Shown: piece by piece, positions 1-64,000 of the stretch | How positions within the stretch are numbered: the stretch's first letter is position 1 | Layout: each line of letters starts with the position of its first letter | Assembly (NCBI GenBank): GCA_963766975.1 | Contig: CAVYCF010000012.1 | Location: 32,859-96,858, forward strand | Reading direction: 5' to 3' | Length of the DNA stretch: 64,000 nt | From: an uncultured Acidobacteriaceae bacterium | Lineage (GTDB): Bacteria; Acidobacteriota; Terriglobia; Terriglobales; Acidobacteriaceae | The notes under the pieces: model-generated | Databases searched by the model: none | What the model was told of the DNA's origin: nothing | The model's input: only the letters and a program-made list of their open reading frames with translations | Translations under genes and position numbers: made by a program

Positions 1-2
1 CA

Positions 3-440
3 AGCGATCCCTACTCCCGCTTCAAGCAGAATGCCGCAGCCGCAGTCGCCGCCGAACAAGCCCGCGAAAAGCTAAAACTGTGCCGCAATCCCAAGGACGC
101 CATCGAGCAGATCACCTGTCCCGACGACGAATTCCGTCGTTCCGATAAGGGCTATTTGCAACTCACTCATGCGATCAGTGCGCTGCTTCGGTCCTATGAA
201 GCCAACGGGGGCGACGACGATCAGGCCAATGAAGACAGGATCGCGAAAGATTTTGACATGGCTGAGGCTATCTGGGCGAAATACCGCGAAGCCCAATGTG
301 GGACTCTCGGCTCCGATCTGGAACCACACGACACTCGCGGCCACGCCACCGCTTATGTCGTTTCGTCCTGCAACTTCGCCGTCACCCGCCAGCACATCTA
401 CGAGCTCAACGCCGTCTACAACTGGCTCTGGACGCGATAG
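3..440 (+). CDS. LprI/DUF1311-like protein, 5' end outside the window
   Basis: The frame is open from position 3 (SDPYSRFK...LKLC...EQITC..DEFRRSD). The C-terminal W-AKYREAQC motif and paired Cys resemble LprI-family proteins. Confidence 0.55.
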   Translation, partial: SDPYSRFKQNAAAAVAAEQAREKLKLCRNPKDAIEQITCPDDEFRRSDKGYLQLTHAISALLRSYEANGGDDDQANEDRIAKDFDMAEAIWAKYREAQCGTLGSDLEPHDTRGHATAYVVSSCNFAVTRQHIYELNAVYNWLWTR

Positions 441-473
441 ACCTGCCCCACAGCGGTATCCTTAATACTGACC

Positions 474-2032
474 ATGCCTACCATCATCCGCCAGGACGAC
501 GTTATCCGCTCTGTAGCCGACGCGCTGCAGTACATCAGCTTCTACCACCCGGTGGACTACATCACCAACCTGGCGCGCGCGTACGAGGCCGAGCAGTCGC
601 CCGCCGCGCGCGACGCCATCGCGCAGATCCTCATCAACTCGCGCATGTGCGCCGAGGGCCACCGCCCCATCTGCCAGGACACCGGCATCGTCACCGCCTT
701 CGTCAAGGTCGGCATGGAGGTGCAGTGGCAGCCCTCCGCCGCCCACGGCATGCTCTCCATGCAGCAGATGATCGACGCGGGCGTGCGCGAGGCCTGGCTG
801 AACCCCGACAACGTGCTGCGCGCCTCCGTCCTCGCCGACCCCGCCTTCTCCCGCAAGAACACGCGCGACAACACGCCCGCTATGGTCGTCGTCGAACTGG
901 TCGCCGGCTCAGGTCTCGACATCACCGTCGCAAGCAAGGGCGGCGGGTCGGAAGCCAAATCGAAGTTCGCCATGCTCAACCCGTCGGACTCCATCGTCGA
1001 CTGGGTGCTGAAGACCGTGCCCACCATGGGCGCCGGCTGGTGCCCGCCCGGCATGCTCGGCATCGGCATCGGCGGCACCGCGGAGAAGGCGATGACTCTT
1101 GCCAAACAATCCCTCATGGACCCCATCGACATGCAGGACCTGCTCACCCGCCGCGCTTCCGGCGCAACCGCTCACCAAGATCGAAGAGCTGCGCATCACC
1201 CTCTACGAAAAGATCAACGCGCTGGGCATCGGCGCCCAGGGACTGGGCGGGCTGACGACAGTTTTAGACATCAAGATCCTCGACTACCCCACCCACGCGG
1301 CCAACCTGCCCGTCGCGATGATCCCCAACTGCGCCGCCACGCGCCACCTGCACATCCATCTCGACGGCAACGGCCCCGTTGCTGTGGCCCCGCCCGATCT
1401 CTCCCTCTGGCCGAAGCTCACCTACGCGCCCACCAACGCCCGCCGCGTGGACCTCTCCACCGTCACGCGCGCCGACGTCGCCACCTGGCAGCCCGGCGAG
1501 GTCGTCCTGCTCACCGGCAAGCTGCTCACCGGGCGCGACGCCGCGCACAAGCGCCTGACCGACATGCTCAACCGCGGCGAGGCGCTGCCGGTCGACTTCT
1601 CGAACCGCTTCATCTACTACGTCGGCCCGGTGGAGGCCGTGCGCGACGAGGCCGTCGGCCCCGCCGGCCCCACCACAGCGACGCGCATGGACAAGTTCAC
1701 CCGGCAGATGCTGGCCCAGACCGGCCTGCTGGGCATGGTGGGCAAGGCCGAGCGCGGGGCGGAGGCAATCGACGCCATCCGCGAATACTCCGCCGTGTAC
1801 CTGATGGCCGTCGGCGGCGCGGCCTACCTGGTCTCCAAGGCCATCCGCGCGGCAAAGCGTACTGGCGTTTGAGGACCTCGGCATGGAGGCCATCTACGAG
1901 TTCGACGTGGTGGACATGCCGGTCACGGTGGCGGTCTCGGCCGATGGAGTGAGTGTGCACACTACCGGCCCGGCGGAGTGGCAGGCGAAGATTGCGGCGC
2001 AGTCATTACCGGGAGCGCCGGTGCTTCAGTAA
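474..2032 (+). CDS. fumA: Class I (Fe-S) fumarate hydratase, with two +1 frameshifts (~1166, ~1858)
   Basis: Three frames join into one protein: MPTIIRQDDVIRSVADALQYISFYHP...PICQDTG...KGGGSE (474 frame), TKIEELR...GIGAQGLGG...TGRDAAHKR...GPTTATRMD (1099 frame), and LAFEDLGMEAIYEFDVVDMPVTVAV ending at TAA 2030-2032. Confidence 0.93.
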
Positions 2033-2134
2033 CGAGACGGTGGCACAACTTCTTGCGCACGGCATCCTAAGGAGAGGTAGAATCACGGCAAGTCAAGAAC
2101 CAAGGTATCCGCTGCATCAAACATCGCGGAGAAG

Positions 2135-2317
2135 ATGCCAATGACCAAACGAGAGATCGAGAACTTCAATCGGTTCATAGACGCGCTTGCTGAGACAATC
2201 GGCATATCCCGGAAGCAGCTTGAACGAATCATGTTTCAAGGGCAGTCAGAGCCGCACAAACCAAAATCGAGAAAAAATGGACATCCTCGAACACGATCAC
2301 TGCAAGCGGTGAAATGA
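2135..2317 (+). CDS. Small hypothetical protein (60 aa) overlapping the ATPase start
   Basis: Its TGA overlaps the ATPase ATG (ATGA at 2314-2317). No family recognised. Confidence 0.35.
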   Translation: MPMTKREIENFNRFIDALAETIGISRKQLERIMFQGQSEPHKPKSRKNGHPRTRSLQAVK

Positions 2318-3627
2318 AGTACTACGTCTATATTGATAATTTCCGCGGCTTCAGCGACACATGTGTCGAAATACTCGACGTGAATTTTCTAGTCGGTGAA
2401 AACAGCACTGGCAAGACTTCCTTCCTGGGGCTTCTGAAGCTTCTGTCCGGACCGAATCTGTTTTTTGGTCAACGATTCGACAATGAGCACATTGGGTTCG
2501 GTGGCTTCTCGGATATCGTGAGCGCGCACTCAAGCGACCGAAGTTATTTTCGCATTGGCTTCGCATGGGAAGAAGCCCCCGAGAAGAAGGAAAAGCCTCG
2601 TGTCACAGGCTGTCTCCTGACCTATACCGAAGAACGGGGACTGCCCTTCCTTTCGCAATGTACGTTTAGTCGGAACGGGAGCGTCATATCATTGCGACTT
2701 GGCAAGACGTGCATTACTCAATCGATAAATACAATGCAGCAACCGCAGACGAAATGATCTCCACTCTTCGCAAGGTGTGGGTGCGTGAGCATTCCGGTAA
2801 GGAAAAAAAATTTACAAAACTTGCGGTGCCGCCGTCGATGAAACGTGGGATGCCTGTATTGGTGGCATTGTCCTTCATCATGGATCGGAGCAAACAGCAG
2901 GTAAAGGGAAACAAGGTGGAATTGTTCCCTCCGGACATAGATTTTTTGCCCGATCTAATTTGGCTAGCCCCGATCCGGGCAAAAACAAAACGCATTATGA
3001 TCGCTGACACAGGAGACATTCTCTCCCGAAGGGGCACATACACCCTATTTGATTCGGAGAATACTGCGCACACCATCTCAGAAATCTGCAATCAAGCTGC
3101 GTCATGCGTTGGAGAAAATTGGAAAAGCAAGCGGACTTTTTCAAGAAGTCAGAATCAAGCCATATGGCCGGACTGCCAACGCGCCATTTGAGTTGGACAT
3201 TGTTCTCGATGGTAAAGCCCTCAACGTTAGCAATGGGGGGTATGGAGTTTCTCAGGCATTGCCGGTCATTGTCGAAGTACTCTTGAGAGCCTCTGGTACA
3301 TGGCTTGCAATACAGCAACCTGAGGTTCACCTTCATCCGAGAGCACAGGCTGCCCTAGGTGATCTCTTCTTCGAGATGGCAACTACAGATGAGAAGATTT
3401 TCTTGGTGGAAACGCACAGCGATTTCACCATTGATCGATTCAGGTTGAACTATAAGGGCAACAAATCAGCCAAAGCTTCCGGCCAGATCCTCTTCTTTGA
3501 GCGTAAAGACAAGCACAATGTCATTACCCCACTTGAAATCGGAAAGAACGGGGAACTGCCAACAGATCAACCAGAGAGCTATAGACAGTTCTTCATCAAA
3601 GAGCAATTGAGACTGTTAGACGTCTGA
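2314..3627 (+). CDS. ABC-type/AAA_15-21 ATPase (COG4938/DUF3696-like), frameshifted at ~2709 and ~2995-3000
   Basis: N-terminal YIDNFRGF and Walker A GENSTGKT. C-terminal GYGVSQALP, Walker B IQQPEVHLHP and H-loop VETHSD. The three ORF pieces join into ~438 aa. The region is visibly AT-richer than its flanks. Confidence 0.85.
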
Positions 3628-3630
3628 ACC

Positions 3631-4110
3631 ATGTGCGCAATCGTTGATTCATGCTGCCTCGCAATGGTTTTCGACCGCACGAACAAGGAGCACCCGCGCT
3701 TTGAACCTCTGTTCAGTTGGATCAGTGGCAGTGGTTGCCTAATTTACGGTGGCACGGGCTACAGAGCCGAACTTGAAAAACTTCCGCGCTATTTGGCACT
3801 CATTGTCGAGTTGAGAAAATCTCGCCATGCAGTCTCCGTCTCAGATTCAGAAGTAGACAAAATTGCAGCGGAATTGAAAAAGGAATATCCCGATCCACGG
3901 TTCAACGACCCGCACATCGTCGCTTTGGCACTAGCCTCAGGATGCCAAGTGGTATGTACAAACGACGCGACTGCTATCAATTACCTGAAACGTCTTGTCA
4001 TTTTTAACGGACGCGGGCTCAAGAGGCCAAGCATCTATCGGGGACACAAGAGCCACCACAAGCTATGCTGCGACAAAAAGATTGTCGGAGCGTGTAGAGA
4101 TCGCGGTTAG
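3631..4110 (+). CDS. PIN-fold nuclease-like protein
   Basis: N-terminal AIVDSCC strand-Asp, a central Glu (RAELE) and NDPHIVALALASGCQVVCTND, the usual PIN acidic-tetrad pattern. It starts 3 nt after the ATPase stop. Confidence 0.75.
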   Translation: MCAIVDSCCLAMVFDRTNKEHPRFEPLFSWISGSGCLIYGGTGYRAELEKLPRYLALIVELRKSRHAVSVSDSEVDKIAAELKKEYPDPRFNDPHIVALALASGCQVVCTNDATAINYLKRLVIFNGRGLKRPSIYRGHKSHHKLCCDKKIVGACRDRG

Positions 4111-4129
4111 ATGCATGCGGCCCTGGGTC

Positions 4130-4452
4130 CTACGCCGCGCCTACTACCCTCACCCGCCCCACTCCTTTCGCCCGCGCCCGCGGACGAATCTCGATCACCA
4201 CGTCGTGCTCCAGCGCCGTGACAAAGTGCATCAGCCGCTCCACGGAGAAGCCCTCCAGCTTGTAGCCCTTCAGCGCCGACACCTTCGGCTGATTCCGCCC
4301 AGCGCCCGCGCCGCCTCGACCTGCGTCAGCCCGCGGCCCTCCAGAATGCGGTTGATGGCCACGCACAGCCGCAGCTTCGTATCCAGCTCCTCCGCATTCT
4401 TCAGCCCCAGGTCGCGAAACACATTCCCGCTGCTTTCCGTCACTTTCGCCAT
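4130..4452 (-). CDS. XRE-family HTH protein (HigA/HTH_37-like antitoxin), frameshift at ~4293
   Basis: MAKVTESSGNVFRDLG...GLTQVEAARALG joins NQPKVSALKGYKLEGFSVERLMHFVTALEHDVVIEIRP. Confidence 0.8.
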
Positions 4453-4498
4453 ATCCCAATTCTAGGATAATGCTTCGGGAAAGACGCCAGATCGGAAG

Positions 4499-4518
4499 GG
4501 CACGCCTTCAGGCGTGCC
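4499..4518. repeat. REP-like perfect hairpin ggcacgcc-ttca-ggcgtgcc
   Basis: Perfect 8-bp inverted repeat with a 4-nt loop, in an intergenic position. Confidence 0.6.
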
Positions 4519-4739
4519 GTAAAAGACCTGGCCGAAGGCTTGGCTTTTGACTGTGCGGAGCATCAGCTCTGCACGAGAGCGCTGAAGGCGCGAAATATAC
4601 CAGCCTAGGTCGGAGCCGATTCCAACGAGCTTTGCTCGTTGGTACGGCGCAGGCCAAGGAAAGAATCGCCGCGCAAGCGCAAACACGCTGCGAAGGCCGA
4701 GCGGAGAGGCGCAGCGACAGAATTGCTTTCACGCGTGCA

Positions 4740-4811
4740 GCGCGTCGAGAACCGTACGAAGTAGCGCGTCGAGAACCGTACGAAGTACCGTGTCGAGAGC
4801 GGCACGAAGCA
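4740..4811 (+). repeat. 24-bp tandem repeat: two exact copies and one degenerate copy
   Basis: gcgcgtcgagaaccgtacgaagta at 4740-4763 and 4764-4787; ccgtgtcgagagcggcacgaagca at 4788-4811. Confidence 0.85.
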
Positions 4812-5115
4812 CCTGTCAAGCCCCGAAACCACCTATCTCGCTCACCCGCCTGACGATAGAGTTGGCATGATAGTTATGCTCCGCCAGCTACAATAGAAGT
4901 AGAGAGAAAAGCAGGAATAGAAGCAAATAGAAGTAGAGAGAAAAGCAGGAATAGAAGCAGTGAGAAAAGCAAGGTCCGCCGCGCGCGGGCCCTGTCTGTT
5001 TAGGGTATCCAATTGAAAACAAGGGCGTTCCTAAATAACTTCTGTGAAATCAATCACGAGAAATAAACCCTTCCAAATCAATCATCTGGAAAATCCTATA
5101 GGGGGAGGGGGGTAC
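4812..5115 (+). repeat. Dispersed modular non-coding element, copy 1
   Basis: By hand, 4812-4899 aligns without gaps to the reverse complement of 55283-55370 (62/88), and 5050-5115 aligns to the reverse complement of 55112-55177 (47/66). Confidence 0.75.
4892..4959 (+). repeat. 34-bp exact tandem duplication, purine-rich
   Basis: aatagaagtagagagaaaagcaggaatagaagca occurs twice back to back. Confidence 0.9.
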
Positions 5116-5132
5116 ACCAGGAAGCCCCAAGA

Positions 5133-5336
5133 TCATCCCGCTGCTCGCTCGGCGTACTCGCGGCAGGAGCGGCGGTGCTTCTCGAGGTCGAGCGCGGCTT
5201 TGACCTTGCGCTCGGCCTTCTGGCGCGCGCGGTTGCGCAGGCCGGCCTCGGTCAGTCCCAGCAGCAGATCCGGCGCGTCCTCCTGCTCGGACGACACGAT
5301 CGCCTCCTCCAGCTGCATACAGGTCTTGCACGTCAT
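5133..5336 (-). CDS. Small hypothetical protein with N-terminal CxxC and C-terminal HxxxC
   Basis: MTCKTCMQLEEAIV...LEKHRRSCREY, 67 aa, with host-like GC-rich codons. Confidence 0.5.
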   Translation of the reverse strand: MTCKTCMQLEEAIVSSEQEDAPDLLLGLTEAGLRNRARQKAERKVKAALDLEKHRRSCREYAERAAG

Positions 5337-5570
5337 GGGACTTGCTCCTACTTGGAGACTACACTGCTTCCCAGTCTGGCCTCGCGACCGTGGTCCGTCC
5401 GCCGCGGGCTCGCGCAGGCCCACCGCTGTGGCGCCGCGGATTGACGGGCCTTCCGGCACACGCGCCCGGATTCGCGTAGGCTGGAAGCAGCAACCCTCCC
5501 TCGCCTACAGGCTCCATTGCTCCAGACGAGCGTCCTTCCAGGTACGCAACCGCTCACAAGGAGTCTCCCC

Positions 5571-5756
5571 ATGAGCTTCCCCAGAAATACTGACGTTTCC
5601 AAACATCTCGCGCGCAAGCCGAGACAATCCCCAACCGAGCCGGCCAAGTCTGCGCCCGCCGCCGATTCGGCCAAGGCCGAACTGAAGTCGCTCACCCAGG
5701 ACCTCTCGGCCGCCGTCGACGGCGCCCAGGACCCTCCCGCGCTGGGCCGCGACTAA
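5571..5756 (+). CDS. Small hypothetical protein (61 aa)
   Basis: AGGAG lies 7 nt before ATG 5571; codon usage is host-like. Confidence 0.4.
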   Translation: MSFPRNTDVSKHLARKPRQSPTEPAKSAPAADSAKAELKSLTQDLSAAVDGAQDPPALGRD

Positions 5757-5818
5757 CCTGATCCCCCTCACTTGAAACAACCGGTGCGCCTGACGGCGCT
5801 CCAGTCTATGGAGCAAAT

Positions 5819-6031
5819 ATGCGTACAAACCGGATCCATGTAGCCATTGCACAGGGAAACAATCGGTATGAGATATGCCACCTGACGTCCAAGGGTGTCC
5901 ACATCATCCACAAGCGCGGCGAGCGCATGGAGGACTCCATCAATCGGGTGCTGGGAATGCTGCGCCCGCTCGCGCCTGTGGCTGCGATCCAACGGAGCTT
6001 AGCCTCCGCGGCGGTAGCCAGTCCCGCCTAA
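5819..6031 (+). CDS. Small hypothetical protein (70 aa)
   Basis: GGAG lies upstream of the ATG, and the ORF ends 22 nt before the barrel gene. Confidence 0.4.
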   Translation: MRTNRIHVAIAQGNNRYEICHLTSKGVHIIHKRGERMEDSINRVLGMLRPLAPVAAIQRSLASAAVASPA

Positions 6032-6053
6032 GACCGACCACGCCATAGAATGG

Positions 6054-6932
6054 GTGTGGATGAACAGATTGCAATGGATGGTCCGCGCGGGAGCGGGCGT
6101 AGTGTTGGTGTGCGCGCTGAGCGCAAAGGCACAAACCCAGACAACAGACTCATGGCTTACGCGCTGGCAGGCACGCGCTACGGAGACGCAGGCCGCACAG
6201 CCGCACTGGGCGACGCCTGTGGCCACCTCGACGCCGAGGATTGACCAGGCGCAGCGTGCGGAGTTCTCGCGCCAGACGAACGCCGCCGGCTATCGCACCT
6301 GGGACCTGGGCAACAGCAAAGGCCTCGAGCTGATCCCAGCGCGGCGCACGGAGCTGATCCTGGGCACGCCGCCGTTCTTTGAGCACGCGCAGCCCGGCGT
6401 GAAGAATGGCTTTGGCGATATGTGGTTGCAGGCCAAATACCGCATGGCCGCAGGCAATGAGCAGCACGGCAACTATGTGGTGACGGCGGTGCTGTACGCG
6501 ACGATCCCGACGGGGAAAGATGCGAACGGCATCTGTTGCGCGGTGGTGACTCCTGCGCTGGCCGCGGGTAAAGGCTGGGGGCGCTGGGCGGTGATCTCCA
6601 CGCTGAGCGGAACGCTGCCGGTGACCAATGTGCACGGCCTCGGGCATACCATCGCGTGGAACAATGTGGCGGAATATCGCGTGGGGGCGAAGGGCTTTGC
6701 GAAGCTGCTGACGCCGGAGATCGAGACCAACTCGAACTTCTACCGCGGCGGCGCCAACGACGGAAAGACGGCAACCTTCCTGACGCCGGGCCTGATCTTT
6801 GGCCGCATCCCGTTGACTCACGCCGCGACCGGCCGGCGCGCGCTCACGCTGGCCGCCGGCGAGCAGATCGCCGTAACGCACTATCACGCTTACAACCACG
6901 GGCTGATCGTCTCAGTGCGGATGCCGTTTTAG
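6054..6932 (+). CDS. Exported putative outer-membrane beta-barrel (MetA-pathway-like transporter), paralog 1
   Basis: Signal peptide (AKA-Q), GFGD..LQAKY motif, alternating amphipathic strands and C-terminal Phe (VRMPF). Confidence 0.65.
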   Translation: MWMNRLQWMVRAGAGVVLVCALSAKAQTQTTDSWLTRWQARATETQAAQPHWATPVATSTPRIDQAQRAEFSRQTNAAGYRTWDLGNSKGLELIPARRTELILGTPPFFEHAQPGVKNGFGDMWLQAKYRMAAGNEQHGNYVVTAVLYATIPTGKDANGICCAVVTPALAAGKGWGRWAVISTLSGTLPVTNVHGLGHTIAWNNVAEYRVGAKGFAKLLTPEIETNSNFYRGGANDGKTATFLTPGLIFGRIPLTHAATGRRALTLAAGEQIAVTHYHAYNHGLIVSVRMPF

Positions 6933-6949
6933 GTGCGCGTCAGACACCT

Positions 6950-7005
6950 AAAATCAGACACGCGCACGCAAAATCAGACGCGCGCACGCAAAATCAGACG
7001 CGCGC
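6950..7005. repeat. 20-bp tandem repeat (~2.8 copies) that includes the stop codon of the TOBE gene
   Basis: aaaatcagac(a/g)cgcgcacgc at 6950 and 6970, with a partial copy at 6990. Confidence 0.85.
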
Positions 7006-7437
7006 GATCATCACTTCGGTGGACTTCATCAGCGCGGCAGCGGTCTGGCCTTTGCGCAGGTGCATCTCACGCACAGCGTCGGCGGTGATGATGGATGTGA
7101 CTCGCTGGGGACGCGGCGCGCCGGCGATCTCAAGGACAACCTTCGCCAACAGGCCGCTGATCTTCACCTCTACGATGGTGCCGATGAGCTGATTGCGCCC
7201 ACTAACGTTGCGGAAGCGCTCTCGCGAGGCTGCGCTGGGCGCGGCAGGCTCGGCGGGAAGATAGCGGCGCAACGCGGCGCGAGGGATACGGTGATGCCCC
7301 CCCGGCGTCTTGACGGTGCGGAGCTTGCCGGAGAGGATCCACTGCTTGATGGCAGGATAGCTGACGCCGATGGCGGCTGCTGCTTCGCGGGGCGTGAGGA
7401 GGGCAGGGGAGGACCGTATGGAAGTTTTTTTTGTCAT
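6994..7437 (-). CDS. Excisionase-type HTH (HTH_17) + TOBE domain regulator (ModE-like, molybdate/tungstate sensing)
   Basis: LLTPREAAAAIGVSYPAIKQWILSGKLRTVKTPGGHHRI followed by SGRNQLIGTIVEV...SIIT..AV.EM.L..G....ALMKS (TOBE/Mop motifs). Confidence 0.85.
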   Translation of the reverse strand: MTKKTSIRSSPALLTPREAAAAIGVSYPAIKQWILSGKLRTVKTPGGHHRIPRAALRRYLPAEPAAPSAASRERFRNVSGRNQLIGTIVEVKISGLLAKVVLEIAGAPRPQRVTSIITADAVREMHLRKGQTAAALMKSTEVMIARV

Positions 7438-7485
7438 ATTTTGATCCGTATAAAAACGTCATCACCATCCGCCTAAAATTATTTC

Positions 7486-8364
7486 ATGAGGCGACGTTCT
7501 TTTGCTTTCTCGATATTGGTGAGTGGGGCTGTGTTGTTTGGGGCTTCGGCGGTGCAGGCGCAGACAGGAGATTCCTGGATTGCGCAGTATCAGGCGCGGG
7601 TCACGGCGACGCAGAGCGCGCAGCCGCACTGGGTAACGCCGCTGGTGACGGTGACACCGCGGCTGGAGCAGGAGTTTCGCACCGATTTTGTGCGGCAGAC
7701 CAACGCGAAGCTGTATGAGACGTGGAATTACGACAACAGCAAGGGATTGGAGATCATTCCGGCGCGGCGGATTGAGCTGCTGTTCAACCTGCCGCCCTTC
7801 TTCGCTCACCAGCAGCCGGGAGTGAAAGACGGCTTCGGCGATGTCTCCTTCAACAGTAAGTTCCGCATCTTTGCGCGCAATGAAGAACATGGTAACGCGA
7901 TTCTGACCGCCTTCTTCGCCGCAACTGTTCCGACAGGAAAGAACAGCAACGGAAGTTGCTGTGCAGTAGTGACTCCAACGATTGCGGGCGGCAAGGGTTG
8001 GGGGAGGCTCGACGTGACGTCGACGATGGGCGGTTCGCTGCCAGTGACCAATGGCAAGGGGTTGGGCCACACTATCGTATGGAACAACGTCGCCCAGTAC
8101 CGGGCGGCGAAGACGGGCGCGGCGCGGTTCTTCTGGCCGGAGATGGAGTTCAACTCCAGCTTCTTCTCCGGGGGCGCGAACGATGGCAAGAAGATGACGT
8201 TTGCGACGCCGGGGCTGATTGTCGGACGGATTCCACTGGCTCACAATGCTGACGGCACGCCCGGGCGGCTGGGGCTCACCTTTGGCGCGGGCGAGCAGAT
8301 CGCGCTGACGCACTTCCATACTTACAACCACGCGCTCGTGCTGACTGCGCGAATCCCATTCTAG
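7486..8364 (+). CDS. Exported putative outer-membrane beta-barrel, paralog 2
   Basis: Same length (292 aa) and shared motifs with 6054-6932 (AQPHW.TP, NSKGLE.IPARR, CCAVVTP); C-terminal IPF. Confidence 0.65.
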   Translation: MRRRSFAFSILVSGAVLFGASAVQAQTGDSWIAQYQARVTATQSAQPHWVTPLVTVTPRLEQEFRTDFVRQTNAKLYETWNYDNSKGLEIIPARRIELLFNLPPFFAHQQPGVKDGFGDVSFNSKFRIFARNEEHGNAILTAFFAATVPTGKNSNGSCCAVVTPTIAGGKGWGRLDVTSTMGGSLPVTNGKGLGHTIVWNNVAQYRAAKTGAARFFWPEMEFNSSFFSGGANDGKKMTFATPGLIVGRIPLAHNADGTPGRLGLTFGAGEQIALTHFHTYNHALVLTARIPF

Positions 8365-8520
8365 GAATGGCCCGGTGGACGAGTCCGCGCAGTCCTTCCC
8401 TGGCTGAGAACAGATGGCCGCTGCCAGGGCGATTGCGAGCGCTCTACAACGATGGGGTCATCTATGGCCCGCGGGTGGCATTCGGTGAGACGCGATTCAG
8501 GATTATGCTGAATTTGTCCG

Positions 8521-8778
8521 ATGAAGAACCGTAGCGGCGTGTACCTGCCGACTGATGTCCGATTCGCGAGTGAGGGACCCTTGGATTTTCTGGTGATGTT
8601 CGACTCTCCGTGGCTGAACTTCTGTATGGGAGGGTTCTTTCTGGTTGCAGGTGCGAAGCGGGGAAAGCGGCGTCCGCCGGGAAGCATCAGCTCGGGCGCG
8701 GGCAGTGTGGTGTTTGCCATTGTGGGTCTGTTGCTGGTCGCAAATGGCCTGTACCTGCTGTATAAGTTTGGCTCCTGA
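8521..8778 (+). CDS. Small two-helix membrane protein (start may be 8596)
   Basis: Two hydrophobic segments separated by a basic loop. Confidence 0.35.
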   Translation: MKNRSGVYLPTDVRFASEGPLDFLVMFDSPWLNFCMGGFFLVAGAKRGKRRPPGSISSGAGSVVFAIVGLLLVANGLYLLYKFGS

Positions 8779-8941
8779 TCCAGGCGGCTTTCAAACAATC
8801 TGAATTTTCGCCCATTTTCTGACGCGCGCGCGCCATTTTCCGTCGATAACTGGCATCTGAATCTGCATGCACTCGTGCATATGGAAACGTGATGCCGTTG
8901 TTGCGGAGAGTGGTTACCGCGCGAACAGGAAAGGGACGACG

Positions 8942-9832
8942 ATGAGGAAAAATCAAACGATGATTCGGCTGGTTGGTTCAGCCATGTTGGCGATGGCGCT
9001 GCTGGCGGGCTGCAAGAGCAAGCAGGACGAGGCGATCGACAACGCGAAGAAGCAGGCGGCGGCGACGGGGCAGCCGCAGCAGGTTGTGTCCGTAGATAAG
9101 GACGGCAACACGACGACGACGACGATTCAGCCTCCTGCGCCGGGGCAGACGGCAGAGACGGTCTCTTCGACGACCACTCCGGCTGGGGCAGTGCCGGCAG
9201 GGACTCCGCCACCGGCGCCGGGTGTGTATTACAACCCAGTTGGGACTGCGCAGCCGGGGCAACCGGTGGCGCAAGGGCAATCCGGAGCGCCGGCGCCCCC
9301 AGCGCCGATCGTGCCTGCGAATGTGAATGTGCCTGCCGGGACGACGCTGGCGATTCGCATCAACCAGCGCATCAGCGTGAAGACGACGGCGGCGGGTTCG
9401 CCGTTCGATGGAGAGCTGGCCGAGTCCTATACGGACGAGAGTGGGCGCGTGATTCTTCCCAAAGGCACACAGGTGGAAGGGATCGTGGATGCCTCGCACA
9501 GGCGCGGGCACTTCAAGGGCGCATCGTATCTGGAGCTGCGGCTAACGGCGCTGGACCTGAACGGGCAGCGGTATCCGCTGGCGACGCATGATATGACGGA
9601 GCGGAAGAAGGGCAAAGGCAAGCGGTCGGCCGCGATGATCGGCGGCGGAACGGGACTTGGCATGCTGATCGGCGGCGTGGCCAGCGGCGGGACGGGTTTG
9701 CTGATCGGCGGGCTGGCCGGCGCGGGCGCAGGCACGGCCGGTGCTGGACTAACCGGCAACCGCGACCTCGACATTCCGTCGGAGTCGATTGTGCACTTCA
9801 AGCTGGCCGAGGATCTAACGCTAGCAGGATAG
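8942..9832 (+). CDS. Lipoprotein with Pro/Ala linker and a VirB10/TrbI-like glycine-zipper C-terminal domain
   Basis: Lipobox LLAGC; VPAGTTLAIR..., ILPKGTQVEG and Gly-rich GGGTGLGMLIGG motifs. Confidence 0.7.
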   Translation: MRKNQTMIRLVGSAMLAMALLAGCKSKQDEAIDNAKKQAAATGQPQQVVSVDKDGNTTTTTIQPPAPGQTAETVSSTTTPAGAVPAGTPPPAPGVYYNPVGTAQPGQPVAQGQSGAPAPPAPIVPANVNVPAGTTLAIRINQRISVKTTAAGSPFDGELAESYTDESGRVILPKGTQVEGIVDASHRRGHFKGASYLELRLTALDLNGQRYPLATHDMTERKKGKGKRSAAMIGGGTGLGMLIGGVASGGTGLLIGGLAGAGAGTAGAGLTGNRDLDIPSESIVHFKLAEDLTLAG

Positions 9833-9864
9833 TTGTGAGGTTTGTGGTCGGTTTGTTAGTTGTG

Positions 9865-9894
9865 AAAGGCCCATCGGAGACGGTGGGCCTTTTT
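9865..9894. terminator. Bidirectional intrinsic terminator
   Basis: aaaggcccatc-ggaga-cggtgggcctttt between convergent genes. Confidence 0.75.
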
Positions 9895-9897
9895 GCG

Positions 9898-10863
9898 TCA
9901 GCCGACGAGATGCTTTTCGACCAGGGCGACGGCGCGCGACTGGATTTCGGTGTCGGAGCCGAAGCCGGTCAGCCAGTGGATCTCGGGGTCGCGGCGAAAC
10001 CATGTGAGCTGGCGCTTGGCGTAGTTGCGATGGCCCTGCGCGCAGAGCGTGACGGCGTCTTCGCGCGTGAGTGCTCCGCGCAACACCTCAATGGCCTGCG
10101 CGTAGCCAAGCGAGGCGAGCGGTCGGCAATCGTATCCGTACTGCTCGACGAGGCGGGCGGTCTCTTCTTCGAGGCCGCGATCGAACATCGTGGCGGCGCG
10201 GCGATTAATTCGATCGTAAAGCGCGGCGCGCGGCGGATCGAGGCCGAGGCGCAGGATGCGACAGCCGGAGAGTGCTTCACGTTCGTTCTCGCGCCAGTGC
10301 TGGGTGATGGGGCGGCGCGCTGTGAGCGAGACCTCAATAGCGCGGATGAGTTTGGGCACGTCGTTGGCGTGGATAGCGCGGGCGGCGGCGGGGTCGATGC
10401 GGGCGAGGATGCGATGCAGTTGCGTGGGTGACTTGTCCGCGCGGGCGCGGAGTTTCTTGCGCAGTGATTCATCGCGCGGCGGCGCGGGTGAGAGGCCGTC
10501 GAGCAGCGCGCGGAGGTAGAGGCCGGTGCCGCCGGCGACGATGGGCAGGCGATTGCGTTGGGTGATGCCGGCGATGGCCTCGCGCGCGAGGCGGGCGTAG
10601 TGGCCGGCGGTGCAGGGCTGGTCCGGCGTGAGGATGTCGATGAGGTGATGCGAAACGAGGGCGCGTTCTTCGGCGGTGGGTTTGGCGGAGCCGATGTCGA
10701 GGCCGCGATAGACGGCGACGGAGTCGCAGGAGACGACCTCGGCGGGGAAGCGCGCGGCGAGGGCGAGCGCAAGCGCGGTCTTGCCGCTGGCGGTGGGGCC
10801 GGCGAGGACTACCAGCGGAGATGCGGGGAGAGGAGATGCGCGCTCTGGCTTCATAGTCCGCAT
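9898..10863 (-). CDS. miaA: tRNA dimethylallyltransferase
   Basis: LAGPTASGKT, SCDSVAVYRGLDIGSAKP, GGTGLYLRAL and RNYAKRQLTWFR. Confidence 0.97.
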   Translation of the reverse strand: MRTMKPERASPLPASPLVVLAGPTASGKTALALALAARFPAEVVSCDSVAVYRGLDIGSAKPTAEERALVSHHLIDILTPDQPCTAGHYARLAREAIAGITQRNRLPIVAGGTGLYLRALLDGLSPAPPRDESLRKKLRARADKSPTQLHRILARIDPAAARAIHANDVPKLIRAIEVSLTARRPITQHWRENEREALSGCRILRLGLDPPRAALYDRINRRAATMFDRGLEEETARLVEQYGYDCRPLASLGYAQAIEVLRGALTREDAVTLCAQGHRNYAKRQLTWFRRDPEIHWLTGFGSDTEIQSRAVALVEKHLVG

Positions 10864-10902
10864 GGGCTTAGGAAAGTTTGTATCGCTGCGCAGCCCGCGC
10901 TG

Positions 10903-12936
10903 TCAGCCCGTGGATTTTTTGTTGCGGGGGCGGGTGAGGAAGCGGAGCGGGGTGCCGACGAAGCCGAAGGCCTCGCGCAGACGGTTGGCGAGGTAGCGCT
11001 CAAAGGCGAAGTGGAGGGGGACGTCGCGGTCGGTGAAGAGGACGAAGGTGGGCGGAGCGACGGCGGCCTGGGTGATGTAGTAGATCTTGATGCGGCGGTT
11101 GAGAGGGACGGGGGCGGACTGGAAGTCGGTGCGGGCGAGGAAGCGGTTCATCTGGCCGGTGGTGACGCGCTTGCGGCGCTCGCGGGCGACGAGAGAGATG
11201 GCGCGGTAGAGGGCGTCGAGGCCAGTGCCGGCGGCGGCGGATAGAAAGACGACGGGCGCGTAGTCGAGGAACTTGAGGCGGGTGCGGAGCTGGGACTCGA
11301 AGATCTTTTGCGAGGCTTTGGGGGTGTTGGACTTGGTGCCCTCCCACTCGTGCGCGTCCCGGCGGTCGTGCATGAGGGGGGTGACGTGATTGTGTGGCGC
11401 GATTTTAGAAGCAGGTCCCTCGACTGCGCCGCGCGCTGACGCTCGCGGCTTCGCTCGAGATGACAAGTTTGTGGTCAGCAGGTCCCACTTGTTGACGACG
11501 ATGATGACGGAGCGGCCGGACTCATGCGCGTAGCCGCCGATGGTGGCGTCGAGCGCGGTGACGCCGGCGGAGGCGTCGAGGACGAGGAGAGCGATGTCGG
11601 CGGATTCGAGGTGGCGGCGGGCCATGACGACGGAGAGCTTCTCGGCCATCAGGCGGGTCTTGCCTTTGCGGCGGATGCCGGCGGTGTCGATGAGTCGCAG
11701 GGCCTGGCCGTTGCGGATGACGAGCTCGTCGATTGCGTCGCGAGTGGTGCCGGCGATGGGCGAGACGATAGCGCGGTCGGAGCCGGTGAGGGCGTTAAGT
11801 AGCGTGGATTTGCCGACGTTGGGGCGGCCGATGATGGCGATGGGAGTTTCTGCGGGGATGTGTTCGGCGTGGCGGGGGTGGTGGGTTGCTGGCTCGTTGG
11901 AGGCGACTTCGCTGACGGCACCGGGGAGCAGTTCTGATCCTGCGGCGGGGCTGAAGTCGGGACCGGTCTCGTCCTCTTCGATCTCGTCGGCTTCAGTGAG
12001 CATGGCTTCCGGTGCGCTGACGGTCTCGGTGGGTTCGGGGAGGACGGCGAAGGCGGCGTCGAGGAGGTCGCCGATGCCGATGGCGTGCTCGGCGGAGATG
12101 GGGATGATGTTTTTGAAGCCGAGGCGGCGGAAGTCTTCGGCGTTGGAGGCGAGGGCGGCGGTGTCGATCTTGTTGACGGCGAGGAAGACGGGCTTGCCGG
12201 AGCGGAGGAGCAGGCGCGCAAGTTCGAGGTCGGGGGCGGCGAGCTCGGTGCGGCCGTCGACCACCATGATGATGGCGTCGGCTTCGGCGAGCGCGGTGCG
12301 GGCCTGACGGAAGATCTCGGCGGGGATGAGCTCGGGGTCGTCGGGGAGGACGCCGCCGGTGTCGACGAGGCGGGCGGTGCGGGCGAGCCATTCGAGATCG
12401 GCGTAGATGCGGTCGCGGGTGATGCCGGGCTCGTCGCCGACGATGGAGCGGCGGGAGCCGGTGAGGCGGTTGAAGAGGGTGGACTTGCCGACGTTGGGGC
12501 GGCCGACGATGGCGATCAGGGGAAGGCCGGTTTCGGATTCGAGGTGGGCGGCGGCTGTGCGGGCGACTCGGGCGTTGAGCGACATTTGCGCGGCGAGGGA
12601 TTCGGCGCGGGACCAGGCAGCGGCCTCGGCGGGGAGCTCGAGGTTGGGATCGTAGGGATCGTGCGCAGAGATGCGGGATTTGCCTCGCGGAGCGTTTGGC
12701 GCGATGGGCTTACTGCGTTCGCGCTCAGGGGATTGCGTGGGGATGTGGCGCTTGGCCTCGGCCTTGCGCCGGTCGGAGGCGATTTTTTTGCGGCCCTTGG
12801 GCGAGGCGTTGGAGACGCTGGCAACGAAGGCGCCGGTGGTGGGCTTGCGGCGCGGGGCGGAGCCGGATTTCTTGGGGCGCGTGGTGGCCTGGCGATGCTT
12901 CTTGCCGAGACGTTTCTTGCTGGGGCGCGGTGGCAT
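10903..12936 (-). CDS. der: Ribosome biogenesis GTPase Der/EngA, with a basic N-terminal extension and an insert in GD2
   Basis: Two GRPNVGKST G1 motifs, DTGG/DTAG, NKID/NKWD and a C-terminal KH-like domain (PPTFVLF). Confidence 0.97.
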   Translation of the reverse strand: MPPRPSKKRLGKKHRQATTRPKKSGSAPRRKPTTGAFVASVSNASPKGRKKIASDRRKAEAKRHIPTQSPERERSKPIAPNAPRGKSRISAHDPYDPNLELPAEAAAWSRAESLAAQMSLNARVARTAAAHLESETGLPLIAIVGRPNVGKSTLFNRLTGSRRSIVGDEPGITRDRIYADLEWLARTARLVDTGGVLPDDPELIPAEIFRQARTALAEADAIIMVVDGRTELAAPDLELARLLLRSGKPVFLAVNKIDTAALASNAEDFRRLGFKNIIPISAEHAIGIGDLLDAAFAVLPEPTETVSAPEAMLTEADEIEEDETGPDFSPAAGSELLPGAVSEVASNEPATHHPRHAEHIPAETPIAIIGRPNVGKSTLLNALTGSDRAIVSPIAGTTRDAIDELVIRNGQALRLIDTAGIRRKGKTRLMAEKLSVVMARRHLESADIALLVLDASAGVTALDATIGGYAHESGRSVIIVVNKWDLLTTNLSSRAKPRASARGAVEGPASKIAPHNHVTPLMHDRRDAHEWEGTKSNTPKASQKIFESQLRTRLKFLDYAPVVFLSAAAGTGLDALYRAISLVARERRKRVTTGQMNRFLARTDFQSAPVPLNRRIKIYYITQAAVAPPTFVLFTDRDVPLHFAFERYLANRLREAFGFVGTPLRFLTRPRNKKSTG
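11335..11381. repeat. REP-like hairpin (GGTGCCC-ended type) in frame within der
   Basis: cccactcgtgcgcg pairs with cgtgcatgagggg, preceded by ggtgccc. The ppc-internal hairpin carries the same end as gggcacc. Confidence 0.55.
11409..11466. repeat. REP-like element in frame within der
   Basis: Left 19 nt identical and right 17/18 nt identical to the intergenic copy at 57705-57759, with the same total length. Confidence 0.85.
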
Positions 12937-13011
12937 GGAGACTTCCCTGTGATCTCTCTTCCGCGGCAGGTGGCGGAGGGGTACAGTCTCAGTCTACTTG
13001 GGAAAGAAAAA

Positions 13012-13039
13012 TGTCCGGCCGAGATGCGGTGAAACGTTT
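13012..13039 (+). promoter_or_regulatory. Possible ECF42-type promoter (TGTCCG-N17-CGTTT)
   Basis: Imperfect match to the recalled ECF42 consensus (-35 TGTCGA, -10 CG(A/T)C), upstream of the YciI-ECF operon. Confidence 0.25.
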
Positions 13040-13078
13040 AAGATGCGTAACACCCAAGAACACTGATGGAACAGGAGA

Positions 13079-13426
13079 ATGACAATGGCTGAATTTCTAT
13101 ATCTTTACCGCGGTGGAGCGGAACCGAAGTCGCCTGCTGAAGGGCAGGAGACCATGCAGAAGTGGATGGCCTGGATGAAAGAGCTGGGCGCGGCAGGACA
13201 TCTGAAAGAGGTGGGCGCGCCCCTGGAGCGGACGGGCAAAGTGGTGAAGGGCGCCAAGAAGGTAGTAAGCGACGGGCTGTTTGTGGAGGCGAAGGACATG
13301 ATCGGCGGCTATACGTTGGTCACCGCGAAGAGTCTCGACGAGGCGGTAGAGGCCGCGAAGGGCTGCCCGATCTTTGAGGTGGACGGGGCCGTGGAGGTAC
13401 GTCCGCTGCTGCAGATGAACATGTAA
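13079..13426 (+). CDS. YciI/DGPF-family protein
   Basis: GAPL...VSDGLFVEAKDMIGGY...A...A.GCP...GAVEVRP. Confidence 0.9.
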   Translation: MTMAEFLYLYRGGAEPKSPAEGQETMQKWMAWMKELGAAGHLKEVGAPLERTGKVVKGAKKVVSDGLFVEAKDMIGGYTLVTAKSLDEAVEAAKGCPIFEVDGAVEVRPLLQMNM

Positions 13427-14703
13427 TGGAAGAGCAACGCCAGACCGGCGGCGAACTGGACCCGCAACTGTTTCGGCATGAGGCGGGCCGGATGGTGGCG
13501 GCTCTGACGCGGCTGTTCGGGATGCACAACCTCGCGCTGGCAGAAGACGTGGTGCAGGACGCCTTCTGCCGCGCGCTCGAGGTTTGGAAGTTCAACGGGG
13601 TACCGGCGAACCCTTCGGCGTGGCTGATGATCACGGCCAAACGCCGCGCGGTGGACATCCTGCGGCGGGAGCGGACGGCGCGGACCTATGAGCCGGAGCT
13701 GACACGCCTGATCGAGAGCGAGTGGACGCTGGTGCCCACCGTGCACGAGGTGTTCGAGCCGAACGCGATCCAGGATGAGCAGCTGCGGATGATGTTCTCG
13801 TGCTGCCATCCGCGGCTGCGAGAGGACGCACGGGTCGCGCTGATGCTGCATATTCTGTGCGGATTCAGCGTGGGTGAGGTGGCAGCGGCGTTCGTCAGCG
13901 GACAAGCGGCGACGGAGAAGCGAATTACACGGGCGAAGAAGGTGATGGCGCGGTCCAGGAAGCTGTTTGACGTGGCATCGCCGGGGGAGTTCGCCAGCCG
14001 CCTGCCCGATGTGCAGAGGGCGCTTTATCTGCTGTTCAACGAGGGGTATCACGGAACAACGGCGGAAACCTCGGTGCGGACGGAGCTGTGCCGGGAGGCG
14101 ATGCGTCTGACGGCGATGCTGCTCGAGCATCCAATGGGACGGACGATGGGTACGCTGGCGCTGGCCGCGCTGATGCATCTCCATGCTGCCCGCCTGCCGG
14201 CCCGGGTGGATGCGGAGGGAAGGCTGGCTTCCCTGCCGGAGCAGGACCGGACGCGATGGGACGATGCCCTGACGCGAGAGGGGATCCGCTTGCTGGAGGC
14301 GTCGGCGACGGGCGCGCAGGTGACAGAGTTCCATGTGGAGGCGGCGATTGCCGCGGAGCATGCGCGCGCCGGAAGAATGGAGGACACGGACTGGGCGGCG
14401 ATCGTGACGCTGTTTGACAGGTTGATGATGGTGCGGCCTTCGCCGATTGTGGCGCTGAATCGCGCGATTGCCGTGGCGCAAAGAGATGGCCCGGAGCGAG
14501 GGCTGGAGGAGATGGCGTCGATTACCGGGCAGGAGCGGCTGGCGCAGTACCCGTTCTACTGGGCAGCGATGGGGGAGATGGAACTGCGGCTGGGAAGAAG
14601 AGAGATGGCGCGAGAGAGTTTCAAGAGGGCAAAGAAAGCGGCGCGGAACGAGATGGAACGAAGCTTTCTGGAGCGCAGAGTGAAGGTGTGCGCGGCGGGT
14701 TGA
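13426..14703 (+). CDS. ECF sigma factor with C-terminal TPR-like extension (ECF42 type)
   Basis: LAEDVVQDAF (sigma2), LRMMFSCCHP, YLLFNEGY and SPIVALNRAIA; translationally coupled to YciI. Confidence 0.9.
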   Translation: MEEQRQTGGELDPQLFRHEAGRMVAALTRLFGMHNLALAEDVVQDAFCRALEVWKFNGVPANPSAWLMITAKRRAVDILRRERTARTYEPELTRLIESEWTLVPTVHEVFEPNAIQDEQLRMMFSCCHPRLREDARVALMLHILCGFSVGEVAAAFVSGQAATEKRITRAKKVMARSRKLFDVASPGEFASRLPDVQRALYLLFNEGYHGTTAETSVRTELCREAMRLTAMLLEHPMGRTMGTLALAALMHLHAARLPARVDAEGRLASLPEQDRTRWDDALTREGIRLLEASATGAQVTEFHVEAAIAAEHARAGRMEDTDWAAIVTLFDRLMMVRPSPIVALNRAIAVAQRDGPERGLEEMASITGQERLAQYPFYWAAMGEMELRLGRREMARESFKRAKKAARNEMERSFLERRVKVCAAG

Positions 14704-14710
14704 GCGTGTT

Positions 14711-14747
14711 GGCTGAATCCTCAGCCGGTGTTGCGGAGGCTTCAGCC
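14711..14747. terminator. Hairpin (REP-like or terminator) between convergent genes, overlapping the ppc stop
   Basis: ggctgaatcctc pairs with gaggcttcagcc (11/12). Confidence 0.5.
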
Positions 14748-17717
14748 CGTATTTCTGAGGCCGGCGGAGATGCCGTTGATGGTGGCGGTGATGGCGCGGT
14801 CGAGTTCGGCGGAGGGCGAGGCGCCTGAGGCTTGTGCCGCGCGCTTGCGGCGGAGGAGCTCGACCTGGATGAGGGACATGGGGTCGACGTAGGGGTTGCG
14901 CAGGCGGATGGAGCGCTCAAGCACCTTGTTGGTCGCGAGCAGCGTGGACTGGCCGAGGATGGCGAGCACCATGCGCGTAGTGAGTTCGAACTCGGCGAGC
15001 AGTGTGTTGAAGACGCGCTCGCGCAGGCCGGGGTCGGTGACGAGTGAGGCGTAGAGGCGTGCGATGGAGAAGTCGGCCTTGGCGAGGCCGACCTCGACGT
15101 TGCGGATGATGTCAATGAAGAGCGGGAAGCCGCGCGCCATGGATTGGAGCAGGGCGAGGTTGGCGGCTTCGCGAGTGGCCTGATCCGGATTGCTGTCCGC
15201 GCCGTTGGTCTGGATGAAGTGCTGGAGCGCGTGGCCGACGCCGAAGTAGGCAGGTACGACGTGGCGGGACTGCATCCAGCCGAAGACCCAGGGGATGGCG
15301 CGGAGGTCTTCCATGCTGCGCTTGCGCTGGGCGCTGGCGTCGGTGCGTTTGGCGGGGCGGGAACCGATGCGGGCGTGCTCGAGCTCGGCGACGGGCGTGG
15401 CCTGCTCGAAGTAGGTGAAGGTGTCGGGGTCTTCGGCGATGTGTTTGCGGTAGAAGGCGTAGCTGGTGGCGGAGAGCTGGTCGAGCGCGGACTCCCACTC
15501 GGGGAGGATCTCGCCGGTGAGGTGAGGTGTGTACCGAGCTTCGTCTCCCACCTTAGCTCCCTGCGGTCGCGAAGGTGGGGCACCCGATTTGTGCTGCAGC
15601 GTCGCGTCGGGGCGGGCGAGGGCGTCGAGCGAGGCGGCGATCATGAGTTCGAGATTGCGCTCGGCGAGGATCACGTCGGAGTACTTCCAGTTGAGGACCT
15701 CGCCCTGCTCGGTGATGCGCAGCTCGCCAGAGAAGCTCTCGATGGGCTGGGCGAAGATGGCGCGATGCGTAGGACCGCCGCCGCGGCCTACGGTCCCTCC
15801 GCGGCCGTGGAAGAGGCGCAGGGTGACGCCGCATTCGCGTGCGACCTGGTGCAGCGCGCGGTGGGCCTTCCATATCTCCCAGGTGGAGGTGATCATGCCG
15901 CCGTCTTTGTTGGAGTCGGAGTAGCCGAGCATCACCTCCTGCTCGTGGTTCCAGGATGCGAGCAGCGGCTTGTAGGCGGGCGACGACCAGAGCTGGCGCA
16001 TGATGGCAGGCGCGTTCTGCAGGTCTTCGATGGATTCGAAGAGCGGGACGGGCTGCAGGCCGGGGTCGGAAGATTTGCCTTGCGCGTCTCCTTCCACGCG
16101 CACGCCGCCGAGGCGCGCGAGTCGGACGACGTTGAGGATGTCTTCTGCGGAGGTTGCGCCGGAGATGACATAGCGTGGGAGCGATTCAGCGGGGAGGTCG
16201 CGCTTGAGTTCGGCGATGGCGCGGAAGGTGTCGAGGACTTCGGTGCTTGATGGTGAGAGCGCGGGGCCGAGTTCGTTCGCGGCAGGCAGCTTTGCGATCT
16301 CGGCGATGGCGGCGGAGTGGACGCGGGCGTGCTGGCGGATGTCGAGGGTTTGAAGATGGAGGCCGTAGGTGCGGACCTCGAGCAGGAAGGGATCGATGTA
16401 GAGGCGGGCGAGTCGCTGGCCGCGATTATGGATGAGGCTCGCGCGCAGGACGGTGAGGTCGGCGATCAGTTCGGCAGCGGTTGCATAGGGCGCGAGCGCG
16501 GAGCCGGCGGGGAGCGGGACGGAGATGTGCGGCGGGCCGCCGAGGCGCATCATGATGCAGCTGACGAGCAGGCGTACGGACTCAAAGGGGAAGCGGGATT
16601 CGAGGATGGTTTGACCAGCCGCCCGGAGTTGCGTGAGGTAGGTGTCGACGAGCTCGGTGAGCTCGAGGGTGACGGCGACGATGCGCGTGGAGCTGGCGAG
16701 CTGATCGAAGATCACTTGTAGGCGTGAGCGGTAGTGGGTGAAGAGGAGCTCGCGGGCGAGGGTGAGCGCCTGGCGAGTGACCTCAGGCGTGACGAACGGA
16801 TTGCCGTCGCGGTCGCCGCCGATCCAGGAGCCGAAGGCGACGAGTTGAGGGAGCTCGGTGAGGGATGGTTCGGCGATGGAGAACTCGTTGGCGATCGCCT
16901 GCGCGACCTCGGAGTAGAGGGCGGGCAGAGTGTTGAAGATGGAGGCCTCGTAGTAGTCGAGCGCCATGCGGACCTCGTCGCGCACGGTGGGGCGGGCCTG
17001 GCGGACCTCGTCGGTCTGCCAGAGGGCGGTGATTTCGGCGAGAAGGTCGCGCTCGAGGGATTCGAGATTTTCTTCGGGGACGGGGATGCGGTCGAGCTGT
17101 TCGAGGAGGTCGGAGATGCGGCGGCGCTTGAACATCACGGAGCGGCGGGCGACTTCGGTGGGGTGGGCGGTAAAGACGGGCGTGATGCAGATCTTCCCGA
17201 GCAGCGCGCGGGCGTCGTCGGCGCTGGCGCCGGCGAGATGGATCTGGCGGAGAGCTCCACGGATCGACCCGCGCTGGGGGACGGCGTCCGGGTGGAGTTG
17301 GCTGGCGAGGCGGCGGCGCTTGCGGTGGTTGGTCTCGGCGAGGTTGATGAGCTCGAAGTAGAAGGCGAAGGCGCGGGCGAGCTGGTAGGCGCTGGTCTCA
17401 GAGAGCGCGCCGACGCAGGCGATGGCGTGCTGGAGAGGATCGGACGTGGCGCTGGGTGAGGTAGCGCGGGGCTTTGCGGCGCGCGGCGCGGCGGCGGATT
17501 CAGAGACTTCGGCCTCGCGGCGGGTGATGGCGGTCTGGCGCAGCTCTTCGACGGACTGGAAGGTGGCGTCGCCGGCCTGCTCGCGCAGGACCTCGCCGAG
17601 GAGTGCGCCGAGCGAGCGCACGTCGCGGCGGAGCGGAGCTTCCTTGAGCTCGCCGGCGGTGGCTTCGAGTTCAGCCAGGCGCTGCGGCCAGTTGGCGGGC
17701 GACCAGAGTGAGGGCAT
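14742..17717 (-). CDS. ppc: Phosphoenolpyruvate carboxylase
   Basis: VFTAHPTE, GSWIGGDRDGNP, VMLGYSDSNKDGG, FHGRGGTVGRGGGP and LRAIPWVFGW; ends GLRNTG. Start taken at MPSLW. Confidence 0.97.
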   Translation of the reverse strand: MPSLWSPANWPQRLAELEATAGELKEAPLRRDVRSLGALLGEVLREQAGDATFQSVEELRQTAITRREAEVSESAAAPRAAKPRATSPSATSDPLQHAIACVGALSETSAYQLARAFAFYFELINLAETNHRKRRRLASQLHPDAVPQRGSIRGALRQIHLAGASADDARALLGKICITPVFTAHPTEVARRSVMFKRRRISDLLEQLDRIPVPEENLESLERDLLAEITALWQTDEVRQARPTVRDEVRMALDYYEASIFNTLPALYSEVAQAIANEFSIAEPSLTELPQLVAFGSWIGGDRDGNPFVTPEVTRQALTLARELLFTHYRSRLQVIFDQLASSTRIVAVTLELTELVDTYLTQLRAAGQTILESRFPFESVRLLVSCIMMRLGGPPHISVPLPAGSALAPYATAAELIADLTVLRASLIHNRGQRLARLYIDPFLLEVRTYGLHLQTLDIRQHARVHSAAIAEIAKLPAANELGPALSPSSTEVLDTFRAIAELKRDLPAESLPRYVISGATSAEDILNVVRLARLGGVRVEGDAQGKSSDPGLQPVPLFESIEDLQNAPAIMRQLWSSPAYKPLLASWNHEQEVMLGYSDSNKDGGMITSTWEIWKAHRALHQVARECGVTLRLFHGRGGTVGRGGGPTHRAIFAQPIESFSGELRITEQGEVLNWKYSDVILAERNLELMIAASLDALARPDATLQHKSGAPPSRPQGAKVGDEARYTPHLTGEILPEWESALDQLSATSYAFYRKHIAEDPDTFTYFEQATPVAELEHARIGSRPAKRTDASAQRKRSMEDLRAIPWVFGWMQSRHVVPAYFGVGHALQHFIQTNGADSNPDQATREAANLALLQSMARGFPLFIDIIRNVEVGLAKADFSIARLYASLVTDPGLRERVFNTLLAEFELTTRMVLAILGQSTLLATNKVLERSIRLRNPYVDPMSLIQVELLRRKRAAQASGASPSAELDRAITATINGISAGLRNTG
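15547..15585. repeat. REP-like hairpin in frame within ppc
   Basis: Perfect 8-bp stem cccacctt/aaggtggg followed by gcaccc; it encodes part of GAPPSRPQGAKVG. Confidence 0.65.
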
Positions 17718-17816
17718 TAAGCCCATTATGCAACGGGGTGGGATGAGGAACTGATGAGGAAAGGCGGTCCGCGAAAGGTAAACTCCGCGCAATGCTCCGC
17801 GCGGAGTTCCGCAGCG

Positions 17817-18245
17817 TTACATTCCGGGCATGCAGGTGAGGTACTGGGTTTTGATGGTAGAGCTGGCGGCGAACATTGCGACGAAGGCGTCAAAGGCCGC
17901 GTCATGCTTGGGCGACTTCTCGTCGGCAGGGCTGATGTGGGTTGTAATGGCCTGGGTGTCGGAGAGGGTGTAGGCCTTGGTGGTGGGGTCGCGATTGAGA
18001 ACGCGCATGACCGCAATGCTGTCGGGCGTGCCGGCAGACTTATACCAGGCGGCCTGGGCGGCGACGGCGTCGAGGAACTTCTGCATCATGCCCGGCTTGA
18101 TCTCCGAGATGCGCACGATGTTGACGTTGCCGGTGCAGGGAAACGGTGCGGCAGCCTGTTGGGCGAGGACGTGCGAAGGAGCGAGGGCCGGGGTGAGTGA
18201 GGCGGCTAGGGCGAACAGAAGGACGAGCGAGCGGCGAATGCGCAT
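17817..18245 (-). CDS. Secreted hypothetical protein (possibly dimeric alpha-beta barrel/NIPSNAP-like)
   Basis: Signal peptide MRIRRSLVLLFALAA...LA-Q; IVRISEIKPGMMQKF. Confidence 0.65.
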   Translation of the reverse strand: MRIRRSLVLLFALAASLTPALAPSHVLAQQAAAPFPCTGNVNIVRISEIKPGMMQKFLDAVAAQAAWYKSAGTPDSIAVMRVLNRDPTTKAYTLSDTQAITTHISPADEKSPKHDAAFDAFVAMFAASSTIKTQYLTCMPGM

Positions 18246-18370
18246 GGCGGGTCTCCTTATTCGGAGAACCCTACCACGCAACGGTTGCAATTCCCTAACT
18301 GGGAAGAAACAAGACGCGAGACTGCTGCTCAGCTTTGATAGGTCAGCTTCGGTTGTCAGTTGGTCGTCAG

Positions 18371-18637
18371 TTACATGACCAGAGCGAGTTTTTCCAGCTC
18401 TTCCTGCATGCACTTCAGCGAGCAGCCGACGGACTCAATGCGCGAGGCGGCGCCGCGAGCTGCGGTGGAGGAGACTCCGTAGCCGCGCAGGGTGAGGAAG
18501 GAGCCGATCAACTCGGCGGCCTGCCAGTGGTCCAGACCGGACTGCATCAGCTCTTCGCGCAGCGAGGAGAGATCGGAGGCGGAGAATTTCTCGATCGCGG
18601 AGGCAGGCGTTACGGCTGCGATATATTCCATGACCAT
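18371..18637 (-). CDS. Small hypothetical protein (~87 aa)
   Basis: AGGAGG ribosome-binding site immediately upstream of MVME; host-like codons. Confidence 0.65.
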   Translation of the reverse strand: MVMEYIAAVTPASAIEKFSASDLSSLREELMQSGLDHWQAAELIGSFLTLRGYGVSSTAARGAASRIESVGCSLKCMQEELEKLALVM

Positions 18638-18954
18638 CCTCCTGTTCACTGGCGCGGCTTCTGCTGTGGAACGCGTGAAGCGCGGCACCGGATTTCCCTT
18701 CCATGCCGGATCAGCTGCGCCGGCCGACTTGTTAGCGGATTAGACGCTAAGGGCCAGTTCAAGTTGCTAACAATTGTGCAGTCGGCCTGGGTTTGTGGCC
18801 ATCGGACTTTCGCGTCATGGAAGAATACGCAAAATGGTTATCGGCGGTTTCGCGAGATACGCGAATTGAGAGGAGAGATTGTTCCGGGGTGGGACGTGAC
18901 CGCGGTACTCGGAGGCCGAAGCGAGATATGGGCGCGCGGTAGGATGACAACAGG

Positions 18955-19902
18955 ATGAGCGAACAGGCACGAGTACTGGATGGGGTGAAGATCGCCGCGG
19001 AGATCAAGGCGGAGGTGGGCGCGAAGGTGCGCGCGCTGAAGGCCGCGGGCGTGACGCCGGGGCTGGCAGTGGTGCTGGTGGGGCATGTGGCGGCCAGCGA
19101 GATCTACGTGCGCAGCAAGGTGAAGGCGTGCGCCGAATTGGGAATCTACAGCGAGTCGCATACGCCGCCGGAATCTGCAACAACAGAAGAGCTACTCGCG
19201 CTGATCGCCGAGCTGAATGCGCGCGACAGCGTGGATGGGATTCTGGTGCAGCTTCCTCTGCCGGCGCACGTGGATACGCGGCGGGTGCTGGAGGCGGTGT
19301 CGCCGGCGAAGGATGTGGATGGCTTCCATCCGATTAATGCAGGGCTGTTGCAGGCGGGACGGCCGGGGCTGAAACCGTGCACGCCGGCAGGCGTGATGGA
19401 GATCCTGCGGCGCAGCAGTATTAAGGTAGAGGGCGCGCATGCGGTGGTACTGGGGCGCTCGGACATTGTAGGCAAGCCGATGGCGATGCTGCTGCTGAAC
19501 GCAAATGCTACGGTGACGGTGTGCCACAGCAAGACGGTGGACATCGCGCGCTATACGCGGGATGCGGACATTCTGGTGGCGGCGATCGGGCGGCCGGGGT
19601 TTGTGACGGCGGAGATGGTGAAGCCGTGGGCGACGCTGGTCGACGTGGGGATCAACCGGATTACGGATGCGGCCGAAGTGGCGCGGTTCTTTCCGGGCGA
19701 CGCGAAGCGGGCGAAGCAGTTTGAGGAACGCGGCTCGACGTTAGTGGGGGACATCGATCCGGCGGCATTTGCGGTGTCGGGTGCGTATACGCCGGTGCCG
19801 GGCGGCGTGGGCGCGCTGACGATTGCGATGCTGATGCACAACACGGTGCAGGCGGCGAAGGCGCGGCGCGGAAGTGGGGCCGTCGGCGTGGACAGGAATT
19901 AA
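18955..19902 (+). CDS. folD: Methylenetetrahydrofolate dehydrogenase/cyclohydrolase
   Basis: YVRSK, GILVQLPLP, KDVDGFHP, PCTPAG, GRSDIVGKP and TPVPGGVG. Confidence 0.97.
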   Translation: MSEQARVLDGVKIAAEIKAEVGAKVRALKAAGVTPGLAVVLVGHVAASEIYVRSKVKACAELGIYSESHTPPESATTEELLALIAELNARDSVDGILVQLPLPAHVDTRRVLEAVSPAKDVDGFHPINAGLLQAGRPGLKPCTPAGVMEILRRSSIKVEGAHAVVLGRSDIVGKPMAMLLLNANATVTVCHSKTVDIARYTRDADILVAAIGRPGFVTAEMVKPWATLVDVGINRITDAAEVARFFPGDAKRAKQFEERGSTLVGDIDPAAFAVSGAYTPVPGGVGALTIAMLMHNTVQAAKARRGSGAVGVDRN

Positions 19903-19907
19903 GAGCG

Positions 19908-20585
19908 ATGCTACGCGTGGGGTTGACGGGCGGGCTGGCCAGCGGCAAGACGACCGCGGCGCGGCGGTTCGCGGAGCTGGGCGCGCATGTGATCTCAGCC
20001 GACGAGGTGGGACGGGCGCTGATGCAGCCGTGCGAGCGCGTGTATGCGGAGATTGTGGCGAAGTTCGGGCCGGGGGTGGTGAAGGCGGATCAGACGCTGG
20101 ATCGTGCGGCGCTGGCGAAGATTGCGTTTGGCGAGGGGAGAATTGCCGAGCTGAATGCGATCGTGCATCCGGCGACGATTGCGCGGCAGGAGGAGATGAT
20201 CGCGGAGATTGCGCAGCGCGAGCCGGACGCAGTGGTGGTGGTAGAGTCGGCGCTGGTGTTCGAGACGAAGCATGGAGCAATGGGAAACAGCGGCGAAGAG
20301 GGTTGGCGGCGGCGGTTTGATTGGATCGTCCTGGTGCGTGCAAGGGAAGAAGAGCGGGTGGCGCGCTTTGTGGAGCGTGCGGATGACCGCGGCGTTCTGA
20401 GTGACGACAAGTTGCGTGAGCTGGAGGCGGAGGCGCGGCGGCGGATGGCGCAGCAGCTGGATGATGACTGGAAGGCAGCGCACAGCGATTTTGTGCTGAC
20501 GAATGACGGCTCGGTGGACGGGCTTCGCGCACAGGTGGATGCGCTGTGGCCGGAGCTGAACGAAGCGGCGAAGTCGGCCAGATAG
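19908..20585 (+). CDS. coaE: Dephospho-CoA kinase
   Basis: VGLTGGLASGKT, LDRAALA, LNAIVHP and RRMAQQ. Confidence 0.95.
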   Translation: MLRVGLTGGLASGKTTAARRFAELGAHVISADEVGRALMQPCERVYAEIVAKFGPGVVKADQTLDRAALAKIAFGEGRIAELNAIVHPATIARQEEMIAEIAQREPDAVVVVESALVFETKHGAMGNSGEEGWRRRFDWIVLVRAREEERVARFVERADDRGVLSDDKLRELEAEARRRMAQQLDDDWKAAHSDFVLTNDGSVDGLRAQVDALWPELNEAAKSAR

Positions 20586-20630
20586 CGAACGGAATCTCGG
20601 GTAGGCGCGTATCTTTAAGAACAACTAGTC

Positions 20631-20789
20631 ATGGAGCTTTCCGTTGAATTCGATAGAGAGCGGGACGGTCGATGGATCGCCGCTATACCTGAGCTGCCGG
20701 GTGTGATGGCTTACGGCGCGACGCGGGAGGAATGCCAAGAGGCAGTTGAAGCTCTGGCTGCCGGCGTTCTCGCGGAAAGAAAGGATTAA
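20631..20789 (+). CDS. Short HicB-like (UPF0150) antitoxin domain, 52 aa, absent from the ORF track
   Basis: Translated by hand: MELSVEFDRERDGRWIAAIPELPGVMAYGATREECQEAVEALAAGVLAERKD. Confidence 0.8.
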   Translation: MELSVEFDRERDGRWIAAIPELPGVMAYGATREECQEAVEALAAGVLAERKD

Positions 20790-20800
20790 TAACAAGCACG

Positions 20801-22015
20801 ATGAAACTGCGACCTGTGCTGCTGGTACTGCTGCTGTTGGGCGGCTTTTATTACGTCACAACGCACTTTTTTGCGACGGGGGCGCTGGCGCCGCTATTCG
20901 GGGCGCGCGCCGGTGCGGGCGCGCCTGTGGGCGCGATTGAGCAGATGGCGGGGCCGAACGGCTTTGACCTGACAGTGGCCTCGGCCGAGCCGGCCTTTGA
21001 CGCCGAAGAGCAGCAGAACATCGCGGTGTACAAGAAGGCGCTGCCCAGCGTGGTGAACATCACGTCCACGACGGTGGCGTATGACTTCTTCTACGGAGCG
21101 GTGCCGCAGCAGGGGCAGGGCTCGGGGTTCATCCTGACCAAGGAGGGGTTGATCCTGACCAACTACCACGTGATCCGAGGCAACGAGCACGGCAGCGTGG
21201 AGGTGAAGCTCTCCGACAAGAACAACACGTACAAGGGGCAGGTGCTGACGATCGATCCTGGCCACGACCTGGCGCTGTTGAAGATCGACGCGCCCAATCT
21301 GGTGCCGGCCACGCTGGCCGAGACGAGCTCCAACCTGGCGGTGGGGCAGCGGGTGTATGCCATCGGCAATCCGTTCGGGTTGAATGGGACGATGACGCGC
21401 GGCATTATCTCGGCGATCCGTTCGGTGCGCGGGCAGGAGTCAGTGCCGATCGACAATGCGATCCAGACGGACGCGTCGGTGAACCCGGGCAACTCGGGTG
21501 GGCCGCTGCTGAACTCGCGCGGCGAGGTGATTGGGATAACGACGATGATTGCGTCGAATGGAGCGGACCAGTCGTCGGGCATCGGGTTTGCGATTCCGAT
21601 CAACACGGCGAAGGCGGTGCTGGAGGATTATGCGAAGTACGGGCGGGTGCGACGGCCTTCGCTGGGCATTGAAACGCTGCCCATCGGCCCGGACACCGCC
21701 GAGCAGCTTGGCCTGCCTGCAGAGAGTGGGTTGCTTGTGCAGCGTGTGTTCCGAGGCGGCGCGGCGGAGAAGGCCGGTATCCATGGAGGCACGCAGCGCG
21801 CGTACGACGGCAACATGCCGGTGCTGCTGGGCGGCGACCTGATTGTGCAACTGGATGGACAGGACACTGAGGGCGGGCCGGACTTTGCCGCGGAGCTGAA
21901 CAAACACCGCGCAGGCGACACGGTGACGATCACAGCGTATCGCGGCAAGCGCAAGATGGACTTCAAGGTGACGCTGGACGATGCGAAGGACCAGCCGCAG
22001 GGGCCGCAGACTTAG
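20801..22015 (+). CDS. HtrA/DegP-like trypsin protease with one PDZ domain
   Basis: N-terminal membrane anchor; TNYHV, DLALLK and IQTDASVNPGNSGGPL catalytic triad; PDZ at the C-terminus. Confidence 0.95.
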   Translation: MKLRPVLLVLLLLGGFYYVTTHFFATGALAPLFGARAGAGAPVGAIEQMAGPNGFDLTVASAEPAFDAEEQQNIAVYKKALPSVVNITSTTVAYDFFYGAVPQQGQGSGFILTKEGLILTNYHVIRGNEHGSVEVKLSDKNNTYKGQVLTIDPGHDLALLKIDAPNLVPATLAETSSNLAVGQRVYAIGNPFGLNGTMTRGIISAIRSVRGQESVPIDNAIQTDASVNPGNSGGPLLNSRGEVIGITTMIASNGADQSSGIGFAIPINTAKAVLEDYAKYGRVRRPSLGIETLPIGPDTAEQLGLPAESGLLVQRVFRGGAAEKAGIHGGTQRAYDGNMPVLLGGDLIVQLDGQDTEGGPDFAAELNKHRAGDTVTITAYRGKRKMDFKVTLDDAKDQPQGPQT

Positions 22016-22061
22016 GCAAGGGACTAGTTGCTGGGGTTAGATACTAGGGGAAGGTCTGAGC

Positions 22062-23217
22062 GTGCGGCTTGGGCGGCGGTCGGCGATTGCGATCATTGCG
22101 TGTGCGACGGCAGTGGGGCTTTGCGCGCTCGCTTGGCCGGCGGCGAAGGCGCATGTGCAGGCGGTGTGCGTGCTGGACAGCGTCAGCGGCCAGAAGGCGC
22201 CGTGGTTTGCCCGCGTGGTGACGACGCAGGTTGAGGTCCAGGACGTGAGCTTTGCGATTGCGACGCCGGCGGGCGAGCGGACGGTGCGCGTGCGCATGTA
22301 TCAGCCGCAGGGTAAGCCGAATGCGCCGGCGATGGTGATCTTTCACGGCGTGCATCATCTGGGGATCGATGAGCCGCGGCTGATGGGGTTTGCGCGGGCG
22401 ATGGCGACGTGCGGCATCCGCGTGCTGACGCCGGAGCTGCCGGGCATCAAGGACTACCACGTGGATGAGGATTCGGTGGAGACGATTGGCGCGTCGGTAG
22501 GGTGGATGGCCGAGCGCACGGGCGGGCCGGTGGGTGTGATGGGATTGAGCTTTGCGGGGGGGCTGGCGCTCGTCGCAGCAGAAGACCCGCGGTATGCGCC
22601 GGGGTTCAAGTTTGTGTTTGCGGTGGGCGCGCAGGATTCGATGGCGCGCGTGACGGAGTACTACGAGACGGGGCGCGATGCGCGGCCCGACGGGACGGTG
22701 GAGACGCTCGCACCGCATGAGTATGGGCCGCTGGTGATCGAGTATGAGCACCTGGAGGACTTTGTGCCGGCGGAGGATGTCGCGCCAGTGCGCGCTGTGT
22801 TGCGAGCGCATCTGTATGAGGACAAGGCCGCGGAGTCGCAGGCGTCGCTTGCTTTGAACGAGTCGCAGAAGCGCGAGGCACTGTCGCTGATGGATGCGAC
22901 ATCGGCGGAGACGAAGGCGCGGATCGCGAGCGTGGTGGTGAAGTACGCGGCAGAGATGCGGGAGTTGTCGCCGGAGGCAAAGCTGGGCGGACTGAAGGTG
23001 CCGGTGTATCTGCTGCATGGCGCGGGCGACGACGTGATTCCGGCGGCGGAGACGCTGTGGATGGAGAGCGAGCTGCCGCGGGAGCGAACTGCGCGCGGCG
23101 CTGGTGAGCCCGGTGCTGTCGCATGTGAATCTGGATGGGGCATCACCAGGGGCCGGCGACAAGTGGCGGCTGATGCACCTCTTCGCGCAGGTGCTGGAGG
23201 CTGCAGAGCAAAACTAG
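22062..23217 (+). CDS. Exported alpha/beta hydrolase, frameshift at ~23085
   Basis: GLSFAGG nucleophile elbow and LLHGAGDDVIP. The corrected tail LRAALVSPVLSHV...LFAQVLEAAEQN ends at TAG 23215-23217. Confidence 0.8.
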
Positions 23218-23658
23218 TTATTTAATTTCTAGGGTGGAAATAGATATAGGCGCCCGCCAGACCCAGTGCAGCCAAAAAGATACCGTAACCGTAGTTCTTC
23301 CACCTCTCGCGCTGAACCAAGTTGTTGCAGCCTGGTTCCTGAGGATCGTACCAGAGCTGAAGTTTTTGGCCTTGAACGTGCGGCTTTATAGTGCAGATCC
23401 TCCCAGCGTAGTAACTACCTTTGACCGTGTAAGTGAAGACAACCCCGTAGGTTGTGATGCCCGGAACTGACTGCGTCACAACGCTCGTAACCGTCGCTTC
23501 ACCCTCTCTCCAGTTAGCACGCATCGTATGGGTCTCGTATGCTCACTATAGCTGGTACTCATAACTGACACTCAAGGACATACGGGCGGCGCAAAAGATG
23601 ACTGGCGGCTGTGGCGCATCTCTTCGCGCAGGTGCTGCAGGCGGCGGAGAGAAAGTAG
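23163..23658 (+). repeat. Diverged direct repeat of the hydrolase 3' end (23163-23217 and 23603-23658) flanking an inserted gene
   Basis: tggcggctg...ctcttcgcgcaggtgctg(g/c)aggc.gc.gag...tag is present in both copies. Confidence 0.8.
23222..23524 (-). CDS. DUF3592-like membrane protein
   Basis: W..GEATVT...VFTYTVKG..Y.G...G.KLQLWYDPQEP followed by a C-terminal TM helix; AT-richer than flanks. Confidence 0.75.
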   Translation of the reverse strand: MRANWREGEATVTSVVTQSVPGITTYGVVFTYTVKGSYYAGRICTIKPHVQGQKLQLWYDPQEPGCNNLVQRERWKNYGYGIFLAALGLAGAYIYFHPRN

Positions 23659-23686
23659 CTTCCGAGCGGGCTGCTGTGGGAGTCTA

Positions 23687-24724
23687 ATGTCTGCTATGAG
23701 GACGAGGCGGGCGAAGATCGGGATCGCAGCTCTCGGCGCGGCGTTGCTGCTGTGTGCGGGCGCGGCGCGGGCGCAGAAGAAGGGTAAGGGCGACGAGTCG
23801 GGGTATGACAGGTCGGCGAAGGCGACGATGGTGCATCCGGCGATTGTTTATATCGCGGCGGACGACAATTCGGGCCACGTGACGGAGGTGGGCACGGGGC
23901 ACGAGGTGGTGGTGATGGAGCGGAACGGCGACTGGGCGCGGGTGTTCGCGAATACGGACGCCGACGATGAGAAGTATGACTCCGACGACGCGCCGCAGTA
24001 CAGTGACGATTCGACGCCGCCGAAGTCGGGGTGGATCAAGAACAAGGGGATCGTGTCGCCGGTGACGCCGAACGGGGATGCGATTTTGTTTGGCATGGCG
24101 GTGAACGAGGAGGAGCTGGCCTCGGAACCCCACGCGCCGAAGGACGCGGCGGAGGCGGCGCATCTGTTGTACAAGCGCGCGGCGGCGTACTTTCCGGACT
24201 CGCCGCTGGCGCCGGAGGCGGCGTGGCGCGCGGCCGACATTCGCTGGCAGCTTGAGAAGGCGGACAACAGCACGCTGCCCTCGGCGAAGGAGCAGGAGGC
24301 GTATTTGCGGCCGCAGATCTATGAGGGCGACCTGAACAAGGTGATGAAGAACTATCCGGGAACCAAGCAGGCTACGCTGGCCGCGTGGGACCTGATGGAC
24401 AACAAGGTATGCGGCGACTGGCAGGGGCTGCCGAAGTGTCCGGAGATGGAGGCGGGGCTGTATGAGAAGTACGCCGACCGCTGGCCGGACTCGCCGAAGG
24501 CAGCGGAGGCTCTGTACAACGCGACGTATCGCGAGGGCGTGCTGGTGGAGATGTATCTGGTGCAGGAGGACAAGGGCCGCAGCCAGAAGGCGGCGGATGC
24601 GGTGCAGGGGCTGGCGGCGGAGATGAAGCAGCGCTATGCGGCGTCGGACTTTACCGCGCGGGCAGCGAGCATTGCTTATCGCGTGCAGCAGGGGATTCCC
24701 GTGTATGGGAACGATCGGGACTAG
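23687..24724 (+). CDS. Exported SH3-like + TPR (BamD/YfiO-like) protein
   Basis: Signal peptide; GHEVVVMERNGDWARV...SGWI; FPDSPLAPEA and WPDSPKAAEALY repeats. Confidence 0.7.
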   Translation: MSAMRTRRAKIGIAALGAALLLCAGAARAQKKGKGDESGYDRSAKATMVHPAIVYIAADDNSGHVTEVGTGHEVVVMERNGDWARVFANTDADDEKYDSDDAPQYSDDSTPPKSGWIKNKGIVSPVTPNGDAILFGMAVNEEELASEPHAPKDAAEAAHLLYKRAAAYFPDSPLAPEAAWRAADIRWQLEKADNSTLPSAKEQEAYLRPQIYEGDLNKVMKNYPGTKQATLAAWDLMDNKVCGDWQGLPKCPEMEAGLYEKYADRWPDSPKAAEALYNATYREGVLVEMYLVQEDKGRSQKAADAVQGLAAEMKQRYAASDFTARAASIAYRVQQGIPVYGNDRD

Positions 24725-24742
24725 TTACTTAGTGGCGCGGTC

Positions 24743-25156
24743 TTACGATTCAAGATGGAATGCGCCGTTGCTCCAGTCTTCGGGGGCGACGTCGGCGATG
24801 GTCTCGGTGAAGTCCCAGCGATGGCCGTGGAAGTCGCGGACGTTGTACTGGCGCTCGCCGTAGGGATGGTCGGTGGGCTCGGTGATGACGACGGCGCCGT
24901 TCTCTCGCGCGCGGTCGCAGTGGCCGATGGCGTCGTCGATACGGACCTGGACGGTCTGCGAGTCGTTGGGAATGGCGCTGCCTTCGGCGATGGCGAAGCA
25001 GCCGTTTCCAGCCTTCATCTGGATGCGGTGGTTGGCGATACGCAGACGGACGGTGAATCCGAAGGCCTTGCCCAGCCACTCGGCGGCCGCGCCGGGATCG
25101 GGATAGACGAGCACAGGGATGACCTGACAGGGCGGGGCGGAGCGGTTGGTTCGCAT
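24743..25156 (-). CDS. VOC/glyoxalase family protein
   Basis: VIPVLVYPD..AA.EWL..AFGF and PTDHPYGERQYNVRDFHGHRW. Confidence 0.9.
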   Translation of the reverse strand: MRTNRSAPPCQVIPVLVYPDPGAAAEWLGKAFGFTVRLRIANHRIQMKAGNGCFAIAEGSAIPNDSQTVQVRIDDAIGHCDRARENGAVVITEPTDHPYGERQYNVRDFHGHRWDFTETIADVAPEDWSNGAFHLES

Positions 25157-25746
25157 GGGGAGACTTTACAGGTTGCCGGACTTTGTTGTTTGCGCTGCCT
25201 CAGAATCCCTCCAGAACCCGGAAGCACACCGGGTACGCAGTGGGGCCCGCTGAGCGCGGCGGGGCGTTTTGGTGCATACTGGTGTTAACCGGGCTGCAAC
25301 AGGCCGGTTTCTGAATCGGCCCGCTTCCTTTGGCGCACAGGTGCCGGAACCGCGGGCACAAAGTTTAGAAGATTGTTTTAGAAGACTTTAGATAAAGGCC
25401 GGCCAGGCGAAGGATCGAATCCGTTGGCCGGACAGGTTTGACAAGGGAATGACTGCATTTGGACGGGAAACGGCCGCGCCCAGGGTTCCAACCCAGGCTG
25501 CCATGGTCACCGACTCCGAATTGCAGTGTCCGCTCGAAGCCTCCCCAGTGTCCCCGATCGCTTTTTTATTCAGGCAGATAGCGCCGCATATCTCTTCATT
25601 GGGCGCCTTCGGTGCGCGGGCTTCGAGCCTGCGCCTCTCGGTACACCTCAGCTTCCTGCCAACCCTCCTGTCCGCACCCACGGTGAGCGCAGCTTAGGCA
25701 AACGCTCCCGCTCGCTTCGTCCTGCCGGAAAGAAAGCAGGATTTGA

Positions 25747-28700
25747 ATGTCGAAGGAAATTTATATCTCCAGCACGCCGCATGAGACGCGGCTCGCCATC
25801 GTCGAAAACGAGGCTTTGGCGGAGATTTACTACGAGCGCGAGAACGAGTACACGCTCGCCGGCTCCATCTATAACGGGCGGGTGACGCGCGTACTGCCGG
25901 GCATGCAGTCGTCGTTTGTGGACATTGGCCTGGAGCGGGACGCGTTCCTCTACATCACAGACTTTCTGGAAGAGGCGCCTGACTCGGAAGAGTTCGATAC
26001 GGCGCCTGCGGCTGATCGCGCGAAGAATGCCGATGGTCGTGACCGTGGTGACCAGGGCGCTCGTGGTGACCGCGCAGGCCGTGGGCGTCGCGGTGGACGC
26101 GACCGCAACCGCAATGGCGGTGACCGCGCGGTTGGGCAGGGGCATGCCGCGCCGGAGGGCGGATCCAGCGAGGCATCGCATGATGAGGCGGCTGACGCGG
26201 AGTTTGCGCCTGTTGAGGGTGGGTCGGCCAACGTTGAAGGCCAGCCAAATGGTGGCGAAGGGACAGCCGAGGGCGGACGGAAGTGGCGTGGGCGGCGCGG
26301 TCGGCGGCGCGGCCGCGGCAATCGGACTGGACAGGAAGGCACGGGACAACCGCAGGAGGGTGGCACACAGGCTGCGCCGGAGGCAGCGGGCGAGGCTGAG
26401 GGAGATTTCGGCCCGGTCTCTGAAAACGTGGAATCGGATTCTGCGGAGTTCAACGCCTCGGCGGAGCCTTCGTTTGAAGAGATGGCGCGGCCTGATTTTC
26501 AGGCTGGGAATCGTGAGCCGCGCGGCGGCCGCGAGGGCCGACGTGATCGCAACCGGGGTCGCAGCGATGAAGGCCGCAGCCACACGGATGCGGGCCAGCA
26601 GGGCCGCGGAGATGAACCGCGCCGCGAGGGTTTCCGGGAGCAGGGACGCGAGTCGCACTCCGGGCAGGATTCGGGCCGCCGGTCTCCGCGTGGCTTTGAG
26701 CCTCGCCGTGAGCGGTATGGCGCAGGCGATGGGCCCTCCAGCAGCGGGTCGGGTACAGGTCCTGTTGGGGGCGCGTACGATGCGCCGCCGGCGGGCGACG
26801 CGATCCTGGTGCTGCCGGGTGAATCGCTGGCGCGGCATCGCAAGGGCGAAGAGCCGGGTGAATCGACGCCGGGAGCAAACGCAAGTTCTGCCGCAACCTC
26901 GAATGCGACGCCGCTGGCTCCGCCGGCAACGCTCTACACCCTGGCCGAAGGTTGGGACGGCGGCGCTGTGCTGCCGGGCGAGACCATCCGTCCGCGCGGG
27001 CCGCAATCCCGCGGCGCGGAACCGCGCAGCTTTGACCGCGGAGCAGGCTTTGATTCAGGCCGCGGCCCGCGGGGTGACCGCGATGGCGGTAGAAACCGCC
27101 GTGGCAATCGTGACGAACGTCCCCGCTCCGGTGAACGCAGCCCGCGTGCCGATGAATATGCCGCGGTGCACACTCCTGCGGTCCCGGAGGCCGAAGCGGC
27201 GCCAAAGACCGAGCCGCCGATGGACGATTTTGCCGGCGTGCAGGCGGCGACACCGCATGTCGAGACGGAGTATGAGCCGACCGAGGCCTCTGCATCGTAC
27301 CGCGTGGACCCGGTGCCGCCGAGCGAGTTCCGGCAGAGTGCGCCGGTGATCGAGGAAGAAGAGATGGAAGAGAGCGAGGCCGCGCACGATGTGACTTCGA
27401 TCTCTGCCGCAGGCGAGATGCACTCGGCGAGTGCGGAGGCGCTACCGGCGCAGCCTGCACACCAGGCTGAGTTGGAGGCCGCGGCCCAGACAGAGCCTGT
27501 CCGGCATGAGGGCGCGATCGTCTCGCAGTTCCAGGAAGAAGAAGCGGCCGCTGCGCCGACGCTGCACGCCTCCTCCATTGAGGAGATGGACGACCTGGAC
27601 GAGGAGACGCTGGAGGGCGCGGCCGACCTGGGCACCATGCTGCGCGAGATGTCCATCGACCAGATCACGCGATCGCAGCCCGATGTTGACGAAGACGAAG
27701 AGGACGACGACGACTTCGAGGAAGACCTGCTGGAAGAGGATGAGCTGGACGAGGAAGACGAAGAGGACGACGAGACCGAAGGCTTCGAGCATGCGGAGGG
27801 TGAGACTGCACCTGAGACCGAACTCTCCGATGCCTTCGAGCGCGAGGAGTCGAGCGAGGATTCGTTCGAGGTAATTGAAGGAGGGGCGGACTTTGCGGAA
27901 GGCGAGCAGGCGCAGGCCGAGGGGCACGCAGACAGTTCCAGCCCCAATCGCAATTCCGAGCGCCGCCCGCGCGACGTTGGCCGGGATTCTGAGCGCCGTC
28001 GCGGCAGGCGCGATGGCCGCCGCGGAGATCGTGACCGCGATCGTGACCGTGGCCGCGGACGCCCTGGGCATGGCGGCCGCAGCCGGGCGTCCGCACAGAC
28101 CACCAACCTTCCCGCGATCAGCGATCTGCTGAAGCCCGGGCAGGAGATTCTGGTGCAGATCGCCAAGGAGCCCATCGCCAAGAAGGGCGCGCGCATCACC
28201 TCGCACATTGCGCTCCCCGGGCGCTTCCTGGTGTTTATGCCGACGGTGAACCACACCGGCGTCTCGCGCAAGATCGAGTCCGACGGCGAGCGGCGCAGGC
28301 TGAAGGAGATTCTGCTGAGCGAGAAGGGCGACGCCTCCGGCGGCTTTATCGTGCGCACGGCGGCCGATGGCGCGAGCGAAGAGGAGCTGCGCAGCGACCT
28401 GCGCTTCCTGCTGAATTTGTGGAGCGATATTAAGGCGCGCAGCGAGGGCTCGAAGTCACCCGCGCTGATCTATCACGACCTGAACCTGGTCGAGCGGGTG
28501 CTGCGCGACCAGGTGACGGACAACTTCTCCGCCATCTGGGTCGACACGGAGTCCGAATACGAGCGTGTGCTGCGCTTTCTGCAGCGCTTCCAGCCGTCGC
28601 TGATCCGGCGGGTGAAGCTCTACCTCAAGGAGACGCCGCTGTTTGAGCAGTTCGGCATCACCGAGGAGATCAACAAGGCGCTGCGGTCGAAGGTATGGCT

Positions 28701-29310
28701 GAAGTCCGGCGGATCGATCGTGATCAACCAGACCGAGGCACTGGTCGCGATCGACATCAACACCGGCAAGTACGTGGGCAAGACGGCGCGGCTTGAGGAC
28801 ACGATTGTCAAAACCAATCTCGACGCGATCCCCGAGATTGTGCGCCAGATCCGGCTGCGCGACCTGGGCGGCATCATCATCATCGACTTCATCGATATGG
28901 ATGAGCGCAAGAACCGCAACCGTGTGATGGCCGCGCTTGAAGAAGAGCTGAAGAGCGACCGCGCGCCGTCGAAGGTGCTGCAGTTCAATGATTTCGGGCT
29001 GGTGGCGATTACGCGCAAGCGCGTCAAGCAGTCGCTGGAGCGAACCCTTTCCACCACCTGCAACGTCTGCACCGGCACCGGCATGGTGAAATCGCCAGTC
29101 ACGGTGTGCAACGACATCTATGTCGAGATGCGCAAGATGCACAAGCATCTGGAACGCGGCGACGTGATGCTGCGCGTGCATCCAGAGGTGGTGAAGCAGT
29201 TGAAGAGCTCCGGCTCGAAGTGGCTGCAGGAGATGGAAGAGATGGCGGGCAAGACCATCCTGGTGAAGAGCGATCCCAGCCTGCATCCGGAGCAGTTTGA
29301 CATCCACTGA
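25747..29310 (+). CDS. rne: Rne/Rng family ribonuclease with a ~700-aa disordered insert within S1
   Basis: GSIYNGRVTRVLPGMQSSFVDIGLERDAFL, then the insert, then GQEILVQIAKEPIAKKGARIT, IDINTG, DLGGIIIIDFIDM and CNVCTGTG. Confidence 0.95.
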   Translation: MSKEIYISSTPHETRLAIVENEALAEIYYERENEYTLAGSIYNGRVTRVLPGMQSSFVDIGLERDAFLYITDFLEEAPDSEEFDTAPAADRAKNADGRDRGDQGARGDRAGRGRRGGRDRNRNGGDRAVGQGHAAPEGGSSEASHDEAADAEFAPVEGGSANVEGQPNGGEGTAEGGRKWRGRRGRRRGRGNRTGQEGTGQPQEGGTQAAPEAAGEAEGDFGPVSENVESDSAEFNASAEPSFEEMARPDFQAGNREPRGGREGRRDRNRGRSDEGRSHTDAGQQGRGDEPRREGFREQGRESHSGQDSGRRSPRGFEPRRERYGAGDGPSSSGSGTGPVGGAYDAPPAGDAILVLPGESLARHRKGEEPGESTPGANASSAATSNATPLAPPATLYTLAEGWDGGAVLPGETIRPRGPQSRGAEPRSFDRGAGFDSGRGPRGDRDGGRNRRGNRDERPRSGERSPRADEYAAVHTPAVPEAEAAPKTEPPMDDFAGVQAATPHVETEYEPTEASASYRVDPVPPSEFRQSAPVIEEEEMEESEAAHDVTSISAAGEMHSASAEALPAQPAHQAELEAAAQTEPVRHEGAIVSQFQEEEAAAAPTLHASSIEEMDDLDEETLEGAADLGTMLREMSIDQITRSQPDVDEDEEDDDDFEEDLLEEDELDEEDEEDDETEGFEHAEGETAPETELSDAFEREESSEDSFEVIEGGADFAEGEQAQAEGHADSSSPNRNSERRPRDVGRDSERRRGRRDGRRGDRDRDRDRGRGRPGHGGRSRASAQTTNLPAISDLLKPGQEILVQIAKEPIAKKGARITSHIALPGRFLVFMPTVNHTGVSRKIESDGERRRLKEILLSEKGDASGGFIVRTAADGASEEELRSDLRFLLNLWSDIKARSEGSKSPALIYHDLNLVERVLRDQVTDNFSAIWVDTESEYERVLRFLQRFQPSLIRRVKLYLKETPLFEQFGITEEINKALRSKVWLKSGGSIVINQTEALVAIDINTGKYVGKTARLEDTIVKTNLDAIPEIVRQIRLRDLGGIIIIDFIDMDERKNRNRVMAALEEELKSDRAPSKVLQFNDFGLVAITRKRVKQSLERTLSTTCNVCTGTGMVKSPVTVCNDIYVEMRKMHKHLERGDVMLRVHPEVVKQLKSSGSKWLQEMEEMAGKTILVKSDPSLHPEQFDIH

Positions 29311-29544
29311 TGTGGGGGCTGGTAGCCGTCATCAAATCCCCGGACGGGGGCGTTCAGGGCCGGTTACCGGCCAGAGACCGGGCAATGATCTGCCGGGGGA
29401 GTGATCCAATTGCCGGGCTTCTGCGTCTTATTGAAGAACAATGGTTTTGCCGAACCGGAGGGTATGGCCAAGCCGCAACAAACCCGGCTAGTACGGGTTA
29501 GGAAGACCATTCCAGCACGTCTGCAACTTTCAGGAGCCGTCGAA

Positions 29545-30573
29545 ATGTCCATTCACAACAGTTTTCTTGGTCTTGCCTGCCGCGCCGCGGCCTTCAGCCT
29601 TGTTCTTGCCGGAACGGCCTCAGTGATGCAGGCCCAGTCGGCCTCCCCGGCAGCTGCCAGCCTAGAGCGGCCGTTATTTGTCGCATCCGCATACGCGAAC
29701 CCTTTCGCCGCGGACCTGGCTGCGAGCAGTTCTTCCTCGTCTTCCTCAGCGGATGTTGATGCACTGCCGGACAGCGTTGGGGTGAGCCATTTCGACCTGA
29801 GCGCGACGCAGCCGCCGCCGCGCCGCAGCTACGGACGGCCGAACTACTCTGACAAGAACACGAATGCGGACGGTTCGCCGCGATGGACGTTTCTTGCGGG
29901 CGGCGGGTTTGGTATGCCGGTTGGAGACACACACTATTACGAAAGCACCGGGTGGGGGTTCCAGGCTGGCGGCGGTCGCAACTTCTCGAAGGTGCTGGCT
30001 GTAGTGCTGCAGTTTGACTACGACCACTTCGGCCTGCAGCAGGCGACCGTGAACAATGAGGGTTACATCTACAACTACTGCACGATAGCGGAGTATAACA
30101 GCGAGCTATGCTCGCCTGAGGGGCCCGCGCCAACCGGGACCGCGACCCCAGTTGGGGGCAACAATCACGTATGGTCTTTCACGCTGGATCCGACCTTCAG
30201 CCTGCCGACCGAGGGCAGCCTAGGGGCGTACTTTGTGGTTGGAGCGGGCTACTACCACAAGGTGACTAACTTCACTACTCCGACTGAAGAATGCAGTTAC
30301 TATTACGGGTGCGCGGACTACAACGCGAATTTCGACCACTACACCAGCAACGCCTTTGGCGCCAATGGCGGCCTTGGAGTTACCTGGAAGTTCTCCAAGT
30401 TCTCCAGCGAGATGCTGTACGGCGAGATCAGGTACGTCTTCATTGACAACCAGCCGCGCACCGGCGTCACTACCGCGAACGTCGCGACCTCGGCTTTGAA
30501 TGCATCTGACTTCTACCCTGCCAACAGCCATCGCACGACGTACTTTCCGGTGAAGTTCGGCATCCGGTTCTAG
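29545..30573 (+). CDS. Outer-membrane beta-barrel protein
   Basis: CAGGAG RBS before ATG 29545, signal peptide, GWGFQAGGGRNF and C-terminal PVKFGIRF. Confidence 0.8.
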   Translation: MSIHNSFLGLACRAAAFSLVLAGTASVMQAQSASPAAASLERPLFVASAYANPFAADLAASSSSSSSSADVDALPDSVGVSHFDLSATQPPPRRSYGRPNYSDKNTNADGSPRWTFLAGGGFGMPVGDTHYYESTGWGFQAGGGRNFSKVLAVVLQFDYDHFGLQQATVNNEGYIYNYCTIAEYNSELCSPEGPAPTGTATPVGGNNHVWSFTLDPTFSLPTEGSLGAYFVVGAGYYHKVTNFTTPTEECSYYYGCADYNANFDHYTSNAFGANGGLGVTWKFSKFSSEMLYGEIRYVFIDNQPRTGVTTANVATSALNASDFYPANSHRTTYFPVKFGIRF

Positions 30574-30595
30574 CGGAACTGAACAGCCTTGAGAT

Positions 30596-30630
30596 GAGAA
30601 AAAGCCCGGCATTGCGCCGGGCTTTTTCTC
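30596..30630. terminator. Bidirectional intrinsic terminator
   Basis: Perfect 15-bp stem gagaaaaagcccggc-attgc-gccgggctttttctc. Confidence 0.9.
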
Positions 30631-30678
30631 TGCTTGGCGTCGAACCGTTGTCACGGGCCACGCTGTGCGGGGTGCGAT

Positions 30679-32843
30679 CTAAGACCGCATCACTCCACCT
30701 AACGCAGTGAGCGCTTCGACGATCCTGGCCGACCAGGCCGCCAGGTCCTCATCGCGCAGCGTGTGCTCGGTGGATTGAAAGACGCAGCGCATCAAGAGCG
30801 CGTAGTGGTCTTTCGGGACGGTCGCGGCTTTGGCGTCACGGAAGACCTCGATGGGGGTGAGGCGCGCGAGCTCTGGGATGGGCATAGACTCGATGGCGCG
30901 GGCGACCCTGCGCCATTGCATCGCGTCCGGGAACGTAAAGGAGAAGTCGCGCTCGACCGCCTGATAGCGCGAGAGCTCCCGCGCGGTGGCGCGCCGAAGC
31001 GGCAATGCGTAGAGCGCATCGAGATCGACTTCGGCCACACAGACGGGCTGGCGAAGCTTGCGCGACTCGCGTTCCCCGGCAGCCAGTTCGCCGAACCATG
31101 CGACCGGCTTGCTGCCTAACGTCACGGTCGCGCCGCGGCCGGGCTCGATCCAAGCTGGCGTCTCGGTGGAGAAGACTGTATTCTCTGCGGCGCTCACGTT
31201 GAGCGCCTCGGTCGAGACGGCGAAGAGGCCGAGCAACGATTCGACCAGGCCCCTGAGCTCGTAGATGCCGGCGTCCTTTGCGGGGTAGAGGCGCGATGCA
31301 GGGAGGTCGCCCGTGAGTCCGATGGCCAGGCTCTCGGTTTCGGCCACTTGTTGCTGCGTGCCGCCGAAGACCGCGCCTTGTTCGAACAGCCGCGCCTCGC
31401 GCACGTCGCGGTTCAGGTTGTGCGCCAGCATGGTGAGCATACCGGGGACAAGCGACGGGCGGAGCAGGCGTGCCTCTTCGCTGAGCGGATTTTCGAGCGC
31501 GATCTGACCGCGACTCCCGGCGAAAGATAGCGCCGTCGGCCTCGGAGGCGAAGCTGGAGGAGATGGCCTCGGAGTAGCCTAGCGCCAGAAGGCGCGCGCG
31601 CACGGCCGCTTCTGTTGCGGCGCGCGGATGCGCGATAACGGGGAGCGGCGTGGGCAGGGTGTTGGCGAAGCGGTTGTAGCCGTAGACGCGCGCAATCTCT
31701 TCGATGAGATCGATCTCGCGCTCGAGGTCGAGACGCCAGCTGGGCAGCTTAACGAAGAACTCTTCAGGAGTTCGGTCGGCAAGTGTGCAGCCCAGGGCGA
31801 CGAGCGTCCCCTCGACTAACCGGGCGTTGATACCCTCGCCCGCATCGATAACCGCATTGCGAACCAACTGCGGAACGCGAAACCGCGTGTCGAGCTCATC
31901 CAGTGTCGTTCCCAGCATTCGTTTTACTTCGCGCACCGAGACAGTGATTGCCGGGCGGTTGGCGGTTCTGCGCTGCGATCTCGGGGACGATGACATCGAC
32001 CAGCTCGCCTTCAATCGCACCGCCGCCGGATTCGAGAATGAGCCTGGCGACGAGCGCGTTGGCGACGGGACAGACATTGAAGTCCGCGCCGCGCTCGAAG
32101 CGATGCGAGGCGTCGGTGTGCAGGCCGTGGCGGCGCGAGCTGCGGCGCACGCTCGCCGGATCGAACCATGCGGATTCGATGAGGATGTTTTTCGTTTCGG
32201 AGGTGATCATCGAATCCCAGCCGCCCATGACACCGGCGAGGCCGAGAGCTTTAGCATGGTCGGCGACGACGAGATCGTCGGCTTCCAGCGTGCGTTCGGT
32301 GCCGTCGAGCAGCTTCAGCTTTTCGCCCTTGCGCGCGAGACGGACGATAATCCCACCGTCAATTTTGTCCAGGTCAAAGGCATGCGTGGGATGGCCCATG
32401 CCCTGCAGGACGAAGTTCGAGGCGTCGACGGCGTTCGAGATCGCTTTGGAGCCGAGGAGAGAAAAGTATTCGGCGACGAGACCGGAAGATGGAGCGATCG
32501 TCACGCCGCGCAGTACACGCGCGGTGAAGCGGCCGCACAGATCAGGCGCGGCGATTTCGACAGAGAATGGCTTGGCGGCTGCTGCGGCCGCAGGCAGCGC
32601 GGTATCGAGAGGGTTCAACTGCAGCCCGTAGATCGCTGCGGCCTCGCGTGCAATACCGTAGTGGTTCATCGCGTCCACGCGGTTGGTGGTGATGTCCATC
32701 TCGAAGAGATGGCCTTTGCCCTCTCCCAGCGAATGCACGCCTTCGACGGCGATGCCGCGCAGGGTCAGGTCATCGGCCAGCTGGCGGTCAGAGACGGCGA
32801 GCCCGGGCAGATAGCCGCGCAGCCATTGGGTGAGTATGTTCAC
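30679..32843 (-). CDS. pheT: Phenylalanyl-tRNA synthetase beta subunit, frameshifts at ~31966 and ~31525; lacks the B2 OB-fold
   Basis: DITTNRVDAM, TDASHRFERGAD, PSWRLDLEREIDLIEEIARVYGY, LENPLSEE...LRPSL and SRYQAVERDFSF (FDX-ACB domain). Confidence 0.95.
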
Positions 32844-33943
32844 GCGAACTGCTCCAGGAAGCGCATATCGCCGGAGTAGAAGAGGCCGATCTCGGAGACT
32901 CCGTGCAGCACCATGGCGATGCGCTCGACGCCCATGCCGAAGGCGAAGCCGCTGATCCTGCGCGAGTCGTACGCCGGCTCTTTGCCCTGCGCGACGCGGA
33001 GTTCATCGACGCTGGCGAAGACAGCGGGATCGACCATGCCGCACCCCAGCAGCTCGATCCAGCCGGAGTGCTTGCACTTGCGGCAGCCCTTGCCGCCGCA
33101 GAAGATGCAGCTGATCTGCACGTCGGCGCTGGGCTCGGTGAAGGGAAAGAAGCTGGGGAAGAAGCGCGTCTTTACGTCCGACCCGAAGAGCGCCTTCATC
33201 GCGTGGTCGAGCGTGCCCTTGAGGTCAGAGAAGGTGATGTTGGTGTCCACACAGAGGCCTTCGACCTGATGGAAGACCGGCGAGTGGGTTGCATCGGCGG
33301 CGTCATTGCGATGGACCTTGCCGGGGACTACGATGCGCAGCGGCGGCGCCTGGGCGGCCATGGTGCGAATCTGTACCGGCGAGGTGTGGGTGCGCATCAG
33401 TAAACGGTCGCGCAGCGGGCGGGACTCTTGCTGCGCGATGAGCAGCGTGTCCTGGGTATCGCGCGCGGGATGGTTGGGCGGGAAGTTGAGCGCCTCGAAG
33501 TTGTGGAAGTCCGTCTCCACCTGCGGACCGAGCGCGGTGGAGTAGCCGAGGTGATGGAAGACGCGCACCACCTCATGCATGGTCCTGATCAGGGGATGCT
33601 CGACCCCGGGAGTGTGGATCGCGCCCGGCAGCGTAATGTCGATGCCTGTTGCTGCGCTGCGCGCGGCTGTTGCAGACGCTGACTCCAGCGCGGATTCGAT
33701 CTCCTGCTTCAGCTGGTTGAAGCGCATCCCCAGCGGCCTGCGCGCCTCGGCGGGAGCGGACTTGAGCCAAACATCGCTGACCAGTTTGAGGCGCCCCTGC
33801 TTGCGGCCGAGCCAGCGCAGGCGAAAGGCTTCGGCGTCGACGCCGGCAGCGGTCTCCGCGCGCACCTCATTGCGTAGCGTCGCGAACGCAGCATCGAGTG
33901 AAGGCTCGTCATAGCTTTTGAGTTGGGGGATCTCTTCGTTCAT
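32840..33943 (-). CDS. pheS: Phenylalanyl-tRNA synthetase alpha subunit
   Basis: NFEALNFPPNHPARDTQDT, MRTHTSPVQIR, FFPFTEPS and GFAFGMGVER. Start taken at MNEEIP. Confidence 0.97.
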   Translation of the reverse strand: MNEEIPQLKSYDEPSLDAAFATLRNEVRAETAAGVDAEAFRLRWLGRKQGRLKLVSDVWLKSAPAEARRPLGMRFNQLKQEIESALESASATAARSAATGIDITLPGAIHTPGVEHPLIRTMHEVVRVFHHLGYSTALGPQVETDFHNFEALNFPPNHPARDTQDTLLIAQQESRPLRDRLLMRTHTSPVQIRTMAAQAPPLRIVVPGKVHRNDAADATHSPVFHQVEGLCVDTNITFSDLKGTLDHAMKALFGSDVKTRFFPSFFPFTEPSADVQISCIFCGGKGCRKCKHSGWIELLGCGMVDPAVFASVDELRVAQGKEPAYDSRRISGFAFGMGVERIAMVLHGVSEIGLFYSGDMRFLEQFA

Positions 33944-34022
33944 GCAGACTTCAGCAGCCGGTATGCCGACCGGCATGTCCATCTCTATCCTATTGAGGCA
34001 CTGCGACCAGTGTATCGCGGCA

Positions 34023-35561
34023 TTAGATCGTGGCCGAGACCATGATGGCGACCACGAGCACGCCCAGCAACAGGCTGCGGCGGTCGGTGATGGCGTAGAC
34101 GACGGGGTCTTCGTGGAGATCGCCGCGTGAGGCCAGCAGCCACAGGCGGAAGAGCCAGAGCAGCAGCACAGGCACCAGCAGCCAGAGGCGTGCATAGTGC
34201 GGGTAAAGCTGCCGAGCGGCCTCATTCAGCCCGATGTAGAGGGCAAAGATGACCACGGAGGCACAACCGCTGGCGGTGCCGAAGCTGCGCACCTGCTCCA
34301 GGTCCGAGACACGATAGCCGCGGCCCTTTACCTCGACCGCGGCAGGCGCTTCGGCGCCATCGAGCATCGCTTCGAGTTCGGAGAAGCGTTTGACGAAGGC
34401 CAGCGAGAGGAAGAAGAAGACGCTGAATGCGGCCAGCCAGGGCGAGATGGGCACGGCGGCAGCCGCTGAACCTGCCAGCAGCCGGATGGTGTACAGGCCG
34501 GAGAGGACGATGACGTCGACGAGCGCCATGCGCTTGAGGCGCAGCGAATAGGCCATTGTGATGAACACGTACATGGCCAGCCATTCGAGGAATGGTCCCG
34601 GACCCTGGGTGGGGAACTGCGGCGAGAGTGCGGCCAGCACACGCGGCAGAGCGATGGCCAGCGTGAGGGATGCGGCGAAGAAGAGCGCGGCGGCCAGCAC
34701 GCCCGCGATAGGCGAGAGGTCTCCGGCGGCGAATGGCCGGCGACGCTTGCGGGCGTGGTGGCGGTCGGCTTCGAGGTCCAGCAGGTCATTGATGATGTAG
34801 GTGGCGGACGCGGCGAAGCCGAAACTGAGGAAAGCGAGGAACGTTGCGGCCACCGGTCCGGCTGAGCGCACATGGGCGAGCAGCAGCGGCAGAAAAATGA
34901 GTGTGTTCTTGGCCCACTGGTGCAGCCGGATGGCCTTGATCCAGGCCTTTGCCGGGGAGACCGAATCGGCGAAGGTGCGGGCGGGTGTGACGCGAGCGGA
35001 CTCGAGACTGGCGCTGAGAGATCGATGCGGGTTGGCTACCATCGGCAGCACGCAGGCGGTGAGCAAGGGCATGTCCGGCCGCGAGTTGCCGATGTAGCAG
35101 AAGCCCCGGGGGAAGCGCTGCTCAAAGGCAGCGAGCTTGTTCTTCCCGGTGAGGTTGACCTCGCCGTTGGAGGCCAGCACACCGGCGAAGAGGCGCAGAT
35201 GTGCGGCTACGCGCTCGGCCAGCAGCGTGTCCGCGCCAGTGGCCAGCCAGATCTCGCGGCCCGTGGAGTGCTCCTCGCGGAGATATTCCAGCAGCGGCTG
35301 GTTGTAAGGCAGCCGCTCCACGTCGATCTCCGCCAGCAAAGTGACTTTATGCTTGAACGCCGCCCTGCCCTGCGCGATCCAGCCGGGAAACTTCAGCACC
35401 ATCAGGGGGGCCTGACGCGTGAGCACGAGGACGGTGTCCACCAGGGTGTCGGATTTGACCAACGTGCCGTCGAGATCCACGCACAGAGGCAAGGATGAGG
35501 CGGCAGCCTGCGCCGCTTCCGCCACTGCGGCGGTGTCCTGAGACTGGGACTCGATGGTCAA
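34023..35561 (-). CDS. HAD-like + UbiA prenyltransferase (decaprenyl-phosphate phosphoribosyltransferase-like)
   Basis: CVDLDGTL HAD motif; AIRLHQWAKN, YIINDLLDLEADR.H..KR.RPFAAG and HEDPVVYA. Confidence 0.9.
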   Translation of the reverse strand: MTIESQSQDTAAVAEAAQAAASSLPLCVDLDGTLVKSDTLVDTVLVLTRQAPLMVLKFPGWIAQGRAAFKHKVTLLAEIDVERLPYNQPLLEYLREEHSTGREIWLATGADTLLAERVAAHLRLFAGVLASNGEVNLTGKNKLAAFEQRFPRGFCYIGNSRPDMPLLTACVLPMVANPHRSLSASLESARVTPARTFADSVSPAKAWIKAIRLHQWAKNTLIFLPLLLAHVRSAGPVAATFLAFLSFGFAASATYIINDLLDLEADRHHARKRRRPFAAGDLSPIAGVLAAALFFAASLTLAIALPRVLAALSPQFPTQGPGPFLEWLAMYVFITMAYSLRLKRMALVDVIVLSGLYTIRLLAGSAAAAVPISPWLAAFSVFFFLSLAFVKRFSELEAMLDGAEAPAAVEVKGRGYRVSDLEQVRSFGTASGCASVVIFALYIGLNEAARQLYPHYARLWLLVPVLLLWLFRLWLLASRGDLHEDPVVYAITDRRSLLLGVLVVAIMVSATI

Positions 35562-35579
35562 CGCTTGGTCCTCCCTGGA

Positions 35580-35924
35580 TCAGCCCGGCGGCCAGTTCAT
35601 GTGGCGGCCGCCGAGGATGTGCACGTGCAAGTGGTCAACAGTCTGTCCGCCGTCTTCGCCGGTGTTGATGACCAGCCGATAGCCCTTGCCGAGCCCAGCC
35701 TCACGAGCGATGTGGGCGGACTTCGCGATCAGATGGCCCAGCAGCGGGTGGTGGGCCTCCTCGGCGTGCGCAGTGGAGGCGATGTGCTCTTTCGGGATGA
35801 TCAGCAGGTGGGTGGGCGCCTGCGGGTTGATGTCGGCGAAGGCGAGACTCAGCTCATCCTCGTAGACGCGCTCGGTGGGGATCGATCCCGCCACGATCCT
35901 GCAGAAGAGACAATCCGCGCCCAT
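35580..35924 (-). CDS. hinT: Histidine triad nucleotide-binding protein
   Basis: DCLFCRI, DINPQAPTH and GQTVDHLHVHILGGR. Confidence 0.95.
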   Translation of the reverse strand: MGADCLFCRIVAGSIPTERVYEDELSLAFADINPQAPTHLLIIPKEHIASTAHAEEAHHPLLGHLIAKSAHIAREAGLGKGYRLVINTGEDGGQTVDHLHVHILGGRHMNWPPG

Positions 35925-35980
35925 TGGCTTACTCCCACCTGCATTCTACGGTGCGGGGTTGCGTGATTTCATCCCGCGCA

Positions 35981-37309
35981 TCAGGGTCGGAAATACCTTG
36001 GTTGCTCACCCGCCAGCCATGGATCATATGCGCGCGCGAAGGCGGCCCTAAAACCGATGGTTGGATGCGTGTCGAACCACCACTCGAAGGCCGGATAGGG
36101 CGTCGGATCGTCGAGCGAATCGCTGCCCAGAACCTGGAAGGAACCTCGTCCCACGGCCTGCGGATCACCGACGATGCCGTGGACGGCTTCCTGACCGTAG
36201 ACGTCGGCGTCATGCTCCATGGCGCGGCTATAGGCGTTAGCCACGGGTTCGCCGAGAGTTGACAGGACGCTCAGGACGAGCGCGAGCACAACGATTCCGG
36301 TCCAGTCCGCGAGAGAGCTGACGCGCCAGGCGGTGCCGAAGCGTGCGATGAGCGTTCGCGTGACCAGATTGCCCAGCCAGAAGAACGGCAGCAGGCCCAG
36401 GCAGCTCAGCGCGGTGCCCAGCATGACGTGCCCCAGGGCGTAATGCCCCAACTCATGGGCGAAGATGAACGCGATCTCGTCGGGCGAGGAGCGTGCGATG
36501 GTTGTGTCCCAGACCACCACCCGCTTGGAGGCGCCGAAGCCGGTCACGTAGGCGTTCAGTTCGGTCGACTTTGCGCTGGCCTGCATGACAAACATACGTT
36601 GGGGAGGAATCGCGATGCCGCTGCGTGCGACGACCTTCTCCAACTGAACGACCAGTGCCGGGTCGGCCTGCTGCATGGGCGTAAAGCGATTGAAGATGGG
36701 ATCGACGACATACGGCGAGAAGAAGATTCCGGCCACAGTGAGGGCCATTGCGATGCCCCAGAACCCGATCCACCACCACTGGCCGGTGCGACGCAGGATC
36801 CACATGAGCGTCACGAGGACCAGCCCGCCGATGGCCCAGTCCAAGGCCAGTCCTTTGCTCCAGTCAGCGAACCAACTCGGCCACCCTTGTACGGAGAGGT
36901 GGTACTGAAGCGCCGTCCGGTGGCCCCAGATTGCCAAGGGGAGTTCGAGGATGCGCACGGCCGCGATCGCCAGCAGCGCAAATCCATATCCCTGCGACCA
37001 GAGGCTTTTCGTTCTGCGCGCAACCGCATCGCGCATCCACGTGGCTGCGCCTGTCACCAGAACGAGCAACAGCGCAGCGGGTGTCGAGAGTGCGCCGAGA
37101 ACCTCCATGCGCCGCTCGATTCGGCCCAGCGCTTCGGCGCGCGTGAGGCTTGTAGCGTCCAGTGTGTATGCGGTGGTGTCGGCCGCCGCGACTCGCTGGG
37201 CCTCTGCCTCGGCCGGCGTCGTCCGCGTAAGCTGCACCCAGGCCGATGCAAAGGTGGCGGCCAGACCAAGCGCCACAAGAACACCGGTTAGCATTTGACG
37301 CGCGCGCAT
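35981..37309 (-). CDS. M48 (Ste24-like) membrane metallopeptidase
   Basis: NAYVTGFGASKRVVVWDT, HELGHY, EHDAD and THP. Confidence 0.93.
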   Translation of the reverse strand: MRARQMLTGVLVALGLAATFASAWVQLTRTTPAEAEAQRVAAADTTAYTLDATSLTRAEALGRIERRMEVLGALSTPAALLLVLVTGAATWMRDAVARRTKSLWSQGYGFALLAIAAVRILELPLAIWGHRTALQYHLSVQGWPSWFADWSKGLALDWAIGGLVLVTLMWILRRTGQWWWIGFWGIAMALTVAGIFFSPYVVDPIFNRFTPMQQADPALVVQLEKVVARSGIAIPPQRMFVMQASAKSTELNAYVTGFGASKRVVVWDTTIARSSPDEIAFIFAHELGHYALGHVMLGTALSCLGLLPFFWLGNLVTRTLIARFGTAWRVSSLADWTGIVVLALVLSVLSTLGEPVANAYSRAMEHDADVYGQEAVHGIVGDPQAVGRGSFQVLGSDSLDDPTPYPAFEWWFDTHPTIGFRAAFARAYDPWLAGEQPRYFRP

Positions 37310-37463
37310 CCCCTCATCCTAAAGCGAACCCGCTTCGTCCAACCGAATGCAGGCTATATGTTCTGCCCTTCGCCTTGCAGCGTGCCAAGCAGTCCGCAGT
37401 GATAGCATGGCTCCCAGACTTCGTCCTCCATCCCGCTCGTCCTAACCGAAAAAGACCGCCCTC

Positions 37464-39257
37464 ATGCTGCCCAGCAAGCGCTGCCTCCTGACCCCAACGA
37501 AACTCCTCTCCACCGCCCTTGGTCTCGCCGCCCTTTTGGGCACGTACAAGTTTGCCGGGCCGCCGGCGGCCCTTGCCGCTTCGGCACCCGCGGCAACCGC
37601 GATGGCGAAGCCCACGGCTGCTGAGTCGGCGCTTTTCTCGATTCTGGACACCGAACTACGCCGCGCCATGTCCTCGCTGGGCAAGGCAGATGACCCCAGC
37701 CAGCCGCGGCCTTACTTTCTGAGCTATGCGGTCGATGACGCCAGCAGCGTGAGCATCCAGGCGCAGTACGGCGCCGTGATCAACTCGAACCAGGGCCATA
37801 GCCGCGGGGTCGATATCCAGGTGCGGCTGGGCAGCCCGGCGGAGGACAATACCCACGGCACGCAGCGGAACAGCGCCCTGACCAGCTTCGCGCTGCCAGT
37901 CACGGATGACCCTGACGCGATCTCGCGATCTCTGTGGTTCGCAACCAATCAGGGCTATGCCCGGGCGCTGGACGGCCTGCTGAAGGTGCGAACCGAGGAG
38001 CAGGTCCGGGCGAAGGAGGAGGACACATCTGCCGACTTCTCCACCGAGGCGCCGCAGGCCGGTATGCTGCAGCCGGCGCCGGCGCTGGCGGTCGACCGGG
38101 CGGCCTGGGAGCAGCGGGTGCGCGAGATTTCCGCAGCATTCCGGCAGTATCCGGACGTCTTTTCCGACGAGATCGAATTCCAGGCCAACAGCGAGACCGA
38201 CTACTTCGTCTCCTCCGAAGGCACGCGCACTGCGAACCCCGAACTGACGGCGCGGCTGGTGATCGTCGGGCGCACGCGCGCCGCGGATGGCATGGACCTC
38301 TTCCGCGACGAGACCTTTGAGGCGGACACGCCGGCGCATCTGCCGGACCAGAAAACTGTGCTTGCAAAGGTCGCCGAGTTGGGCAAGGGGCTCGAGGCTC
38401 TGCGCAGCGCGCCGATCACGGAGCCGTTCAACGGGCCGGCTATTCTTTCCGGCCGTGCCTCCGCGGTCTTCTTCCATGAGGTGCTTGGCCACCGCCTGGA
38501 GGGCCAGCGGCAGCGGGGCGACGACGAGGGCCAGACCTTCACCAAGTTCCTTGGTAAGCCGATCCTACCCAGCTTCCTCTCGGTTGCCGATGACCCTACG
38601 CTTGCCAGCTTTCATGGGACCGCACTGAGTGGTCACTACGACTTTGACGACGAGGGCCAGCCAGCGCGACGGGTCGACCTGATCCAGGATGGAGTGCTGA
38701 AGACGTTTCTGATGTCTCGCCTGCCTATCGCGAGTGTGTCGCAGTCCAATGGCCATGGGCGCGACGAGGCCGGCCATATGCCGACGGGCCGGCAGGGCAA
38801 CCTCATCGTGACCTCGTCCCATGCCGTTTCGGACTCCGAACTGCGCAGGATGCTGATCGACGAGGCAAAGAAGCAGGGCAAGGCGTACGGCCTCTTCTTT
38901 GAGGACATCTCCTCAGGTTTTGCGGTCACCACGCGCCGGTCGCCGCAGGCCTTCTCGGTCACGCCGCTGGTGGTCTACCGGGTTTACGTGGACGGCCGTC
39001 CCGACGAACTGGTGCGCGGCGTCTCCATGGTGGGCACGCCGCAGGCGGCGCTGAGCTCCATCCTCGCCACCGGGGACCGGCAGGAGATATTCAACGGCAT
39101 CTGCGGGGCTGAGTCGGGCTCGATTCCGGTGTCGGCGGTTGCGCCTGCGATGCTGGTGAGCCAGATTGAGACCCAGCGCGAGGCGCAGGGCACGTCGCGG
39201 CCGCCGATTCTTCCGCCGCCACCCGCTGAAACTGAAGCTGCGAAAGGAGCGAAATAG
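37464..39257 (+). CDS. tldD: TldD-like metallopeptidase with signal peptide
   Basis: HEVLGHRLEG (HExxxH), DDEGQPA...GVLKTFL, SNGHGR and a distal Cys (GICGAESG). Confidence 0.85.
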   Translation: MLPSKRCLLTPTKLLSTALGLAALLGTYKFAGPPAALAASAPAATAMAKPTAAESALFSILDTELRRAMSSLGKADDPSQPRPYFLSYAVDDASSVSIQAQYGAVINSNQGHSRGVDIQVRLGSPAEDNTHGTQRNSALTSFALPVTDDPDAISRSLWFATNQGYARALDGLLKVRTEEQVRAKEEDTSADFSTEAPQAGMLQPAPALAVDRAAWEQRVREISAAFRQYPDVFSDEIEFQANSETDYFVSSEGTRTANPELTARLVIVGRTRAADGMDLFRDETFEADTPAHLPDQKTVLAKVAELGKGLEALRSAPITEPFNGPAILSGRASAVFFHEVLGHRLEGQRQRGDDEGQTFTKFLGKPILPSFLSVADDPTLASFHGTALSGHYDFDDEGQPARRVDLIQDGVLKTFLMSRLPIASVSQSNGHGRDEAGHMPTGRQGNLIVTSSHAVSDSELRRMLIDEAKKQGKAYGLFFEDISSGFAVTTRRSPQAFSVTPLVVYRVYVDGRPDELVRGVSMVGTPQAALSSILATGDRQEIFNGICGAESGSIPVSAVAPAMLVSQIETQREAQGTSRPPILPPPPAETEAAKGAK

Positions 39258-39262
39258 CCGCC

Positions 39263-40930
39263 ATGTTCCTCTTCCGGTTACAAATCAGCCGCTTTGTGAT
39301 TGCACTGCTTGCCGCCGGCGCAATGTTTGTTCCTTCTTCGGTTACATTTGCAGCTGACGCCGCTGCGTCCGACCCGCTGCTGAAGGCCATGCAGGCCGAA
39401 CTCGACCGCGAAAAAGACCAGCTGCTGCTCCCTGGCACCCAGAAGCCGTACTTTATCGAGTACCGCATCGATGACTTCTCTACCTATGAGGTACTCGCCA
39501 ACTACGGCGCGCTGGTTCGGGAGGAGTCCGGCCACCAGCGCATCGTGCGGGTGACGGTGCGGGTTGGGGACTACGCCGTCGATTCGAGCACCAATCGCGG
39601 GGAGGGAAGCGCGCAGTACGCGGCCGCCGACGACAACCCCGAAGCCGTGCGCTACGCGCTGTGGACGGCCACCGACGAAGCTTACATGAACGCACTGCGC
39701 GGTTACGCTGCCAAGCAGGCTGCATTGAAGCGCTTCGAGGGCACGCCGCAGGAGAAGGACTTCGCGGAAGAGAAGCCGACCACGCACATCAGCCCGTTGG
39801 TCTCGCTCGACATCAATCGCGAGGACTGGCGCAAGCGCATCGTCGATGCCAGCGGCCTCTATGCTTTCGATCCGGAGGTGCACACCAACGCCGCGAACGT
39901 GCAGTACTCGTCCGCAGACCTGCGCTGCCTGGCCGTGAACCGCTATCTGGTCAACACCGAGGGCACGGTCACGCGGCAGGGCTACACGGCCTACGCGGAC
40001 AATGTCTCGGTGGGGACACAGGCGCCGGACGGGATGCAGCTCTCCCGCGACAATGGCTCGACGGCGACGACCGCGGCAGGGTTGGAGTCCTGGCCGGACC
40101 TGCGCAAGCGCGTGATCGACAACCTGAAGAACCTGGAGGCGCTGCGCATCGCGCCGCTGGTCTCCGCCGACGATTACCACGGTCCGGTGCTGTTCTCCGG
40201 CGATGCGGCCGCTGACCTCTTTACCGCGCTCTTCGTCCCCAACATCCAGGCGGTGCGCCCGGAGATAGGAACGACGGCGCGCGCTCAGGGCGAGTATGCC
40301 GCCAGCTATCACTCGCGCGTCCTGCCGGATTTTCTCTCCGTCACGGATGATCCGTTGACGACGACTTTCGACGGCCACTCGCTGCTGGGCGCCTATGAGG
40401 TGGACGACGAGGGCGTGGCGGCGCAGCCGGTCGACGTGGTGCGCAACGGCACGCTGGAGAACTACCTCACGGGACGGACGCCGATCCGCGACTTTCCCGA
40501 GTCGAACGGCCACGGGCGCGCTGTGATCGGCCAGGCCGCGCATGCGCGGGCCGGCGTGCTGATCGTGAAGTCGTCGCAGCCCATGTCCTCGGCGGCGCTC
40601 TTTGCGAAGCTCACCTCGATGGCGAAGGACGAGGGACACGATGTGTACTACGTCGAGACGCTGGGGGGGCCTCTTGCCCCGCGCGTACTTTACCTCGTCC
40701 ATGCGGACGGTACGCGCACTCTGGTACGCGGGGCGGTCTTCGATGAGTTAGACACGCGCAGCCTGCGTTCGGACATTCTCGCTGCGGGCGATGACGCGCA
40801 TGTCGGCAATGTCATCACACCTGTTCCGTCGACGACGATCGCGCCTTCGCTGCTGATCGATGATGTGGGCGTGAAGCGAGCCGACGCCGCGCAGCAGAAG
40901 CTGCCCTACTATCCGCCGCCGGCGGAGTAG
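39263..40930 (+). CDS. TldE/PmbA-like partner with signal peptide
   Basis: GPVLFSG without HExxH; DDEGV...NGTLENYL and SNGHGR. It starts 5 nt after tldD. Confidence 0.8.
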   Translation: MFLFRLQISRFVIALLAAGAMFVPSSVTFAADAAASDPLLKAMQAELDREKDQLLLPGTQKPYFIEYRIDDFSTYEVLANYGALVREESGHQRIVRVTVRVGDYAVDSSTNRGEGSAQYAAADDNPEAVRYALWTATDEAYMNALRGYAAKQAALKRFEGTPQEKDFAEEKPTTHISPLVSLDINREDWRKRIVDASGLYAFDPEVHTNAANVQYSSADLRCLAVNRYLVNTEGTVTRQGYTAYADNVSVGTQAPDGMQLSRDNGSTATTAAGLESWPDLRKRVIDNLKNLEALRIAPLVSADDYHGPVLFSGDAAADLFTALFVPNIQAVRPEIGTTARAQGEYAASYHSRVLPDFLSVTDDPLTTTFDGHSLLGAYEVDDEGVAAQPVDVVRNGTLENYLTGRTPIRDFPESNGHGRAVIGQAAHARAGVLIVKSSQPMSSAALFAKLTSMAKDEGHDVYYVETLGGPLAPRVLYLVHADGTRTLVRGAVFDELDTRSLRSDILAAGDDAHVGNVITPVPSTTIAPSLLIDDVGVKRADAAQQKLPYYPPPAE

Positions 40931-40965
40931 CCGATATCACTTTCGCGCCGATGAGGACTGCGCCG

Positions 40966-41904
40966 CTAGTTCTCCGTGGGCGGTTCGATGTGGTCGATGA
41001 CAAACGCATCGACCTGGGCCTTCTGCCTGACGAGCTTGAGGCCAAGCTGTTTTTCAAGTGCGGGGGAGAACTGCGGAACGCCAATCGCGTCGTCCGCATT
41101 CGGAGATGCTGCATCGGGCGGAACAGGCGGCGCAAACTCCAGTACTGCATCGTAGTGAGCCGTCAGGCCGGTGCTGTCTACGACAGGAATGCCTTCGCGG
41201 CTCGCCATCTGGGAGAGCGCGTTAGCGATCTGGTCCATGGTGACGTCCAGCATCTCGATGCGGCGCTCTCCGCTGTGGCTCAACTCGCGGTTGAAGATGC
41301 CACAACCCACACGATATTGTTCATAGGACGGGTACGCATGCGGATACTTCGTCGCGTCCGTTACGGAGGATGGCAGCGTGCAGGGCTCGCCTTCGGTGTG
41401 CGGCTTCAGTCCCAGGCCTGGCTTATCGACGACGAGCTGGAAGACCTCGCCGTCACGCTTCTCAATGTGCGCGGCAAAATGGAACCGCTCTTCGAGCATG
41501 GAGCGCACCATCTGGCGCACGTCGTCGCGTGTAGGAGTGCCCTCGGCGCGCGCTTCGATGGCGAACCAGCCTCCGTTTCTGATGTCGTTGTATGACTTGG
41601 GGAGATCTTGGAGGGCCTGCTGCCGGAGTTCAGAACTGCGCAGGTCGTAGGCGAAGGCAATTAAATGAGCCAAGTGCACATTCCAGCGGAAGAGGCCGCC
41701 GGGCGGTGGCGCCATCTTGCTGACCGGATCGAGGAAGTCGGTGCCGATCAAGCCTGCGTTAAGACTGCTGGGCCGGATGGACACGGCGTCGAACTCAAGC
41801 TTGTGGGCCGCGGCGGGCGGCTGCGCGGTCTGGGCGAGTGCAGCACAGGGGAAGAAGGCGCAGGCGGAGAGAATTGTGGCGGAAAATAGGCGCATCTTTT
41901 TCAT
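40966..41904 (-). CDS. TIGR03435/DUF3738-family exported protein
   Basis: FDAVSIRPS, LIAFAYDL, MVRSMLEERF, PVVDSTGL...YD and LEKQLGLKL...VIDHIEPPTEN. Confidence 0.9.
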   Translation of the reverse strand: MKKMRLFSATILSACAFFPCAALAQTAQPPAAAHKLEFDAVSIRPSSLNAGLIGTDFLDPVSKMAPPPGGLFRWNVHLAHLIAFAYDLRSSELRQQALQDLPKSYNDIRNGGWFAIEARAEGTPTRDDVRQMVRSMLEERFHFAAHIEKRDGEVFQLVVDKPGLGLKPHTEGEPCTLPSSVTDATKYPHAYPSYEQYRVGCGIFNRELSHSGERRIEMLDVTMDQIANALSQMASREGIPVVDSTGLTAHYDAVLEFAPPVPPDAASPNADDAIGVPQFSPALEKQLGLKLVRQKAQVDAFVIDHIEPPTEN

Positions 41905-43475
41905 CGTTCGTCTCGCGTTTCGTTCGGAAGTTGTGCAAGTTGAAAATAGGAACTCGGCAGCGTGAGTGACACACGCGCGCGCCCGGTCACGGTGTAGTGG
42001 GTAAAATGCACGACCGTTCCGGGGCACAGAGGCAGGCCGACCGTGCGATACAGGTCGTAGCCATCGTGCCAGTCGGGGAAGAGATTCACCAGCACGGGTT
42101 GGACCACATAAATGCTGTCTCGCAATGAGCTGGCATGCAGGGTCCCGGCCCATGTGGCTGCGGTCAGTGGAGCATTCGGCATCCACGCCTGAGCAGCACA
42201 CTGTTTCGGGTACCATGTTGCGCTTACATGCGTCAGTGGCGGCGCTCCCATCGCCGAGCGGCAGATCAGCTGGTTATAGCGATCCAACGGGTGCGCCGCG
42301 CAGACGCCGAAACCCGCTACCGCAAAGTCCTGCGTGTCCGAAATCGCAGCCGTGGCATCACTGCCAGCCTGCAACTCCGTCACCGCCAGCGTCAGTCGCA
42401 TCGTCGCTGAACTGGAGACGAAGCGCTTCAGTTGGTCCCGGCTCAACATGATCTCCACCTGCCCGCGGTGCGTGCCGGGAAGGATGTGCAGCGGCTCCGA
42501 TGTCCACCATGGTGCAGTCCAATGCCATCCGCTGCTCGCGTCTTCGATCGCAATCTTCACGTCGTCGAGTTGCACCGCCGCGCCCTCTGCAACTCCTGAA
42601 AAGTCGACCGGCACCTGGACATAAAGCATGCCCGGCCGTTCAGAAGGCCCGACGCGCACCGGGGGCATAATATACATCGCATTCGTCTTGACGGGCATTG
42701 CCAACTGCAACGGGTCCGCGCCGGAGACTGGATACAGGCGATCGATCGTGCTCTCGTGAATCGCGGTAAACGCCCCCGCCAGGCAGGTCGCAAGCAGTAC
42801 AGTGCCGACAGCCACACCGCGCGCCACCCACGTGCTGCGCACCGCGTATTGCAGTCCAAGCGTAAGCATCGCTCCCGCGATAAGCACGGCGACCACCCAC
42901 ATGTGGTGGTCGTTCGGCACCGTCGAATCGTATCCGCTGCGCGGCATGGTTGCCAGATTTGAGCCTACGATCAGGGCCACCACGATGCCGCAGGAGGTCA
43001 GTGCCATGCGGGCGATGTTTCCTGTGATTGCGGCTGTCACCAGCAGCGGTAAAATTACGCATCCGCTGAACACTGCCAGCATCGTGCCCCATCCTGCTGC
43101 GTTTGCATAGGGCGAGAATCCGCCTTCGCGCAGGATTGCGGCCTGGGTCAGAGTAAATGGCACATAGATCCATACCAGAGCGAATAGGGTTTTCGCGGCC
43201 AGCAGCGGCTTCCATTCGTAGGGACGCGTCAACCACCACTGGCGATCGCCAACCAAGCTCTCCGCTTGTACCAGGCGCGCAGCCAGCAATATCCAGGTAG
43301 CGAGCACCAGCAGAGGCAACAGTTCGAGTAGCGACTGCCAGCGCATGGCCGTTCGCGTAAAGCTCCATCGCTGGGGAGACCAGGCGGCAAACATTGCGAG
43401 CGCGACGAGCGAAGCCAGAATCTCCGGCCACAGATAGCGGGTGTCTTTGCGGAAGATGTGCAGGACCTGGTTCAT
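41901..43475 (-). CDS. ABC-2-type permease-like membrane protein
   Basis: HIFRKDTRYLW, GDRQWWLTRPY.W..LL.AK and multiple TM helices; coupled to both neighbours. Confidence 0.8.
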   Translation of the reverse strand: MNQVLHIFRKDTRYLWPEILASLVALAMFAAWSPQRWSFTRTAMRWQSLLELLPLLVLATWILLAARLVQAESLVGDRQWWLTRPYEWKPLLAAKTLFALVWIYVPFTLTQAAILREGGFSPYANAAGWGTMLAVFSGCVILPLLVTAAITGNIARMALTSCGIVVALIVGSNLATMPRSGYDSTVPNDHHMWVVAVLIAGAMLTLGLQYAVRSTWVARGVAVGTVLLATCLAGAFTAIHESTIDRLYPVSGADPLQLAMPVKTNAMYIMPPVRVGPSERPGMLYVQVPVDFSGVAEGAAVQLDDVKIAIEDASSGWHWTAPWWTSEPLHILPGTHRGQVEIMLSRDQLKRFVSSSATMRLTLAVTELQAGSDATAAISDTQDFAVAGFGVCAAHPLDRYNQLICRSAMGAPPLTHVSATWYPKQCAAQAWMPNAPLTAATWAGTLHASSLRDSIYVVQPVLVNLFPDWHDGYDLYRTVGLPLCPGTVVHFTHYTVTGRARVSLTLPSSYFQLAQLPNETRDER

Positions 43476-44437
43476 GCCTGGACCTTCTCTTTCTCGATGC
43501 TCCGTGACGGTGGCTGTGCGCTACGTTGTTTGCGGCCGGACTTCGCCATGGCGAGGAAGATCGCGCGCAGCGGCATCGGCCCGGCTTCAATGTTGCGCGC
43601 GGCGGGAAATCGTTCGCGCAGTTCGCGCTCGCTGGTATCGCCGCGGTATGCGCTGTGCACGAACCGCAGCACAGCGTCACCGGCCTCCGCCAGCAGCCAT
43701 TCGTGGGGCATTGCGTCCGGCAGTTGTGCCGGGCCATTCAGCGTGATCGTTATCTCGCGGAAGCGATCGGCCAGCGTACTCATCTCCTCGGAGAAGAGCA
43801 GACGCCCGTCCTCCATAAAGCCGACATGGCTGGCGAAGCTTTCAATCTCTGCCATGTCATGCGAGGAGAGGAAGATCGTCGTCTCCTGCGCGCGCTCCAG
43901 AATGCCCTCAATCAATTCATCGCGCACCAGTGGGTCAAGTCCGGCCAGCGGCTCGTCGAGCACTATCAGCTTCGGGCGATAGGCGAGCGAGCTGGCGAAG
44001 GCGGCCTTCATGCGCATGCCGCGCGAGAGGTGTTTGAGTTTGCGGTCGAGCGGCAGATCGAACTGGCGGACGAGCTCGCGCTCGAGCGCGCGGTCCCACT
44101 GCGGATAGAAAGCCGCGGGTGTAGTCGAGCATGGCGCCGACCGTCATGCGCGTCGGGCATCTCCTGGTTCTCCGAGACATAGCCGATGCGCGCAGAAGTT
44201 TTCGCCTGTGAGTGTGCGTGAATCTTCGCCGAGCACATCGGCGCGGCCAGCGGTGGCGCGGAGGATGTTCATCAGCACCTTGATCAGCGTGGTTTTGCCG
44301 GCGCCGTTGGCGCCGACCAGCGCATAGATCGCGCCTTCGGGGACGGTGAGGTCGATGCCGCGCAGCACCTCGGTCTCGCCAAAGCCTGCGCGGCCAAAGC
44401 TCTTGCTGAGGTCTTGTGTCTGGATCATGGGATTCAT
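43472..44437 (-). CDS. ABC transporter ATP-binding protein, about three frameshifts (~44200, ~44150, ~44112)
   Basis: GANGAGKTT, RIGYVSE, LSRGMRMK, LIVLDEPLAGLD and SSH. Confidence 0.9.
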
Positions 44438-44836
44438 CGCTTTGCCGGTCCTCCATCTGTTGCTGAGCCGCTGCCAGTGTTCCTCGATTGCGCCGACCAT
44501 CTCTTCGCGGTCGATGCCGAGCCGCTTGGCCTCGACGACCAGCTGCTCGATCTCCTGGCCGAGGAGCTGGGTGCGCTCGCGGCGGCTGGAGTCGGGCGGA
44601 GCGGCCACGACGGTGCCGATGCCGGGGCGGGTCTCCAGCAGGCCTTCGCTGATGAGGTGGGCGATGATCTTGTGCGCGGTGTTGGGGTTGATCTTGAGTT
44701 CCTTGCTGAGCGCGCGCACGGATGGATAGGGGTCGCCGGGGCGCATCTGCCCGGAGACCATGGCCCGCTTGGAGGCGTAGACGATCTGCTCGAAGAGCGA
44801 AATGCCTGGGCGGAATGGGACGCGGAACGGGATCAC
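44434..44836 (-). CDS. GntR-family (YtrA-like) regulator; true stop probably overlaps the ATPase ATG, with a frameshift at ~44460
   Basis: FEQIV...RPGDPYPSVRALSKELKINPNTAHK...RPGIGTVV. GGAGG RBS and a CGATGA overlap precede MNPM. Confidence 0.88.
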
Positions 44837-44838
44837 AT

Positions 44839-44861
44839 GTGTACTATTACAGCTAGTACAC
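44839..44861. promoter_or_regulatory. YtrA-type operator GTGTACTA-N7-TAGTACAC
   Basis: Perfect 8-bp inverted repeat 2 nt from the gntR start; it fits the GTGTA-N13-TACAC spacing known for YtrA boxes. Confidence 0.75.
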
Positions 44862-44904
44862 TAAAGCGCAAGAAGAATATTTCACCCTGCGGGCCGGCGG
44901 GGAA

Positions 44905-45639
44905 TTAGTTGGTGGAGACCGCATGCCCGACCTGCAAGCGCCGGTGCAGGGACGAGCAGATGAGGGCGGCAACCGCAAGTGCGCATGTCGTGGCGAGCCA
45001 GCGAATGCCTCTGGTTGGAGCGTAGGTGGCGAATGGACGTCCGGCGTGCATTGCCAGCAGGCGAAAGACAATCCCCACGGCAGCGACGACAGTCAAACAT
45101 GTGATCGCCAGGACCGCGAATGGCCGGCGCCACTGGGAAGAGAAGCCGGAACTCATGAGCAGTGCAAGTGTGGCGATGCACGACGCATCCATCAGCCATA
45201 CCCGATAGCTGAAGACCGGCAATGTCGAAAGACAGAGGACCCAGGCAAGCCGGGTCACTCCGTCCTGCCGCCCGAAAGCCAGCCACGCAAACGGCAGCGT
45301 AAACCAGAGACACCTTGCTATCGCCTGCAGGAATGGGCTGGATACCATCGCGACACGGCCAAAGAACATATCGACATGCCAACCGGCCGTCAGGTTGTGC
45401 AGCTGATATTGGACCCACATCGGGTAAAGCTGGCTCATGGTCCACACACTGGCGGTCGCGGCCGCAAAGGCTGCAGGCATGCGCCATGCGAATGAGATCA
45501 GCGTCCGCGCATAGGCGAACCGGAACCATGCGGTGCCGCGCGCCGCAGCAAGTTCGGTGAGGTCGCCGAAGATCGCTGTGCCGCGGCCTGCGCCTGCTGC
45601 GCGCTTCAATATCCACTCTGCGACCGTTGTCTTAGACAT
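44905..45639 (-). CDS. PadR-associated membrane protein (permease-prefix-like N-terminus)
   Basis: AEWIL...GTAIFGDLTE...WF motif followed by TM helices; overlaps the padR stop. Confidence 0.65.
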   Translation of the reverse strand: MSKTTVAEWILKRAAGAGRGTAIFGDLTELAAARGTAWFRFAYARTLISFAWRMPAAFAAATASVWTMSQLYPMWVQYQLHNLTAGWHVDMFFGRVAMVSSPFLQAIARCLWFTLPFAWLAFGRQDGVTRLAWVLCLSTLPVFSYRVWLMDASCIATLALLMSSGFSSQWRRPFAVLAITCLTVVAAVGIVFRLLAMHAGRPFATYAPTRGIRWLATTCALAVAALICSSLHRRLQVGHAVSTN

Positions 45640-46021
45640 ACGCTCGCACCTCGCACCATCTGCGTGGCCCATTAACGCGCGCTCTTTGCGCGTGAGTGGG
45701 GGACAGCAGTTCCAGCCCTTCCATCAGGCTGCGGTATGCCGCCTGCGCGCTGGCCACCGCTTTGCGCCCCTCGTCCGTCACCTGCACAAAGCGCTTCGCC
45801 CGACCACCGCGCTCAGGTGTGGGTGCGCCGTCGCGGAAGGTCACCAGCCCCTTGTCCTCCATGCGGTGCAGCGTGGTGTAGAGCGCGCCCGGCGACGCGT
45901 TGCGGCCTGTGCGCGCGGCGATCTCTTCGAGGATAGTGACGCCGTAGGCCTCATCGCCCAGCCGCAGTACGGCCAGCAGCACAATTTGTTCAAACTCGCC
46001 TAATGATTTCTCCGTCGCCAT
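45632..46021 (-). CDS. PadR-family transcriptional regulator
   Basis: LGEFEQIVLLAVLRL..EAYG...GALYTTLHRMEDKGLV...RAKRF..VT.EG. Confidence 0.93.
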   Translation of the reverse strand: MATEKSLGEFEQIVLLAVLRLGDEAYGVTILEEIAARTGRNASPGALYTTLHRMEDKGLVTFRDGAPTPERGGRAKRFVQVTDEGRKAVASAQAAYRSLMEGLELLSPTHAQRARVNGPRRWCEVRAYV

Positions 46022-46024
46022 AAT

Positions 46025-46041
46025 GTACTGCAATGTAGTAC
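46025..46041. promoter_or_regulatory. Candidate PadR operator GTACT-N7-AGTAC
   Basis: Inverted repeat 3 nt from the padR start codon. Confidence 0.45.
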
Positions 46042-46135
46042 TAATAGGCGCTTCTCGTCAAGCGTTATATTTTGGCCGCGAAATACCGCAAAAAGAAAGG
46101 AGTCTGGCAGTCTGATTCAGACGACCGGCAAAGGC

Positions 46136-46972
46136 CTAGTTCAGGCGGATCAGGTAGGGGATCGCGTTCGGGTCGGGGAGATTGATCGAGTTCAGGATGG
46201 CTTCGGCCGTGGCGCGGTCCTGATGGGAGGGATCGATGCGGACCCAGTGGCCGGTATTGCCGGCGAACTCGGCGACTTTGGCGGAGGGATAGCGCTGCTT
46301 GAGGTCGTTTTTGAGCTGCAGGGCGTCGATGGGGTCGATGAAGGCGCCGATCTGCACACACCACTTGCCCGCGGGGTCGGAGCCAGCGGGCGGCGGCCAG
46401 GCCTCGATGCGCACGCGTGCGGTGCCGGCGCGGTACATATCGATGGCTTTGGCTGCGCCGGCTGAGAGATCGAGGATGCGATTTTCGACGAACGGGCCCC
46501 GGTCGGTAATGCGCACGAGGACCTGCTGCTGGTTGGTGAGGTTGGTGACGCGGATGATGGTTCCCAGCGGCAAGGTGCGGTGCGCGGCGGTCATGCCGTT
46601 CTGGTCATACAGGGTGCCGTCGGAGGCCTTACGGCTGGTAAAGCCCGGGCCGTACCAGCTGGCGAGGCCGACCTCGCTCGAGATCGGATCGCCTGCTGGC
46701 TGGAGAGGTTCACCTGTATTTGGCATGCCTGGCGCGGCCCCGGAGGAATTTGGAGAGACGCCAGGCCGTGAAGGCGGAACGTTGGCGGCTGACTGCTGCG
46801 TCTCAATCGCAGGAGCGCTGGCCGCGGGCGGAGCGGAAACCGCTGTCTGCTTATGATGGCAGCCTGCGACTGCCAGCGTGAGCACCGGAAGCAGCACGGC
46901 CCAGCACAGTGATTTTGCCCCGCGCAGCAACTTTGCCCAGCGCAGCCACCGGAGGTCGAGGGACGACCTCAC
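46136..46972 (-). CDS. rlpA: Septal-ring lytic transglycosylase RlpA (DPBB + SPOR)
   Basis: Lipobox VAGC, GLASWYG, TAAHRTLPLGT, DRGPF...ILDLS and VQIGAF. Confidence 0.92.
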   Translation of the reverse strand: MRSSLDLRWLRWAKLLRGAKSLCWAVLLPVLTLAVAGCHHKQTAVSAPPAASAPAIETQQSAANVPPSRPGVSPNSSGAAPGMPNTGEPLQPAGDPISSEVGLASWYGPGFTSRKASDGTLYDQNGMTAAHRTLPLGTIIRVTNLTNQQQVLVRITDRGPFVENRILDLSAGAAKAIDMYRAGTARVRIEAWPPPAGSDPAGKWCVQIGAFIDPIDALQLKNDLKQRYPSAKVAEFAGNTGHWVRIDPSHQDRATAEAILNSINLPDPNAIPYLIRLN

Positions 46973-47187
46973 GGCTTCGGCGCGTCCTTGCCGGACTGGC
47001 GATCTTCCATGCGCTGGGCGAGCTTGTCGAGCTCCTGGGCGGCGCGGCGGAGGGCGACTGAGCCATTGCGGCGAACCTCCGGCACGACCTCATCGTTGAT
47101 GAATGCGATGACCCGGTGCAGTTCTTCTTCCCCTCGCGCGGCGGCGTCGCGTACCTGCTGCTCCCAGTTTTTGGTTTGGTTAGACAT
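46969..47187 (-). CDS. Small helical hypothetical protein
   Basis: 72 aa, with a 4-nt overlap with the rlpA start. Confidence 0.65.
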   Translation of the reverse strand: MSNQTKNWEQQVRDAAARGEEELHRVIAFINDEVVPEVRRNGSVALRRAAQELDKLAQRMEDRQSGKDAPKP

Positions 47188-47429
47188 TTCAGCGAAGAAC
47201 CTCGTCTCTCAGTATGTAGATGCGGTTTTGGGTGGGTCAATGCCGCAATGGGCGCGATCCAACGCCGAGTGCCCGACTGGTAATCCAAGAGTGGAGGGGC
47301 CCAGATGTGAGCAACGCAGTGCGTCTATCCCACCTTCGGGCCAATTCTCTACACACGAAGTCTCCTCGTCACTGGAGCTGTTTGCCGATACAGATAGAGG
47401 TGCAGAAGACAAAGGAACGGGGCCCACGC

Positions 47430-48437
47430 ATGTCCAGCAAGCTGCTGCTGCCGGTTTTGACCGCTGCCGTTGGCGCGGCTGCCTGCGCCGTGGGGCTGGC
47501 ACAGGCGGGGCAAACTTCGGCCGGGCAAGTTTCGCCTGTTCAGGCATCTACCCGCTTTGCCGGCCCGCAGCTGGTGGCGCATCTTGCCGCACCTGCGCCG
47601 ATTGGATTTACACCGGCCGGCTACTCGCCGGCGGGGCTGGCTTCCTTGGGGTCTTCTTCGAGTTCAGTAACCGCGGCGTACGTTGCCGCTCTGCCGCCGG
47701 TCTCCACGCAGTTTGAGTCGATCTTTATTGTGCCCTGCCGCGCGGCGGCTTCGGCGACCAGTGGCCCGGAGGTGGATTCAGACTCGGCCGATGGCGAACG
47801 CGAGCCCTGCGTCGAGGCGCCCCATCCAAACACCTATGCACGCTTTCTCGATTCGCCGGCGCCGTTTCCGCTGACGACGGCGCAGAAGGGCTGGCTGGCG
47901 GTCCACGATGTGAAGGACCCGGGAAACCTGGCCACCATCCTCTACAGTTCGGCAATTACCGTGGCGATGAATCCGCATACCGGCTTTGGGCCAGGGGTGG
48001 GCGGCTTTGCCCGCGCATCCATGTACAGCCTGAGCCAGGATGCGACGCAGGAGTTCGTCTCGACGTTCCTGGTCTCCTCGCTGGCGCATGAGGACCCGCG
48101 CTACCACCGCATGCCGACTGCGAGCGTGGCGCGGCGGCTGCTGCATGCCGTCGGGCATACGGTGATTGCGCAGAGCGACAGCGGGCGACCGATGCTGAAC
48201 TTTGCGACGCTGTCGGCGTACCCGGTCAGCGCAGAGCTGGCGAACCTGTATGTGCCGGGGCTACAGACGGACGGGCGCTCAACCGCCGACCGCATCCTGA
48301 CCGCCTACGCGACCGATCCGGTGGACAACATCATTACGGAGTTCCTGCCGGACGTGGCGCGGCGCATTCATGTGCGTGTGATCTTCGCGCAGCGGCTGCT
48401 GAACCAGATGTCGAGCGACAACTTTGTGCTGCCGTAG
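47430..48437 (+). CDS. Exported hypothetical protein
   Basis: Signal peptide MSSKLLLPVLTAAVGAAAC..., a low-complexity linker and a conserved-looking HEDPRYHR domain. Confidence 0.7.
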   Translation: MSSKLLLPVLTAAVGAAACAVGLAQAGQTSAGQVSPVQASTRFAGPQLVAHLAAPAPIGFTPAGYSPAGLASLGSSSSSVTAAYVAALPPVSTQFESIFIVPCRAAASATSGPEVDSDSADGEREPCVEAPHPNTYARFLDSPAPFPLTTAQKGWLAVHDVKDPGNLATILYSSAITVAMNPHTGFGPGVGGFARASMYSLSQDATQEFVSTFLVSSLAHEDPRYHRMPTASVARRLLHAVGHTVIAQSDSGRPMLNFATLSAYPVSAELANLYVPGLQTDGRSTADRILTAYATDPVDNIITEFLPDVARRIHVRVIFAQRLLNQMSSDNFVLP

Positions 48438-48546
48438 GCAGGCGAGGTTCTAGGTTCTAGGCGCTTGGTTCGAGGGGGCAGTCACTCAATATCTCTGTGA
48501 TGGCTTATTTCCGGATTGCCGGTGACTCGGGAATCACCAACCTTGG

Positions 48547-49161
48547 CTATTTAGCCTTCTCTTTTCTAAATCCTGAGATCGCTCCGTCTAGCCACTTCTC
48601 GTACCACTGCAAGAAGGTGAGCTTGCTCCCGTCTTCGCCACGCTCGGGAGTGATTCCGTTGCCGTCCGCCTGTCTGTCCATCCAAACTTCGCCTGACTGA
48701 GGGCCATTTACGACCAAGAAGAATCGAAGTGCACATCCGTAGTTACAGATGTACACGGCTCCCGGAACGAGCAACCAAGCATCATCGTCGTCAGTAAAGA
48801 CACCATCCTGTTTTTCTGGGTTCTCCCATTGCGTTGGGTTGGTTGCATCTATCCAGCTGAATGGCTTCTTGATCTGGTCGAGGTTGGTGCTGTTTTCTGG
48901 GTCGCGATGATTGAGTTCAAAAAGACCGTAAAACGGCCCCGCCCCACCGTGACCGATTTTCAGAAGGAAATCTCGATACTCTGTGGGTAGCACCGCCCCA
49001 AGCAACTTCTCATGGTTTGCCAATTCAGGAGCCGTCAGTGGAGCTCCCAGCCTATAGCGATGGCTGCTGCTACCGAAGAGCTTGTACGCAGGATCGAGTT
49101 GCCGCAGATCTGCGAGCTTTGCCCGGATGCGCTCGATTGTTGTTTCGTTTTCGCGGCCCAT
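48547..49161 (-). CDS. SMI1/KNR4 (SUKH) immunity-family protein
   Basis: EKLLGAVLPTEYRDFLLKIGHGGAGPFYGL, CNYGC...LVVNG...GEVW and FLQWYEKWLD; AT-richer than flanks. Confidence 0.88.
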   Translation of the reverse strand: MGRENETTIERIRAKLADLRQLDPAYKLFGSSSHRYRLGAPLTAPELANHEKLLGAVLPTEYRDFLLKIGHGGAGPFYGLFELNHRDPENSTNLDQIKKPFSWIDATNPTQWENPEKQDGVFTDDDDAWLLVPGAVYICNYGCALRFFLVVNGPQSGEVWMDRQADGNGITPERGEDGSKLTFLQWYEKWLDGAISGFRKEKAK

Positions 49162-49579
49162 AGATCCTGATCGTACCGGCAATGATTGACCTTCCGAAGG
49201 ATTAGAGTCGTGTAGTCGCCTATCCAGTGATCACAACCTCAGCCGACTCAAGTGAACCAGACTCGTAACCCCCTGTAGTAACAGCCTTTACCTCCCGTTC
49301 ACCCCTGTGAATCCCCGTTCAATGCAGAATCTCGCTGTTCAGCAGAGATTGCTTCGCGCTCAGGCCTCCCGGCCCTAAGCTGAATGCAGAGAAGCATCTG
49401 ATTCAACAGGGGGATAGGCCCTCTTGAACTCAGAGGCGCCGGAACTGAACCTTCCGCCAGCGTCGATCTAAGCCGGCCCCGCAGATTGCACCATGCCCAG
49501 CGATTCACGATCCGGGCAGAAGTAAGAGACAGGATCCCTCGGCCCGTACCGACGAACCAACATCAGGAGAACCTTCACC

Positions 49580-51715
<2,136 letters not shown>

Positions 51716-51761
51716 GGACTTCCAAGTCCAGCGAATCGCGCCTTCGGCGCAAAAACTGCAG

Positions 51762-51785
51762 AGGCCGCCAGCGATGGCGGCCTTT
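51762..51785 (+). terminator. Intrinsic terminator
   Basis: aggccgcca-gcga-tggcggcct followed by T-rich sequence. Confidence 0.7.
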
Positions 51786-51812
51786 GTGTTTCGGTTTGAG
51801 GAACTAGCCTGC

Positions 51813-52511
51813 TTAGGGTTTTGATTGCAGGTCTGTAATCGCCGCACGCAACTCGGCGACTTCGGCTTCGAGTTTGGCGATGCGGTGGAGGAGGTCGGAG
51901 TCTGCCTGAGGAGAAGCAGGCTCGTACGTTCGGGGCATGTGCGGAACCGAAGTGGCCTCAATCGGGCCGCTGAGCAGATGCCCGTAGCGGCTCTCGCGCG
52001 AGCCGGGCTGGCGCGGGAGGATGGTAACCAGCGGGCGCAGCGCCTGCGCCGTGTTCGCGGATGTGGTGCCCGGAGCGGCAGTCTCTCCATCGCTCGCGGC
52101 TTCCGATGAAGCGCTGAGGCGGGCGAGGGTGCTTTCGACCGCGTCGGTGCCGTCGAAGGAGTACATGCGGTCGGAGCGGGAGCGCAGCTCGCCGGGCGTC
52201 TGCGGGCCGCGCAGCAGCAGCAGGCAGAGGATTGCGGTCTCGTCGCGGCGGAGGTTGAAGACGGTGCGGGCGCGGTGCTCGAACTTGGCGACGCGGCTGT
52301 CGCGCGAGGTAGAGGCGAGGGCGAGGTCTTCAAGCCGGTGCAGCGCCTGCTGGACCTGCTCTTCGTTCAGGTCCATCACCGGTTCGCGGCTGGACCTCTG
52401 GTTGCACGCGTTGACGAGCGCGTTGAGTGAGAGCGGATAGTTCTCCGGCGTGACAATCTCTTTTTCAATGAGCGCGCCGAGCACGCGGGCCTGGATGGCA
52501 TCAAGGGTCAT
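51813..52511 (-). CDS. YceH/DUF480 family protein
   Basis: ARVLGALIEKEIVTPENYPLSLNALVNACNQRSSREPVM, LLLRGPQTPGELR and RESRYGHLL. Confidence 0.92.
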   Translation of the reverse strand: MTLDAIQARVLGALIEKEIVTPENYPLSLNALVNACNQRSSREPVMDLNEEQVQQALHRLEDLALASTSRDSRVAKFEHRARTVFNLRRDETAILCLLLLRGPQTPGELRSRSDRMYSFDGTDAVESTLARLSASSEAASDGETAAPGTTSANTAQALRPLVTILPRQPGSRESRYGHLLSGPIEATSVPHMPRTYEPASPQADSDLLHRIAKLEAEVAELRAAITDLQSKP

Positions 52512-52575
52512 AGATACAGCGTGACACAGTGGATGAGGTTCAAGGGACAAGGTTCCGAGGTAAGGCGAGGGGTGC

Positions 52576-53793
52576 TCAGACGGCGGTGGCGAGGGCTGTT
52601 GGAGATTCCTGTGCGGTGTGGGGCACGGGATAGGCGGCGAGGACGGCGGCGAAGACGGCGTCCCAGCTGCAGCCGAGGGCGTAGGCGCGGGCGGCGCGGG
52701 ACATGTCTTTGATCTGCGCAGGATTGTGGATGAGTGAGGCGACCGCGGAGGCGAAGCTGGAGTCGGGTGCGACGAGGCCGGTCTCGCTGTGGCGGACGAT
52801 GAAGCGCGGGCCGCCGTTGGGTGTGACGATCGCCGGGACGCCTGAGGCGAGAGCCTCGAGCACAACGTTGCCGAAGGTGTCCGTGTGCGAGGGGAAGACG
52901 AAGAGGTCCATGCCTGCGTATGCGGCGGCCAGGGCCTCGCCGCGCAGGACGCCGGGGAAGTCGGCGGTGGGGAGCTCGCGGCGGAGTATGGCTTCCTCAC
53001 TGCCGTGGCCGATGATGCGGAAGCGGATGTTACGGATGCCGAGCCGATCGAGTTCGCGAGCGAGGTGGACGAGCAGAGCGACATTTTTTTCTACAGACAG
53101 GCGGCCGACGTAGCCGAGGACGAGGGCATTGTCGTCGCGCGGGCGGGTGCGGGGCCGGACGCGACGAGCCGGCGTGAAGAGCGTGGTGTCGACGCCGCGC
53201 TGCATGAGGTGGCAGGGCTTGCCGGTGCGGAGGGCGAGCAGATCGCAGAGTTCGTGATTCGGCGCGTAGAGCACGCGGGCGAAGGAGTAGAAACGCGAGA
53301 GCGCGGAAAGCGAGCCGCGCTCGACGGCGCGGTGGAAGCGCTGCGCGGCGTCGCGTGGGAGCGCGTGATCGATCAAGGTTAGGCGGCGCGCGGCGTACTC
53401 ATGCAGGTTGGTGTGCCAGCTGGCGACGAGCGGCACGCCAAGTTTGTGGGCGAACCAGGCGCCGAAGAGGCCAAGCTCGCTGGGGCCGGTGATGTGGATG
53501 ACGTCCGGGCGGAAGGATTGGAGGGCGTGCTCGATCTCGCCGGCGTGGCGGAAGAAGAGCGGATCGAAGCTGAGGTCTTTCTCGAGGCCGAGCGCGGCGC
53601 GGCTGCGGCGGAGGTCGAGGGTGCGGAGGGTGCCGTGCTGGGCGTGCGTGATCTGGGGTGTATTCCGTCCGGCGCTGGCACGGATGCAGAGCATCTGGAT
53701 GCCGCGGCGCTGGGCGTAGGCGGCGAAGTTGCGGCTGGTGTGCGCGACTCCGTTGACCTCATGGAAGGAGTCGGGGAGGTAGGCGATGCGCAT
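52576..53793 (-). CDS. GT4 glycosyltransferase (glycolipid-synthase-like)
   Basis: DSFHEVNGVA, WHTNLHEY, RGVDTTLF, VGRLSVEKN and DTFGNVVLEALASG. Confidence 0.9.
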   Translation of the reverse strand: MRIAYLPDSFHEVNGVAHTSRNFAAYAQRRGIQMLCIRASAGRNTPQITHAQHGTLRTLDLRRSRAALGLEKDLSFDPLFFRHAGEIEHALQSFRPDVIHITGPSELGLFGAWFAHKLGVPLVASWHTNLHEYAARRLTLIDHALPRDAAQRFHRAVERGSLSALSRFYSFARVLYAPNHELCDLLALRTGKPCHLMQRGVDTTLFTPARRVRPRTRPRDDNALVLGYVGRLSVEKNVALLVHLARELDRLGIRNIRFRIIGHGSEEAILRRELPTADFPGVLRGEALAAAYAGMDLFVFPSHTDTFGNVVLEALASGVPAIVTPNGGPRFIVRHSETGLVAPDSSFASAVASLIHNPAQIKDMSRAARAYALGCSWDAVFAAVLAAYPVPHTAQESPTALATAV

Positions 53794-53822
53794 GGGCCGG
53801 ATTCAGGGTTCAGGTTCGAGGG

Positions 53823-55001
53823 CTAGCTTTTCTCGGCGAGGGCGGCGCGCATGGAGGTCGAGTCGTCCCAGGCGAGACGCAGGCTGCCGGAGACGGGCGG
53901 CGCACCGAGCAGGCGGACGAAGGCGATGACACCGGCGAGCCAGGCAGGTGCGTGGCCGCCGGTCCAGAGCTGGGCGAGCGAACGGACCTGGCCGTCGGCG
54001 GAGGGGTGGTAGACACGTTCGTCCCAGCGGCGGGAGCCATCGGGGAAGTCGGGGTAGTTGCGGACGGCGTCGAGGGTACCGCGCAGGATGCGATGCTTCC
54101 ACGGCTCCTTATATTGCGGCATGAAGAGGACGTGGCTCGAGCGGTCGCGGCGGAGTTCGTAGACGAAGTCGGTGAAGCTGGCGGCACGGGTGAGGTTGAG
54201 GTTGGCATTGGGCTCGACGCCGTGGCGGTCGCCGCCGGAGATGAGGAGCTGGTTCCACTTCGCGGCCAGGTGCGTGACCTCGCGGTTCTCGTTCCAGTCG
54301 CGCAGGCCGTTGAGCTCGACGGCGTGGATGTGCTGGCCGTGGAGGGCGAGGAACTGATTGACGAGGACGTTGTGGCGGGCCTTGCCGATGCGGTAGAGGT
54401 CCCAGATGGGGTGGTTGAAGACGATGAGGACGCCGGGCAGCGAGTCGAGCTCGGCGAGCAGCTCGCCGAGGAGGGTGGCGGGTCGGGCTTCGAGCGGGGT
54501 GGCGGTGAAGTCGGCGAAGCGGCGCATCCATTGCGCACCGGTGGCGGAGGGCAGGTTGTGGATGCCGAGGTGGAAGCAGGTCTTCATGGCGGCGTCGCCG
54601 AAGGGCACGGTCCACTCGACGGAGATGGGAATCTGGCGGGCGGAGGCGAGCGAGCGCAGGAGCAGCGGGGCCTGGATGTCGTCGTGGTCGGTGATGGAGA
54701 CCATGGCGGGAAGCTGGAGCGAGTTCTCGATCTGGGTGCGCTCGAGATCGAAGGCGAGGCGCGGGGTGAGGGGCGGGGTCCAGTAGCTGCGGGCGTAGTC
54801 GGGGCGGATGCCAGAGCGGCGGAAGCAGCGCTGCTCGGCGCGGCGCATGAAGGGCTGGATCCATGGCCAGTCGGTGGAGAGCTCGGCGATGAAGTCGAGG
54901 GTCTCCCTGGACTGGTTGGTGTGACTGTGGAGCGAGACGCCGGCGGCGAAGCCTTCGGCGGCCTTGGGTTCACGCCAGATGTAGGAGACAGACTGGTTCA
55001 T
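53823..55001 (-). CDS. PHP-fold phosphoesterase-like protein
   Basis: SLHSHT, SITDHDD, VEWT, HLG, NHP and GGDRHG metal-ligand motifs. Confidence 0.75.
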   Translation of the reverse strand: MNQSVSYIWREPKAAEGFAAGVSLHSHTNQSRETLDFIAELSTDWPWIQPFMRRAEQRCFRRSGIRPDYARSYWTPPLTPRLAFDLERTQIENSLQLPAMVSITDHDDIQAPLLLRSLASARQIPISVEWTVPFGDAAMKTCFHLGIHNLPSATGAQWMRRFADFTATPLEARPATLLGELLAELDSLPGVLIVFNHPIWDLYRIGKARHNVLVNQFLALHGQHIHAVELNGLRDWNENREVTHLAAKWNQLLISGGDRHGVEPNANLNLTRAASFTDFVYELRRDRSSHVLFMPQYKEPWKHRILRGTLDAVRNYPDFPDGSRRWDERVYHPSADGQVRSLAQLWTGGHAPAWLAGVIAFVRLLGAPPVSGSLRLAWDDSTSMRAALAEKS

Positions 55002-55110
55002 GATGGCCCTCCCTCGCGCGCGCCGAGACGGCCCGCCTGAGGACAAGTGTTGCGGGCGCGGGTTGCGGGCGAGTTACTGCACCAATAATTGTGCGAGAAC
55101 GGACCTGTAG

Positions 55111-55370
55111 GGTACCCCCCACCCCCTATAGAATTTTCCACTTGATAGAAAACAGGGGGGTTGCGAGGCGTGATTGAAAACAAACGGCTTATTGTTATCT
55201 CCTTTGGATAGTGTGATTTGTCGGAATGCCAGTTAAATGCGTGAAGCCCGGGCGTGGCTGCCGGGCTTCTTCTGGTTCACTGCTTCTATTTTATCAGGTA
55301 AGGCATAACTGGTATGCCAAGTCGATCATGCAGAGTATGAGAGAGTTAGGGGATTTTGGGGGTTGACAGG
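55111..55370 (-). repeat. Dispersed modular non-coding element, copy 2
   Basis: Reverse-orientation homolog of 4812-5115; includes hairpin aagcccgg...ccgggctt at 55244-55268. Confidence 0.75.
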
Positions 55371-55441
55371 GTTTGGGCGTTAGCGCCTTGGTGCGACTCG
55401 CCCCACCTTAGGATGACGGCGGGCGTCGGCCATTCATCCTC

Positions 55442-56311
55442 TCACAGCTTGTTTTTCCTTCGCGCTCGCTTACGGACGATCTTTGTGAAGCTGCGGCGCT
55501 GCACCTGCTTTGGGTCGCACAGGTATACCTCATAAAGAAGTGGATGGCCAGCGAACTGTCTCTCGGCGGTGCGGTGCGTGATCGATACCTGCGGCGGGAA
55601 TCTTGTCTCTAGCAGAAACACGATTAACTCAGCCGCTGTCCTCCATGCATGGACAAATACGTTTTCAGCCCAAGTAGGTTCGTAGAACTTCTCCACCTGC
55701 GTTACAACGTCGGCGTCCCGATGCTCTAGAGATCTATTACGGAACATCTCCAGGTCTTGTTGCCATTCGCCACGCTGCCTAGGTAGAAATTCCGCGACGT
55801 TCAGCAGGAGATTGCCTCGGTTTTCTGTGACGAATGCTTCCAATCCTGCTTTGAACGTGTCGTCGTCTTGGAAAAGGAAGCCAATGTCGTAGCCGAGAAG
55901 GTCCACGACTTTGAGCATCCGATCCTTATATCCGCGCCATAGAGAAATCGCGAAATCATCGTAGTGCTTCTTGCGGTTCAACACCGGGATTCGCGGATTG
56001 TCTCGGAAGATGCGGATTGCACGCAGATCCTCGTACGCTGGCAGGAAACCTTCCGTGACCATGACCATGATCGCGTCCAATAGCTCCTGCCGGTCCTCAT
56101 CGAAGATGGCCGAAGTGTTGATCAGGTCCTGGATCTCGTCGAAGTAGAAGTCCATGAAGGGTCGATCAGTGGGTGCGGCGGCGAAGTGTGCCTGATCCCA
56201 CTCGTGAGGCTCTTTGCCGCTATTAGTGGTTACGGTGTACAGACCCTGTTCACCACGGATGTACAGCTTTCCCTGTGCCGCAACCATTCCCTTGATTACT
56301 TCATCCTGCAT
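55442..56311 (-). CDS. Hypothetical protein with a possible HEPN RNase motif
   Basis: 289 aa, predicted helical, with FRNRSLEH (R-x5-H); AT-richer than flanks. Confidence 0.55.
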   Translation of the reverse strand: MQDEVIKGMVAAQGKLYIRGEQGLYTVTTNSGKEPHEWDQAHFAAAPTDRPFMDFYFDEIQDLINTSAIFDEDRQELLDAIMVMVTEGFLPAYEDLRAIRIFRDNPRIPVLNRKKHYDDFAISLWRGYKDRMLKVVDLLGYDIGFLFQDDDTFKAGLEAFVTENRGNLLLNVAEFLPRQRGEWQQDLEMFRNRSLEHRDADVVTQVEKFYEPTWAENVFVHAWRTAAELIVFLLETRFPPQVSITHRTAERQFAGHPLLYEVYLCDPKQVQRRSFTKIVRKRARRKNKL

Positions 56312-57060
56312 CGCCTACCTTCACCACCCATCAGATTCGCCCATTATTCGCCCCATGGGCGGGAGGCGTCAATCCACAATACGCCGAGCGATGCATAGCT
56401 GCGGCCTTGACCGCGTCCCATTCAGGATCGAACAGGACGCAGCCATACCGTGTAGCCTGCGAGGCATACAGAACCTTTCTGATAGCAGGCTCACCCCGGC
56501 CCGAGCAGACTGAGGGTGGGAATGCTACCAAATTGGTTAAGCCCACTCGTCTAGAACGGGTGGGTTTAGTCTTAAGGCGTAGCTGCGCCTTAGAGTGCTA
56601 CAAGTGCAGTTTGCCGTTACGAGCGGCTGTTTCCGTGGGGGTATTTACTAGGGATGGTCAACCCCTAGGGTCGATACGCTAGAGAGGTCGTCTCTAGCGG
56701 TTGTCGGTTGGCGATTCCGACCAATCCCGCCGGTTGCCGAAGTGTGATCCTTGTCCTAACACCTGCGGGAAGGCGAATACGCCGCTGGCCAAGATGTAAA
56801 TCGACAAGTGCAGGCTACTCTGCTTGATTGTGGATAAGTTAAATCATCTCAGCAGGATGGAACCTGCCTGGTTAACCTTGTATATGACAAAGTTTGGGGG
56901 TGGCGCGGACCTTCAGCCGGAAGTGGATGAATGGCACGCAATCGATCGATAGCCTGAGATGCGTTGTTCGCCGACGAGGGGGGAGGGTGAGTGACGAAAG
57001 AGGTTCGGATAGCCGATAGGTGTCATCATCCTGTTGCAGAGGGCGGGCTAGGATGCGGGT

Positions 57061-57618
57061 ATGGACGCGGGCGCAAAGGTGCATCCAATGCGGAACATGG
57101 TCAGCGAAGCGAATACGGGGATGTCGAAGTGGCACTGGCTGGCGGCGGGGTTCAACTGGAAGATGGCGGTGTGGAGCGCGGTGCTGCGCGGCGGGATGTT
57201 CTTCCTGACGAACCTGCGCGCGGGGCACAGCGCGGCGCTGCGGGCGACGGCGGTGGAGGCAGTGTATGCGCTGGTGTCGATGGGGCTGCTGGGCGCGGCG
57301 ACGGAGCGGATCAAAGACCTGCGGCCGGAGTGGCTGACGGCAGTGATGGTGTGGGCGGCGATGCCGGTGCTGACGCTGATGGGCGAGTTCGAGGTGCATG
57401 TGTGGTTTGGCACGCCGCGGATGAAGACGAGCATGATGGCGTCGTTTGTGCTGGCGGCGGTGGGATCGGGGTTCAGCTGGTTTGCGATGCGGCGGGGCGC
57501 GTTCCTGGTGGGCGAGGTGGGTGTGCCGGATCCGTCGTTTATGGATGACGTGCGTGCGGTGCCGCTGCTGGTGTGGGAGTTTGTGAGCGCGGGGCCGAAG
57601 GCGCTGCTGGCGCGGTAG
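57061..57618 (+). CDS. Hypothetical membrane protein
   Basis: About four hydrophobic helices; strongly host-like codon usage. Confidence 0.7.
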   Translation: MDAGAKVHPMRNMVSEANTGMSKWHWLAAGFNWKMAVWSAVLRGGMFFLTNLRAGHSAALRATAVEAVYALVSMGLLGAATERIKDLRPEWLTAVMVWAAMPVLTLMGEFEVHVWFGTPRMKTSMMASFVLAAVGSGFSWFAMRRGAFLVGEVGVPDPSFMDDVRAVPLLVWEFVSAGPKALLAR

Positions 57619-57644
57619 CAGGTCGGCGACATTTCAAAGCAGAA

Positions 57645-57759
57645 GCAGATTCCTTCGCATTGAAGAACAGGATCGAACGCTGCGGAATGACAATAAAAGC
57701 AAACGCAGGTCCCTCGACTGCGCGATTCGCTGACACGAATCGCTTCGCTCGGGATGACA
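57645..57759. repeat. Tandem intergenic REP-like elements (57645-57692 and 57705-57759)
   Basis: gcagattccttcgc...gctgcggaatgaca and gcaggtccctcgactgcgc...gcttcgctcgggatgaca share GCAG...ATGACA ends. Confidence 0.8.
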
Positions 57760-57820
57760 GATTCTTTGGAGTGCGAGGGGATAACGGCACGCGTGAAGGC
57801 GTGCCGTTCCCTTTTGCGGC

Positions 57821-58681
57821 TCAGTCGCGGTGGGGGCGCTTGCCGTTTTTGGAGGCGGCGGCGGTGAGGGCGCGTGCGGCAGGTGCGGCTCCGTTTGGGG
57901 CTGCGGAGCGGTTGCCGAGGAGCCATGAGACCTCGCGGGCAGACTTGCAGAGTTCGCGGGCGAAGATGGGGACTCGGTCTGTGGTGACGCGGACGACGGG
58001 GCCGGAGACGCTGATAGCGGCGGCGACCTGTCCGTTGGCGTCGTGGATGGCTGCGCCCATGCAGCGGACGCCGGGGACGGCCTCCTCATCGTCGAGGGCG
58101 TAGCCGCGGCGGCGGATGTTGGCGATCTGCTTTTTGAGGCGGGTGAGCGAGCCGATGGTGCGCGGGGTGATGTGCTCGAACTCGATGTTGGAGAAGAGGT
58201 CCTCGCGGGCGGCGGGATCGTCGATGGCGGCGACCATGGCCTTGCCGAGCGAGGTGGAGTAGAAGGGCAGGTGCGAGCCGATGCGGGTGACCTGGCGGAA
58301 GGTGTGGTCGGTCTCGATGACGTCGATGTAGAGGACGTCGGTGCCGTCGAAGACGGCGAGGTTGACGGTCTCGCCGGTGAGCTTGCGGAGGTTCTCCATG
58401 ACGGGGCGGGCGAGTTTGGAGAGGGTGGCCTGGAAGGCGACGCCGCTGCCGAGGCGGGCGAGCTTAGGGCCGACCATGTAGTTGCGCAGGGCGTCGCGGA
58501 AGAGATAGCCCTCGGACTCGAGATGGCAGAGGAAGCGGTGGGCGGTGCTCTTGTTGATGCCGGCGCCGACGGCGATCTCCTTGAGCTGGAGACCGCCGGG
58601 CGCGGTGTCGAGGAGTTCGAGGACGGTCAGGACTTTGCCGATGACGCCGACGGGAGCGGATTTGATCCGTTTGGTGGGCAT
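57821..58681 (-). CDS. IclR-family transcriptional regulator
   Basis: KVLTVLELL...GINKSTAHRFL..L...GYL, GETVNLAV, STSLGKA and GYALDDEE..PGVRC.GA.I. Confidence 0.95.
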   Translation of the reverse strand: MPTKRIKSAPVGVIGKVLTVLELLDTAPGGLQLKEIAVGAGINKSTAHRFLCHLESEGYLFRDALRNYMVGPKLARLGSGVAFQATLSKLARPVMENLRKLTGETVNLAVFDGTDVLYIDVIETDHTFRQVTRIGSHLPFYSTSLGKAMVAAIDDPAAREDLFSNIEFEHITPRTIGSLTRLKKQIANIRRRGYALDDEEAVPGVRCMGAAIHDANGQVAAAISVSGPVVRVTTDRVPIFARELCKSAREVSWLLGNRSAAPNGAAPAARALTAAASKNGKRPHRD

Positions 58682-58701
58682 AGATCGGACGGCGGTGGCC
58701 G

Positions 58702-59523
58702 TCAGCCGACAGGGTTCTCGAGCGTGCCGATGCCGTCGATAGAGATGCGGATGACGTCGCCGTGCGCGAGGGTGAAGGAGTCTGGAGGGACGATGCCGGT
58801 GCCGGTCATGAGCAGAGCGCCGTGGGGGAAGTCGAGCTCGCGGTAGAGGTATTCGGCGAGCTCTTTGGGATCGCGCTTGAGCGAGGCGAGAGTGGTGGAG
58901 TCTTCGAAGGCAGGCTTGCCGTCGCGGAGGATCTGGAGGCGGATGGCGGTGGTGGCGGGGAGCGGGTCGGCGGAGAAGAGGATGCAGGGGCCGACGGCGC
59001 AGCTTCCGTTGTAGACCTTGGCCTGCGGGAGGTAGAGGGGATTTTCGCCTTCGATGTCGCGGGAGCTCATGTCATTGCCGACGGTGTAGCCGACGATGGC
59101 GCCAGCGGAGTTGATGACGAGGGTGAGCTCGGGCTCGGGCACGGACCATTTGGCGTCGTGGCGGATGCGGACGGGGCCGCCGGGGGCGATGACGCGGCCG
59201 GCGGTGGATTTGAAGAAGAGCTCGGGGCGGGGTGCGGCGTAGACGCGATCGTAGAAGTCGCCGCCGCCGGCGTCTTTGGACTCTTCCATGCGGGCGTTGC
59301 GGCTGCGGTAGTAGGTGACCCCGGCGGCCCATATCTCCTGGCTTTGAACGATGGGGAGGGGGTTGCCGGGGAGCGAGGAAGCGCTTTCTCCGGTGACGGC
59401 GCGGGAGAGGCGGTCAAAGAGCGCAGCGTCGGAGAGCAGCTCATCGAGGCCGTTTGCAGTAATGGGGAAGAAACGGTCCTCGTGCTCGACAAAAAAGCCC
59501 TGAGTGGTGCGGTACAACTTCAT
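58702..59523 (-). CDS. FAH-family protein (XylX/KdaD-like 2-keto-3-deoxypentonate dehydratase)
   Basis: [52 protein letters not shown] and LMTGTGIVP. Confidence 0.88.
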
Positions 59524-59599
59524 CCTGAATGCCTTTCCGAAAGCTCGTCGTATGTTGAAGAGACGCGGGGATGGGCCGCGCGAGTTTCACTTCGCCGCA

Positions 59600-59614
59600 T
59601 TTCAGGTTATGAAA
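59600..59614. promoter_or_regulatory. Candidate IclR operator TTTCA-ggtta-TGAAA
   Basis: Palindrome in the divergent promoter region; related sites at 59780 and 62498. Confidence 0.55.
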
Positions 59615-59779
59615 CAGCGCGGGAAAAGACAAGCGCAGCGAAGACGGAATGTGGATACGTTGCCCCGGAGGGGAATGTTCCGGAGGCGCTCTCCGGATAC
59701 TTGTAGGAACGCAGAGCAGCATAGCTCAGGATGCAGAGGGTTGTTCAAGGGAATTCGTGGGGAGGGGGGCGGGAGAGGG

Positions 59780-59794
59780 TTTCAGGATACGAAA
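59780..59794. promoter_or_regulatory. Candidate IclR operator TTTCA-ggata-CGAAA
   Basis: 13/15 identical to the site at 59600. Confidence 0.5.
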
Positions 59795-59886
59795 TCCGGC
59801 CGCCAGACTATGACCCATGCGCGAACCGACCCTGACGCGTTACTATTTCATGCCGAGCGAAAGATTGAATTCTGGAGGAACTGAAG

Positions 59887-60864
59887 ATGGACGCGAAGAA
59901 GATTTTTGGTGCGGTTGGCATGTTCTGGCTGGCGGCGGGAACGATGGCGATGGCGCAGCCGCCTGGGCCGGGGATGGCGGCTGGGCCTGGGATGGCGGCT
60001 GCTCCGCAGGACCTGGCGCACCGCATTGGGCACTATGATCCGGCGCGGATGGGGCACCAGAATGGAGTGCACGAGGGCGCGGGATCGATGAGCTTTGGCC
60101 CGCTGCTGAACGCCAACGCGATGGAGCCGAACCTGATCTTCTTCCATCGCGGGGTGATTGACCCGCACAGCGGGATTGGCGAACACTTCCACAACCAGTG
60201 CGAGGAGATGTTCGTGATCCTGGACGGCGAGGCGCAGTTCACGATCGATGGGCGGACGTCGCTGATCCAGGGGCCGGCGGGCGTGCCGGACCGCATGGGG
60301 CATGCGCACGGCATCTACAACCCGACGGACAAGCCGCTGCAGTGGCTGAACATCAACGTGGGCATGTCGAAGGTGTATGACAACTTCGACCTGAACGATT
60401 CGCTGGAGCACCAGACGCTGGACCCGGTGCCGCAGTTCATCAGCTTCCGGCTGGACAAGACTTTGCTGCGCCCGATGAATGCGATGGACGGCGGACAGGG
60501 TACGGTGCAGTACCGGCGCGCGCTGCCTCCGCAGGTGTTTACAACGGAGTGGTCGTACATTGACCACCTGGTGATTCCGCCGGGCGCGTCGGTGGGGCCG
60601 CGGGCGCTGCCGAACCTGGCTGAGGTGTATTACGTGATCACGGGTGATGGCACGGCGACGATCGGCACGGAGCAGGCGCCGATCCATACTGGGGATGCGA
60701 TCCCGGTGAAGTTGAATGAGAGCCGGGCGATTGCGAACACGGGCACGGCGCCGCTGGAGTTTCTGATTGTGGGCGTGGCCAAGGACATGGCGGCCAAGAA
60801 CGAGCTGATGGCGACGCCTCCGATGCGGGGACCGCGCCGCCCGCCGGCAGCAAACGCACAATAG
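59887..60864 (+). CDS. Exported bicupin protein
   Basis: Signal peptide. Cupin 1 keeps EHFH...EE...H; cupin 2 lacks the His ligands. Confidence 0.85.
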   Translation: MDAKKIFGAVGMFWLAAGTMAMAQPPGPGMAAGPGMAAAPQDLAHRIGHYDPARMGHQNGVHEGAGSMSFGPLLNANAMEPNLIFFHRGVIDPHSGIGEHFHNQCEEMFVILDGEAQFTIDGRTSLIQGPAGVPDRMGHAHGIYNPTDKPLQWLNINVGMSKVYDNFDLNDSLEHQTLDPVPQFISFRLDKTLLRPMNAMDGGQGTVQYRRALPPQVFTTEWSYIDHLVIPPGASVGPRALPNLAEVYYVITGDGTATIGTEQAPIHTGDAIPVKLNESRAIANTGTAPLEFLIVGVAKDMAAKNELMATPPMRGPRRPPAANAQ

Positions 60865-60935
60865 TCCGAAACGGACGATAGTCAGAAACGCAGATCAACA
60901 CAATGAAGAGGGGAACAGGGAAGAGGGGAACAGGA

Positions 60936-61352
60936 ATGAATCGTCGATCACTGCTGAAGTTGGGAACACTGCTGGGCGCGGCACCGCTGGCTGCGGGCGC
61001 CGAGAGGCTGATGGCGCAGGTAGCGCCGGGGAAGAAGCCGATCGTGCTGTACTGCGACCTCGCGGTCGATCCGGCGCGCGAGCAGGAGATGCTGGATGCG
61101 TATCACAACCACTTCAGGCCGGTGGCGGTGAAGTTTCCGGGGTACATTGACCTGAAGATTGTGAAGATCCGCTCGGTGCTCTCGGGGTATGCGCCGCCGA
61201 AGGGCGTGAACTACCGCTTTCAGCTGACCTTTGAGAGCGAGGAGAAGCGGCAGATCTGGATCCACTCCGACGTTCACAAGAAGAACTGGCCGCTGATCGA
61301 GAACACGGTACTGGACAAGAGCTATCAGACGCTGCTGACGGACGAGGTGTAG
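60936..61352 (+). CDS. Tat-exported ABM/dimeric alpha-beta barrel-like protein
   Basis: MNRRSLLK twin-arginine signal; FPGYIDLK...FESEEKRQIW..SD.H. A 15-bp tandem duplication (60905-60934) doubles the RBS region. Confidence 0.75.
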   Translation: MNRRSLLKLGTLLGAAPLAAGAERLMAQVAPGKKPIVLYCDLAVDPAREQEMLDAYHNHFRPVAVKFPGYIDLKIVKIRSVLSGYAPPKGVNYRFQLTFESEEKRQIWIHSDVHKKNWPLIENTVLDKSYQTLLTDEV

Positions 61353-61409
61353 TCAGCCGGCGCGGCGTTTTATTGGCGAATGTTGCTTTGCGAATGAGGT
61401 GAGGTTGAG

Positions 61410-62444
61410 ATGCGAATTGGTGTGTGCGTAGCGCTGGCAGTGGCGTTGGCCCCGCTGGGTTGTCATGACTCGAACAATGCTGCGGCGCCGGCCGCTCCGC
61501 AGGCGGCGACTCCGCCGGCGGACATGCGGGTGGACCGGATGGACCCGGCGCTGGATGCGCTGATCGCGCCGGATGCGAAGGTGGAGAAGGTCGCGGGGGG
61601 CTTCGTGTTCAACGAAGGACCGATGTGGCACGAGGGACGGTTGTGGTTCTCCGACCTGATGGGCAACAAGATGTATGCGGTCTCTCCGGACGGCAAGGTG
61701 GAGCTGCTGATCGACAAGGCGGGCGGCATGGACAACGCCGCGCCGGGCTTCTATCGCGGCTCGAACGCGATGGCGACGGACAAGGACGGCACGGTGCTGA
61801 TGTGCCAGCACAGCATGCGGCGCATTGCGCGGGTGGACGATCAGCTGCATGTGACCAACTTCGTGGACAAGTGGAACGGCAAGCGGTTCAACAGCCCGAA
61901 CGATCTGGTGTTTGCGCCGGATGGGTCGCTGTGGTTTACCGATCCGCCGTTCGGGCTGGACAAGAAGGCGGCCGACCCGGCGAAAGAGATCCCGTTCAGC
62001 GGCGTGTTCCGCTATGCGAATGGCAAGGTGACGGCGGTGATCAAGGACCTGACCAATCCGAACGGGATTGGGTTTTCCCCCGATGGCAAGTTCCTTTACA
62101 TCTCGAACACCGGGCCGCACTTTTTCGTGAATCGGTATGACGTGAAGGCCGACGGCACGCTGGGCAAGCCGACGACGTTCATCTCGTACCCGGACACGCC
62201 GGCGCCGGATCCGCCGGATGGGCTGAAGCTGGACACGGCGGGGGACCTGTGGTCGACGGGCCCGGGCGGCATCCGCATTATCAGCCCGCAGGGCAAGGTG
62301 CTGGGGCAGATCAAGCTGCCCGAAGTGGCGGCGAACCTGGCGTGGGGCGGCGACGACGGCAAGACGCTCTACATCGCGGCGAGCACCGGCATCTACCGGG
62401 TGAATGCGCTGATCAAGGGCGAGATGCCGCTGTACATGAAGTGA
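61410..62444 (+). CDS. SMP-30/gluconolactonase family lipoprotein
   Basis: Lipobox PLGC, FNEGPMW, GSNAM, FNSPND...DGSLWFTDP, PNGIGFSPD and PDGLKLD. Confidence 0.93.
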   Translation: MRIGVCVALAVALAPLGCHDSNNAAAPAAPQAATPPADMRVDRMDPALDALIAPDAKVEKVAGGFVFNEGPMWHEGRLWFSDLMGNKMYAVSPDGKVELLIDKAGGMDNAAPGFYRGSNAMATDKDGTVLMCQHSMRRIARVDDQLHVTNFVDKWNGKRFNSPNDLVFAPDGSLWFTDPPFGLDKKAADPAKEIPFSGVFRYANGKVTAVIKDLTNPNGIGFSPDGKFLYISNTGPHFFVNRYDVKADGTLGKPTTFISYPDTPAPDPPDGLKLDTAGDLWSTGPGGIRIISPQGKVLGQIKLPEVAANLAWGGDDGKTLYIAASTGIYRVNALIKGEMPLYMK

Positions 62445-62469
62445 AGCGCGGTCGATTTTGAACGTGGTG

Positions 62470-62495
62470 AAGCGGCCCTTTCGGGGGCCGCTTTT
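62470..62495 (+). terminator. Intrinsic terminator
   Basis: aagcggccc-tttcgg-gggccgctt followed by a T run. Confidence 0.75.
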
Positions 62496-62497
62496 GT

Positions 62498-62512
62498 TTT
62501 CATTATTTGAAA
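62498..62512. promoter_or_regulatory. Candidate IclR operator TTTCA-ttatt-TGAAA
   Basis: Perfect 5-5-5 palindrome upstream of TTGACA (62549-62554). Confidence 0.55.
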
Positions 62513-62548
62513 TAAAACTTCACATACTGATCTTTTTCCAAAAAGGCA

Positions 62549-62579
62549 TTGACAACGATTTGGCGGGTTGATGTATCTT
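62549..62579 (+). promoter_or_regulatory. Sigma70-type promoter candidate
   Basis: TTGACA at 62549 and TATCTT at 62574. The spacer is 19 nt, longer than ideal. Confidence 0.35.
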
Positions 62580-62671
62580 GTTGTCGCTTTCCCAGCGGCA
62601 TTTGCGCCGACGCGAAAAAAATCTGGACCAACCTGCAACCGAAGCAAGACGCAGTAGAAGGGCTACGGACC

Positions 62672-63955
62672 ATGAAGCAGAATTCACGACGCTCATTTTT
62701 GAAGACCGCCGCTGCATTGCCCGCGATGGGGGCATTCAGCCTGCCTGCGCTTTCGCAGGGAGTGCAGACCAACAGCACTCCAAACCAGAGGCCGAAGCTG
62801 AAGATCACCGACGTGCGCACGGCGCAGGTCAACGTGCACGGGCCGCAGACCCATATCCGCATTTATACCGACCAGGGATTGATCGGGCAGGGCGAATCGA
62901 CCGACGCGGCCACTGGCACAGCGGCCCTGGTAAAGAGCTGGCGCCGGACGCTGGCCGGTCAGAATCCACTGAACGTTGATGCCATCTGGGAAAGAATTCG
63001 GACCTCGGGAGTCTTTGCCGGAGCGCAGGGAGGCCAGTACGTCACAGCCATGTCGGGCATCGATATCGCTTTATGGGACCTCGCCGGCAAGGCGCTTGGA
63101 CTTCCCGTCTACCAGTTAATGGGAGGAAAGTTCCGCGACAAAGTCCGGATCTACTGCGACTCCGACATGGAAGGCAGTCCAATTTCAGAGATAAACGACA
63201 AGAAGCTCGAATGGATCAAGAGCAAGGGCTTCACCGCGATGAAGATCGATCTGGACGACGCCCGTGATCCTGCGCGATTTGACTCCGTGAACTGGACTGC
63301 CAGCAATGGCGAGGTCGACCGTATGGTGCGTGAGATCGACCATGTGCGTCAGAGGATTCCCAAGGAGATGGATCTCGCCTGCGATATGCATGGCCGCTAC
63401 GACGCCGGCACTGGCAAGCGGGTGGCAAAAGCAGTTGAACCGTTCAGGCTTCTTTGGCTTGAGGAGCCGGTTCCACCCGAGGACCTCGACGCCATGGCGG
63501 ATATCCGCCGTTCAACTTCGACGCCAATTGCCTGTGGCGAAAACCAGTACATGCGATGGGGATATAGAGATCTCTTCCAAAAGGAAGCGGTCGATATCAT
63601 CCAGCCGGATTTTCAAAAGGTCGGCGGAATTAGCGAAGCCAGAAAAGTTGCCAATATGGCGCAGGCTTACGAAATCCCGGTCGCGCCGCACTGCGTGGTC
63701 TCGCCAATCGGGGTTATGGCGACTGCTCACGCATGTACGACGTACCCGAACTTCCTGGCCTGCGAGTGGCACTGGATCAACCATACTAAGACGTTTGGCG
63801 AGGGTGTCTGGGAGACCTTTGTGAAGGAGGGGGAGATCATCGTCAATGGTTTCGTCACTCCGCCGGATAAGCCGGGCCTGGGGGTGGAGATGGACGAGGC
63901 TGTGGCCAAAACGAAGCAGATCCCCGGCACACCATGGTTTGAGGCGAACGCGTAG
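62672..63955 (+). CDS. Enolase-superfamily (MR/DgoD-like) acid-sugar dehydratase with Tat signal
   Basis: SRRSFLK Tat motif; SGIDIALWDLAGKALGLPVYQLMGG, KID, DMHGR, WLEEP, ACGE and VAPH. Confidence 0.92.
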   Translation: MKQNSRRSFLKTAAALPAMGAFSLPALSQGVQTNSTPNQRPKLKITDVRTAQVNVHGPQTHIRIYTDQGLIGQGESTDAATGTAALVKSWRRTLAGQNPLNVDAIWERIRTSGVFAGAQGGQYVTAMSGIDIALWDLAGKALGLPVYQLMGGKFRDKVRIYCDSDMEGSPISEINDKKLEWIKSKGFTAMKIDLDDARDPARFDSVNWTASNGEVDRMVREIDHVRQRIPKEMDLACDMHGRYDAGTGKRVAKAVEPFRLLWLEEPVPPEDLDAMADIRRSTSTPIACGENQYMRWGYRDLFQKEAVDIIQPDFQKVGGISEARKVANMAQAYEIPVAPHCVVSPIGVMATAHACTTYPNFLACEWHWINHTKTFGEGVWETFVKEGEIIVNGFVTPPDKPGLGVEMDEAVAKTKQIPGTPWFEANA

Positions 63956-64000
63956 CACCGAAACATCCGAGCGGACGGCTGAATGTGTGCGGTAACTAGT

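Follow-up and report, generated by a model that had tools for sequence, protein, structure and literature searches.

An ABC ATPase and PIN nuclease cassette in a soil Acidobacterium: a candidate anti-phage module related to HEC-03 and Menshen

In the genome of an uncultured member of the Acidobacteriaceae, a fumarase gene is followed by a compact cassette that encodes a small protein, an ABC ATPase, and a PIN-domain protein. Does this cassette provide anti-phage defense, and if so, is it a system that has already been named? We also asked whether the ATPase gene, whose reading frame is interrupted in the assembly, is intact in the organism. We analyzed a window of 64,000 nucleotides around the cassette, and all coordinates are positions within this window.

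A foreign insert with three genes

The features of the locus are:

2040-4115, no strand: foreign insert of low GC content that spans all of the cassette, between the fumarase stop codon (2032) and the HTH_37 gene
2135-2317, plus strand: small protein of 60 aa, first gene of the cassette; its TGA overlaps the ATG of the ATPase gene at 2314 (ATGA)
2314-3627, plus strand: NsnB-like ABC ATPase (AAA_15/AAA_21, "OLD-ABC") of 438 codons, from Pfam and PADLOC matches and tblastn
2700-2710, plus strand: first frame break in the ATPase gene, a 1-nt deletion relative to intact homologs (LRLGK/DVHY), from the frame of 2314 to the frame of 2316
2990-3006, plus strand: two further frame breaks (second and third), each a 1-nt deletion (at about 2994-3003, around KR.YD.LTQE), back to the frame of 2314
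3631-4110, plus strand: stand-alone, Cys-rich PIN-domain nuclease of 159 aa (Pfam PIN), the predicted RNase effector, 3 nt past the stop codon of the ATPase gene
4130-4459, minus strand: HTH_37 gene, convergent to the cassette, at its right border

The ATPase gene and the PIN gene belong together. We identified 33 related loci (8 from metagenome contigs and 25 from genomes, representing about six phyla), and in all 33 of them the ATPase gene is immediately upstream of the PIN gene, with a spacing of 3-13 nt, which is far beyond chance. These loci are from Acidobacteriota, Burkholderia sp. WSM2230, Rhodoferax, Treponema sp. TIM-1, Ketobacteraceae, Latescibacterota, and Saccharimonas.

The cassette is a foreign module of 2 kb in this soil Acidobacterium, most likely acquired horizontally. 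The GC content is 0.46-0.52 within the insert (about 2050-4050) versus 0.63-0.71 in both flanks, and the DNA that is shared with three of the related loci (L001, L007, and L008) is confined to positions 2118/2141 to 4090/4104. The cassette is present in just 7 of 401 Acidobacteriota genomes (1.7%), and among the sampled genomes of the same genus, it was found only in the window's own genome. Across the related loci, the insertion site differs in every lineage. We did not find a target duplication or terminal inverted repeats flanking the insert, and nothing above chance turned up when we looked near the cassette for promoters, terminators, and flanking direct or inverted repeats. Nor did six regions from the same genus show a clean pre-insertion site (fumarase was the sole shared gene, and there was no downstream synteny). 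Rfam, tandem-repeat, and tRNA searches in and beside the cassette revealed no RNA component, with no ToxI-like array, retron RNA, or tRNA integration site, and we found no homologs of the PIN protein on known phages or plasmids.

The 60-aa protein has helices at residues 5-22 and 26-33 with a turn between them (motif ENFxRFxxAxAxxxGxSRKxLxRxxFQG); beyond them lies a disordered tail rich in Lys and Arg. (In the AF2 model, pLDDT is 89-91 across the helices and 75 overall.) This protein has no significant match in Pfam, NCBIfam, or PADLOC. Its amino-acid sequence is conserved in 10 loci (E = 1e-8 to 1e-27), and about half of the related loci lack the small ORF. In public collections, 13 proteins of 53-70 aa match it, and 7 of the 13 are from contigs that are equal in size to those of ATPase homologs or cassette loci. 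The ORF is a true, conserved third gene in the Acidobacterial clade. Its translationally coupled product, which is helix-turn-helix-like and has a basic tail, is a lineage-specific third component, and we predict that it most likely serves as an adaptor or as an autoregulator that binds nucleic acid.

The PIN protein contains 9 Cys among its 159 residues and matches the PIN family of Pfam above the curated cut-off (E = 7.8e-6). Its C-terminal extension (about 40 aa) ends in a Cys/His-rich tail. The family comprises 1389 cluster representatives (an initial word-index search gave just 6 relatives, which reflects a limit of the index and not rarity), and its members are 150-180 aa with no second domain. 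Across 138 representatives, the catalytic residues are D6 (100%), E47 (96%), D93 (99%), and D112 (88%, with Glu in 11 more, or 8%); C2, C105, C109, H21, and H95 are kept in 82-98% of the same sequences. We did not find a match to solved structures by sequence. The best matches in the PDB by Foldseek for its AF2 model (pLDDT 83.7, pTM 0.81) are VapC-type PIN toxins (5x3t_B is first, with a probability of 0.99 and TM scores of 0.61/0.69); AF1683, PAE0151, and Nob1 are also among the top matches. From the D-E-D-D set and the VapC-like fold, this PIN protein is predicted to be catalytically competent.

An earlier note on this DNA had reported an AT-richer insert after fumarase, which agrees with the GC profile and the coordinates above, as well as a 60-aa ORF with an ATGA overlap and a Cys-rich PIN protein 3 nt after the ATPase, both of which we see in the same places. 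It had guessed at a system of two or three genes, and the conservation of the small ORF in the Acidobacterial subclade bears this out.

Relation to known defense systems

The ATPase matches AAA_15/AAA_21 in Pfam, and DUF3696 below threshold (17.3 bits, with a cut-off of 22). Its nucleotide-site motifs are Walker A (GENSTGKTS), the signature (GYGVSQ), and the H-loop (ETHSD). Arg replaces the Q-loop (APIR), and in the Walker B motif (AIQQPEVHLHP), Gln is present instead of both Asp and Glu. The C-terminus forms a DUF3696-like helix, YRQFFIKEQLRLL. These features are not peculiar to the window: IQQPE is found in 24 of 26 ATPase orthologs, and APIR, GYGVSQ, and the YRxFFxxE of the tail are also conserved across the 26. 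As it lacks the catalytic Glu, this protein is probably an ATP-bound switch or sensor and not a motor. Among the PADLOC profiles, the top match is NsnB of Menshen, over the full length (117-135 bits, E = 1e-34 to 1e-39). The model for the ATPase of HEC-03 (PDLC04148) also matches over the full length but scores below NsnB (80-88 bits, E = 1e-23 to 1e-25). The other matches are AriA (partial, 82-87 bits) and PDC-M55A, and all of these are defense ATPases. A sequence search against solved structures found only the distant ATPase cores of OLD and GajA.

Menshen (NsnA-NsnB-NsnC) reportedly goes back to Millman et al. 2022. It was dissected by Li et al. 2025 (PMC12065111), who describe the PIN-like domain of NsnC as an inactive docking domain that is attached to a distinct nuclease. 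In their prediction, NsnB clamps this docking domain via its DUF3696 helices. The ATPase of the cassette is NsnB-like in that Arg stands in for the Q-loop, the signature is GxG, Walker B is altered, and the C-terminal helix is DUF3696-like, and as with NsnC, a PIN-fold protein is encoded directly downstream. However, the altered Walker B residues are Q-Q here and E-N in NsnB. The PIN protein of the cassette keeps D-E-D-D and has no fused domain, while NsnC combines its inactive PIN-like domain with a BECR, Toprim, or PLD effector. Also, Menshen has NsnA (a ParB-DUF262 and ParBDB sensor) directly upstream of the ATPase, whereas in the window we find fumarase and then the 60-aa ORF. No DUF262 (NsnA) gene lies beside the pair in the window or in the related loci, and DUF262 is absent among the 25 most frequent Pfam families listed for them. 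The genes upstream of the cassette are mutually unrelated over 27 loci; the large upstream genes on the same strand include a type III methyltransferase gene (L033) and, as judged by eye, a UvrC-like gene (L016) and a P450-like gene (L012). With NsnA absent and the active-site residues of the PIN protein kept, we reject a complete Menshen system.

The two-gene arrangement itself already has a name. HEC-03 (Hma-embedded candidate 03) is an ABC ATPase with a VapC-like PIN protein; it guards E. coli against phages, both genes are required, and it is toxic on induction (Payne, Hughes, Fineran, and Jackson; 10.1101/2024.01.29.577857). PADLOC has models for its PIN (PDLC04147) and for its ATPase. 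In both HEC-03 and the cassette, the gene for an ABC ATPase (about 440-460 aa) precedes that for a VapC-like PIN protein (about 150-160 aa) whose active site is intact, and a HEC-03-like pair at another locus (L048; 448 aa and 152 aa) is equal in architecture and sizes to the pair from the cassette. Furthermore, an Hma/type III restriction-modification-like operon surrounds the pair in Treponema sp. TIM-1 (L033), and this kind of embedding is what revealed HEC-03. The match is not exact, however. The HEC-03 ATPase model gives 228 bits for the ATPase of L048, as against the 80-88 bits noted above, and Walker B has E-Q in L048 instead of Q-Q. Unlike HEC-03, the cassette has a Cys-rich PIN protein (with C2, C105, and C109 conserved) that the HEC-03 PIN model does not detect, and the Acidobacterial clade has the additional coupled gene of 60 aa. 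None of the 138 members of the PIN family match PDLC04147. More broadly, no PADLOC model matched the PIN protein of the window (E ≤ 1), three of its homologs (E ≤ 0.01), or the 138 representatives (E ≤ 0.01), and when we used hhalign to compare a profile of the 138 sequences to the partner from L048, the probability was 0.1, which says little, as one side was a single sequence. So, the kinship to the PIN of HEC-03 is argued from fold and architecture only.

Other named systems fit less well. In PARIS (AriA-AriB) and Septu (PtuA-PtuB), as we propose for the cassette, an oligomer of ABC ATPases holds a nuclease effector and frees or activates it on a phage cue. But their effectors are Toprim (DUF4435) or HNH instead of PIN, and their ATPases are of different clades and sizes, with matches that cover only the conserved ATPase core. 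We reject both, as the effector is wrong: the cassette has no Toprim/DUF4435 match, and the AriA matches are partial. The PIN protein has the fold and the catalytic residues of VapC, but the gene 5' of it (in 33 of 33 loci) encodes the ABC ATPase of 438 aa and not a VapB-type antitoxin. To our knowledge, canonical VapC proteins lack the C-terminal extension of about 40 aa and the conserved Cys/His that are seen here. A canonical VapBC pair is rejected because the partner is wrong; the small ORF is 5' of the ATPase gene and is often missing.

Most of the neighborhoods of the cassette are housekeeping genes and not defense islands; for example, in L001, it lies between khpA and rimM. The neighbors across the loci also include four IS1595 transposases, two integrases, and one resolvase. 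In L033, the pair separates the Mod gene (type III methyltransferase, E = 5e-198) from the Res gene (type III restriction enzyme, E = 9e-217), with an SNF2 helicase and an ABC ATPase just upstream. The description of the ATPase as Menshen-like in the earlier note is supported by the NsnB match, and its statement that there is no DUF262 gene at the locus is correct (the two DUF262 genes of this genome are on another contig, C7, while the cassette is on C12). Its "Menshen-like but without DUF262" is accurate. Its statement that the nuclease of Menshen can be a PIN needs correcting, given the inactive PIN-like domain of NsnC. It missed HEC-03, which had already established a two-gene ATPase and PIN system; with no match to the HEC-03 PIN model, the cassette is not an exact instance of that system. 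We conclude that the cassette is a divergent and so far unmodelled relative of HEC-03 and Menshen, and that it extends a known kind of immunity.

Frame breaks in the ATPase gene

In the assembly, the coding sequence of the ATPase is spread over three frames, which cover 2314-2706, 2706 to about 2995, and about 3004-3627. We placed the breaks by three-frame translation and by tblastn against L001, L007, and L005. If the three deletions are allowed for, then the ATPase is exactly 438 aa, which is the same as the intact homologs. The three segments are 87%, 57%, and 78% identical to intact homologs (tblastn). There are no internal stops in any of the correct frames, and over all three segments, pN is 0.08-0.25 and pS is 0.73-0.90, with a pN/pS equal to that between intact homologs.

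The deposited sequence could be taken at face value: the frameshifts would be real, the ATPase would not be made, and the cassette here would be the dead remnant of a decaying locus. Three breaks within one gene fit this, as does the finding that the indels are outside of homopolymers and occur at a higher density here (6 in 3.2 kb) than over the remaining window sequence. However, those six include two breaks in the adjoining fumarase gene (at about 1165 and 1857) and one in the HTH_37 gene (at about 4300), so frame breaks also affect genes outside the cassette; in eight relatives, fumarase is unbroken (511-552 aa). A heuristic based on GC3 phase gave candidate breaks in this genome at a rate of 10.9 per 100 kb of confidently coding sequence versus 1.25 in control loci, or a genome-wide excess of about 9-fold, although it is crude (it caught 1 of the 6 known breaks in this region and made at least one doubtful call, at 22037) and should be read only as a relative measure against the controls. 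The absence of stops and the pN/pS values do not look like decay, and the PIN ORF is intact, even though free PIN protein without the ATPase would probably be toxic. We consider a dead remnant to be unlikely, though not negligibly so. The three breaks are most likely indel errors in the assembly, so the ATPase gene is probably intact in the organism.

Proposed function

We propose that the cassette is probably an acquired anti-phage module of the abortive-infection type, in which a DUF3696-tailed ABC ATPase is paired with a PIN protein, and that HEC-03 and the NsnB-NsnC core of Menshen are part of the same supersystem. By analogy to the predicted NsnB4-NsnC2 complex, to Septu, and to PARIS (PMC12065111), dimers or tetramers of the ATPase would clamp the PIN protein by their C-terminal helices and hold it inactive. 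The variable insert of about 100 residues in the ATPase (131-230) may sense a phage cue, which would shift the nucleotide state or the oligomeric state. This shift would free or activate the PIN protein, which would then cut host and/or phage RNA (tRNA, rRNA, or mRNA, in a VapC-like way), and the infection would be stopped. A more specific version is that the clade is a third and autonomous branch of DUF3696 ABC ATPase and PIN systems that keeps an ancestral arrangement, with the clamped PIN itself as the effector. The ATPase, with its near-invariant Q-Q, would then be a non-hydrolyzing, ATP-loaded receptor whose insert directly binds a phage product, and in Acidobacteria the 60-aa protein would be a previously unseen third subunit, either a nucleic-acid tether or a trigger-sensitive lid on the PIN. 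We offer this version tentatively, as less likely than not.

Might the cassette instead be selfish? In that case, it would be a toxin-antitoxin or addiction module that plays no part in phage defense: the ATPase or the small protein would restrain the VapC-like PIN toxin, and the cassette would persist through post-segregational killing or the stabilization of DNA. The resemblance of the PIN protein to VapC toxins suggests this, and external sources label the ATPase family as "putative AbiEii toxin, type IV TA". The contexts are varied and mostly housekeeping, with IS elements and integrases close by, and the small basic protein encoded upstream could be antitoxin-like. But the partner of the PIN protein is an ABC ATPase of 438 aa and not a VapB-type antitoxin, and about half of the loci have no small ORF. 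The nearest characterized relatives, HEC-03 and Menshen, are phage defense systems, and one member of the family is inside a restriction-modification/Hma-like operon. We consider a purely selfish module to be quite unlikely, and toxin-antitoxin behavior and defense by abortive infection are not mutually exclusive in any case.

It is very improbable that the pair has a housekeeping role in which the ATPase regulates a PIN RNase that processes, or controls the quality of, the cell's own RNAs. PIN domains do act in the maturation of rRNA and tRNA (Nob1 is among the Foldseek matches), and several copies are in or beside translation-related operons, as with khpA and rimM in L001. However, a housekeeping pair would not be expected in just 1.7% of the genomes of the phylum and in no sampled congener, with foreign GC content and a different insertion site in each lineage, and the ATPase is akin to defense ATPases only. 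A defense module remains our preferred explanation.

Since this kind of system is already known and has been validated (HEC-03), the surprise for specialists is limited. Nevertheless, the models in PADLOC v2 miss the PIN protein and give the ATPase moderate scores, so defense annotation of soil and peat genomes probably overlooks this family, which has over 1,000 cluster representatives. For the HEC-03/Menshen group, the family also amounts to a natural experiment: it combines the common ATPase scaffold with a stand-alone PIN that is predicted to be active, and it has no DUF262 sensor, no acidic residues in Walker B, and an additional small protein in one of its clades. A comparison with Menshen could reveal how an active effector turned into an inactive docking domain, and the family could reveal whether such ATPases need to hydrolyze ATP at all.

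A foreign island beside the fumarase gene

Window positions 2040-4115 form a compositional island that is foreign in character: its GC content is 0.46-0.52, versus 0.63-0.71 in the upstream fumarase and the downstream HTH_37 gene. The genes in this region are:

474-2032: class I fumarate hydratase, spread over three frames by two single-base insertions (+1 breaks), near 1165 and 1857
2135-2317 (+): small protein of 60 aa, from ORF reading
2314-3627 (+): ABC-type ATPase, starting within the ATGA that closes the small ORF; Pfam AAA_15/AAA_21
3631-4110 (+): PIN protein of 159 aa, beginning 3 nt past the ATPase stop at 3627; Pfam PIN
4130-4459 (-): XRE-type HTH_37 gene, convergent with the PIN gene, whose stop is 20 nt away

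AAA_15 and AAA_21 match both ends of the ATPase (DUF3696 is only a sub-threshold match at its tail), and the PIN match is above the cut-off (E = 7.8e-6). Because the GC content, ORF layout, and Pfam results agree with it, the earlier note was correct in all details of what it described: an AT-richer insert directly after the fumarase, a 60-aa ORF with an ATGA overlap, an ATPase, and, 3 nt on, a PIN protein. Neither terminal repeats nor a tRNA gene or RNA element mark the insert in the window.

The HTH_37 gene has a native-like GC content (0.63-0.66) and is cut by one frameshift, with two ORFs matching HTH_37 positions 1-42 and 42-80. We see no toxin partner upstream of the gene, and its position beside the cassette is not conserved in other loci. 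Beyond this gene, intergenic sequence at 4578-4609 (- strand) matches the Acido-Lenti-1 sRNA motif of Rfam over the full model length, at a sub-threshold score (30.3 bits versus a gathering score of 37; E = 3e-4). There are also tandem repeats at 4739-4809 and 4892-4971 (24-nt units in 3 copies; 34/24/12-nt purine-rich units).

Sequence comparison shows that the 60-aa ORF is a real gene. In 10 loci of the Acidobacterial clade, homologs sit immediately 5' of the ATPase gene, frequently with the ATGA overlap; their pairwise E-values are as low as 1e-27, and their DNA is alignable in the closest loci only. A profile matches 13 public proteins of 53-70 aa, and the contigs of 7 of these equal in length those of ATPase homologs or cassette loci. 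The ORF matched no family in the databases searched, including Pfam and PADLOC, and the proteobacterial and Treponema loci have no small ORF. The structural model has a helix (5-22), a G-x-S turn, another helix (26-33), and a disordered tail rich in Lys, Arg, and Pro. Three other cassette relatives (L017 to L019) have seemingly unrelated small ORFs of similar design, with a short hydrophobic helix and then a basic tail.

Linkage, spread, and genomic neighborhoods

We collected homologs from 8 metagenome contigs, by exact look-ups of PIN homologs, and from 25 genomes, by scanning species-representative genomes. In 33 of 33 loci, the ATPase homolog stops 3-13 nt before the start of the PIN gene. 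The 25 genomes are mostly Acidobacteriota, and also include an alphaproteobacterial MAG, betaproteobacteria (Rhodoferax and Burkholderia sp. WSM2230), Ketobacteraceae, Latescibacterota, two Treponema, and one Saccharimonas. The cassette is accessory: it is present in 7 of the 401 genomes sampled from the phylum, and among the sampled same-genus genomes only the window's own has it. We did not find homologs in phage and plasmid collections. The PIN family is large, with 1389 members (625 at E ≤ 1e-10) in a HMMER search of 1.84 billion cluster representatives, nearly all of them 150-180 aa long; a word-indexed search gave just 6 relatives and understated the family's size.

The earlier note read the ATPase and PIN genes as a candidate defense operon. 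In the neighborhoods of the homologs (three genes per side, 27 loci), the neighbors are mostly unrelated housekeeping genes. Some families recur among them: four IS1595 transposases, two phage-type integrases, and a resolvase. There are scattered matches to defense genes (type III R-M, DrmD/SNF2 helicase, reverse transcriptases, Cas1, HEC-01B, and PDC-S36), and one member lies inside a restriction-modification (R-M) operon. The clearest defense context is in Treponema sp. TIM-1 (NZ_JAJQRC010000004.1, 4894-11208), where the genes are tightly packed on one strand in the order SNF2 helicase (DrmD/HmaA-like), 781-aa ABC ATPase (LmuB/Mad3-like), type III methyltransferase, the ATPase-PIN pair, and type III restriction enzyme. 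The pair is nested between Mod and Res of the type III R-M system, which gives an Hma-like operon with an inner cassette. Payne et al. discovered HEC-03 from such an "embedded" position (10.1101/2024.01.29.577857).

In one metagenome contig (L001; ena:ERZ27241254 k141_388053), the cassette interrupts the rpsP operon (rpsP-khpA-rimM-trmD), separating khpA from rimM, with an IS1595 transposase further downstream. Upstream of the small ORF, at 6158-6312, is a remnant of the 3' end of fumarase (~108-150 nt), with 74% DNA identity and 71% protein identity to window positions 1876-1981. Two other relatives (L007 and L008) share the window's fumarase-adjacent arrangement, so at least one transfer took flanking DNA along. 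The remnant is evidence that the cassette in L001 came from a site next to a fumarase gene, resembling the window's, and brought neighboring DNA with it.

The two proteins and their known relatives

The best PADLOC matches of the intact ATPase orthologs are all ABC ATPases from defense systems. The top match, over the full length, is Menshen NsnB (117-135 bits, E = 1e-34 to 1e-39); the others are the ATPase model of HEC-03 (PDLC04148, 80-88 bits), AriA, and PDC-M55A. These motifs are conserved across 26 orthologs:

Walker A: G[EQ]NS[TS]GK[TS]S
Q-loop position: Arg instead (APIR)
Signature: GYGVSQ
H-loop: ETHSD
C-terminal helix: [YF][RK]xFF

Walker B is IQQPE in 24 of the 26, with Gln at the positions of the Mg-binding Asp and the catalytic Glu. 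NsnB departs in the same kind of way (its Walker B has E-N, Arg stands in for Q, and GxG replaces SGG; Li et al., PMC12065111), which supports kinship with it. The motifs suggest that the ATPase may be a nucleotide-bound switch and not a fast hydrolase. The least conserved segment is a variable insert at residues ~131-230.

Among 138 representatives of the PIN family, D6 is invariant, E47 is present in 96%, D93 in 99%, and D112 in 88% (another 11, or 8%, have Glu). The AlphaFold2 model (pLDDT 83.7, pTM 0.81) shows strands and helices alternating as in a PIN domain, and in the PDB it most resembles VapC toxins and archaeal PIN proteins (5x3t_B, with probability 0.99 and TM 0.61/0.69; 1w8i; 7vwo; 2fe1; and Nob1). 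Just 26-29 of the 138 reach Pfam PIN or PIN_3 (E ≤ 0.01), and no PADLOC model detects any of them. Since the tetrad and the fold are kept and database matches are few, this is a divergent, Cys-rich family, predicted to be catalytically competent, with a C-terminal extension of ~40 aa. Other conserved positions in the family alignment (A3, window numbering) are C2 (85%), H21 (87%), H95 (98%), C105 (82%), C109 (93%), and C155 (64%). To our knowledge, these Cys and His residues are not a canonical VapC feature. Our guess is a structural metal site; a redox-sensitive feature is a possible alternative.

HEC-03, which has been validated, consists of two genes, encoding an ABC ATPase and a VapC-like PIN protein; defense needs both of them, and induction is toxic (10.1101/2024.01.29.577857). 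The cassette family has the same two-gene architecture, but the HEC-03 PIN model does not recognize its PIN protein, and its ATPase scores 80-88 bits on the HEC-03 ATPase model versus 228 for the HEC-03-like ATPase of a second, distinct ATPase-PIN pair (L048; contig C8 of the Acidobacteriaceae MAG G026, 4086-5903). That MAG also carries a family member (L013), so one genome holds two branches of the supersystem. The 152-aa partner in L048 matches the HEC-03 PIN model weakly. Because the L048 ATPase scores almost alike on the HEC-03, NsnB, and PDC-M55A models, these represent one ATPase clade, to which the cassette ATPase family is, by its scores, a more distant sister. L048 adjoins a 390-aa ORF that is transposase-like by eye. 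(In PADLOC-DB v2.0.0, the ATPase model, PDLC04148, is named "HEC-03B" (458 positions) and the PIN model, PDLC04147, is named "HEC-03A" (159 positions); the preprint's naming is reversed, with the ATPase as HEC-03A and the PIN protein as HEC-03B (10.1101/2024.01.29.577857).)

Menshen consists of NsnA (a DUF262 sensor), NsnB (an ABC ATPase that carries a DUF3696 helix), and NsnC, whose N-terminal PIN-like domain is inactive and is predicted to be clamped by two NsnB DUF3696 helices; the effector is the fused C-terminal nuclease (PMC12065111). The cassette family has an NsnB-like ATPase but lacks NsnA, and its PIN protein is predicted to be active and stands alone, unlike the fused PIN-like domain of NsnC. 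Elsewhere in the window's genome are two DUF262 (GmrSD_N) genes (contig C7, 12650-13327 and 70408-70770), whose open frames span 593 and 407 aa.

Frame breaks and proposed role

The window's ATPase is spread over three frames, with colinear tblastn matches to intact 438-aa metagenome homologs at 87%, 57%, and 78% identity. The junctions are between LRLGK and DVHY (~2706) and around KR.YD.LTQE (~2994-3003); allowing for three single-base deletions, the length is exactly 438 aa. We consider it quite probable that these breaks are assembly artifacts. The fumarase and HTH_37 genes are broken too, yet the open frame through the fumarase match is 511-552 aa in eight relatives that supplied loci, and none of 12 same-genus genomes that carry the gene has internal stops in it. 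By a GC3-phase heuristic, which is crude and serves as a relative measure only, the window's genome (3.42 Mb, 15 contigs) has 223 candidate breaks; per 100 kb of confident coding sequence there are 10.9, whereas control loci taken from other assemblies (258 kb) have 1.25. Also, pN (0.08-0.25) is well under pS (0.73-0.90) in each of the three ATPase segments, as it is between two intact homologs, and no segment contains an in-frame stop. On the other hand, the breaks lie outside homopolymers and cluster locally (6 in 3.2 kb), so there is some chance, which we consider small, of a real, recent inactivation; this would make only the copy in this genome dead. As the assembly appears to be rich in indel errors, its broken genes should not be called pseudogenes without reads.

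We propose that the cassette is an abortive-infection-type defense module, which we view as its likely role. An ATPase oligomer would keep the PIN protein inactive via the ATPase's C-terminal helices; a phage cue, perhaps sensed by the variable insert, would alter the nucleotide or oligomer state; and the freed PIN protein would cut RNA. The small protein may be a regulator or adaptor that binds DNA or RNA and is specific to its lineage. It seems distinctly improbable that the cassette is a purely selfish toxin-antitoxin module, and scarcely credible that it is a housekeeping RNase. As a defense module, its system type is not new: the family extends the known HEC-03/Menshen group, and it is useful for annotation and comparison within that group.

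Follow-up and report, generated by a model that had tools for sequence, protein, structure and literature searches.

Intergenic cassettes with a promoter-like left part, a GC hairpin and a G-run tail form an undescribed family in Acidobacteriaceae-type bacteria

BOX elements of Streptococcus pneumoniae are high-copy boxA-boxB(n)-boxC mosaic repeats with long stem-loops and inverted ends. In enterobacteria, BIMEs and REP clusters with IHF sites (RIB/RIP) lie at gene ends, often between convergent genes, and the Correia elements (CREE/NEMIS) of Neisseria carry 26-bp terminal inverted repeats (TIRs) and a TA duplication. Complex att sites of the lambda attP type occupy ~250 bp, with a layout comparable to that of the cassette described here. 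Putative mobile promoters are reported to be highly similar promoter-bearing intergenic sequences found upstream of non-homologous genes (PMC3575422); the present cassette is much longer than a promoter and includes a terminator-like hairpin, boxes and a tail, and half of its copies face a convergent gene.

Two copies of the cassette, A and B, lie in the window, i.e. the whole 64,000-nt stretch of DNA analysed, at the positions where the original prediction had placed them: copy A runs from head to tail at 4812–5115 on the + strand (304 nt), and copy B occupies 55112–55370 on the − strand (259 nt), the same strand as both adjoining genes. Like BOX, which may affect the expression of its neighbours, the cassette is short and intergenic, consists of modules in a set order, one of them an internal module of ~30–45 nt that varies in number, and occurs in either orientation beside unrelated genes; unlike BOX, it is sparse, with 2 copies in 64 kb, lacks both TIRs and a global fold, and has a −10-type hexamer and a putative terminator. 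It shares with BIMEs a GC-rich palindrome predicted to terminate in both directions and IHF-type AT-rich sites, but the palindrome lacks a repeated REP unit or tag, the copy number is far lower, and the unique 26-nt head, the promoter block and the G-run tail are absent from BIMEs. No RAYT-type gene was found among the scanned ORFs of the window. The resemblance to Correia elements is that of small intergenic repeats with promoter elements, terminator-like structure and an IHF-type site, which may rewire the transcription of neighbours, whereas the 26-bp TIRs and the TA duplication are missing from the cassette. Finally, att and res sites (lambda attP, cer/psi, integron attC) are similar in their ~250 bp, phased repeats that look like protein sites, IHF-like motifs and variable defence-rich neighbourhood, but the cassette has no adjacent recombinase, no split halves bounding a cargo and no attC-type dyad, and the intact unit is chromosomal. 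Integron attC was rejected because the cassette has no dyad symmetry. Neither Rfam nor the literature searched yielded a known family of repeats, promoters or small RNAs to which the cassette would belong.

Alignment of A and B with MAFFT gave 72% column identity. Their local alignment score is 53, compared to 17.3 ± 2.2 for 500 dinucleotide shuffles (z = 16.5) and no more than 26 for random segments of the window, so that the alignment is significant against shuffled controls and the module order and spacing common to the two copies stand far above chance. The similarity of the ungapped first block holds, with the count amended from 62 to 63 identical positions of 88. Copy A is the longer because of one 54-nt insertion, a tandem duplication of a 34-nt purine unit (4892–4983). 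The 29-nt tail is identical at 27 positions, and a scan of the window at up to three mismatches finds it at the A and B sites only, whereas 100 shuffles gave no match. Within the window, A and B are also the only places that contain the TTGGCAT-N3-AGTTATGC block. In line with the original prediction, no TIR joins the two ends of either copy, and the complementarity between the ends is limited to low-complexity C-runs and G-runs.

In copy A, the head CCTGTCAAGCCCCGAAACCACCTATC (4812–4837, +) marks the start of family similarity; metagenome contigs match 4812–4847 with 2 differences, and the head profile matches 4810–4898 with E = 7e-18. The TTGGCAT block (4862–4879, +), which in the subfamily of A forms a GCAT-N7-ATGC palindrome, lies 21 nt upstream of a −10-type hexamer, TACAAT (4889–4894, +). 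There follow the purine-rich stretch enlarged by the tandem duplication (4892–4983, +) and a terminator-like GC-rich hairpin (4973–4991, +) of 7 bp, six of them G-C pairs, that is followed by CTGTCTGTTT. Two direct AT-rich boxes (5033–5056 and 5061–5084, +) carry TCAATCA at 5050 and 5078, and the tail TGGAAAATCCTATAGGGGGAGGGGGGTAC (5087–5115, +) ends 17 nt before the stop codon of a convergent 67-aa ORF (5133–5336, −). Copy B, read on the − strand, begins with the head CCTGTCAACCCCCAAAATCCCCTAAC (55345–55370) and the TTGGCATACCAGTTATGC block (55303–55320), a GGCAT-N7-ATGCC palindrome. Its −10-type hexamer TAAAAT (55288–55293) is preceded by TGA and has the extended −10 form. The GC hairpin of B, GAAGCCCGG / CCGGGCTTC (55243–55269), has 9 bp and a 9-nt loop, and its stem sequence is unlike that of A. 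Two direct boxes (cores 55143–55154 and 55171–55182) precede the tail TGGAAAATTCTATAGGGGGTGGGGGGTAC (55112–55140), and 110 nt downstream of the tail a conserved PHP-like gene begins with its ATG (55001). The boxes are 28 nt apart in both copies, not 30 nt as the original prediction had it.

A and B are real members of an undescribed family of intergenic cassettes of about 230–300 bp, whose hosts are Acidobacteriaceae-type soil and peat bacteria. The element had been described as unannotated and non-coding with a fixed module order, and it is recurrent: a head-pattern scan of metagenome contigs yielded 55 loci that represent 50 distinct copies in ~45 contexts, all with one module order, and the possibility that only the two window copies exist is clearly contradicted by these ~50 further distinct copies. 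The order starts with the head CCTGTCAAGCCCC..., the TTGGCAT block and a −10-type hexamer TAnnnT, which aligns relative to the head without gaps; it continues with the purine-rich stretch and, in ~60% of copies, a GC hairpin between A and T runs; and it ends with two to three tandem AT-rich boxes of ~30 nt and a G-run/GGTACC tail against a core gene. Across the family the number of boxes varies from 2 to 4, the hairpin is present or absent, and internal tandem duplications and partial copies occur. Head and tail are all that the metagenome contigs have in common, their flanks being unrelated; conservation begins at −5 (AAAA) and does not extend further upstream. Conservation of the head in the 55 loci is partly imposed by the head search pattern, and the copies in L118 and L119, which were found without it, retain just C(C/T)TGTCAAGCCCC of the head. 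The window has no Rfam match at the gathering score. The cassette had no blastn match in plasmid and phage collections, and its tail pattern had none in viral contigs, where 59 matches to the palindrome were shown by blastn to be due to chance. In a genome collection, the tail pattern AAAATNCTATAGGGGGNGGGGGG, which is too strict on G-run length, gave one chance poly-G match in an Arsenophonus MAG. The organism of L063 was absent from the peat runs compared with it.

From the head to the −10 hexamer, ~40 copies align nearly without gaps, and indels are abundant after the hexamer. Positions T1, A2 and T6 of the hexamer are each conserved in 39 of 40 copies and the middle positions are variable; these three bases at a fixed distance from the head are those of a sigma-70-type −10 element. 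G at −14 is moderately conserved, with TG in B and many other copies but not in A. The −35-like TTGGCA (5/6 match) lies 21 nt upstream of the −10 hexamer and is thus too distant for a normal sigma-70 promoter. A consensus promoter scan made a call in A (ATGATA-16-TACAAT) and none in B. The outward-facing promoter first suggested for the TTGACA on the opposite strand of the head finds no support, as none of 50 copies has a TAnnnT hexamer 16–18 nt beyond it. Inspection by eye also excluded a sigma-54 promoter in both orientations, the spacing or bases of GG/GC being unfit, and left a sigma-28 −10 element (GCCGATAA-like in some copies) unsupported. In two moss metatranscriptomes that contain the window strain, reads cover the PHP-like coding region only, and neither A nor B. 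Several co-directional neighbours have a promoter or operator of their own after the tail; L104 has TTGACC-17-TACACT between tail and rplU, and a conserved GCGCACAATT..GGTGCAG lies between the tail and the PHP-like gene.

A strong GC hairpin is present at +95 to +130 in 19–27 copies, with stems that differ from copy to copy. Its stability in 19 copies averages about −19.7 kcal/mol (range −9.5 to −32) and is equal on both strands, and its 8-nt flanking windows hold on average 4.3 A on the 5′ side and 3.4 T on the 3′ side. A GC stem-loop with an A run before it and a T run after it has the features of a bidirectional intrinsic terminator; a terminator scan called the hairpin of A and passed over that of B on loop and T-run criteria, its T run being poor. 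The hairpin occurs in 13 of 16 copies with a convergent neighbour versus 5 of 16 with a co-directional one (Fisher p about 0.01), in classes that were set by eye and include loci that are not independent because they are orthologous. Inspection by eye gave no support for an rrn-type boxB-boxA antiterminator after the hairpin, or for a Xer/dif-like core or DnaA boxes, and the G-run tail has the right spacing for a Shine–Dalgarno sequence in only two to three copies. A multi-site protein-binding platform, one of the original proposals, is still plausible, as the spacing from head to −10 is rigid and the boxes are phased.

Comparison of orthologous sites indicates that the cassette is old, vertically inherited and conserved module by module, and that it is decayed or missing in some relatives. 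Between L066 and L109, and between L071 and L078, the head, the −10 region, the last box and the tail are kept while the sequence between modules has diverged; the latter pair keeps the hairpin too. In L118 and L119, as in the window, the cassette precedes a PHP-like gene, and it is the same gene in all three, with PHP proteins 85% (L118) and 83% (L119) identical to that of the window. In the syntenic relative L122, copy A and the segment 2032–4811 are replaced by unrelated genes with no cassette, in L116 the cassette is reduced to a remnant, and L123–L125 have at most degenerate traces of its right half. The segment on the head side of B (55371–56984) is missing in L116 and L118.

The claim that the TGTCAA end faces AT-richer, defence-type DNA is borne out above chance. 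The 1 kb next to the head has a GC content of 0.575 and the 1 kb next to the tail one of 0.625 (Wilcoxon p = 1.7e-4, n = 25), and defence genes were verified in several loci. Beside A, the variable lower-GC segment 2032–4811 encodes an NsnB/AriA-like AAA ATPase, whose sequence is broken up into several ORFs, together with a PIN protein and an HTH_37 (HigA-like) protein, in agreement with the HigA-like, PIN and AAA-ATPase calls first made there. A REP-like hairpin also lies in this segment, as do three tandem repeats of 24 nt (4739–4810). Beside B, the variable lower-GC segment 55371–56984 contains a 289-aa ORF of unknown family, for which sequence searches of Pfam, NCBIfam, PADLOC and PDB did not support the label ‘HEPN-like’. 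Elsewhere the head-side cargo includes GmrSD/NsnA-like and Fic genes, SIR2-STAND, a type II restriction-modification pair and, in one locus, Dcm-Vsr with an IS110 transposase. Related genomes have different defence genes on the head side; at the orthologous loci L067 and L100, core gene and cassette are the same but the 3 kb of cargo that they enclose is unrelated. The tail-side genes, named from N-terminal sequences, are presumably housekeeping genes (rsmA, hisA, rimO, rplU and glmU-like), and either start 12–110 nt after the tail or have their stop codon 0–20 nt from it. In the 50 kb between A and B, the ORFs with a Pfam match are mostly housekeeping, and several ORFs have no match; the matches between 5.1 and 55.1 kb include miaA, der, ppc, an RNase E/G gene and an htrA-type protease, and no transposase or integrase domain was matched by Pfam among the ORFs scanned there. 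A 50-kb composite transposon bounded by A and B was rejected because its interior is mostly housekeeping DNA.

The original interpretation is partly supported, and we tentatively favour reading the cassette as a dispersed promoter and bidirectional terminator that may insulate the gene on its tail side. Judged from sequence features, the left ~95 bp would be a rigid promoter unit that fires toward the tail, with the TTGGCAT block between the head and a −10 element that is often of the extended form. Its transcript would start in the purine-rich stretch of variable length and reach the bidirectional intrinsic terminator, past which would lie two to three phased AT-rich boxes, some matching the IHF consensus, and a GC-palindromic G-run tail set directly against the neighbouring core gene. 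The function of such a cassette would be the punctuation of transcription. Where the neighbour is convergent, the cassette would terminate both the neighbour and its own short transcript; where it is co-directional, the terminator tends to vanish and the cassette may act as an internal or upstream promoter. The head side would be the tolerant side, where foreign, mostly defence, DNA is gained and lost, and we propose that this is because a core gene fixes the tail side and the terminator shields it. The promoter–terminator model does not account for the conservation of the boxes and of the G-run tail, or for the spread of the cassette into ~45 contexts with no transposition signature that could be recognised.

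The same promoter and hairpin could instead belong to a family of small-RNA genes, in which the promoter would drive a trans-acting RNA of 40–80 nt with a purine-rich single-stranded 5′ part and a terminator hairpin, the head and the TTGGCAT block being regulatory sites. The −10 hexamer precedes a terminator-type hairpin by 10–25 nt in ~60% of copies, the upstream spacing is rigid, and in one dominant peat population the promoter block recurs as exact 35–41-mers at ~5–7 times the depth of the adjoining contigs, all of which agrees with such genes; but the hairpin is missing from ~40% of copies, what would be the RNA body is less conserved and richer in indels than any other part, the boxes and tail past the terminator are left unexplained and Rfam has no match, so that we consider a small RNA unlikely. 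A structured RNA over the whole unit, be it a cis-acting riboswitch or leader or another ncRNA as first suggested, is very improbable and largely refuted. In single-sequence folds the C-rich head can pair with the G-rich tail and B is more stable than its shuffles (z = −2.25), but the opposite strand of B is nearly as good (z = −1.65), A is unremarkable (z = −0.3), and RNAalifold predicts no consensus pair from head to hairpin in 18 copies. Compensatory variation is confined to the local GC hairpin. The mixed orientation of the copies relative to genes also argues against this reading, and Rfam at E ≤ 10 gave noise only, with three matches for A (E 2.4–3.7) and none for B. A non-autonomous mobile repeat of the MITE, BIME, BOX or Correia-like mosaic type, which would have spread with a borrowed unknown enzyme, would now be mostly decaying and would carry its promoter and terminator features incidentally or in secondary use, is doubtful. 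It would account for the ~45 unrelated contexts, in which copies point either way with respect to genes, the modular variation (two to four boxes, hairpin present or absent, tandem duplications, partial copies), the presence or absence among relatives (L122, L116, L123–L125), the identical high-depth unitigs of one population and a slight excess of words shared by both flanks, the longest averaging 4.64 versus 4.28 ± 0.17 in shuffles (equalled by 14 of 500). Against this stand the low density, as ~380 kb of other contigs add only the partial head in L085 to the two copies in 64 kb; the fixed motif spacing of same-genome copies that are merely 72% alike; the module-level constraint in orthologous copies; and the absence of any plasmid, phage or viral-contig match. 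The classical non-autonomous transposon of the original prediction is not supported, given two copies 72% alike in 64 kb, vertical inheritance, no TIRs and no consistent target duplication or consistently duplicated sequence after the tail.

An att- or res-like recombination or landing platform, on whose head side integrase-poor defence cassettes insert site-specifically, would have the GGCAT-N7-ATGCC block or the head as its core and the AT-rich boxes as IHF or arm-type sites. This too is improbable. The ~250-bp size and the layout would fit complex att sites, and matches to the IHF consensus WATCAANNNNTTR are enriched in the boxes: the 6.5 kb of box regions contain 8 strict matches in the forward direction where shuffles give 0.15, and the 76 kb of flanks contain no forward match. 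The strict matches are, however, limited to 7 of 50 related copies, with none in A or B. Orthologous sites differ in cargo exactly up to the head, yet such a boundary would appear whenever two genomes that differ in the cargo enclosed by conserved flanks are compared. Three solo heads stop at the palindrome (+51 to +70), which is itself restricted to one subfamily. L085 has a partial head (1–51), a 330-nt insert with a small ORF and then a full copy, and this duplicated head is the sole exception, as no second solo head was found on the far side of a cargo and no headless right half in ~440 kb. Although one cargo holds the IS110-family gene, no integrase or recombinase adjoins A or B or is present in most cargos. 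The more ambitious idea of a dedicated organiser of defence-gene hotspots in Acidobacteria is quite improbable: the cassette, conserved and multi-copy, would serve as both landing pad and insulator, beside which integrase-less defence cassettes are swapped, with the head or palindrome as recombination core, the IHF-type boxes in an architectural role and its own promoter and terminator providing insulation.

Acidobacteria are among the most abundant bacteria in soil, and to our knowledge their non-coding genome is almost unexplored and genetic parts are missing for the phylum. If the promoter–terminator reading is true, the family would offer a conserved, ready-made pair of promoter and terminator for Acidobacteria, and it would serve as a marker of variable, defence-rich spots from which new defence systems could be mined in soil and peat metagenomes. 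It would also be a test case of a dispersed element that is kept by selection at the level of its modules, over species- to genus-level divergence, without the usual signatures of a transposon.

Both copies of the cassette were found where the original prediction had placed them, copy A at 4812-5115 on the forward strand and copy B at 55112-55370 on the reverse strand. Aligned with MAFFT, A and the reverse complement of B share 72% column identity, and the one large gap is a 54-nt insertion in A, which arose when a 34-nt purine unit was duplicated in tandem. The first 88 nt, counted from the TGTCAA-bearing end (the head), align ungapped with 63/88 positions identical, and the local alignment score of A against B lies 16.5 standard deviations over dinucleotide shuffles. 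Within the window, the 29-nt G-run end (the tail), TGGAAAATnCTATAGGGGGnGGGGGGTAC, occurs only at A and B, and shuffles give none; the same holds for the block TTGGCATnnnAGTTATGC, for which shuffles predict no occurrence. The TC(A/T)ATCA boxes are paired in both copies, as predicted, with a spacing of 28 nt in each instead of 30 nt, and the absence of terminal inverted repeats was borne out. No Rfam family matches the cassette, even at E ≤ 10, and there are no tRNA genes in the window. A 13-nt inverted repeat, GGCATACCAGTTA and TAACTGGCATTCC at 55223-55235 and 55306-55318, lies around the hexamer and hairpin of B; none of the other copies inspected shows it.

Peat and moss metagenome contigs match the cassette only at its head (4812-4847, two differences) and/or its tail (5078-5113) within unrelated flanks, and one of them has a different 189-nt interior. 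Scanning metagenome contigs with a single degenerate head pattern gave 55 loci, which represent 50 distinct copies and come from soil, rhizosphere and peat; head conservation among these 50 is in part imposed by the search pattern. Although selection was on the head only, most of the copies have a common module order. The head, AAAA-n-CCTGTCAAGCCCCAAAACCACCTAAC, comes first and is followed after ~25 variable nt by GATAnAnTTGGCATnnTAGTT, by a hexamer TAnnnT 21 nt past TTGGCA, by a purine-rich stretch between hexamer and hairpin, by a GC hairpin with A- and T-run flanks (19-27 of ~45 copies), by two or three tandem AT-rich boxes of ~30 nt each, and by a G-run tail, typically GGGGGGAGGGGGTACCCC or CCCCCCGGGGGGTACCCC. 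The unit is 230-300 nt long, and in the family alignment conservation starts at -5, with none farther upstream. Tail G-run lengths may be unreliable if the assembly has homopolymer errors, and an additional G appears at 5106 in one metagenome contig. Support for the family that is independent of the pattern comes from the peat and moss contigs, from orthologous pairs and from the copies at two related loci reached via the neighbouring protein (L118 and L119), in which C(C/T)TGTCAAGCCCC is all that survives of the head but every other module is present.

A head profile search of the window returned exactly two copies, and the same profile found no copy beyond the pattern-selected ones in ~380 kb of fetched contigs, the sole second copy at any locus being a partial head in L085; the cassette density is therefore low. 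The exact 35-41-mer of the TTGGCAT-to-TACAAT block occurs in unitigs at ~5-7x the depth of adjoining contigs of a dominant peat population, which hints at several identical copies of the block in that genome. Unitigs of 35-41 nt with depth up to 402x match window positions 4860-4897 at ~86% identity (sequencing runs X5, X6 and X8), and high-depth unitigs at this block run on into several different sequences, e.g. TAATATATGGATCGAATTCAGC.

Across ~40 copies the alignment from head to hexamer is almost gap-free, and beyond the hexamer there are many indels and tandem duplications, the pattern expected of a putative promoter followed by a transcribed region. Hexamer positions T1, A2 and T6 are each kept in 39/40 copies and the middle positions vary, the signature of a candidate sigma-70 -10 element; there is moderate conservation of G at -14, and copy B carries the full TGn extension. 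The outward-facing TTGACA noted in the original prediction forms a complete promoter in 0/50 copies. The hairpin stems vary in sequence among copies and are equally stable on both strands, and the 5′ flank is rich in A and the 3′ flank in T, features that point to a terminator of the bidirectional type; a simple terminator scan called the hairpin of A and not that of B. With classes assigned by eye, 13/16 copies with a convergent tail-side gene have the hairpin, compared to 5/16 with a co-directional one (Fisher p about 0.01), and it is missing in copies wedged between co-directional genes, e.g. L066/L109 and L098. Between L066 and L109, and between L071 and L078, the head, hexamer region, last box and tail are retained, with diverged sequence between the modules; L071 and L078 also retain the hairpin. 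The boxes of one subfamily (7/50 related copies, and neither A nor B) match the IHF consensus WATCAANNNNTTR far above shuffles or flanks.

The cassette is polar. GC content of the adjoining 1 kb is 0.575 on the head side versus 0.625 on the tail side (Wilcoxon p=1.7e-4, n=25). Head-side genes include GmrSD/NsnA-like and Fic (L067), SIR2 and a STAND NTPase (L100), an IS110 transposase with Vsr and Dcm (L074), a type II methylase and endonuclease (L078) and, at copy A, PIN, HTH_37 and an NsnB/AriA-like ATPase split over several ORFs; the 289-aa ORF adjoining B belongs to no recognisable family. The tail-side neighbours are housekeeping genes, which either start 12-110 nt past the tail or have their stop codon 0-20 nt from it. 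L067 and L100 represent a single locus from two relatives: identity is 83% over the upstream core gene as far as its stop codon, unrelated cargo of 3.1 and 3.3 kb follows, the cassette is 86.5% identical from first base to tail, and the DNA beyond is again unrelated.

In the window, the fumarase, NsnB/AriA-like AAA ATPase and HigA-like genes (474-2031, 2314-3627 and 4130-4459) are each broken across two or more reading frames, reflecting either pseudogenes or long-read homopolymer indel errors; some related contigs (L118, L119, L121) have nanopore-style names. A paralogous pair of 292-aa genes of unrecognised family near copy A (6054-6932 and 7486-8364) probably encodes secreted or outer-membrane proteins. 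A SUKH-1 (SMI1/KNR4) immunity-type gene (48547-49182) lies in a low-GC3 patch at 48.5-49.2 kb with no cassette nearby.

The gene downstream of B encodes a conserved PHP-like protein of Acidobacteriaceae MAGs. Upstream of its orthologues in L118 (85% protein identity) and L119 (83%) a strongly diverged cassette lies in the same orientation; L116/L117 (90%) have a ~90-nt degenerate right-half remnant and no cargo, and L123-L125 (74-76%) lack head, putative promoter and hairpin, with at most box and tail traces. Window and L116 differ by a single indel, from 56984 down to 55114, which comprises the 289-aa ORF and cassette B and has its edge at the tail end. At the A locus, the syntenic L122 has, in this order, the fumarase, two unrelated ORFs and the 67-aa ORF that converges on the tail of A; the cassette is absent, and homology to the window restarts 23 nt beyond A's tail. 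The states in these relatives show that the cassette is old and vertically inherited, decaying in some lineages, and that it edges variable segments. A near-palindromic CGCACAATTnTTGGTGCAG at 55077-55095 (reverse strand), ~75-95 nt upstream of the PHP-like ATG, is kept at all orthologous loci examined (L116, L118, L119, L123-L125) whether or not the cassette is present, and is thus probably the gene's own operator/promoter.

Other repeats lie around the copies. Three tandem 24-nt repeats, GCGCGTCGAGAACCGTACGAAGTA, at 4739-4810 adjoin the head of A, and units related to these also lie ahead of the head in L069/L076 (two copies) and L111; in L090 and L102 this position just upstream of the head is taken by arrays of 7-nt CGAACC(T/A) repeats. 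Two REP-like repeats occur. A 27-nt hairpin unit, GGAAGGGCACGCCTTCAGGCGTGCCGT, at 4494-4520 and 57784-57810 precedes each head, oriented alike with respect to it, at a distance of 290 nt from A and 2.4 kb from B; a 55-nt repeat is present at 11411-11465 and 57705-57759 (80% identical). GC skew is negative to ~6 kb, strongly positive at 6-36 kb (up to +0.31) regardless of gene strand, near zero at 36-52 kb and positive again beyond. The sign change near copy A, with only 6 kb of window to its left, may be either a replication-related switch or a rearrangement breakpoint.

The comparisons establish the architecture of the cassette, its conservation, inheritance and polarity; from these sequence patterns we infer promoter activity, termination and insulation. 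The left 95 bp would be a promoter unit, its predicted start lying ~80 bp downstream of the head and ~37 bp downstream of the TTGGCAT block, and its -10 hexamer would drive a rightward transcript. This transcript would be halted at the bidirectional terminator; in copies that have lost the terminator it would pass the boxes into a co-directional gene. The same hairpin would terminate the transcript of a convergent neighbour. Transcription stop and insulation would thus leave the tail side protected and gene-coupled, and the head side tolerant and prone to gather foreign DNA. However, this promoter-terminator model has to accommodate a TTGGCA to -10 distance of 21 nt and neighbours with promoters of their own (L104 rplU; the operator-like palindrome of the PHP gene), and it explains neither the conservation of boxes and tail nor how ~45 contexts were colonised. 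Its closest rival, a family of small-RNA genes with promoter and terminator, does not account for the downstream modules or the hairpin-less copies. A structured RNA was rejected, as RNAalifold found no consensus pair from head to hairpin in 18 copies; single-sequence fold z-scores are weak and alike on both strands.

Three solo heads that stop at the palindrome suggest an att-like landing pad, as does L085 (Ga0182024_10435847), in which head positions 1-51 and a 330-nt insert precede a full copy. However, neither window copy has a recombinase beside it and most cargos contain none, no cargo is bounded by a second half-site, and headless halves were absent from ~440 kb. The L085 insert holds a ~95-aa membrane-like ORF on the opposite strand; the complete cassette is closely similar to copy B, and the two heads, ~80% alike, flank this one small gene. 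A selfish MITE/BIME/BOX-like repeat would fit in part, given the many contexts and the modular variation, yet the inverted-repeat and duplication signatures are missing, copy number is low and constraint acts at the level of modules. We rejected a classical MITE, there being no terminal inverted repeats and no consistent duplicated flank sequence; the flank duplication test is weak, its observed value being reached in 14/500 shuffles. We also rejected A and B as the ends of a 50-kb transposon, since interior ORFs with Pfam matches include miaA, der, PEP carboxylase, RNase E/G and an HtrA-type protease; no transposase or integrase match was found among the ORFs scanned between A and B, and searches of plasmids, phages and viral contigs gave no match to the cassette.

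Under the promoter-terminator model, the cassette would be functionally like Correia elements, BIMEs with IHF sites and BOX elements, all promoter/terminator-bearing intergenic repeats, and like 'mobile promoters' (PMC3575422). It differs from these repeats in their defining features, as it has no terminal inverted repeats or target duplication, is not high-copy and forms no long global stem-loop, and we found no record of it in the literature or Rfam. It would be of most value for marking defence hotspots and for supplying candidate promoter and terminator parts in a phylum that has been little studied.

Follow-up and report, generated by a model that had tools for sequence, protein, structure and literature searches.

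Rickettsia palindromic elements (RPE) are non-autonomous palindromes that lie between genes and also, in frame, within unrelated housekeeping genes; they do not disrupt the host ORFs, one peptide frame is preferred and the protein fold accommodates the inserts (PMC10969869, PMC3733652). Elements of the RPE-1 type are about 100-150 bp long and belong to the AT-rich reduced genomes of obligate intracellular Alphaproteobacteria (PMC10969869, PMC3733652). The GTAG and CGTC REPs (Di Nocera et al. 2013, PMC3733652) are small palindromes, mostly extragenic and biased toward 3' and convergent settings, with some in-frame copies in housekeeping genes. In-frame intragenic REPs have been described in O. 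terrae and Thauera, and the intragenic examples also include RPE-4 and RPE-6 of R. conorii (PMC3733652). Acidobacteria appear in that survey only for Y1 transposases flanked by terminal inverted repeats (TIR). MITEs (ERIC, Correia, Nezha), a class that also produces in-frame fusions, are 70-300 bp long, with TIR that match those of an IS and with target-site duplications (PMC10969869, PMC2229807).

A loop of the essential GTPase Der, encoded in the 64,000-nucleotide stretch of Acidobacteriaceae DNA analyzed here (the window), very probably contains two translated palindromic repeat insertions. The elements resemble RPE in being non-autonomous palindromes that occur intergenically and in frame in unrelated housekeeping genes, with intact host ORFs, a preferred peptide frame and fold-compatible inserts. 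In contrast to RPE, they are 30-60 bp long and GC-rich, their hosts are free-living in soil and peat, and several families stack in one loop and turn over between close relatives.

The Der loop insert

The features of the der locus are:
10903-12936, minus strand: der (engA) ORF, 677 aa (ORF listing and translation)
11482-11493, minus strand: G4 motif NKWD of GD2, aa 482-485, directly upstream of the insert
11407-11473 (core 11411-11465), minus strand: element 2, a family-2 hairpin of the form TGTCATCTCGAGCGAAG-[inner stem-loop]-CGCAGTCGAGGGACCTGC (nhmmer)
11387-11406, minus strand: spacer between the elements, KIAPHNH region (codon-by-codon comparison)
11337-11386, minus strand: element 1, a diverged family-1 palindrome (local alignments and predicted hairpin)
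11278-11310, minus strand: start of helix alpha-4 of GD2, KIFESQLRTRL, aa 543-553, with the return to conserved Der sequence

From its N terminus, the encoded protein comprises a K/R-rich extension, GD1, an acidic linker, GD2 and, last, a KH-like domain. Pfam assigns to it two MMR_HSR1 domains (two stretches, E=2.9e-56) and a C-terminal KH_dom-like domain (PF14714, residues 590-669, E=8e-25). EngA structures match at E=1.7e-109, the KH-like part aligning with residues 303-435 of 2hjg. G1 (GRPNVGKST) is found at aa 145 and 370, G3 (DTGG/DTAG) at aa 192 and 417, and G4 (NKID/NKWD) at aa 255 and 482, the NKWD of GD2 being invariant among 48 Der orthologs. With two tandem GTPase domains and a KH-like domain, this is a Der/EngA ribosome-biogenesis GTPase.

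Residues 491-534 of Der, specified by window positions 11335-11466, read LSSRAKPRASARGAVEGPASKIAPHNHVTPLMHDRRDAHEWEGT and include the peptides GAVEGPASK and IAPHNHVTPLMHDR. Between NKWD and LKFLDYAP, the window Der has 76 aa; the close orthologs with the shortest loops (P0012, P0041, P0048, P0049, P0074) have 33 aa, so that the loop contains 43 extra residues, close to the ~45 that an earlier note on this DNA had placed after the GD2 NKWD. EngA of B. subtilis (2hjg) has almost no residues in this stretch: Der residues 352-403 (query numbering) fall between 2hjg chain residues 301 and 303, and alignment resumes at query 403. AlphaFold renders residues 492-537 as coil with pLDDT <50; a confident strand (476-482) precedes them, and helix 543-553 (block pLDDT about 86) follows. 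On this model the insert is predicted to be a disordered loop between G4 and alpha-4, on the protein surface and outside the fold; the model is modest overall (mean pLDDT 64.8, pTM 0.40), and the loop is not placeable relative to the ribosome.

Repeats commonly cause chimeric contigs, and a repeat misjoined into der, like an inactivated der pseudogene, might pass for an insertion. We give such an origin practically no weight. Contigs from four independent runs (X1-X4: four peat metagenomes, four studies) cross both junctions without indels, which disposes of the misassembly that the earlier note had named as a refutation, and the same architecture recurs in orthologs of other assemblies. The frame is open, all G motifs are present, and codon usage scores 0.62 in frame (the other five frames are negative or ~0), with 0.70 and 0.71 on the insert's two sides. 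A search for insert transcripts returned, from metatranscriptome runs, 2-4 of 54 words, which represent only conserved flanks of other orthologs; the protein with its insert is presumably made.

Element 2 and its intergenic twin

Two further features of the window are related to element 2:
57699-57768, minus strand: intergenic family-2 copy (nhmmer; repeat family D18)
57650-57697, minus strand: diverged relative, TGTCATTCCGCAGCG...GCGAAGGAATCTGC (read directly, outside profile scoring)

The former, flanked by convergent genes, has sense orientation and lies downstream of a minus-strand gene ending near 57822; its diverged relative is arranged head-to-tail with it. The left arm, GCAGGTCCCTCGACTGCGC, is identical over 19 nt at 11411 and 57705 (0/100 shuffles gave 2 matches), exactly as the earlier note had it; the right arms of 11411-11465 and 57705-57759 agree at 16/17 positions, a real match for which the note had counted 17/18. 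Both middles are 19 nt long and have CGCTGAC in common, and the inner stems differ, each being self-complementary, which bears out the equal-length middle and covarying stem ends proposed earlier. The note had quoted the plus strand; the structure is strand-specific and belongs to the minus strand, which is the gene-sense strand.

An nhmmer profile built from copies in other genomes (window and Der copies excluded) recovers element 2 with E=9.4e-13 and the intergenic copy with E=2.5e-16. The translation of element 2 reads (N)LSSRAKPRASARGAVEGPAS(K). Against ortholog L001, which is 90% identical, the window der has a net gain of 57 nt at element 2; the spacer is alignable in part with L001 (AAR ATC ... 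AAT), and comparison of the filled window site with L001 reveals no visible target-site duplication.

That the loop is instead lineage-specific low-complexity sequence generated in place, resembling the intergenic copy by chance or having given rise to it, is in our view refuted. High-GC genomes do produce many spurious palindromes, and the folding z-scores are weak, but the E value of element 2 (9e-13) was obtained with other genomes' copies, more than 170 identical-arm copies exist in other genomes, mostly intergenic, and there are orthologs that lack the segment.

Structure and genomic setting of family 2

The twin at 57705 is one of many further copies: family 2 occurs in at least 118 8-kb stretches, nearly all of them from MAGs of Acidobacteriaceae, Terriglobales or Terriglobia, and 185 copies, with 170 distinct inner segments, were collected. 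Copies are 33-74 nt long (mode 58), a range and mode that reflect the nested inner stem. All copies have GTC, the base before it being T in at least 90% of them and C in L005 and L006.

The inner stem is hypervariable and always self-complementary; a perfect inner stem of at least 6 bp is present in 51% of copies versus 1.6% of shuffles. Among 33 copies of the same length, 92% of cells are paired and 16 of the 19 pairs show compensatory changes (0/500 shuffles as high). The outer stem, U-CCC/GGG-A, holds an invariant tandem G.A/A.G mismatch (G21, A22, G63 and A64 do not vary in these 33 copies), and one of its G-C pairs covaries. Folding energies of single sequences are no better than those of shuffles (z about -0.9), so that structural support for the hairpin comes from covariation. 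The minimum-free-energy alternative for the outer stem (GTC/GAC plus a bulge) was ruled out, having no covariation and 9 broken cells; the tandem-G.A model was retained. Short family-2 forms contain GAGCGAAGCGAG, a GCGAAGC hairpin with 5'-GA/GA-3' mismatches on its flanks that C-G pairs close, a context that is unusually stable. Tandem sheared G.A of the d(GCGAAGC) type is a thermodynamic motif rather than a genetic element, and its relevance to family 2 is suggested by invariance and covariation. Rfam yielded nothing relevant in a gathering-threshold scan of the window or in permissive scans of both loci: the family-2 hairpin is an undescribed structured element.

The structured strand is usually the mRNA-sense strand, and in 55% of copies, versus 24% of shuffles, none of its three frames contains a stop codon. 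Most copies outside genes lie 3' of genes in sense orientation (flanking genes: unidirectional sense, 63; unidirectional antisense, 22; convergent, 27; divergent, 9). In an intrinsic terminator a U-tract comes directly after a GC-rich hairpin; the 3' flank consensus of family 2, CTGCTkTT, has only 2-4 T, and a consensus terminator scan does not call the 57699-57768 element. L089 carries a family-2 array of direct repeats with a period of ~180 bp. As to a phage vector, an idea that was set aside, the pattern occurs on one IMG/VR contig only.

Among pattern-ascertained copies, 7/160 (~4%) are intragenic and strictly in frame. (A lenient gene caller places 19/176 copies inside genes, which is probably an over-call. 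The in-frame criterion is a spanning open frame, an earlier version with 150-nt flanks having missed true Der cases.)

Element 1 and family 1

Family 1 consists of a GGGTGCCCCA head, a variable stem-loop and a GTGGG tail, with 30-60 nt (mostly 30-44) between head and tail. Element 1, translated as VTPLMHDRRDAHEWEGT, belongs to a subfamily with the consensus CCCCATTCATGCGCGACCGTCAGGnCGCGCATGrGTGGG. It has no close twin within the window. A general family-1 nhmmer profile proved too heterogeneous and was rejected, since it missed element 1 and even the PEPC copy described below (E=0.43); subfamily alignments with shuffle controls were used in its place. Element 1 aligns at 43/50 positions with the orthologous copy of L006, at 36/49 with L006:4446, a family-1 copy that is not orthologous, and at 34/40 with L005:11645, each score unmatched by 2000 shuffles. 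Element 1 is an old, diverged family-1 copy common to sister orthologs. The two adjacent hairpins of the earlier note are both repeat copies, of different families, and element 2 alone is fresh and consensus-like.

Turnover of the loop among Der orthologs

The Der loop varies from 33 to 112 aa among orthologs; element-derived peptides occupy it in 67/120, and 33/120 have short loops. P0012 (77% identity) has no insert, and P0002 (90% identity) has element 1 together with a different family-1 element at element 2's place. Alignment of the orthologs, which the earlier note had proposed as a check, thus finds close ones without the segments or with other elements at the same spot. No empty-site allele was found at >90% identity, so the insertion is deduced from comparison. 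Candidate 'skip' joints were rejected as empty alleles: they come from other taxa, with unknown intervening sequence.

GD1 and GD2 are 92-99% identical to those of the closest orthologs, and the element-1 region 58-72%; this points to relaxed constraint on a region that evolves faster than the folded domains. Element 2 occurs at the same position, near consensus, in distant Der clades, its arms being 91-94% identical between the window and L004 (domain nucleotide identity, 84%). A single neutral insertion followed by decay fails to explain this.

One way to account for it is a single ancient insertion into the der of an ancestral Acidobacteriaceae, with many later losses and with gene conversion or selection holding the element close to consensus; the other is recurrent insertion at a hot spot. 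The single event would explain why position, orientation and frame (LSSRA...EGPAS) agree in at least three Der clades, why P0005, which stands beside the window/P0002 pair in the tree, has an apparent decayed copy after the same LLTTN, and why L004 likewise has family 2, then family 1. We nevertheless regard it as doubtful, though a serious possibility: the architectures differ (an inner stem of ~20 nt in the window, none in L004), many lineages that have another element or no element at all stand between the carrier clades, element 2 is absent from the nearest ortholog, P0002, and an element at one MnmG loop is read in two frames across species.

Conservation also bears on whether the loop has been put to use. 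The peptide, or a hairpin in der mRNA, might aid Der function or regulation through ribosome contacts, translational pausing between GD2 and KH, or mRNA stability. A core of element 1, PLMxDRRxAHEWE, is kept in at least nine orthologs; the element-2 arms are at least as conserved between distant orthologs as the folded domains; family-2 structure is strand-specific, the structured strand being the mRNA-sense one; and some element persists in this loop in 67 of the 120 orthologs. What makes exaptation improbable is that loop content is not conserved (33-112 aa, interchangeable families, short loops in 33 orthologs), that the element-1 region outpaces the domains, that the segment is predicted to be disordered and that unrelated enzymes carry the same elements. 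The loop is more plausibly tolerated by selection than useful.

In-frame copies in other genes

One such copy lies in the window:
15547-15584, minus strand: family-1 element in the PEP carboxylase gene (14745-17816), in frame, translated GAPPSRPQGAKVG

It is identical at 37/38 positions to an element in the Der loop of L001, and one PEP carboxylase contains about nine elements. In-frame copies also occur in MnmG (3 species), PheT, RsmI and two FAD enzymes. Certain loops are hit recurrently by different elements: the G4-alpha4 loop of Der, one MnmG loop (in which different species read the element in two frames) and three loops of PEPC. In family 1, 16/16 in-frame copies read GGT GCC CCA (Gly-Ala-Pro...), even though in some subfamilies all three frames are open.

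The single frame of family 1, the stop-free strand of family 2 and the recurrently hit loops raise the idea that these elements are adapted to translation, targeted to particular loops, or both, beyond selective filtering. We offer this tentatively, as a reading that we do not favor.

Relation to described elements

The parallel with RPE drawn by the earlier note is supported: these are multi-copy families, overwhelmingly intergenic in other Terriglobia genomes, inserted in frame with the GTPase motifs intact, and the ORFs of Der, PEPC, MnmG, PheT and RsmI are all intact, with a preferred frame. The likeness is one of behavior; membership in an RPE family by sequence is unlikely because phylum and base composition differ.

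The note's term 'REP-like' suits architecture and genomic distribution. As in CGTC REPs, of which TGTC variants are reported and which likewise have no transposase link (PMC3733652), family 2 starts with (C/T)GTC and then AT, so that its terminal tetranucleotide is REP-like if TGTC is allowed; family 1 has the head GGGTGCCCCA. The copies of family 2 are many, mostly extragenic and enriched in 3' and convergent settings. REP palindromes measure 20-40 bp, family 1 30-60 nt and family 2 33-74 nt; family 2 is longer than REPs (modal 58 nt) and differs from them in its nested hypervariable second stem and invariant tandem G.A mismatch. It also forms no head-to-head dimers: the 57650-57768 pair is head-to-tail, the L089 array is direct, and tail-to-tail pairs were likewise not seen. 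The RAYT connection implied by the term did not emerge: in 1.04 Mb of sequence surrounding the elements, a motif scan found no RAYT or transposase link to either family. Its one Y1_Tnp-like fragment (L031) scored 22.3 bits, below the cutoff of 23, and the repeat array on its flanks is a different one. We treat the Terriglobia families as, at most, candidate members of canonical REP/RAYT.

The elements share with MITEs their shortness, lack of autonomy, inverted-repeat termini, RNA folding and capacity to lie within genes. In contrast to MITEs, they measure 30-74 nt, and neither a target-site duplication (window versus L001) nor a cognate IS was seen.

The earlier note knew of no description of such elements for the phylum, and no description in Acidobacteria was found in the literature searched. 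In-frame intragenic REPs are known outside Rickettsia, from other phyla (PMC3733652), so the phylum is new and the principle is not.

A model for the Der loop

In the explanation that we prefer, two non-autonomous Terriglobia palindromic elements would have inserted into the der loop between G4 and alpha-4 of GD2, where they would undergo transcription and translation along with the rest of Der. Element 1 would be the older insertion, common to sister lineages and drifting faster than the folded domains; element 2 is a consensus-like copy whose RNA or single-stranded-DNA form would be a long three-part hairpin. Some mobilizing mechanism is presumed. Intragenic copies would survive in essential genes only if in frame, stop-free and in a permissive surface loop. 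The outcome would be a disordered loop of ~43 extra residues, many of them Arg, Ala, Ser, Gly or Pro, with the GTPase fold intact.

Implications

Reduced intracellular genomes are not the only ones in which selfish palindromic DNA writes itself into essential proteins; the process is frequent in large-genome, free-living Acidobacteriaceae. At the practical level, such inserts make proteins longer, disrupt alignments and give rise to spurious 'hypothetical proteins' when MAGs are annotated. Because there have been many independent events, with turnover between orthologs that are 90% identical, these loops form a natural series on the origin of new protein sequence, which addresses how non-coding repeats yield protein and which loops tolerate repeats. 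If adaptation to translation or targeting to particular loops were to prove true, a structured selfish element would routinely supply an abundant soil phylum with new disordered protein segments, and essential genes would contain recurrent 'safe-harbour' sites for it.

The Extra Loop of Der

Features of the window (coordinates are window positions):
4892-4983: AG-rich tandem repeat of two exact 34-nt units (AATAGAAGTAGAGAGAAAAGCAGGAATAGAAGCA) and partial units; the surrounding intergenic DNA is AT-richer
10903-12936, minus strand: der (Der/EngA, 677 aa), assigned from ORF, motifs and Pfam
11337-11386, minus strand: element 1, in der
11407-11473, minus strand: element 2 (core 11411-11465), in der
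15547-15584, minus strand: family-1 palindrome GAPPSRPQGAKVG, in frame in the PEP carboxylase gene (14745-17816)
57650-57697: diverged family-2 relative, head-to-tail beside the intergenic copy
57699-57768, minus strand: intergenic family-2 copy, between convergent genes
57782-57811: separate GC-rich hairpin GGAACGGCACGC...GCGTGCCGTTCC, between the intergenic copy and the end of a minus-strand gene

Der comprises two GTPase domains, GD1 and GD2 (G1 at aa 145 and 370, G3 at aa 192 and 417, G4 as NKID at aa 255 and NKWD at aa 482), followed by a KH-like C-terminal domain. Scored with a model of codon usage that was trained on 137 long ORFs, the der frame reaches 0.62 and the other five frames ≤0.04. 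As the earlier note had claimed, palindromes lie in frame directly after the G4 motif of GD2: 11335-11466 encodes aa 491-534. NKWD and the conserved LKFLDYAP are 76 residues apart; the shortest close orthologs have 33 there, which makes ~43 residues extra. (In the alignment with B. subtilis EngA, 2hjg, ~50 residues of the window protein are squeezed between chain residues 301 and 303.) The AlphaFold2 model, built with 48 orthologs, is modest overall (mean pLDDT 64.8, pTM 0.40); locally the picture is clear, with strand 476-482 and helix 543-553 modelled confidently. Residues 492-537, between them, are coil at pLDDT <50, and the insert is therefore predicted to loop out, disordered, between G4 and helix alpha-4 of GD2.

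Misassembly, which the earlier note had named as a way to be wrong, is contradicted by contigs from four peat-metagenome runs (four studies), which span 11150-11769, 11164-11506, 11190-11508 and 11164-11506 with 5-7 substitutions and zero indels relative to the window. At 11458, in the right arm of element 2, all four independent runs have G, the consensus base, where the window has A; the difference is synonymous in the der frame (TCT to TCC).

Elsewhere in Acidobacteriaceae Der, a K/R-rich N-terminal extension is conserved, with KRLGKKHR invariant (window 12526-12936, aa 1-137), and the GD1-GD2 linker is long and acidic. Both regions also hold in-frame elements in orthologs L005 and L006.

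Element 2 and Its Family

The 19-nt arm GCAGGTCCCTCGACTGCGC occurs at exactly two window sites, 11411 and 57705, an outcome reached in 0/100 shuffles; the earlier note was right on the match of this arm and on the middles, which are 19 nt each in the Der and intergenic copies, have CGCTGAC in common, and differ in stems that are each self-complementary. The second (right) arm also matches, at 16/17 in place of the 17/18 noted.

The pattern GTCATCYCGAGCGAAG-N(6-36)-GTCGAGGGACCTGC, scanned with one genome per species, is found in at least 118 stretches, almost all of them Acidobacteriaceae, Terriglobales or Terriglobia MAGs. A relaxed pattern gathered 185 copies from these stretches and the Der loci, with the consensus: A-rich flank, yTGTCATCCCGAGCGAAG, variable segment, CGCAGTCGAGGGACCTGCTkTT. 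The variable segment is distinct in 170/185 copies and forms a perfect stem of ≥6 bp in 51% (1.6% of shuffles). With a profile made without window or Der-loop copies, E is 9.4e-13 for the Der copy and 2.5e-16 for the intergenic one. (Exact matches in bins labelled Binatus, Reyranella, Alphaproteobacteria and Gemmatimonadetes, stretches L057, L074, L085 and L086, could reflect mis-binning or wider spread. In L089, at 3079-4031, six copies with a ~180 bp period make up a tandem array of a longer element-containing unit.)

Structure was analyzed in the 58-nt length class (33 copies, aligned without gaps). In the model, an outer stem U-CCC/GGG-A is broken by a tandem G.A/A.G mismatch and followed by a G-C pair and a 13-bp inner stem. 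It pairs 92% of cells, with compensatory changes in 16/19 pairs, values reached by 0/500 shuffles (copies share descent, so that cell counts are non-independent events). The four G.A positions are invariant, while flanking pairs swap C-G to U-A and G-C to C-G. The alternative minimum-free-energy fold has zero covariation and is broken in 9 sequences. The structure is specific to one strand, since the complement of a tandem G.A is a tandem pyrimidine mismatch; the strand with the structure, GTCATCC..., is the mRNA-sense strand in der.

Genomic context of family-2 copies (pattern-ascertained)
Downstream of a gene, sense orientation: 63
Downstream of a gene, antisense orientation: 22
Between convergent genes: 27
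Between divergent genes: 9

This flanking-gene pattern, read with the codon-usage model, is that reported for REPs, the GTAG/CGTC-tagged palindromic repeats (PMC3733652). The intragenic-versus-intergenic count suggested in the earlier note was run as a pattern scan, in which 7/160 copies are strictly in frame inside genes (spanning open frame, ≥150 nt on each side, coding signal on both sides).

In-frame family-2 copies (protein names read from translation)
L014 1423-1468, L046 2037-2083, L090 5783-5828: one loop of MnmG/GidA in three species
L061 5065-5108: PheT, antisense
L119 4580-4623: RsmI
L106 7625-7683: HpnE-like FAD enzyme
L123 4262-4297: thioredoxin-reductase-like enzyme, antisense

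The MnmG/GidA copies are read in two frames (CHPERSEAKPN.VEGP and VIPSEVRRPPNEVEGP).

Element 1 and Turnover of the Loop

Family 1 runs from a GGGTGCCCCA head through a variable stem-loop to a GTGGG tail; 16/17 copies in unrelated Terriglobia stretches (copies away from stretch ends) are intergenic. Element 1 has drifted: it matches a copy whose site is not orthologous to its own (L006:4446) at 36/49, L005:11645 at 34/40 and the orthologous L006 copy at 43/50, and in each comparison 0/2000 shuffles score as high. Element 1 is therefore an older insertion, common to sister orthologs with PLMxDRRxAHEWE. Across its region, identity to those orthologs is 58-72%, as against 92-99% for GD1 and GD2, which indicates relaxed constraint.

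The ortholog alignment proposed earlier supports an insertion. Among the best 120 Der orthologs (62-90% identity across the aligned query, nearly all metagenomic; in the few cases where a source is named, it is an Acidobacteriaceae or Acidobacteriota MAG), NKWD-LKFLDYAP length ranges over 33-112 aa. Recognisable element-derived peptides are present in 67/120, and in 33/120 the loop from NKWD to alpha-4 is ≤25 aa. In ortholog DNA the peptides are seen to be the repeats themselves.

Contents of ortholog Der loops
L001 (nearest ortholog, 90% identity): element 1, plus a family-1 element displaced by a few codons from the window's element-2 site
L004: family 2 then family 1
L005: family 2 in another frame (VILSEA...) then family 1
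L006: four stacked elements

In an NJ tree of conserved Der columns, bearers of LSSRA-frame elements are spread over three or more separate clades. Loop turnover is therefore both recent and recurrent. Element 2 itself may have been inserted newly, or long ago and then held near consensus. The L001 family-1 element is 37/38 identical to the in-frame copy in window PEP carboxylase; the latter is missing from the L002 ortholog, whose PEP carboxylase has none, and several more are spread over three loops of the enzyme in L005 and L006.

All in-frame family-1 copies (16/16) use the frame GGT GCC CCA, and 55% of family-2 copies have a sense strand that is free of stop codons in every one of its three frames (24% of shuffles). 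These are biases that exceed a plain selection filter.

Relation to Known Palindromic Elements

The behaviour of the Der elements matches that of Rickettsia palindromic elements (PMC3733652, PMC10969869) and of the intragenic REPs of O. terrae, Thauera and R. conorii (catalogued by Di Nocera et al., PMC3733652). Like CGTC-tagged REPs, family 2 has a (C/T)GTC-AT head, but it is longer, has a nested variable stem and the invariant G.A pair, and lacks head-to-head dimers. As to the RAYT/IS200-like TnpA that the earlier note proposed to look for, no transposase association was found in 1.04 Mb around the elements, where the lone Y1_Tnp-like fragment adjoins a different repeat array. (This truncated IS200/RAYT-like ORF, L031 7250-8000, minus strand, is followed by a tandem array of another palindromic repeat, GGCGGACATTCTTGTCCGCC..., of ~62-nt period, and looks like a REPtron of another family.) No target-site duplication is visible either. 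The Der-loop elements can thus be said, by analogy, to work like Rickettsia palindromic elements and REPs, and are not called members of these groups.

No matching Rfam family was found, nor any description in the literature of palindromic elements in frame inside proteins of Acidobacteria. The principle is already known; this case adds a new instance.
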